Shown here one piece after another: positions 1-26,888 of a stretch of DNA of 26,888 nt (within the stretch, counting starts at the first letter, position 1; every line of letters begins with the position of its first letter). The position numbers were made by a program, and so were the translations under genes. Where the stretch lies: the NCBI GenBank assembly GCA_036273835.1, contig DASUGV010000407.1:1-26888 (forward strand). Reading direction: 5' to 3'. The DNA comes from Rhodocyclaceae bacterium. Lineage in GTDB: Bacteria > Pseudomonadota > Gammaproteobacteria > Burkholderiales > Rhodocyclaceae. A model generated the notes under the pieces. That model saw nothing but the letters and a program-made list of their open reading frames with translations. It searched no databases and was not told where the DNA came from.

Positions 1-140
1 GTAAAGCATTCGGCACCCCGGTCGATTACCAATGGTGAATTTACCGCTATGCTAATGATGAATATGCGAGTCATCTTGCATTGCGGCAACAGCTTCTGCA
101 CAGATAGCCAGCCATTTATGAAAAAAGGGGAATTTGCATA

Positions 141-2105
141 ATGGCCTTGATCGATCAGTTTTCTGCCTACTCCGCATGGCGCTCCGAGGTGAGCAATGCC
201 GTGCAGCACATGCGAGGCTGGCTCGCGCACAACGACATCGGCGATGCGCAATCGGATATGCGTTTGCAGCATCTGCTCGACCGCCTGAAAGAAGACAAGC
301 TGGTAGTTGCTTTCGTCGCCGAATTCTCGCGCGGCAAATCGGAACTCATCAACGCAATTTTCTTTGCCGAATATGGCAGTCGCATACTCCCTTCCAGTGC
401 CGGACGCACGACGATGTGTCCCACGGAGTTGCAATGGGAACCCGGCCAGACGCCAGGCATCCGCTTACTCCCGATCGCCACGCGCGAGCGGCGCGAAAGC
501 GTGTCGGAGTTGCGCCGCAGCCCCGAAGAATGGACTTTCGAGCCTTTCGATGTCGATAACGCGGAAAGTCTGCAAAAAGCCTTTTTGCGTGTCAGCGAAA
601 CGCGCAGCGTGCCACGTGAAGAAGCTGAACGGCTGGGGTTTGTCGTCGATGACAGCGGCATGGCAGGCGCCCGTCCCGACGCCGATGGTTTGGTGGAAAT
701 CGCCAGTTGGCGGCATGCCATCATCCAGTTTCCTCATCCGTTGCTGGAACAAGGTCTGGTCATCGTCGATACACCTGGATTGAATGCCATCGGTTCCGAA
801 CCGGAACTGACGTTGTCGCTGCTACCCAGCGCGCATGCCGTGCTATTCCTGCTCGCGGCGGATACCGGTGTCACGCAAAGCGACTTGCAGGTCTGGCAAA
901 ACCACGTGAACGCGGGTCGTCAACAACAAGGTGGCCGCGTCGTGGTGCTCAACAAGATCGACGGCCTGTGGGACGGCATCCGTTCCGAAGAGACGATCGA
1001 AGCGGAGATCACCAAACAGGTACATTCGGTTGCGGAGATGCTGGAAATTCCCAACGAGCTCGTCTTTCCCGTATCCGCTCAAAAGGCGTTGCTCGCCAAA
1101 GTTACATCGGACACGCAGCTACTCGAGCGCTCGCGCATCGGCGCGCTGGAAACGGCGTTGTCGACAGAACTGTTACCGGCTCGTCAGCGAATTCTGCGCG
1201 AGAACGCACTGTTGGAAGCAAGCGACATCATAGGTCGCGCCAGCGAATTGCTCGACGCGCGCATGAAAGGCCTGCGCGAACAATTGCAGGAAATGTCCGA
1301 TCTACGCGGCAAGAATCAAAGCGTCATCGAATACATGATGCGTAAAGTGCGCACGGAAAAAGATGAGTTCGAGCGTGGCTTGCAGAAGTACCACGCCGTG
1401 CGCAGTGTGTTCGCGAACCTGTCGAACAAATTGTTTACGCATATTGGTGTCGACGCGGTGCGCTCCGAAACACGGCGTACCCGTGCGGCGATGATCGATG
1501 CCAATTTTTCGCGTGGATTGCGCGACGCGATGACCGAATTCTTCAACAGCTTGCGCGGCAATCTGCAGAAGTCGCTCGAAGAAATCGAAGAAATTACGCA
1601 GATGCTCGATGCCATGTACAAGCGTTTTAGTGTGGAACACGGCTTGAAACTCGCCCCGCCTGCGAGCTTCTCCACCTGGCGTTATGAACGTGACATATCG
1701 CGGCTCGAACGCGCCTATAAAGAGCAGCTCACGGGCGTGGGCGCGATGTTGACGCACTGGAAGGGCACGGTCACGCAACGTTTCTTCGAAACGATTGCCA
1801 CTGAAGCACGTCGCACTTTCGAGGTCGCCAATCGCGATGTCGAACAGTGGCTACGTGCTGTCATGGCGCCGCTGGAAACGCAGGTGCGCGAATACCAATT
1901 GCAACTCAAGCGCCGTCTCGAAAGCGTCAAGCGCGTGCATGAAGCAACGGGAACGCTAGAAGAACGTATCAAGGAACTCCTGCAGGCCGAAGCAGCCCAA
2001 CAACGTCAAATGGAAGAGGTCGATGCAATGAAACGCGTGATCGAAAGCGCGCTCGGCGAGACATTGCATGTCGCAGGCAACGATGGAGAATCGCTGGCTG
2101 CGTAA
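141..2105 (+). CDS. Bacterial dynamin-like GTPase (dynamin_N family), 654 aa
   Basis: G1-like VAEFSRGKSELINA, G2 RTTMCPT, G3 DTPG, G4 NKID; long helical/coiled-coil C-terminal half; purine-rich RBS-like AAGGGG upstream. Confidence 0.85.
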   Translation: MALIDQFSAYSAWRSEVSNAVQHMRGWLAHNDIGDAQSDMRLQHLLDRLKEDKLVVAFVAEFSRGKSELINAIFFAEYGSRILPSSAGRTTMCPTELQWEPGQTPGIRLLPIATRERRESVSELRRSPEEWTFEPFDVDNAESLQKAFLRVSETRSVPREEAERLGFVVDDSGMAGARPDADGLVEIASWRHAIIQFPHPLLEQGLVIVDTPGLNAIGSEPELTLSLLPSAHAVLFLLAADTGVTQSDLQVWQNHVNAGRQQQGGRVVVLNKIDGLWDGIRSEETIEAEITKQVHSVAEMLEIPNELVFPVSAQKALLAKVTSDTQLLERSRIGALETALSTELLPARQRILRENALLEASDIIGRASELLDARMKGLREQLQEMSDLRGKNQSVIEYMMRKVRTEKDEFERGLQKYHAVRSVFANLSNKLFTHIGVDAVRSETRRTRAAMIDANFSRGLRDAMTEFFNSLRGNLQKSLEEIEEITQMLDAMYKRFSVEHGLKLAPPASFSTWRYERDISRLERAYKEQLTGVGAMLTHWKGTVTQRFFETIATEARRTFEVANRDVEQWLRAVMAPLETQVREYQLQLKRRLESVKRVHEATGTLEERIKELLQAEAAQQRQMEEVDAMKRVIESALGETLHVAGNDGESLAA

Positions 2106-2110
2106 AACGA

Positions 2111-2365
<255 letters not shown>

Positions 2366-2393
2366 CTACCTCTAACAATGAAACCAGATGGTC

Positions 2394-2891
2394 TTACGGC
2401 GCACCGATGCCGGAAACCTTCTCGCGGATATGCTCGTTCACGACCGGCTGCACGAACATGCTGACGTCGCCGCCAAGTTGCGCAATCTCACGTACGATCG
2501 TCGCCGACAAGAACATGAATTCATCGCCAGGCGTCAGGAACATGGTTTCGACGTCGGGATAAAGACGCCGATTCATGCCCGCCATCTGAAACTCGTATTC
2601 GAAATCGGAGACCGCGCGCAGGCCACGTACGATGACATGCGCGCCCTGATTGCGAATGAAATCAATCAGCAAACCTGAAAATCCGAACACCTTGACGTTG
2701 GGATAAATGCTCAACACTTCACGCGCCATATCGACGCGCTCGTCCAACGAGAAAAATGGACGTTTGCCTCGGCTATCGGCGACTCCGACGATCAGGCTAT
2801 CGAACAAGCCCGATGCACGACGCACCAAATCTTCGTGACCGAGCGTCAATGGGTCAAAGGTTCCTGGATATACGGCCAGACGTTGGCTCAT
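2394..2891 (-). CDS. coaD: Pantetheine-phosphate adenylyltransferase
   Basis: [45 protein letters not shown] motifs. Confidence 0.97.
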
Positions 2892-3430
2892 TGGTCATCC
2901 TCAAAACACAGCAACTGATAGTGTACCTGACCCGCGCGGCCCGTCTTGATCGCGCGCAAACCGCCGAGTTGCGTAACCGGTTGTTCGGATTCGGCATAGA
3001 CGCGTCCTTGCGACGTCAATGTCTTATCCAGCAAAGGTTCTATTTGATCCAACCAACCCCTTTTGTAAGGCGGGTCCAGAAAGATAATATCGAACTGCTC
3101 GGAATTACCGTGTAAAAATTTTACCGCATCCGCTTTTATCAATCTTAGATTGTCTGCCTTTAACTTAGCCGCCGTACTTTTTAGATGTTCATAAACATAC
3201 GGTGCATTTTCGACAAGCACGACCTCTGCCGCGCCACGCGAAGCGGCTTCGAAGCCTAGTGCGCCACTGCCTGCGAATAGGTCGAGGCAACGCAAACCCG
3301 ATAGATCTTGTCCAAGCCAGTTGAACAAAATTTCCCTCACACGGTCCGGCGTCGGGCGTAAGCCAATGGCATCGGGCACATCAATCAGGCGCGAACGCCA
3401 TTGTCCGCCGACGATGCGAATACGGCTCAA
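2888..3430 (-). CDS. rsmD: 16S rRNA (guanine966-N2) methyltransferase
   Basis: [45 protein letters not shown]; 4-nt overlaps with both neighbours. Confidence 0.96.
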
Positions 3431-4728
3431 GACTTACCGCTCCCGCCGACGACTACCGTCACTAATGACTCTTCCCGTACGTGCCGCGAGAAGGCGGATT
3501 TGACCTCATCGACCGTTACCGCACGCACACTCTCTGGATAGCGGTCGAGGTAGTCGAGCGGCAATCTATAAAAACCTATCGCCGCAACCTGTTCGAGAAT
3601 TTTGCGATTGTTATCCAGACGAAGCGCGAGTCCATTTATGATGTTGTCCTGAGCGGCACGCAATTCATCCGCCGTCGGTCCATCGCTCAAAAATTTGTGG
3701 AGCGTATCTGTCGCTACCTGCACGGCTGCATCCGCTTGGTCGGCTTTTGTCTCCAGTCCAATCTGGAACAATCCGAGCGACACCTGCGGATTGAAGTAAC
3801 TATAAACGCTGTACGATAAACCACGCGCGTCGCGCACTTCCTTCATCAACCGCGACACGAATCCACCACCACCCAGTGCGTAATTGCCGACCACCAGCGG
3901 AAAGAAATCGGGATCGCCGCGCTTGAGCGCCGGCTCGCCGATGGCGACGTGCGCCTGCGTCGCCGGATTGGCGATGTGTTCGACAACGGCTTTGGGCGCG
4001 GCCGGATCGGGCAAGAGCGCAAGCGGCTCGCCCGCTGGAAGATCGCCGGTGAGTTTCTCGGCAATGCTCTCGGCTTCCGCACGCGAAATGTCGCCCACCA
4101 GCGTTACGACAGCGTCATGCGAAACATAATAGCGCCGGTGAAAGGCAATCAGATCCTGGCGCGTGATGTGTTGCAGGTTTGCGACCGACGGGCTGCGGCC
4201 ATAAGGATGATTACCGTAGGCAAGTTGCGCGAACCGCTTGCCGAGAATGGCTTCGGGCCGCGTTTCCGCCTCTTTGAGTTCTGCGATGCTGCGGGCGCGT
4301 TCACGTTCCAGCACCGCGCTCGGAAAGCGCGGCTCAGCGATGATCGCGCGTAGCAACTCCAGCGCCGGATCGCGTTGCGCATGATCCGACAGCACACGCA
4401 GATTCAAACTGGCACGATCCATTTCCGCACCACCACCGAACTGTGCGCCGAGGTCCGCCATGCGATCGGCGATGTCGTTCTCGCTGAGCGTGCCGGCGCC
4501 TGCGTCGAGCAGTCCATGCGTGAATGAAGCGACGCCGGGTTTGCCTGCCGGATCGCGTGCCGCACCAGCGTCGAAGTCGATTTGCACATCCAGCATTGGA
4601 ATATTGTGCTCTTCTACAAAGTACACACGTGCGCCGCTCGGTGCCGTCCAATTCTGAATCTGGATCGCGGCATGAACCTCGACATACGCCATTGTCATGA
4701 CAAGGGCCAGGAACAATCGTTCGAGCAT
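3427..4728 (-). CDS. M16 (pitrilysin) family peptidase, non-catalytic subunit
   Basis: Signal peptide ending VHA; no HXXEH (equivalent region ASFTHGLLD); GGGGFVSRL glycine loop and [10 protein letters not shown] Arg/Tyr pair. Confidence 0.88.
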
Positions 4729-4739
4729 GGTTGGCCCTT

Positions 4740-6110
4740 TCAGTATTTGAAATCGGGCGCCGCTTTTAGCGCGTTGGGATCAATGGGCAATGGCACGAGA
4801 TTTGCCGCTGTCATACCGTCTTCCGACGTCAAGCGTTGAGCTGCATTCTTCACTTCTTCAGCCGTGACCGAGCGCAATTGATCGTAGATCTTGCTATCGT
4901 CGCGCCACGATAGACCTAACACCTCCAGCCCACCGATCGACATGGCTTGACCCATCAGCGAGTCACGCTCGAATACTTTGCTGGCCAAGAGTTGCGCCTT
5001 GACGCGCTTCAATTCGGTATCCGAAATTCCTTTGTCTGCCACTTTCTTGATTTCCGCGCGCAGATCGCCTTCGAGCTGCGTGACTGTCACGCCCTTGCTG
5101 GGCACGCCCTCGACAATGAACAAGCTCTGCCCGCCACGAGACAAAGAATCGTAGTCCGCACCCACCGAAACGGCATGCTTGTTTTCATTGACCAGCCTGC
5201 GCGTCAGCCGCGCGCCATCGTAGCCATCGAGCACTTCAGACAATACCTCCAACGCATAGGCGTCGCGCGAGGCGCTCACGTCGGTAATGACAGGGGCATG
5301 CCAGGCGAGCATCAGATAAGGCAATTCGGCGGGCGCCTTGACGGTAACGCGGCGAACGCCTGTCTGCGCCGGCTCTCCTTGGACCTTGCGCGGCGGCAAG
5401 GCACGCGGCTGAAGCTTGCCGTAGTATTCGGCGGCCAATTTGAACACCGCTTCGTGCTCCACATCGCCCACGACGACGACAATCGCGTTGTTAGGCCCGT
5501 ACCAGCGCTTATACCAATCGCGCACATCCTGAGGCGTAAAGTTTTCGATGTCCTGTGGCCAGCCGATCACCGGATTGCGGTAAGGATGGGATTGATATGC
5601 CGCTGCCATAAGCGATTCGTAGAGCTTCGAACGCGGCTGATCGTCAGTGCGCCAACGGCGCTCTTCCATCACAACCTGCATCTCCTTCTTGAACAACTCA
5701 TCGTCGACAACCAGATTGGCCATGCGATCCGATTCCAGCGCCATCATATCGGCCAATTTATCGCGCGGAACCTGCTGAAAAAAAGCAGTGTAGTCCTGCG
5801 TCGTGAAAGCATTGTCGCGTCCGCCAGCTTCGGCCACGCGCTTGTTGAATTCACCTGGCCCAATGTCCGTCGTGCCTTTGAACATCATGTGTTCCAACGC
5901 ATGCGCGATGCCCGTGGTGCCGGTCGTCTCATCCATACTGCCTACGCGATACCACACCATATGCACGAGTGTTGGCGCACGATGGTCTTCCTGCACCACA
6001 ACCTTAAGCCCGTTAGACAAAGTCGTTTCAAAGGTTGCCGCCGCTGCCGGTAAAGCACACGAGATCAATAGAGGAATGAAAAGCTTGTGCAGCAGGCTTG
6101 AGACTCGCAT
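4740..6110 (-). CDS. M16 (pitrilysin) family zinc peptidase, catalytic subunit
   Basis: Signal peptide; [24 protein letters not shown] (HXXEH), [17 protein letters not shown]. Confidence 0.92.
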
Positions 6111-6270
6111 CTGTTAAACTTTCCGGTAATTTGTTTTCGGGTGCACGAGTTGTCGCCTAGACCCAATTATCACTTCGACGATTAGGCGTGCAGTGTACAG
6201 ACGCGCCGCATGATAAATCACAATCGCATGCTTGCAGCAGCACCGCACCAGCTTCCGACCCAGGATCATG

Positions 6271-7257
6271 ATGTTTAGTTTCTTTAAAAAATCCGACAGT
6301 AGTCAACCTGCCGAAAGCGATGCCGAATCGGAACAGTCCGGCAAATCGTGGCTGGATCGTCTCAAGCAGGGGCTATCCCGCACACGCGAGCAAATCGGTT
6401 CCTTGGGCAACATTTTTTCCCGGCGCAAGATCGATGAAGAACTGCTCGAAGAATTAGAGTCCACGCTACTGATGGCCGATTGCGGCGTCGAAGCAACGAC
6501 TGCGCTTATCTCCGAGCTACGCAAGCGCTGGAAACAAGACAAGCTGGAAACCGGCGAAGAGTTACAAACCGCACTGGCCAATGCATTGCGTGCTTTGCTC
6601 GAGCCGTTACAGCAACCGCTTGACGCAAGCACGCACAAGCCTTTCGTCATCATGGTTGCCGGCGTCAACGGCGCTGGCAAGACCACCTCGATCGGCAAGC
6701 TTGCACGCTATTTTCAAACGCAAGGCAAGAGCGTGCTGCTGGCCGCGGGCGATACTTTCCGCGCTGCTGCGCGCGAACAGTTGCAGGAATGGGGCACACG
6801 CAACAATGTCGTCGTCATTGCTCAGGATGGGGGCGATCCGGCTGCTGTCGTGTTCGATGCGGTAAATGCGGCACGCGCGCGCAACATTGACGTCGTGCTG
6901 GCCGATACCGCAGGCCGCCTACCGACACAACTTCACCTGATGGAAGAAATCGCCAAGGTTCGTCGTGTTATCCAGAAGGCAGATCCAAGCGGTCCGCACG
7001 AAGTGCTCCTGGTGCTGGATGCCAACATCGGCCAGAACGCGCTGGCGCAACTCAAAGCTTTTGATAATGCCATTGGCGTAACTGGGCTGGTCGTCACCAA
7101 GCTCGACGGAACCGCCAAGGGCGGTATCATCGCAGCCATTGCCCGCACCCATCCGAAGCCGCTACGCTTCATCGGCGTAGGTGAAGGCATTGACGACTTG
7201 CAACCGTTCGATGCTGCGGAATTCGTCGATGCGTTGTTTTCGAATGTGCAAGACTGA
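6271..7257 (+). CDS. ftsY: SRP receptor GTPase FtsY (short form, no long acidic domain)
   Basis: GVNGAGKTTSIGKL, DTFRAAA, DTAGR, TKLDGTAKGG; start moved from TTG 6232 to ATG 6271 (MFSFFKK) behind AGGA at 6262-6265. Confidence 0.96.
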   Translation: MFSFFKKSDSSQPAESDAESEQSGKSWLDRLKQGLSRTREQIGSLGNIFSRRKIDEELLEELESTLLMADCGVEATTALISELRKRWKQDKLETGEELQTALANALRALLEPLQQPLDASTHKPFVIMVAGVNGAGKTTSIGKLARYFQTQGKSVLLAAGDTFRAAAREQLQEWGTRNNVVVIAQDGGDPAAVVFDAVNAARARNIDVVLADTAGRLPTQLHLMEEIAKVRRVIQKADPSGPHEVLLVLDANIGQNALAQLKAFDNAIGVTGLVVTKLDGTAKGGIIAAIARTHPKPLRFIGVGEGIDDLQPFDAAEFVDALFSNVQD

Positions 7258-7271
7258 ACGGTGTCTATAAC

Positions 7272-7925
7272 ATGATCCAGTTCGACCACGTCAGCAAACA
7301 CTATCCTAGCGGACACGAGGCGCTGTCGGATCTGAGCCTGGAAATTCGGCACGGCGAGTTGCTCGTGCTGGCGGGCCATTCGGGAGCGGGTAAAAGCACG
7401 CTACTCAAACTCATTGCCGCATTGGAAGCACCCAGTTCAGGGCGCGTACTGGTCAATGGACTCGATGTGGGCCGCATGCGGCGCTCGCAGGTGCCCTACC
7501 TGCGGCGCAGCTTGGGGCTCGTCATGCAAGAACACCGCTTGTTGATGGACCGCACAGTATTTGACAATGTCATGTTGCCGCTCGTGGTATCGGGCGAATT
7601 GCCGCGCGACGCAAAAAAACGGGTACATGTGGCACTCGAACGAGTAGGGCTGACACCGTTCGAACGCGTCATGCCCGTCACGCTTTCGGGCGGCGAGCAA
7701 CAACGCGTGGCGATAGCGCGCGCCATCGTTAATCGACCTTCCATCCTGATCGCGGATGAACCCACCGCGCATCTCGATCCGGCTTATGCGCGCGAGATCG
7801 CAGCGCTATTCCGTAGCTTTCACGCTGCGGGCGTCACGCTGATCCTCGCCACACATGACGACACGCTTTATTCCCCCTATGGCGCACGCCGCATCGAGCT
7901 CTCCAAGGGAAGGCTGCTGACATGA
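7272..7925 (+). CDS. ftsE: Cell division ABC ATPase FtsE
   Basis: Walker A GHSGAGKST, signature LSGGEQQRV, Walker B IADEPT; lies between ftsY and ftsX. Confidence 0.9.
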   Translation: MIQFDHVSKHYPSGHEALSDLSLEIRHGELLVLAGHSGAGKSTLLKLIAALEAPSSGRVLVNGLDVGRMRRSQVPYLRRSLGLVMQEHRLLMDRTVFDNVMLPLVVSGELPRDAKKRVHVALERVGLTPFERVMPVTLSGGEQQRVAIARAIVNRPSILIADEPTAHLDPAYAREIAALFRSFHAAGVTLILATHDDTLYSPYGARRIELSKGRLLT

Positions 7926-8824
7926 GTTTTTATTCGCATCGCATAGCGCTACAACGAGCTTTGCTACGTCTCGGTTCTAAGCCCTTGAGCTCGGTGTTGT
8001 CGGCGCTGGTGATCGCCATCGCGCTGACCTTACCGGCACTGGGCTACGTGCTGATGGACAATCTGGCGGGGCTGGCGCGTGGCATATCGGGCAAACCCGA
8101 GCTGAGTGTTTTTCTGAAGAACGAGATCACGCGCGACCAAGCCAAGATCGTCGAAGCGCGACTGCTTGCCGACACCCGCATTACCGCGCTGCGCTTCATT
8201 CCGCGCGAAGAAGCATTGAAGCAACTATCGGCACACGGCGGTTTTGCGGACGTTGTCGTCGCACTGCAAGACAATCCTTTGCCGGACGCGTTTGTATTGG
8301 AGCCCAAAGAAGCAAGCCCCGCGACATTTGAAGCTTTACGGACAATGCTAACGGCATTACCCGAAGTGGCATATGTGCAACTCGATTCGGAATGGGTGGA
8401 ACGCATCCATGCGCTAGTAGAACTTGGGCGCCGCGCAGCGCTGCTGTTGGCTGGCTTGCTGGGCACCGCTTTAGTGATCGTTACGTTCAATACCATCCGC
8501 TTGCAAATTCTTACCCAGCGACACGAGATATCGGTCAGCCTGTTGTTGGGCGCGACCCGTCAATTCGTACGACGGCCCTTTCTGTACTTCGGCCTGTTGC
8601 AAGGCCTGCTCGGCGGCATATTTGCCTGGGGTCTGGTTGGTGCCCTCCTGCTGGCAATCGCCCCCCGTGCGCAGGCGCTGGCGCGCAGCTACAGCATCGT
8701 GCTCGACATCGCGATGCCAAGCGTGGTGGAGATTGCGGTGTTGCTTGCTTTTGCCGCGGCACTTGGCTGGCTCGGTGCGGCATTTTCGGTACGGCATCAT
8801 CTGCACGACGGTCCCGTCGATTGA
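7922..8824 (+). CDS. ftsX: Cell division permease FtsX
   Basis: 4-TM pattern with large extracytoplasmic loop, NPLPDAF, NTIRLQI, LLGATRQFVRRPFLY; ATGA overlap with ftsE. Confidence 0.92.
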   Translation: MSFYSHRIALQRALLRLGSKPLSSVLSALVIAIALTLPALGYVLMDNLAGLARGISGKPELSVFLKNEITRDQAKIVEARLLADTRITALRFIPREEALKQLSAHGGFADVVVALQDNPLPDAFVLEPKEASPATFEALRTMLTALPEVAYVQLDSEWVERIHALVELGRRAALLLAGLLGTALVIVTFNTIRLQILTQRHEISVSLLLGATRQFVRRPFLYFGLLQGLLGGIFAWGLVGALLLAIAPRAQALARSYSIVLDIAMPSVVEIAVLLAFAAALGWLGAAFSVRHHLHDGPVD

Positions 8825-8897
8825 ATAGAATCCAAATATGCTTGATCGCATCGCAAACAGTTCATCTAATATTCAATTGACATAATTCATACAGCGG

Positions 8898-9539
8898 CTA
8901 TGGCGATAGACGCCGCGTTGCCCAGCCACCGTTTTGACGAAAATATTCGATGCGATCATGCAGGCGGCTGCGTCGTCCTTGCCAGAATTCGAATGTGCGC
9001 GGCTCTACGCGCAAGCCTCCCCAGTGCGGCGGACGTGGCACGTTTTCGCCGAAACGCGCCGACAATTCCGCGAAGCGCACCTCCAACGCATCTCTCTTCG
9101 CAATGATTTCACTTTGCGCCGAAACCCACGCGCCAATCCGGCTCGCGACAGGACGCGACGCGAAATAAGCATCGGATTCCGCTTCGCTGACCCGCGACAC
9201 GTTACCTTCAATACGCACTTGGCGCTCCAGTTCCGCCCAGTAAAACAGCAACGCAGCGCGCGGATTGCATTCGAGTTCACGCCCCTTACGACTTTGGTAG
9301 TTGGTGTAGAAAACGAAGCCGCGCTCATCAAATCCGCGTAACAGCATCACCCGTGCAGTGGGCGCACCATCTGATGACGCACTGGCAACCGTCATGGCGT
9401 AAGGTTCATGCAACTGCGCCTTGAGAGCCTGGTCAAACCATTGACGGAATTGCTCCACTGGATCAGCCGCTACATCGGCGGCGTCCAAAGAGTAAAGCGT
9501 GTATTCGAGACGCAAACTGGTCAGGTCTATTGAGGGCAT
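8898..9539 (-). CDS. pdxH: Pyridoxamine 5'-phosphate oxidase
   Basis: [49 protein letters not shown]. Confidence 0.97.
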
Positions 9540-9607
9540 GGTAAAGAGCTTTCGATGCTTTTAATTTCAAATAATTAGGTTGAAATGTTGTTTTGCAACA
9601 TTTTTGC

Positions 9608-9637
9608 GGAACTCCTTCGGCCCGTTAGCACTCTCAA
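9608..9637 (+). promoter_or_regulatory. Possible sigmaE/AlgU-type promoter of rpoH
   Basis: GGAACTC at 9608-9614, 17-nt spacer, TCTCAA at 9632-9637; resembles GAACTT-N16/17-TCTGA/TCNAA with mismatches; rpoH is sigmaE-driven in E. coli and Pseudomonas. Confidence 0.35.
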
Positions 9638-9651
9638 GTCAAGAGTGCTAA
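9625..9651. promoter_or_regulatory. CIRCE element (HrcA operator) upstream of rpoH
   Basis: Exact consensus TTAGCACTC-N9(TCAAGTCAA)-GAGTGCTAA, 63 nt before the rpoH ATG. Confidence 0.95.
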
Positions 9652-9714
9652 AATTGCGTTCAATTGCCGTAGCAAAGGCAAATGATATTCCTTGGTGTTT
9701 GCTGGAGGGATGAT

Positions 9715-10563
9715 ATGTCTCAAGCTCTAACGTTTCCTGTACCCGCATCGCTGGGTAGCATCGAACAGTATATGCAGGCAGCCAATCAGTTTCCAATGCT
9801 CACCGAAGAGCAGGAACAATCGCTTGCCCGCCGTTATCGCGACACGACTGACGTGGAAGCTGCGCGTCAGTTGGTGCTGTCGCATTTGCGGCTCGTGGTC
9901 TCCATTGCGCGCAACTATCTGGGTTATGGGTTGCCGCACGCTGACTTGATTCAAGAAGGCAATGTCGGTTTGATGAAAGCCGTCAAACGCTTTGACCCGG
10001 AACGCGGCGTGCGTCTGGTGTCTTTTGCCATGCACTGGATCAAAGCCGAAATCCACGAGTACATTCTTAAGAATTGGCGTGTGGTCAAGATTGCAACCAC
10101 CAAGGCACAACGCAAGTTGTTCTTCAATTTGCGTAGCATGCGCGGCAACGGCACGCTGTCGCCATCCGAAGTGAGTGACATTGCCAAAGTACTGCGCGTG
10201 AAGCCCGAAGAAGTCGTCGAGATGGAAACCCGTTTTTCCGGCGGTGATGTCGCACTGGACAACAGCACAGATGATGATGACGATCGTGTTGCGCCCATCA
10301 GCTACCTCGTCGATTCGGCTGCGGAACCTTCAGAGGTCCTCGAAACGCAGCAACTCGAACGCCTGCATGACGATGGTCTGAAGAATGCGTTGGCAGGCCT
10401 GGATGAACGCAGCCGCATGATCGTACAACGCCGCTGGCTGGTGGAAGACGATCCCGCCACACTGCATGAACTTGCGGCAGAGTATGGCGTATCGGCCGAA
10501 CGCATTCGCCAGATCGAAGCAAAGGCATTGCAAAAAATGCGAGGCGCATTAACGCTGGCCTGA
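9715..10563 (+). CDS. rpoH: RNA polymerase sigma-32 factor
   Basis: SHLRLVVSIARNYLGYGLPHADLIQEGNVGLMKAVKRFDP, RpoH box QRKLFFNLR, SAERIRQIE; start set at ATG 9715 behind GGAGG. Confidence 0.97.
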   Translation: MSQALTFPVPASLGSIEQYMQAANQFPMLTEEQEQSLARRYRDTTDVEAARQLVLSHLRLVVSIARNYLGYGLPHADLIQEGNVGLMKAVKRFDPERGVRLVSFAMHWIKAEIHEYILKNWRVVKIATTKAQRKLFFNLRSMRGNGTLSPSEVSDIAKVLRVKPEEVVEMETRFSGGDVALDNSTDDDDDRVAPISYLVDSAAEPSEVLETQQLERLHDDGLKNALAGLDERSRMIVQRRWLVEDDPATLHELAAEYGVSAERIRQIEAKALQKMRGALTLA

Positions 10564-10577
10564 TTGGCCCTCATTCT

Positions 10578-10605
10578 AAAAAGCCGACTTCGGGTCGGCT
10601 TTTTT
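10578..10605. terminator. Bidirectional intrinsic terminator between rpoH and sco
   Basis: AAAAAGCCGAC-TTCGG-GTCGGCTTTTTT: perfect stem with A-run on the left and T-run on the right, between convergent genes. Confidence 0.9.
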
Positions 10606-10628
10606 ATTGCTCGTGTAGCGCGCTCCAA

Positions 10629-11219
10629 TCACTTACCCGCCAACAGCAATTGGATATCCGGTATCAAGTGCTCAGGCGTTTCGCCATTGCGAACAAACAA
10701 TCGCACCTGGCCTTTCGGATCGAACAGATAAGTCCCCGCAGTGTGATCGATGGTGTAGTTACCTTTCGCCACATCGCCGCGCTTCTCGTAGAACACATTG
10801 AATTCCTTCGCGACTGCAGCGGTCTGTGCCGGCGTACCCCGCAAGCCTACAAATGTCGGATTGAACGCGGACATGTATTGCTTGAGCAGTTCTGAAGTAT
10901 CGCGCTCAGGATCGACTGTGACAAACACCACTTGCAACTTCTGACCATCCGAACCCAGTCGTTTAATGACATTGGCAAGCATCGCCAGCGTGGTGGGACA
11001 CACATCGGGGCATTGCGTATAGCCAAAGAACACCGCCACAACCTTGCCCGAGAAATCCGCCAGCGAACGTTGTTTGCCGAACTGGTCGGTCAGGCGCAAA
11101 GACTTGCCATACGCGGCGCCCGTAATGTCGGTGCTGTTGAAGTTTGCAGGTTTGTCGCACGCAGCCAGCAATATCACCGAGCCTACAAGAACGACATAAC
11201 GAAAAAAAATCCTGCGCAT
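10629..11219 (-). CDS. SCO (SenC/Sco1) family copper chaperone lipoprotein
   Basis: Lipobox LAAC, FFGYTQCPDVCP (CxxxC), TVDPERDT, IDHTAGTYLFDP (His ligand); start set at ATG 11219 (alternatives 11234, 11255). Confidence 0.92.
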   Translation of the reverse strand: MRRIFFRYVVLVGSVILLAACDKPANFNSTDITGAAYGKSLRLTDQFGKQRSLADFSGKVVAVFFGYTQCPDVCPTTLAMLANVIKRLGSDGQKLQVVFVTVDPERDTSELLKQYMSAFNPTFVGLRGTPAQTAAVAKEFNVFYEKRGDVAKGNYTIDHTAGTYLFDPKGQVRLFVRNGETPEHLIPDIQLLLAGK

Positions 11220-11451
11220 TGTGCCTGCCCTCATTGTGCCTACCCTTTCCATCACTGCTTCGATTCACTAAAAGTCACGTCGTATTGTCCCGTATTGTCG
11301 GAACGACAGCCAGCCCACCGTTGTACGTCACAAGATGGCACCGCATGGCGGCAAGTGCCTTCTGCCCGTCCGATGTTGAAACAAGCCGCTTCGCCGAGCC
11401 TTATCCTGTGGCGCTCATCGGCTTAGCTGCCAATAATCCAACTCACACGTC

Positions 11452-12996
11452 ATGTCGACCACTCCTACCAACGCGCTGCGTCTGATTGTCATTCTGGGCG
11501 ATCAGCTATGGATGGACAACCCAGCGCTGCTCGCCGCGGATGTAACGAGAGACGTGGTGGTGATGGTCGAGTGCACTGGCGAAGCGGCGCTTGTGCCCAG
11601 CCACAAGGCACGCATTGCGCTCTTCTTTTCTGCCATGCGTCACTTCGCGCAGACGCTGAAACGGACAGGCTGGAATCTTCAGTACTTTCGCATCGGGCAA
11701 CACGCGCATGCGCAGATTGCGGATGCGCTCACTGAAGTCGTTCGTGCACTGAAGCCGGTAAGCATCATGGTATGCGAGCCCGGCGAATGGCGGCTCGAAC
11801 AAGCACTCCATGAAGTCGCGCATGCAACCGAGACATCGCTCAAAATTTTTCCCGACACGAGTTTCTACCTGACGCGCAGCGACTTCGCCAATTGGGCTAA
11901 GCAGCAAACTAGTTTGCGCATGGAACGGTTCTATCGCTTCATACGCGCGCACACCGGCGTACTGATAAGTGAAGGACTGCCCCTCGGCGGACAATGGAGC
12001 TACGCGCACGAACGTCCCTCGGGCGAAATACCTGGTCGTGTGCCGCAACCGACGTTGCTGAGCTACGACGAGACCACGTGGCACACGCTGATCGACGTGC
12101 GTCGCCACTTCGCGGATCACCCTGGCGAACTGGAAGAATTTCCATGGGCGGTCACGCGCGAACAGGCATTAACAGTGCTAGAAGATTTCGTCGCCAATCG
12201 CTTGCCATCGTTCGACAAATATCGCGACGTCATGCGTGCCAACGAACCGTTTCTTTATCACTCGCAACTTGCGTCGGCCCTCAATCTGCGGCTACTCGAT
12301 CCCAGGGAGGTTGTGCGCGCCGTCGAACGTGCGCTCGAGAACGGCGATATTCCGCTTGCCACAGCCGAAAACTTCGTGCGGCAAATAGTCGGCTGGCGCG
12401 AATTCACGCGCGGCGTATATTGGCTTGAAATGCCTTCGCTAGCTTCCGCCAACCACTTCAAACATACGCTGCAATTACCACGCTGGTTCTGGACAGGCGA
12501 TACGGAAATGCGCTGCATGAAACAAGCCGTCACTCAAACCATCCAGCATGGTTATGCGTATCACATACAACGATTAATGGTCATCGGTAATTTCGCATTG
12601 ATGGCCAATATAGAACCGCAACAAGTATCCGACTGGTTTCTAGCCATGTATGTCGACGCAGTGGAATGGGCACAATTGCCTAATGTCATGGGCATGGCTT
12701 TGTACACCAATGGCGGTCGCTTTACCTCTAAACCTTACGTTGCGCCTGGTACCCAAATCAAAAGCATGAGCAACTATTGCGAGGGCTGCCGTTACAAACC
12801 CAGTATCAAAAGCGGCCCGGACGCATGTCCGTTCACGACCTTCTTCTGGCATTTCCTCGACAACAACCAGGCACTCTTGAATGCGAACACGCGCACTGCG
12901 GAAATGGTCAAAAATCTCGACCGCCTCAGCAAGGAAGAACGTGCGGCAATACGGCACGACGCAATCCGCAAACTCGGACGGCTCGACAAACTGTAG
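11452..12996 (+). CDS. FeS-type bacterial cryptochrome/photolyase (PhrB/CryB-like), divergent
   Basis: LIVILGDQL, SHKARIALFFSAMRHFA, EPGEWRL, RQIVGWREF, HIQRLM; four cluster Cys in MRCM, NYCEGC, ACPF. Confidence 0.9.
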   Translation: MSTTPTNALRLIVILGDQLWMDNPALLAADVTRDVVVMVECTGEAALVPSHKARIALFFSAMRHFAQTLKRTGWNLQYFRIGQHAHAQIADALTEVVRALKPVSIMVCEPGEWRLEQALHEVAHATETSLKIFPDTSFYLTRSDFANWAKQQTSLRMERFYRFIRAHTGVLISEGLPLGGQWSYAHERPSGEIPGRVPQPTLLSYDETTWHTLIDVRRHFADHPGELEEFPWAVTREQALTVLEDFVANRLPSFDKYRDVMRANEPFLYHSQLASALNLRLLDPREVVRAVERALENGDIPLATAENFVRQIVGWREFTRGVYWLEMPSLASANHFKHTLQLPRWFWTGDTEMRCMKQAVTQTIQHGYAYHIQRLMVIGNFALMANIEPQQVSDWFLAMYVDAVEWAQLPNVMGMALYTNGGRFTSKPYVAPGTQIKSMSNYCEGCRYKPSIKSGPDACPFTTFFWHFLDNNQALLNANTRTAEMVKNLDRLSKEERAAIRHDAIRKLGRLDKL

Positions 12997-13277
12997 CGAG
13001 AGGAAGAAGCCGTACGCAATCTCGCGTATACGGTGTGCCGGAAAATAAATTGAATACGACCTCTTCAAATCGATGCATTCCTCCATTAAAGTCGTCGTGC
13101 ATATTTCCAACGCCTACGACATTAGTCTGTTCAGATAGACATGCCTCGAAAGAACAACGCCAATACCGCTAGCATCGCTGCGTGGCAAATGAGGGGATTT
13201 GTCACGCACAGACAGGGACAAACAAGTTTCGTAGTAAAACGCAGTACCAACAGGGAGCCTATTCGGGCATAAAAATC

Positions 13278-14156
13278 ATGCATAAAAAATTACGGGGATT
13301 TTTCGTTTTCATACTACTTGTGCTGAGTGCCAGCGCATTTGCGCAAGAGCAGGCAGATCAACCAAAAATGACACGCGAGGAATTTCTCGCCTCGCTCAAA
13401 TTCCAGCAGGGCAAAATTGAATTGCCTGGCAATATCGCGGCGCTGGATATGACAAAATCATTTCGTTATCTCGGTCCGGACGATGCACAGCGCGTGCTGG
13501 TCGACGCATGGGGTAATCCGCCTGGCACGAAAACTCTGGGCATGATCTTTCCCGCCGACGTGAGCCCGCTCAGTGAAAATGGCTGGGGAGTGGTGATCAC
13601 CTATGATAAAGATGGCCACGTCAAGGACGATGATGCAAATAGCATCAAGTACGACGACCTGCTGAAAGACATGCAGGAATCCACGCAGGAGGCCAGCGCC
13701 GAACGCAAGAAGCAAGGCTACAGCGAGATAGCGCTGATCGGTTGGGCGGAGAGCCCACGCTACGACAAGAGCAGCCACAAATTTTACTGGGCCAAGGAAC
13801 TAGCCTTCGGTGGCCAGAATGAGCACTCGCTCAATTACAACATCCGCGTGCTCGGCCGCAACGGCGTGCTGGTGCTCAATGCGGTAGCGGGCATGAACCA
13901 GATCCAGCAGATCAAGACGGAAATGCGCGACGTGGTGGCCTTCACCGAATTCACGCCGGGCAACCGCTACGCCGATTTTGACAGCAAGACCGACAAAGTC
14001 GCCGCTTATGGACTCGCGGCGCTGGTCGCCGGAGGTGTTGCCGCCAAGATCGGCTTATTCGGCAAACTATTCGCACTGTTGCTGGCTTTCAAGAAAGCTA
14101 TCGTTCTCGGCCTCGCTGCATTCGGTTCGGCGATTTACAGATTCTTCGGCGGCTAG
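13278..14156 (+). CDS. DUF2167-family membrane-anchored exported protein
   Basis: Signal peptide MHKKLRG...SAFA; WGNPP, GWGVVITYDKDGHVKDDDA, IGWAESPRYD, LNYNIRVLGRNG, F..GNRYADF, C-terminal YGLAALVAGG..AK hydrophobic anchor; start moved from GTG 13182 to ATG 13278. Confidence 0.85.
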   Translation: MHKKLRGFFVFILLVLSASAFAQEQADQPKMTREEFLASLKFQQGKIELPGNIAALDMTKSFRYLGPDDAQRVLVDAWGNPPGTKTLGMIFPADVSPLSENGWGVVITYDKDGHVKDDDANSIKYDDLLKDMQESTQEASAERKKQGYSEIALIGWAESPRYDKSSHKFYWAKELAFGGQNEHSLNYNIRVLGRNGVLVLNAVAGMNQIQQIKTEMRDVVAFTEFTPGNRYADFDSKTDKVAAYGLAALVAGGVAAKIGLFGKLFALLLAFKKAIVLGLAAFGSAIYRFFGG

Positions 14157-14201
14157 AAAAAAGTCGATGCCGCACGGTAAGTTGACGAATAGGACGCCGT
14201 C

Positions 14202-14924
14202 ATGATCAAGTTGCTGACATGGCTGTTCGTCGCGGGCAAGCTGGGCAAGTTGCTCATGACCGGCGGCACGATGATCATTTCAATGATCGTGTACTCCTAC
14301 ATCTTCGGCTGGCGCTATGCGGTGGGTTTCGTGCTGCTGATATTCGTGCATGAGATGGGCCACTACCTTGCTGCGCGCCAGCGCGGCCTTCATGTCGGCG
14401 CGCCCACTTTCATTCCGTTCGTGGGCGCGTGGATTCAGCTCAAGGAATTGCCGCATGATGTCGAAACCGAAGCTTACGTCGGATTCGCCGGCCCCATCGC
14501 GGGCAGTCTGGGTGCCATCGCCTGTTATTGGTTGGCGCGCGAACACAATAGCCAACTACTCATGGCGTTGGCATATTCTGGCTTCATGATAAACCTGTTC
14601 AACCTGATTCCCATTTCGCCACTCGATGGCGGCCGCATTACCGCCATCATCTCGCCAAAAGTATGGTTGCTTGGCGTGCCTTTGCTGGCCGCGCTGTTCT
14701 TCTACAACCCAAGTCCAATGCTGATCCTCATCGCCGTCCTCGCTTATCCGCAGATCAAAGCGGCGCTGTCTAAAGATAGCGGCGCCTCAAATATGCCATC
14801 TGGCTACTATGAAGTGGCGATCAATTCGCGCGTCAACTATGGCGTTCTCTATCTGGGGCTGGTCGCGTTTCTCGCCATCATGACATACGAATTGCATGGA
14901 TCGCTGGGCAATCATCCTGGATGA
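14202..14924 (+). CDS. Site-2 protease (M50 intramembrane zinc metalloprotease)
   Basis: HEMGH in a TM segment, FIPFVGA, AGP, NLFNLIPISPLDGG; no PDZ or CBS domain. Confidence 0.93.
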   Translation: MIKLLTWLFVAGKLGKLLMTGGTMIISMIVYSYIFGWRYAVGFVLLIFVHEMGHYLAARQRGLHVGAPTFIPFVGAWIQLKELPHDVETEAYVGFAGPIAGSLGAIACYWLAREHNSQLLMALAYSGFMINLFNLIPISPLDGGRITAIISPKVWLLGVPLLAALFFYNPSPMLILIAVLAYPQIKAALSKDSGASNMPSGYYEVAINSRVNYGVLYLGLVAFLAIMTYELHGSLGNHPG

Positions 14925-14953
14925 TGCTAAAGAACTTGATCCGAATGCTTTCT

Positions 14954-16114
14954 TCAACGCGGCGGCCATTGCCAAGGCGGCGTATCTAATCGATGCTGAC
15001 CGGCGATGCGAGTCTCGCCGAATTCTTTTTCGAGTTGCAGCGTGTTGCAGTCCAGCTCTTGTTCCAGTGCGGCGATCAGGCGTGGTGCATGCGAAACGAC
15101 GATGACTTGCGAGTGTTGCGCGGCCTGTGCGATGAGCCGGGCGAGTGCAGGGAGCAAATCGGGGTGCAAGCTGGTTTCGGGTTCGTTGAGTACCAACAGT
15201 TCGGGTGGACGTGGACTGAGCAGCGCGGCGATCCACAGCAGGTAGCGCAGCGTACCGTCGGAGAGTTCGGCAGCCTTGAGCGGACGCAGGAGGCCGTGTT
15301 GTTCCATGGCGATTTCGAAGCGCCCATCGTTTTGCAGCACATCGACCCGCGCACCGGGGAATGCATCTTCGACAGCAGCATCCATGACATTGGGATCACC
15401 GATCTCGCGAATGGTTTGTATGGCGGCTGCAACGTCCGCGCCATCGTGCCCCAGCACAGGTGTGTGCGTGCCCACTTGCGGCAGGCGCGCGGGAGCGGAT
15501 GCGTCGGTGCGGAAGTGATCGTAGAAGCGCCACGAGCGAATCTGCTCGCGCAGCGCAAGCACTTCGGGCGCGTGTTGTGGATCGGCGCAACGCGCCATCA
15601 TGCTGTCGAAGCTTGGCACTGACTGCGAGACCACGCTCCACTCGCGACCGTCGCGCATCGAGACCACTGCACCGCGCCGATCGAACAGCAATGATGCCGG
15701 GCGAAATACGGTGCCATTCCAAATGCATTCGCGCTTGATGACGGGATCGAGCGAGAACACCGACCGACCTGGTATCGGCAAGCCCAACTCGATTGAATAG
15801 CAAAACTCGTCGCTCGAAAAACCTAGCTTGAGCGCCACTGGCGTCTTGCGTACTGTGCCTTGCACGGGTTGTTCGCCGCGCCGCATAGAGCGCGAAATAT
15901 TTTCCGGCCCGGCCCACAACGTCGACTGCAAACCACCTTCGCGCGCCAGCGATGCGATCAATCCGCCTTGCGCGGCTTCAGCGAGTAAGCGTAGGGAACG
16001 ATAGATGCTGGACTTGCCGCTACCATTGGCACCGACGATGAGGTTCAAGCGCTGCAGCGGCAAAACCAGATCGCGCAAAGATCGATAGCCCGCGACGGCA
16101 AGTGACGTCAGCAT
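14954..16114 (-). CDS. ABC/SMC-like ATPase (AAA_21/COG4637-like, RecF-type N-terminus)
   Basis: GYRSL N-terminal motif, Walker A GANGSGKSS, signature LSDGTLRYL, Walker B/D-loop LVLNEPETSLHP, H-loop VSH. Confidence 0.85.
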   Translation of the reverse strand: MLTSLAVAGYRSLRDLVLPLQRLNLIVGANGSGKSSIYRSLRLLAEAAQGGLIASLAREGGLQSTLWAGPENISRSMRRGEQPVQGTVRKTPVALKLGFSSDEFCYSIELGLPIPGRSVFSLDPVIKRECIWNGTVFRPASLLFDRRGAVVSMRDGREWSVVSQSVPSFDSMMARCADPQHAPEVLALREQIRSWRFYDHFRTDASAPARLPQVGTHTPVLGHDGADVAAAIQTIREIGDPNVMDAAVEDAFPGARVDVLQNDGRFEIAMEQHGLLRPLKAAELSDGTLRYLLWIAALLSPRPPELLVLNEPETSLHPDLLPALARLIAQAAQHSQVIVVSHAPRLIAALEQELDCNTLQLEKEFGETRIAGQHRLDTPPWQWPPR

Positions 16115-16124
16115 TGTGTCTGCC

Positions 16125-17342
16125 TCAGCGATACAACAAGAACGCTTCGCGCTCCGCTACCCAGCTCTGTTCGTCCGAAACGGCGAGTGCATCGAGATCA
16201 GCCGGTGTAGCGGAAGTATCGTCTACCCACTCGCGCAGGAGCGGACTGCCATTGATGAGATCGATGGCCAAGCGGTCGAATTCGTATTCGTAGGGGAAAT
16301 CGCGCCAGAGTGGATAGTCATAATGCATATTTCGCAATACCTTGAAGGCAAGCGCCTGTAGTCGCCAAGGACGAAAGGCGGCGTGGTCGTATGCAGCGTC
16401 TTCGAGATGGATCTGGATGCCGTTACATTGCTTGCCGGCATGCTTATGGAATGTCGGCTCGAACCAGCATTCGCGCAGACGGCAGCCTTGCATCCAATCG
16501 GGCGCGAGGCGCTGCATTTCCGAAAGCAGCACGTGTGCATCGATATCGGGGGCACCGAAGAGTTCGAGCGGGCGCGTCGTGCCGCGGCCTTCGGAAAGCG
16601 TGGTGCCTTCAAGCATGACGGTACCGGCGTAGGCGCGTGCCATGGAAAGGTTAGCAGCGTTGGGGCTTGGGTTCACCCAATTGCGCTCTCCCAGCGGCCA
16701 ACCAAAGCCAGGGCTGGCATCCGGCTGCCAACCCTGCATGGCAATGACGTTGTATTCCAATTGCATATTAAACTGAGTCATGAACCAGCGACTCAGCTCG
16801 CCCATGGTGAGACCATGACGCATCGGCATGGGTCCGGCGCCGACAAAGCTCTCCCAGCCCGCACGCAACGTGAGTCCTTCGACAGGACGGCCCGCGGGAT
16901 TGGGTCGATCGAGCACCCATACGGCCTTGCCATAGGCTGCGGCGGCTTCGAGGACATATCGAAGCGTGGTGATGAAGGTGTAGATACGGCAGCCGAGATC
17001 CTGTAGGTCGACGAGCAATACGTCGAATGACGACATCATCTCCTCCGTTGGCTTGCGCACAGTGCCGTAGAGGCTGAACACGGGAATGCCATGTCGCGGA
17101 TCGCGGTAGTCGGGAGAGTCCATCATGTTGTCCTGCTTGTCGCCGCGTAATCCGTGTTGCGGGCCGAAGGCCGCAGTAAGTTTGATTTCCGGCAGGATGG
17201 CCAGCGCATCGATGGCATGCGTGAGGTCGCGCGTGACGGAAGCCGGATGCGCGAGCAGCGCGACGCGGCGTCCAGCGAGGGGCGCGCGCAAGGCGGGTTC
17301 GGCAACGAGGCGATCGAGTCCAAATAAGACAGAGTGGTTCAT
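16125..17342 (-). CDS. DUF1343 / NamZ exo-beta-N-acetylmuramidase family protein
   Basis: FGPQHGLRG, VFSLYG, DLQDLGCRIYTFITTL, VLDRPNP, PMRHGLTMGEL, WVNPSPN, SEGRGTTRPLE. Confidence 0.9.
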   Translation of the reverse strand: MNHSVLFGLDRLVAEPALRAPLAGRRVALLAHPASVTRDLTHAIDALAILPEIKLTAAFGPQHGLRGDKQDNMMDSPDYRDPRHGIPVFSLYGTVRKPTEEMMSSFDVLLVDLQDLGCRIYTFITTLRYVLEAAAAYGKAVWVLDRPNPAGRPVEGLTLRAGWESFVGAGPMPMRHGLTMGELSRWFMTQFNMQLEYNVIAMQGWQPDASPGFGWPLGERNWVNPSPNAANLSMARAYAGTVMLEGTTLSEGRGTTRPLELFGAPDIDAHVLLSEMQRLAPDWMQGCRLRECWFEPTFHKHAGKQCNGIQIHLEDAAYDHAAFRPWRLQALAFKVLRNMHYDYPLWRDFPYEYEFDRLAIDLINGSPLLREWVDDTSATPADLDALAVSDEQSWVAEREAFLLYR

Positions 17343-17953
17343 GGCTGGTCAGATTCTGGATGCGAGACGGTATCGTAGGCTACTCGAACGATGAAAGCTG
17401 TGCGCTGATGAAAATCGGGACGCGTGCCCGGATGAGTCAAGGCCCAGTAGCTGAGCGTGCCATCGCTTGCTTCGATGACGGCGGTGAGTCCTACGTCGAG
17501 CGCTATTGGCGCACCAGCGGTGTCAGGTGACAACGTGGGCAGGAGCGCGGCCGGAATATGGACATCGAGCAAGACATCATCGGCGGTGCATGCGAACGTC
17601 ATTTTTGGGGCCTGCACAGGCCGCCACGCCATATCGCGCTGGCGATAATCCGTGAAAGCGTATGCAGCCCAATGCCCGCTCGGCGAGAAATTGTATTCGC
17701 GATAGGCCGATGATTCGCTCGTCGCGACGAAAGCTTCGAAACAGGTGTGCCGCCATAATTCGTCACGCTGATCGATGAGACTCGCACATGCGGCCTGACG
17801 ATGCTGCGGTATGCATAATGCATCGATCTTGCCTTGTAGCTGAAAGCGCAGTTGAAGTCCGCCGTCGGCGAGCACGCATGTGCCTGCATGCAGCGCATGA
17901 ACGGCCGCACAAGGAACAGCAGGATGGCAACGCAGATCGGAAATATCGAACAT
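17339..17953 (-). CDS. DOMON-like domain protein (DOMON_murB_like type)
   Basis: DELWRHTCFEAF, YREYNFSPSGHWAAYAF..YR, GLTAVIE, SYWALTHP..RPDFH; ATGA overlap with namZ. Confidence 0.8.
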   Translation of the reverse strand: MFDISDLRCHPAVPCAAVHALHAGTCVLADGGLQLRFQLQGKIDALCIPQHRQAACASLIDQRDELWRHTCFEAFVATSESSAYREYNFSPSGHWAAYAFTDYRQRDMAWRPVQAPKMTFACTADDVLLDVHIPAALLPTLSPDTAGAPIALDVGLTAVIEASDGTLSYWALTHPGTRPDFHQRTAFIVRVAYDTVSHPESDQP

Positions 17954-18081
17954 GGGCAGCAGCCCAACACCGTGAAGCCGCTACTGTACCGAATCGCATT
18001 CAGTATGCGTGAACTTGCGAGTTGTTTGTTGCCATCTTGTCGCCTCTCGCAAGCAGAAAAGCGAGTCGGATGTCCACGAAA

Positions 18082-19023
18082 TCAGGCGCTGGACAATTGG
18101 CGTACTGTGCGGAAGCTGGCCAGCGCATCGAGCAGCCCCGCTAGCAGAATCAACACCGCCCCGCTCCATTCGTATCCTGTCAAATGCTGACCGCCGATCA
18201 GCCACGCGGAGACGACACCCACCACCAGTTCATTCAACAGCAGCATCGCGGCCGTACCACCGGGCAGATGACTGACGCCGAATTGCGTCGTCGCGGAGCC
18301 AAGCAGCATCCAGACGAGACCGAAGCAGGCCAGCATCAATACCATTGGCATAGAAATTGAAATGAGGCTTGCCGGATGCGCCGCGACCGTCATGGCGGAG
18401 ACAACCGCGGTGGCGATGAAGACAACAAATGTTTTGCTGGCCAACGGCGTATGCTGCGCGTAACGCGTGGCGAGGTTCATGCCTGCGAAAGCTATGCCGG
18501 ATGAAAGCGCGAGCCACTCCGCACGGCCCAACGAGCTGATATGCATGCTTGTGTCGCCAGCAATTATCCGCGCGCCACCGAGCAACACGAACACACCGAT
18601 GAGTGCCAGCAACAACGCGGCCCAACGCGGTAGACCAGGTTTCTCGCCGAGAAATATCCATGCACCCAGCACCGACCATAGCGGCGCGAGATAGAACAAC
18701 AGCATAGCCCGCACAATCTTGTCGCTGGTCATTGCATTGATGAAGCTGGCATTGGTCCAGCCGCCACAGATACCGATCAGCAGCAAAGTGCCCGCATGAG
18801 ATATCCACGCGTGACGCTGACACCACAGAACAGGCAAGCCCACTATCGTTACGAAACCATAGGCAACGAGACTCATGTAGGGTCCCGTGAGTCCATGCCG
18901 GCAAAACCATTGTACGGGCCACCACATGGTGCCCCAGATGAATGTGGAGAAGATAAGCATTCCACCCGCAAGCGGAGGCGTAACTGCCCGCGCCGTCGCG
19001 GGCGATTCAACGCATTGACGCAT
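18082..19023 (-). CDS. DMT/EamA family transporter
   Basis: About 10 hydrophobic segments in two repeats; WG.MWWP, LLFYLAPLWSVLGAWIFLGE motifs; start uncertain (ATG 19023 or TTG 19059). Confidence 0.85.
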   Translation of the reverse strand: MRQCVESPATARAVTPPLAGGMLIFSTFIWGTMWWPVQWFCRHGLTGPYMSLVAYGFVTIVGLPVLWCQRHAWISHAGTLLLIGICGGWTNASFINAMTSDKIVRAMLLFYLAPLWSVLGAWIFLGEKPGLPRWAALLLALIGVFVLLGGARIIAGDTSMHISSLGRAEWLALSSGIAFAGMNLATRYAQHTPLASKTFVVFIATAVVSAMTVAAHPASLISISMPMVLMLACFGLVWMLLGSATTQFGVSHLPGGTAAMLLLNELVVGVVSAWLIGGQHLTGYEWSGAVLILLAGLLDALASFRTVRQLSSA

Positions 19024-19312
19024 GGGTGAATTCGGTATCTGTTGGCGCGATGATCGCAAGAAGCTTCATCGTGATGATGCTGTCATTATCCATTGGCGAT
19101 TGAGATTTCCGTTTTCCGCATTCGGTGGCGGACTTCGCCAATGGTATCAGCCGAATGGCCGATAGCCAGGTTTCGTGCTATTTCGTATTTTTCTACTTGG
19201 CAAGCGTCATCACTCCGATACAAGATTCGACACAAGCTGTAATTATGATATTAAGATATTTTTCTTGCGTCGCCGACGCAAAGCAGACGATTGAAGTTTT
19301 CCTAGCTGGATT

Positions 19313-19345
19313 GCACCTCTTGCTAAAAACAAGAGGCGCTTTTTT
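19313..19345 (+). terminator. Terminator-like hairpin in DMT-ctaB intergenic region
   Basis: GCACCTCTTG-CTAAAAA-CAAGAGGCGC then TTTTTT on +; the single A.C mismatch becomes G.U on the minus strand. Confidence 0.5.
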
Positions 19346-19370
19346 GGGAATTACATTAAATGGCTCACGT

Positions 19371-19396
19371 GGATTCCCACCTTTGTGGGAATGACG
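19371..19396 (-). repeat. CGTC-tagged REP / dRS3-like palindrome
   Basis: Minus strand CGTCATTCCCACAAAGGTGGGAATCC; contains ATTCCC-N8-GGGAAT exactly (19373-19392) with an 8-bp perfect stem. Confidence 0.7.
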
Positions 19397-19425
19397 GCGA
19401 AATGCAAAAGAGAGAGCTTCATGCA

Positions 19426-20328
19426 TTACATCTGCGTCACATAGTGGTCCAGCAGCAATGCGACAAAAATTAGCGACAGATAGAGAATCGAGAACTTGAA
19501 AGTGCGCCGCGCGAGAACGTCACTATAAGAGCGACGCAGACGCCATGCGTAGCCAATAAACATACCGTTCAGTACCAATGCGCAACTCATGTAAACCCAG
19601 CCGCTCATTTGCGTCGCGAACGGAAGCATCGTGACGCCGGCAAGAATTAAGGTGTACAGAAAAACATGCAAGCGGGTGAAGGCTGAGCCATGCGTGACAG
19701 GCAACATCGGCAGGCCGGCTTTGGCGTATTCCTGCGTGCGATACAGCGCTAGCGCCCAGAAGTGCGGTGGCGTCCACGCGAAAATGATGAGGAACAGCAG
19801 CAAAGCATCGTGCGAGACGTGCCCCGTCACGGCCGCCCAACCAAGAACCGGCGGCATTGCGCCGGAAGCTCCACCTATGACAATGTTCTGCGGTGTGCGC
19901 GGCTTGAGAATGATAGTGTAGATGATGGCGTAGCCGACGAAGGTGGCCAGTGTGAGCCACATCGTCAGTGGATTGACCGTGAAATAAAGCAGGCACAGTC
20001 CGGCGCTACCCAGCACTGCGGAGAAGAGCAAGGTCTCTTGTGTCGTCAGCTCGCCGCGCGGCAGTGGGCGCGCCCGCGTGCGCGCCATGACGCCATCGAT
20101 CTTCTGTTCGATCAGGCAATTGATGGCCGCTGCCGCGCCGGCCACCGCGCCGATTCCCAAGGTAGCGAACAACACCGTCAACGCATTCGGCAAACCTTTC
20201 GGTACCGCCAAAAACATTCCGATCAGAGCGCAAAATACGATGAGCGTATTGACGCGCAGCTTGGTCAGCGCGAGATAGGCATGCAGGCGTTGCGAAATAT
20301 TCGCACGCTCAAGCTGCAAGGCTTTCAT
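19426..20328 (-). CDS. ctaB: Protoheme IX farnesyltransferase (heme O synthase)
   Basis: [52 protein letters not shown]; start set at ATG 20328. Confidence 0.96.
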
Positions 20329-21328
20329 GCCAGATCCTTTCCATGTGCGCACCCGAAGTGACCGCTCTCAAGCGGAAGTTGATGCTCACCATCAGATAGA
20401 TCAACAGGGCGGCGACAGCATTGTGGGCCACAGCAACTGCCAGTGGCAGACCGAATATGACATTCGAAATACCCAAGGAAATTTGCAGCACCACCGCCAA
20501 GCCGAGCGCAACGGCAAAGCCGCGCATCTGCGAACGCTTGCCGAGATAAAGTGCAAACAGCAGCAAGTACGTACCGACGACTGCCGCCCCGAAGCGATGG
20601 GACCAATGAATGGCGGTAAGCGCCGACAGCGGCAGCGAATCGCCCTCGGGTGTGCGTCCTAGCTCGCGGAATATCTGGAATGCATGATCGAAGGCCATAT
20701 CATGCGGCACCAGGCTGCCATGACAAGTGGGAAAATCCAGACAGGCCAGCGAAGCATAATTTGTGGATACCCATCCGCCGAGCACGATCTGCGCGACGAG
20801 CAACACCAAACCGAGACGCGCCGCCAAGGCAAGACGCGAACCGGCGGCATAGCGCGAGGTGCGCGATTCGCGCTGCACCAGCCACGTCAGCAGCGCCAGT
20901 ATCGTCAAACCACCGAGCAGGTGTGCGCTGACGACGGCAGGCCTGAGCAGACGCGTGACCGTCCACATGCCGAGCAAGGCCTGGAAGATCACGACGCCCA
21001 CCAAGGAAAACGGCAACCACGGCGGCACACGTTCCGCGCGCCAGCGTAGCCAGGAAAGAACAGCGATGGCGGCGATCAACAGACCGAGGATGCCTGCAAT
21101 ATAGCGATGGGTCATTTCCTTCCATGCTTTTTGCATACTCACTGGACCCGTTGGGGCGGTATGCTGGGCAGAGTGAATTTCGGCTTGCGCGAATTCCGGC
21201 GAGACCTTGCCATAGCAGCCAGGCCAATCCGGACAGCCAAGACCCGCACCGGATAAGCGCACATAGGCGCCGAATACCACTACGGCGGCGGCGAGCAACA
21301 AAGCGAGGGAGGCAATTTTGCGAATCAT
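20309..21328 (-). CDS. ctaA: Heme A synthase (COX15/CtaA)
   Basis: [50 protein letters not shown]. Confidence 0.93.
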
Positions 21329-21353
21329 TTATTTACTCACCATTTACCCAAAC

Positions 21354-21956
21354 TTATTTACCCAAGCTCGAATATTTCAACAGGCGATCCAGGTCTTTCA
21401 TCATCGCCTTGGGATCGGGCGTGGCAGAAAAACGCATCATCAGATTGCCCAGCGGGTCGACCAGATGAATGCGTGCAGGCTCGAGTTGCCGGGCCAGTTT
21501 TTCATCGCTGAGCACGACTAGTCCTTCCTGGTTGCTCATGACATTCGCATTGGGTGTGCCGCCATCCGTCACAACCCAGGCGCGTGCGACGCGATCCATC
21601 TGATCGGACTGCGCGATGCGCACTTGCCGCATGTAGTAGAGCGCTCGTTTGCAAACGTTGTCGCAGCTCGCTGGCGCGGCCAGCACCATCACCCATTTGC
21701 CGAGCAAGGCCGGCTGGTGTGCGGGCCACGTGATGGGTTGCGGCGGCTGGATCAGCTCGCCATGATTATCGTGCCCGCTTGGACGCCAAAAATAAAACGC
21801 CAGATAGGACGCAACGATGGGCGACAAGCAGATAAAGAAAATGAGCAAGAACGTTCGACGCGACTTTGTCCGCAATGCGAGCATTTCGGGTGATGCATTT
21901 GTCATGTTCGTGCGATTCTCCGAATCCACTTGATTCATACTCAAATCGGCAGCCAT
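21354..21956 (-). CDS. Conserved SCO/thioredoxin-like membrane-anchored protein of cox clusters
   Basis: N-terminal TM, GKWVMV, CDNVC (CxxxC), LVDPLGNLMMRF, KDLDRLLK; ATG directly follows the SURF1 stop (TAA-ATG). Confidence 0.75.
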   Translation of the reverse strand: MAADLSMNQVDSENRTNMTNASPEMLALRTKSRRTFLLIFFICLSPIVASYLAFYFWRPSGHDNHGELIQPPQPITWPAHQPALLGKWVMVLAAPASCDNVCKRALYYMRQVRIAQSDQMDRVARAWVVTDGGTPNANVMSNQEGLVVLSDEKLARQLEPARIHLVDPLGNLMMRFSATPDPKAMMKDLDRLLKYSSLGK

Positions 21957-22673
21957 TTATCGAACATCCTTCTTTACCTCGTGCGCGTGAAGAAAATTCG
22001 CACGCACATTCTTCCAGCCGAACCACAGCACCAGCACTGCGGACAAGGCGGCAAACGAGAACCACTGGAGCGCATAACCGCGATGCATGTCGACGCCGAA
22101 GTCCGGTCGCGGCCAATCGCGCACCAGGCCGTCGTTGGCTGCGTTTTCCTGCAACACCATCAATGGTGCAACGGGCTTGCCAATCTGCGTAGCCATCCGC
22201 GCAAGATCGACACGCTGCCATACATGCGGTTCGGCCGACTCTCCCAACGAGAAGCCGCGGGTCACCGGCGCTTCCGCCAACCCTTTCACTATCACCTCGC
22301 CGGTAGGCGCAGGCGCAGTGGGCAAATGACTTCGATCTCCGCTGCCCGCTATCCAGCCACGATTGATTAGGACGAATCCTGCATCGCCAGCCAGCCGCAG
22401 CGGCGTGAGCACATCAAAACCCACGCGCTCGCGATAGACGCGGTTATCGAGCAACACGGTCTGCGATGCCAACCACTGACCTCGCAAAGCCACGCGATGC
22501 CCTTCGCGCAGATCAGCCGCTTCACGTGCCGCGATCACGTCGCTTGGCGCATCGAAGCGCGCCTGCAGCGCGATCTTGTACTCGGCCCGGCGCAGTTGCC
22601 AAAAACCGAGATTTACGCACAGCACACACATCAAGATGCCGGCGACGTAGGGAAGCAATGTGCGGACTTGCAA
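21957..22673 (-). CDS. SURF1 family cytochrome oxidase biogenesis protein
   Basis: LGFWQLRRAEYK, LDNRV, GFDVLTPL, LINRGW, HRGYALQWF; TTG start uncertain. Confidence 0.9.
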   Translation of the reverse strand: MQVRTLLPYVAGILMCVLCVNLGFWQLRRAEYKIALQARFDAPSDVIAAREAADLREGHRVALRGQWLASQTVLLDNRVYRERVGFDVLTPLRLAGDAGFVLINRGWIAGSGDRSHLPTAPAPTGEVIVKGLAEAPVTRGFSLGESAEPHVWQRVDLARMATQIGKPVAPLMVLQENAANDGLVRDWPRPDFGVDMHRGYALQWFSFAALSAVLVLWFGWKNVRANFLHAHEVKKDVR

Positions 22674-22770
22674 GAGAAAAATGAACCGAAAAAGACAACG
22701 CGGGGAAAGAAGAGAGAAATGTTCTAAACTTTAAACTGGATCGCCCACTACTACATTGCTGGACCACCCT

Positions 22771-22971
22771 ATGCGCTACGTCATTCTTGTCTTGCTCGTC
22801 GTCATCCTCATCAGCCTGGGATCGGGCTTATTCTATCTCGTAAAGGACAAAGGCAGTACCGACCGCACCGCGCGTGCGCTGACCTGGCGCATCGGCTTGT
22901 CGTTGCTGCTATTCATACTTATCGCTCTGTCATATCGCATGGGCTGGGTATCGGGCCATCTTCTAAGCTGA
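22771..22971 (+). CDS. Twin-transmembrane small protein (DUF2909-like), antisense within cox cluster
   Basis: SLGSGLFYLVKDKG...ALTWRIGLSLLLF; position between SURF1 and coxC. Confidence 0.85.
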   Translation: MRYVILVLLVVILISLGSGLFYLVKDKGSTDRTARALTWRIGLSLLLFILIALSYRMGWVSGHLLS

Positions 22972-22992
22972 GTGATGTAACCTGAACGCCCA

Positions 22993-23023
22993 ACCCAATT
23001 GGGTCATTTCAATTGGGTCATTT
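22993..23023. repeat. Tandem 14-bp duplication forming a palindrome/hairpin between convergent genes
   Basis: CAATTGGGTCATTT x2 (22996-23009, 23010-23023); hairpin ACCCAATTG-N8-CAATTGGGT. Confidence 0.7.
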
Positions 23024-24041
23024 ACAAAACGTAAACAAGCACGAACAACAGCAGCCAGACGTAGTCGACAAAGTGCCAATACCAGGCTGCGGCTTCGAAA
23101 GCGAAATGGCGCTCTTGCGTGAAATGACCGCGCAACGAGCGCACCAGCATTACTGTCAGCATGATGGCGCCGATGGTCACGTGCAAGCCGTGAAAGCCGG
23201 TCATCATGAAGAAGGTCGAACCGTAAACGCCGGAAGTCAGCTTCATGCCTGCGGCATAAGCATGTATGTACTCATAAGACTGGCAGCCGAGAAAGGTTAT
23301 GCCAAGCAGAATGGTCAAGGCCAAGAACAGGTTGAACTGCCCGCGCATGCCGCGCCGGATGGCCCAATGCGCCCATGTGAGCGTGGCAGCGGACGAAAGC
23401 AGCAATGCGGTATTCACCGCAGGCAACCACTTGATGCTCATCGAACCAAGGAACAAGATAACCAATACGATGGTCAGCGACAACACCAATTGGAGCTGAC
23501 CGCGTTGTCCCTTCTCCAAGGGATGATGCGCATACACGAGCGTCGCGGCTGCGCAAATCATCAAGGTCAGACCGAGCGCAGACTGACCGACCCACCCCAT
23601 TGCTTCGAATGGATCTTTGAGAAAAGGTCCCGAGGTTGGCCACGCCGCTTTGAAACCGGGCCACAGCAATTGTTGCAGACTACTGCCTAAATCGGGCACC
23701 GAGATATTGCGCACATAAAACAGCACGCCGAAGAAGGCGGCAAAGAACATCACCTCGGAAAAGATGAACCAACCCATGCTCCAGCGGAAAGCCTTATCCA
23801 CTTGCTTGCCGTATTGGCCGGTCTCGGACTCGCGAATCACTGTGCCAAACCAACCGAACAGCATGTACAGGAGTACGGCGAAACTGAGCGCAAACACCAT
23901 CGGACCAGGCTTGAAATGATTAACCCATAGCGCGGCGCCACTGCCCATCAAGAGCAAGGCAACCGAACCGAAAATCGGATATTTCGACGGCGACGGAACG
24001 AAGTATTTTTCGAATGTAGTACTACTGACACCTTGGCTCAT
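23022..24041 (-). CDS. coxC: Cytochrome c oxidase subunit III with internal two-helix duplication
   Basis: YFVPSPS, WFIFSEVMFFAAFF, NTALLLSS, FLGCQSYEY, YGSTFFMMTGFHGLHV, AAWYWHFVD; 339 aa from ATG 24041. Confidence 0.93.
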   Translation of the reverse strand: MSQGVSSTTFEKYFVPSPSKYPIFGSVALLLMGSGAALWVNHFKPGPMVFALSFAVLLYMLFGWFGTVIRESETGQYGKQVDKAFRWSMGWFIFSEVMFFAAFFGVLFYVRNISVPDLGSSLQQLLWPGFKAAWPTSGPFLKDPFEAMGWVGQSALGLTLMICAAATLVYAHHPLEKGQRGQLQLVLSLTIVLVILFLGSMSIKWLPAVNTALLLSSAATLTWAHWAIRRGMRGQFNLFLALTILLGITFLGCQSYEYIHAYAAGMKLTSGVYGSTFFMMTGFHGLHVTIGAIMLTVMLVRSLRGHFTQERHFAFEAAAWYWHFVDYVWLLLFVLVYVL

Positions 24042-24105
24042 ACGGGCCTTCTCCTGAGTTTCTTTGCGAATTTCTCTTTCAGCATTCAATTTGATAGCGC
24101 AAATA

Positions 24106-24336
24106 CTACATGTTGGCTATCAGCAGCTTCACGACCATGATGACCGTGAGCAACAGCAACGCCGCACACATCACGCCCACCACGATGACCTGCAGTGGCT
24201 TGAGTTGCACCGCGTCGCGGTGGTAATCCTTGCGCTTGCGAATACCGATAAAAGCCGACAAGACGGCAATAACCGTCGCAACAAAAGACGAGCGTGGCGC
24301 AGTTTCGCCGGGCTGCTCATCACGCCCTTCCATCAA
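24106..24336 (-). CDS. DUF2970-like small membrane protein
   Basis: AVLSAFIGIRKRKDYHRD...LKPLQVIVVG; usual position between ctaG and coxC. Confidence 0.8.
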   Translation of the reverse strand: MMEGRDEQPGETAPRSSFVATVIAVLSAFIGIRKRKDYHRDAVQLKPLQVIVVGVMCAALLLLTVIMVVKLLIANM

Positions 24337-24905
24337 GAACGTCCTTTATCCGGCACCGTCGTACCCGCCACTTCAAAGAACGTATATGACAACGTAATCG
24401 TACTGATATCCTTGGATACGTCACGATCGACCAGAAATACCACTGGCATAACCCGTTTTTCTTTGGCCTGCAAAGTCTGTTTGGTGAAACAGAAACATTC
24501 AAGCTTTTTGAAGTACCGTGCCGCGGCCATCGGACCATAGCTCGGAATCGCCTGGCCCGTCACTGGGCGATCCAGCGTGTTCTCCACTTCGTAATCGATA
24601 CGCGTCAACTGACCCGGATGCACACTGATGCTGTTTTGCAACGGCCTGAAACGCCACGGCAGATTGCGCGTATTGGCATCGAACTCAATCGTCAGCGAGC
24701 GCGCCAAATCGATCTGTGTGTTCTTGACTAATTCGTCCGGGCGCAACAAATCATTTATGCCAGCAACATTACAAATGGTTTTGTAGAACGGCACCAGCGC
24801 GAAACCAAAACCGAACATGGCCGTGGCCGCGATGACCAGACGCACCATCAGTCGCCGGTTATTGAGTGCAAGACCCGCTGTTCGGGTAGCCAATGGAACG
24901 CTCAC
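24333..24905 (-). CDS. ctaG: Cytochrome c oxidase assembly copper chaperone (Cox11/CtaG)
   Basis: MFGFGFALVPFY..IC, GQAIPSY, YFKKLECFCF, MPVVF, ITLSYTFF. Confidence 0.94.
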   Translation of the reverse strand: MSVPLATRTAGLALNNRRLMVRLVIAATAMFGFGFALVPFYKTICNVAGINDLLRPDELVKNTQIDLARSLTIEFDANTRNLPWRFRPLQNSISVHPGQLTRIDYEVENTLDRPVTGQAIPSYGPMAAARYFKKLECFCFTKQTLQAKEKRVMPVVFLVDRDVSKDISTITLSYTFFEVAGTTVPDKGRS

Positions 24906-25012
24906 TCTCCGAACAACCAGGTCTTGACGATGAAGCCGACAAAAAACGCCAGCGCTATCGTTGCAAGAATTATCAGCATCCGCATGTTGCGCTTGCTTTG
25001 CTGCTCGTTCAC
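24902..25012 (-). CDS. Small single-TM cytochrome oxidase assembly-type protein, 36 aa (not in ORF track)
   Basis: Own translation: GTG start, MNEQQSKRNMRMLIILATIALAFFVGFIVKTWLFGE*; GAGG upstream; GTGA overlap with ctaG start. Confidence 0.75.
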   Translation of the reverse strand: MNEQQSKRNMRMLIILATIALAFFVGFIVKTWLFGE

Positions 25013-25044
25013 TTCAAATTCCTCGCTTCATCCATCGCACGCAA

Positions 25045-26664
25045 TCAGTGTTGATGTTCTGCCGGATGGAAAACCGGCGGTACTTCGAAACTGTGATACG
25101 GCGGCGGCGACGACAACGTCCATTCCAGACCAGTGCCACCTTCCCACGGCTTGGCAGGCGCTTTCTCTCCGCCACGTATGCATTTGATGACAATGTAAAG
25201 AAAGAATAACTGACTCAATCCGAAACCAAATGCGCCGATGGTGGCGATCTGGTTAAAGTCGGTGAAGATGGGATTGTAGTCCGGCACGCGACGTGGCATG
25301 CCAGCCAATCCCAGAAAGTGCATGGGGAAGAACGTGACATTGAAGGTAATCATCGAGGCCCAGAAATGGCGCTTGCCGAGTTTCTCGTCATACATGTGGC
25401 CGGTCCACTTCGGCAACCAATAGTAAGTCCCGGCAAACAGTGCGAACAGCGAGCCCGCCACCAGCACGTAGTGGAAGTGCGCGACAACGAAATACGTATC
25501 CTGATATTGGATGTCGGCCGGTGCAATGGCACACATCAAACCAGTGAAGCCGCCCATGGTGAACACGAAGATGAAACCGACGGCAAACAGCATGGGCGAT
25601 TCGAATGTCATCGACCCGCGCCACATGGTGGCAATCCAATTGAACACTTTCACGCCGGTCGGCACGGCGATCAGCATCGTGAGGAACATGAAAGTAATTT
25701 GAGCTTGCGCGGGCATACCTGTCGTAAACATATGGTGAGCCCACACCATGAAAGACAGGATGGCGATGGAACACGTTGCGTACACCATCGAGGCATAGCC
25801 GAACAAAGGTTTGCGCGCGAAGGTCGGGATGATTTCGGAGACGATGCCGAAAGCCGGCAAGATCATGATGTACACCTCGGGATGCCCGAAGAACCAGAAC
25901 ACGTGCTGATACAGAACTGGATCACCGCCGCCCGCGGCGTTAAAGAAACTGGTGCCGAAATGGCGATCGGTCAATACCATGGTCACCGCACCGGCAAGTA
26001 CGGGCATGACCGCGATCAGCAGATAGGCAGTGATCAGCCAGGTCCAGCAGAACAATGGCATACGCATCAGCGTCATATTCGGCGTGCGCATGTTGAGAAT
26101 GGTCACGATGATGTTGATCGCCCCCATGATGGAGCTGGCACCCATGATATGCAGAGCGAAGATCGCCATGTCCATGCCCATGCCCATTTGCACCGATAGC
26201 GGCGCATACAAGGTCCAGCCTGCGGCGGTCGCGCCACCGGGCACGAAGAAAGAGCCGATCAACAGCAGCGCCGCTGGCGGCAGCAACCAGAACGACCAGT
26301 TGTTCATGCGCGCGAAAGCCATGTCGGGCGCGCCGATCATCATGGGCACCATCCAGTTCGCAAAGCCCACGAAGGCCGGCATGATCGCGCCGAACACCAT
26401 GATCAGGCCATGCATGGTCGTGAGTTGATTGAAGAATTCCGGATGCACGAGCTGCAAGCCGGGTTTGAACAGTTCCGCGCGAATCGTCAACGCCAACGAA
26501 CCTCCGGAGAGGAACATGATGAAACTGAAAAACAGGTACATCGTGCCGATATCTTTGTGATTCGTCGCGCCGATCCAACGTATCAAACCGGTTGGCTTGT
26601 GGTCGTGCGAGTGGTCGCTGGAATGATCGTGGCCGTGAACGATGTCAGTGGAAGCGATGCTCAT
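25045..26664 (-). CDS. coxA: Cytochrome c oxidase subunit I, type A1
   Basis: TNHKDIGTMY, TMHG, APDMAF (D-channel Asp), FFGHPEVY, WAHHMF, PTGVKVFNW (K-channel Lys), AHFHY, GMPRR. Confidence 0.98.
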   Translation of the reverse strand: MSIASTDIVHGHDHSSDHSHDHKPTGLIRWIGATNHKDIGTMYLFFSFIMFLSGGSLALTIRAELFKPGLQLVHPEFFNQLTTMHGLIMVFGAIMPAFVGFANWMVPMMIGAPDMAFARMNNWSFWLLPPAALLLIGSFFVPGGATAAGWTLYAPLSVQMGMGMDMAIFALHIMGASSIMGAINIIVTILNMRTPNMTLMRMPLFCWTWLITAYLLIAVMPVLAGAVTMVLTDRHFGTSFFNAAGGGDPVLYQHVFWFFGHPEVYIMILPAFGIVSEIIPTFARKPLFGYASMVYATCSIAILSFMVWAHHMFTTGMPAQAQITFMFLTMLIAVPTGVKVFNWIATMWRGSMTFESPMLFAVGFIFVFTMGGFTGLMCAIAPADIQYQDTYFVVAHFHYVLVAGSLFALFAGTYYWLPKWTGHMYDEKLGKRHFWASMITFNVTFFPMHFLGLAGMPRRVPDYNPIFTDFNQIATIGAFGFGLSQLFFLYIVIKCIRGGEKAPAKPWEGGTGLEWTLSSPPPYHSFEVPPVFHPAEHQH

Positions 26665-26707
26665 GTCTGATTCCTGTGGGCAATACGATTGCGATGTGAC
26701 GGCAAGT

Positions 26708-26888
26708 TCAGCTCGCCGGTTTATTTGAAGCGGATACGGGCTCGGATGCGGGAGCTTCCGATGCGACCGGCGTTGCCGCAGCGGTAGCCTTTTGTTTCTG
26801 CTCCGCTACCCATGCGTCATATTTATCCTGCGGCAACACATGCACCACGATGGGCATGAATCCATGATCCTTGCCGCATAGCTCGGCG
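26708..26888 (-). CDS. coxB: Cytochrome c oxidase subunit II, 3' end only (partial)
   Basis: Own translation from 26887: AELCGKDHGFMPIVVHV...SNKPAS*; end of the CuA motif (C)xExCGxxHxxM; directly upstream of coxA. Confidence 0.92.
   Translation of the reverse strand, partial: AELCGKDHGFMPIVVHVLPQDKYDAWVAEQKQKATAAATPVASEAPASEPVSASNKPAS

Follow-up and report, generated by a model that had tools for sequence, protein, structure and literature searches.

The coxC gene of a Rhodocyclaceae bacterium, encoding subunit III of an aa3-type cytochrome c oxidase, carries an internal tandem duplication of the segment for helices IV and V, and its predicted nine-helix product is a real, old, clade-restricted, and selectively retained variant of a well-known subunit; the variant appears to be so far undescribed. 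The gene lies on contig DASUGV010000407.1 (assembly GCA_036273835.1), the whole 26,888-nt stretch of which was analysed and is referred to below as the window. Subunit III is among the most conserved membrane proteins of aerobic respiration, and normally has seven transmembrane helices in a 2+5 arrangement with a lipid-filled cleft. We consider it likely that the duplication took place in the ancestor of the clade, that the downstream copy (copy 2) has remained canonical, and that the upstream one (copy 1) has been retained as a peripheral structural extension.

The gene order in this part of the window is coxB (3' end), coxA, ctaG, DUF2970, coxC, DUF2909, SURF1, a 200-aa ORF, ctaA, and ctaB, and the operon is of the usual betaproteobacterial aa3 type. 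Its features, and those of coxC itself, are as follows:

26708–26887, minus strand: 3' end of coxB (subunit II), an open-ended ORF cut by the end of the window, which we take to be the end of the CuA-site motif of subunit II
25045–26664, minus strand: coxA, subunit I, 539 aa (Pfam COX1, E 3.4e-167)
24333–24905, minus strand: ctaG/cox11 copper chaperone (Pfam CtaG_Cox11, E 2.2e-50)
24106–24336, minus strand: small membrane protein DUF2970, directly upstream of coxC (Pfam, E 7e-17)
23022–24041, minus strand, stop codon included: coxC, long form of subunit III (P0002), 339 aa (Pfam COX3)
23688–23981, minus strand: predicted helices I, II, and III of coxC, residues 21–40, 45–73, and 79–118 (AlphaFold2)
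23424–23582, minus strand: copy 1, predicted extra helices IV' and V', residues 154–206 (BLASTP, Pfam, AlphaFold2)
23265–23423, minus strand: copy 2, canonical helices IV and V, residues 207–259 (invariant columns, AlphaFold2)
23028–23231, minus strand: predicted helices VI and VII, residues 271–303 and 313–338 (AlphaFold2)
22756–22971, plus strand: twin-helix small protein DUF2909 (Pfam, E 1.4e-23)
21957–22673, minus strand: SURF1 assembly factor (Pfam, E 6.9e-41)

Two features of this operon lie outside coxC. The 200-aa ORF between SURF1 and ctaA (21354–21956, minus strand) had no Pfam match at E ≤ 0.001. The N-terminus of coxA (26590–26664, minus strand) encodes a His/Asp-rich tail with an HGHDH..DHSHDH-like run, which recurs in varied form in nearly all of the 25 related subunit I genes examined (L034–L058) and could be metal-binding or proton-collecting.

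The coxC gene is located in a minus-strand ORF at 23022–24089, and its likely start is the ATG at 24041, the position at which homologues of 333–336 aa also begin. The whole protein matched Pfam PF00510 (COX3) with an E-value of 3.4e-60 and a score of 204.5 bits (cut-off 23.8), in two stretches that flank an insert. The first-pass annotation, made from the sequence alone, had described two consecutive 53-aa units with a 159-nt period at 23265–23582, and both the units and the RGQ codons that mark them (23496–23504 in copy 1 and 23337–23345 in copy 2) were confirmed at these coordinates. The period is exactly 159 nt, and the units abut in frame and in register, with no linker. Comparison of copy 1 with copy 2 by BLASTP gave 23 of 52 identities and 35 of 52 positives without gaps (E 3e-14); of the 23/49 identities originally counted by hand, the 23 thus stands, while the denominator should be 52–53. 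None of 200,000 composition-preserving shuffles reached 23 ungapped identities, the maximum being 16, and all other 53-aa segments of the protein gave at most nine. At the DNA level, the copies are about 52% identical (82 of 159 columns invariant). Set against short homologues, the inserted block corresponds to residues 153–205 (nt 23427–23585), the boundary of the tandem repeat (154–206 for copy 1) being arbitrary by one residue.

Copy 1 alone matched positions 132–178 of the COX3 profile (E 1.9e-4) with 21.8 bits, slightly below the 23.8-bit cut-off, and the sequence from copy 2 onward matched positions 126–255. Since the two copies overlap on the profile, they have the same region of the family as their source; judging from bovine and bacterial structures, we take this region to be helices IV and V. 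The repeated unit is therefore the helix IV–V region and not the N-terminal helix pair of subunit III. With single-unit homologues branching outside the two-unit clade, coxC is confirmed to carry an internal tandem duplication, that is, a gene elongation.

Carriers of the long form are betaproteobacteria from soil and freshwater that make up a small group, comprising Uliginosibacterium, Viridibacterium, and uncultured relatives. In a collection of 5.8 billion proteins, the best 11 matches, which include Viridibacterium curvum, Uliginosibacterium sp. H3, and several metagenome bins, are 333–336 aa long, contain the insert, and are 71–75% identical to the protein of the window over its full length; the next-best matches, of 281–283 aa, align without exactly the 53-residue block. 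The two-copy segment, used as a query against 401 genomes sampled from the window's family, gave a bimodal outcome: nine genomes matched both copies (query residues 1–113, E ≤ 1e-47) and about 240 matched copy 2 only (E 1e-13 to 1e-22). The nine carriers are the window's own genome, whose genus has no further member in the genome collection, six of the seven genomes of genus g89, the seventh being without any match, and two of genus g15. Each carrier genome gave one match, and the long form is therefore its sole aa3-type subunit III.

When 1.84 billion cluster representatives were searched exhaustively by HMMER with the two-copy query, both copies were present in two clusters, one full length and one a fragment, among the 150 matches listed. 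Of three other matches with multiple stretches, two proved to be ordinary proteins with a single copy and the third an unrelated protein with repeats; the rest of the matches listed were single-copy. Independent duplications elsewhere were considered and rejected, as the both-copy clusters among these 150 listed matches came from this clade only. No curated NCBIfam model corresponds to the long form; matches to these models were limited to sub-threshold ones to five-helix families over residues 207–339.

In genus g15, the long form is present in only two of the ten sampled genomes (G179 and G409; loci L019 and L018), while in most of the others the two-copy subunit III query matched nothing; such a patchy distribution could reflect horizontal movement of the whole operon. 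The subunit III of locus L018 is identical to a protein (P0007) from a bin labelled 'Moraxellaceae bacterium' at NCBI. The genome collection places the L018 genome in the window's betaproteobacterial family, and the NCBI label is probably wrong.

The source genome is a fragmented metagenome bin of 534 contigs with 84% completeness, which invites the suspicion of faulty assembly or of a gene in decay. However, two copies with so little DNA identity cannot collapse, expand, or mis-assemble onto each other, and the judgement already made in the first-pass annotation, that their divergence makes an artefact unlikely, was borne out by a 1011-nt soil-metagenome contig from an independent study, which spans 22900–23630, including both copies, with 0 differences. 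An assembly artefact was rejected on these two grounds. Moreover, the same insert is present in isolate genomes, all frames are intact, and carriers have no other aa3-type subunit III, so that we give virtually no credence to an artefactual or decaying coxC. The probable source sequencing run also contains the entire stretch.

Two further patterns were seen in the metagenomic data. Contigs from soil metagenomes pile up at 23164–23251 and 23736–23779 to 20–35 times the local depth, because these segments encode the most conserved motifs of subunit III and draw 40-nt contigs from many other organisms. A short contig of run X1 contains a 510-nt 'joint', the sides of which are about 33–41 nt long with a likeness of 90–95%, and which skips 510 nt rather than 159; it was read as a chimera of conserved motifs of other organisms and discarded as a candidate. 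None of the RNA sequencing runs searched contained the coxC sequence.

To place the insertion on a phylogeny, a maximum-likelihood tree of 61 subunit III sequences was used in which the 53 insert columns were masked. The 20 long sequences (16 of them unique), originating from three genera of the genome collection and from metagenomes, lie on one side of a branch with an ultrafast bootstrap of 96. Their sister is a group of four short-form rows (joint clade 100/99), the joint clade is nested among short forms, and the protein of the window is the earliest-branching long form. Since the long forms occupy one side of a branch and are nested within the short ones, the tree indicates a single gain of the 53-aa insert, the SH-aLRT value for long-form monophyly being only 64. 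The mapping of homologues with the same insertion, which had been proposed along with the original observation, thus gave a single clade on a tree blind to the insert.

The exact, in-register, and linker-free arrangement of the units favours self-duplication over import from another gene. The competing possibility is that the insert was acquired by recombination with the helix IV–V segment of a different subunit III gene. Mean identities would leave room for such an event, since copy 1 is about 33% identical both to its own copy 2 and to the single copies of other family members, and is further from those of the sister group (27%). Nevertheless, an imported segment would have had to abut the resident one exactly, in frame and in register, without any linker. 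On a tree of the 53-aa units, all copy 1 sequences group together (100/100), and the very long stem of this group attaches beside copy 2 of the long clade itself, albeit with weak support (55/69). Within one protein, the two copies share 13–23 of 53 residues, and they are most alike in the earliest-branching long form, that of the window (23/53, versus 13–20 elsewhere). As for a donor, the genome has a second subunit III (locus L063), which was rejected as not credible because it is of a distant five-helix type. Taken together, we regard recombination as highly improbable.

This second subunit III belongs to another haem-copper oxidase in the same bin (L063:974–1627, contig C312 of genome G000, minus strand). 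It consists of 217 aa, matches Pfam COX3 with an E-value of 1.7e-15, and follows immediately downstream of a subunit I fragment that is truncated where the contig ends.

By this account, a 159-nt segment of coxC coding for helices IV and V underwent an in-frame tandem duplication in an ancestor shared by the members of a small Rhodocyclales clade, namely the organism of the window, Uliginosibacterium/Viridibacterium, and one further genus of the genome collection. The downstream copy, with all canonical residues kept, would do the normal job of helices IV and V. The upstream copy probably diverged quickly, losing NT, S, and Q..EY and growing more hydrophobic than its template, and would then have stabilised.

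The structure predicted for the long form comprises nine helices rather than the seven, in a 2+5 arrangement, of the proteobacterial and mitochondrial form. A Kyte–Doolittle profile has eight peaks above the threshold, corresponding to helices I, II, III, IV', V', V, VI, and VII, with canonical helix IV slightly below it. AlphaFold2 modelling with a 75-row alignment (mean pLDDT 80.8, pTM 0.77) yielded nine helices; between the three N-terminal and the two C-terminal ones given in the list above lie helices at residues 152–177, 180–200, 206–229, and 233–263. The extra pair (152–177 and 180–200) was modelled with a pLDDT of 78–96, and the preceding loop (134–150) with values below 50. The mean hydropathy across all long forms is 1.2–1.9 for IV' and 2.1–2.7 for V', as against 0.8–1.2 for canonical helix IV. 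The turn between IV' and V' carries one to three Lys/Arg residues in all long forms, and the outer connector none or one, a charge pattern that fits the inside-outside orientation of the template. Since a whole hairpin was inserted, the topology of every other helix would be unchanged in the nine-helix product. The suggestion in the first-pass annotation of a variant with roughly nine transmembrane helices and preserved topology is thus supported by hydropathy, by AlphaFold2, and by the charges in the cytoplasmic turn of the extra hairpin, the predicted order along the chain being 2+7.

The two copies have had different fates. Copy 2 keeps all residues that are invariant across the 75-sequence alignment (P, NT, S, T, H, Q, T, G, F, and Q..EY), while in copy 1 the outer-side motifs (N-T, the serine, and Q..E-Y) are lost and the helices are still hydrophobic; alignment and hydropathy therefore agree with the initial reading of a canonical second copy and a first copy that is diverged, hydrophobic, and in frame. 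Among the nine carrier genes, mean amino-acid identity rises from copy 1 (0.65) through the N-terminal part (0.75) and copy 2 (0.84) to helices VI–VII (0.87), which makes the last the most conserved part of the protein and copy 1 the least constrained. Nevertheless, the pN of copy 1 (0.23) is far below its saturated pS (0.57), and copy 1 is therefore under purifying selection. The extra hairpin together with its first glycine (residues 152–205) contains 12 positions that are invariant across the 16 distinct long sequences, namely G152, L156, A171, H172, P174, G178, Q182, L183, L187, L196, L198, and W205, and the cytoplasmic turn of copy 1 has the invariant pattern A-H-x-P...G...Q-L. Conservation along copy 1 showed no significant helical-face periodicity (p 0.54 and 0.10) and does not point to a defined buried face of this copy. 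That the duplication is old, diverged, and retained, as first supposed, accords with the occurrence of 20 long sequences in one clade, the 65% mean identity of copy 1, and the saturation of pS.

In order to locate the hairpin relative to the catalytic subunit, subunit I from the window, with a 26-row alignment, was folded together with subunit III. The pair gave an ipSAE of 0.92 in three of three runs, compared with 0.00 for the best of three controls; the mark applied is attained by 58 of 80 complexes of known structure and by 2 of 110 mismatched pairs, counts that hold only roughly for custom alignments, and the pass itself may reflect memory of solved homologous complexes. The modelled interface of subunit III comprises residues 10–41, 64, 80–118, 136–141, and 268–279, so that the usual interface is kept, with the canonical contact to subunit I via helices I and III intact in the model. 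No modelled interface residue falls within 150–260, and neither copy touches subunit I in the model, where residues not named in the interface count as uncertain.

From this list of interface residues, we infer that the extra hairpin would be a neighbour of helix IV and lie where the bundle faces away from subunit I. An outer, lipid-exposed site beside helix IV is the more likely one because the hairpin has a link of only five residues to helix IV and a higher hydrophobicity, and the term 'peripheral' is used here in this sense. The hairpin would then be a membrane-embedded, lipid-facing structural extension, an 'outrigger', rather than a catalytic or proton-path element.

Alternatively, the hairpin could have acquired a specific new job, either as a docking surface for another complex or subunit, such as a bc1 supercomplex, a membrane cytochrome c, or a lineage-specific small protein, or as a plug of the lipid cleft that alters oxygen delivery or protects from suicide inactivation. 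The retention of copy 1 across three genera under purifying selection speaks for such a role, and the invariant A, H, P, G, Q, and L of its cytoplasmic turn could point to a specific function that goes beyond a structural extension; a hairpin making no contact with subunit I in the model would, moreover, be free for other contacts. Against this, the hydrophobicity of the extra helices exceeds that of canonical helix IV, which would be expected if they are exposed to lipid, the short-form sister has a subunit I with 87% identity over residues 2–537, and the immediate operon flanks carry the same genes in long and short forms. No partner came to light.

Indeed, in the comparison of the immediate flanks of long forms with those of the short-form sister, no neighbourhood gene co-varied with the insert. 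According to tblastn, DUF2970 adjoins all eight of the long-form genes checked and most, though not all, short-form ones, including those of the sister group, and DUF2909 likewise adjoins both forms. Replacement of a neighbouring small subunit by the hairpin, one of the functions originally suggested, consequently finds no support, since both small proteins flank long and short forms alike. It seems doubtful, on balance, that the hairpin is a lineage-specific module that recruits a supercomplex neighbour or an unrecognised small subunit, or reshapes the oxygen-guiding lipid cleft. If it were, the aa3 oxidase of this clade would differ from the canonical one in its assembly state, oxygen kinetics, or resistance to turnover inactivation.

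With the peripheral structural extension as the favoured reading, the long form offers a clean, datable case in which a membrane protein has grown through the tandem duplication of a hairpin in its interior, with one copy frozen in the ancestral role and the other released. The short-form sisters are available for comparison. The clade also provides a natural experiment on the changes that subunit III can tolerate or use on its outer face, and the variant occurs in two or more cultured organisms, namely Viridibacterium curvum and Uliginosibacterium sp. H3. In annotation based on profiles, the domain is split in two and the long proteins pass as an ordinary subunit 3, which leaves the variant invisible in databases. 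As it stands, the finding has no bearing on a major open question.

The first-pass annotation knew of no description of such a variant, and we found none in open-access full text or in structure databases. No nine-helix subunit III is present in the PDB or among the AlphaFold DB cluster and ESM Atlas representatives; in the latter two, the best TM-score by query was 0.67, and no representative covers the whole model. The section on COX3 architecture in PMC4013037 deals with five-helix, seven-helix, and fused forms only.

The canonical seven-helix subunit III is represented by chain C of the structures from Paracoccus (1QLE), Rhodobacter sphaeroides (1M56), and the bovine enzyme (1V54). The protein of the window shares with these chains the Pfam family, the invariant residues, the operon type, and the modelled contact via helices I and III. 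It has the glutamate of the helix III motif FSEVMFF, as well as GFHG.HV and WYWHFVD, all invariant in the 75-sequence alignment, and the family-invariant residues of helices IV and V (NT, S, and H; Q..EY) are found in copy 2 only. Foldseek comparison with the seven-helix PDB chains gave TM-scores of 0.75–0.82 by target at about 33% identity, and of 0.60–0.64 by query, the lower values being due to about 53 residues without a counterpart. The difference consists of two extra helices between III and IV, nine in the predicted structure versus seven in the canonical one.

The closest comparison is offered by the short-form sister Rhodocyclaceae (P0014 and P0015; 281–282 aa), which are 74–78% identical outside the insert and have the same flanking genes. 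Their sequence reads ...MGWFG|LP.INT... at the junction, where that of the window reads ...MGWVG-[53 aa]-LPAVNT....

Variation in the number of helices is itself familiar from the five-helix forms (E. coli CyoC, Bacillus QoxC/CtaE, and actinobacterial CtaE) and from the I–III fusions of Thermus caa3 oxidase. These forms match residues 207–339 of the window protein, the five-helix ones aligning to this C-terminal part only. To our knowledge, wherever the number of helices in subunit III is known to vary, it is the N-terminal pair that is affected, being lost, split off, or fused. Whereas the five-helix and fused forms thus lose or relocate helices I and II, the protein of the window adds an internal IV–V pair.
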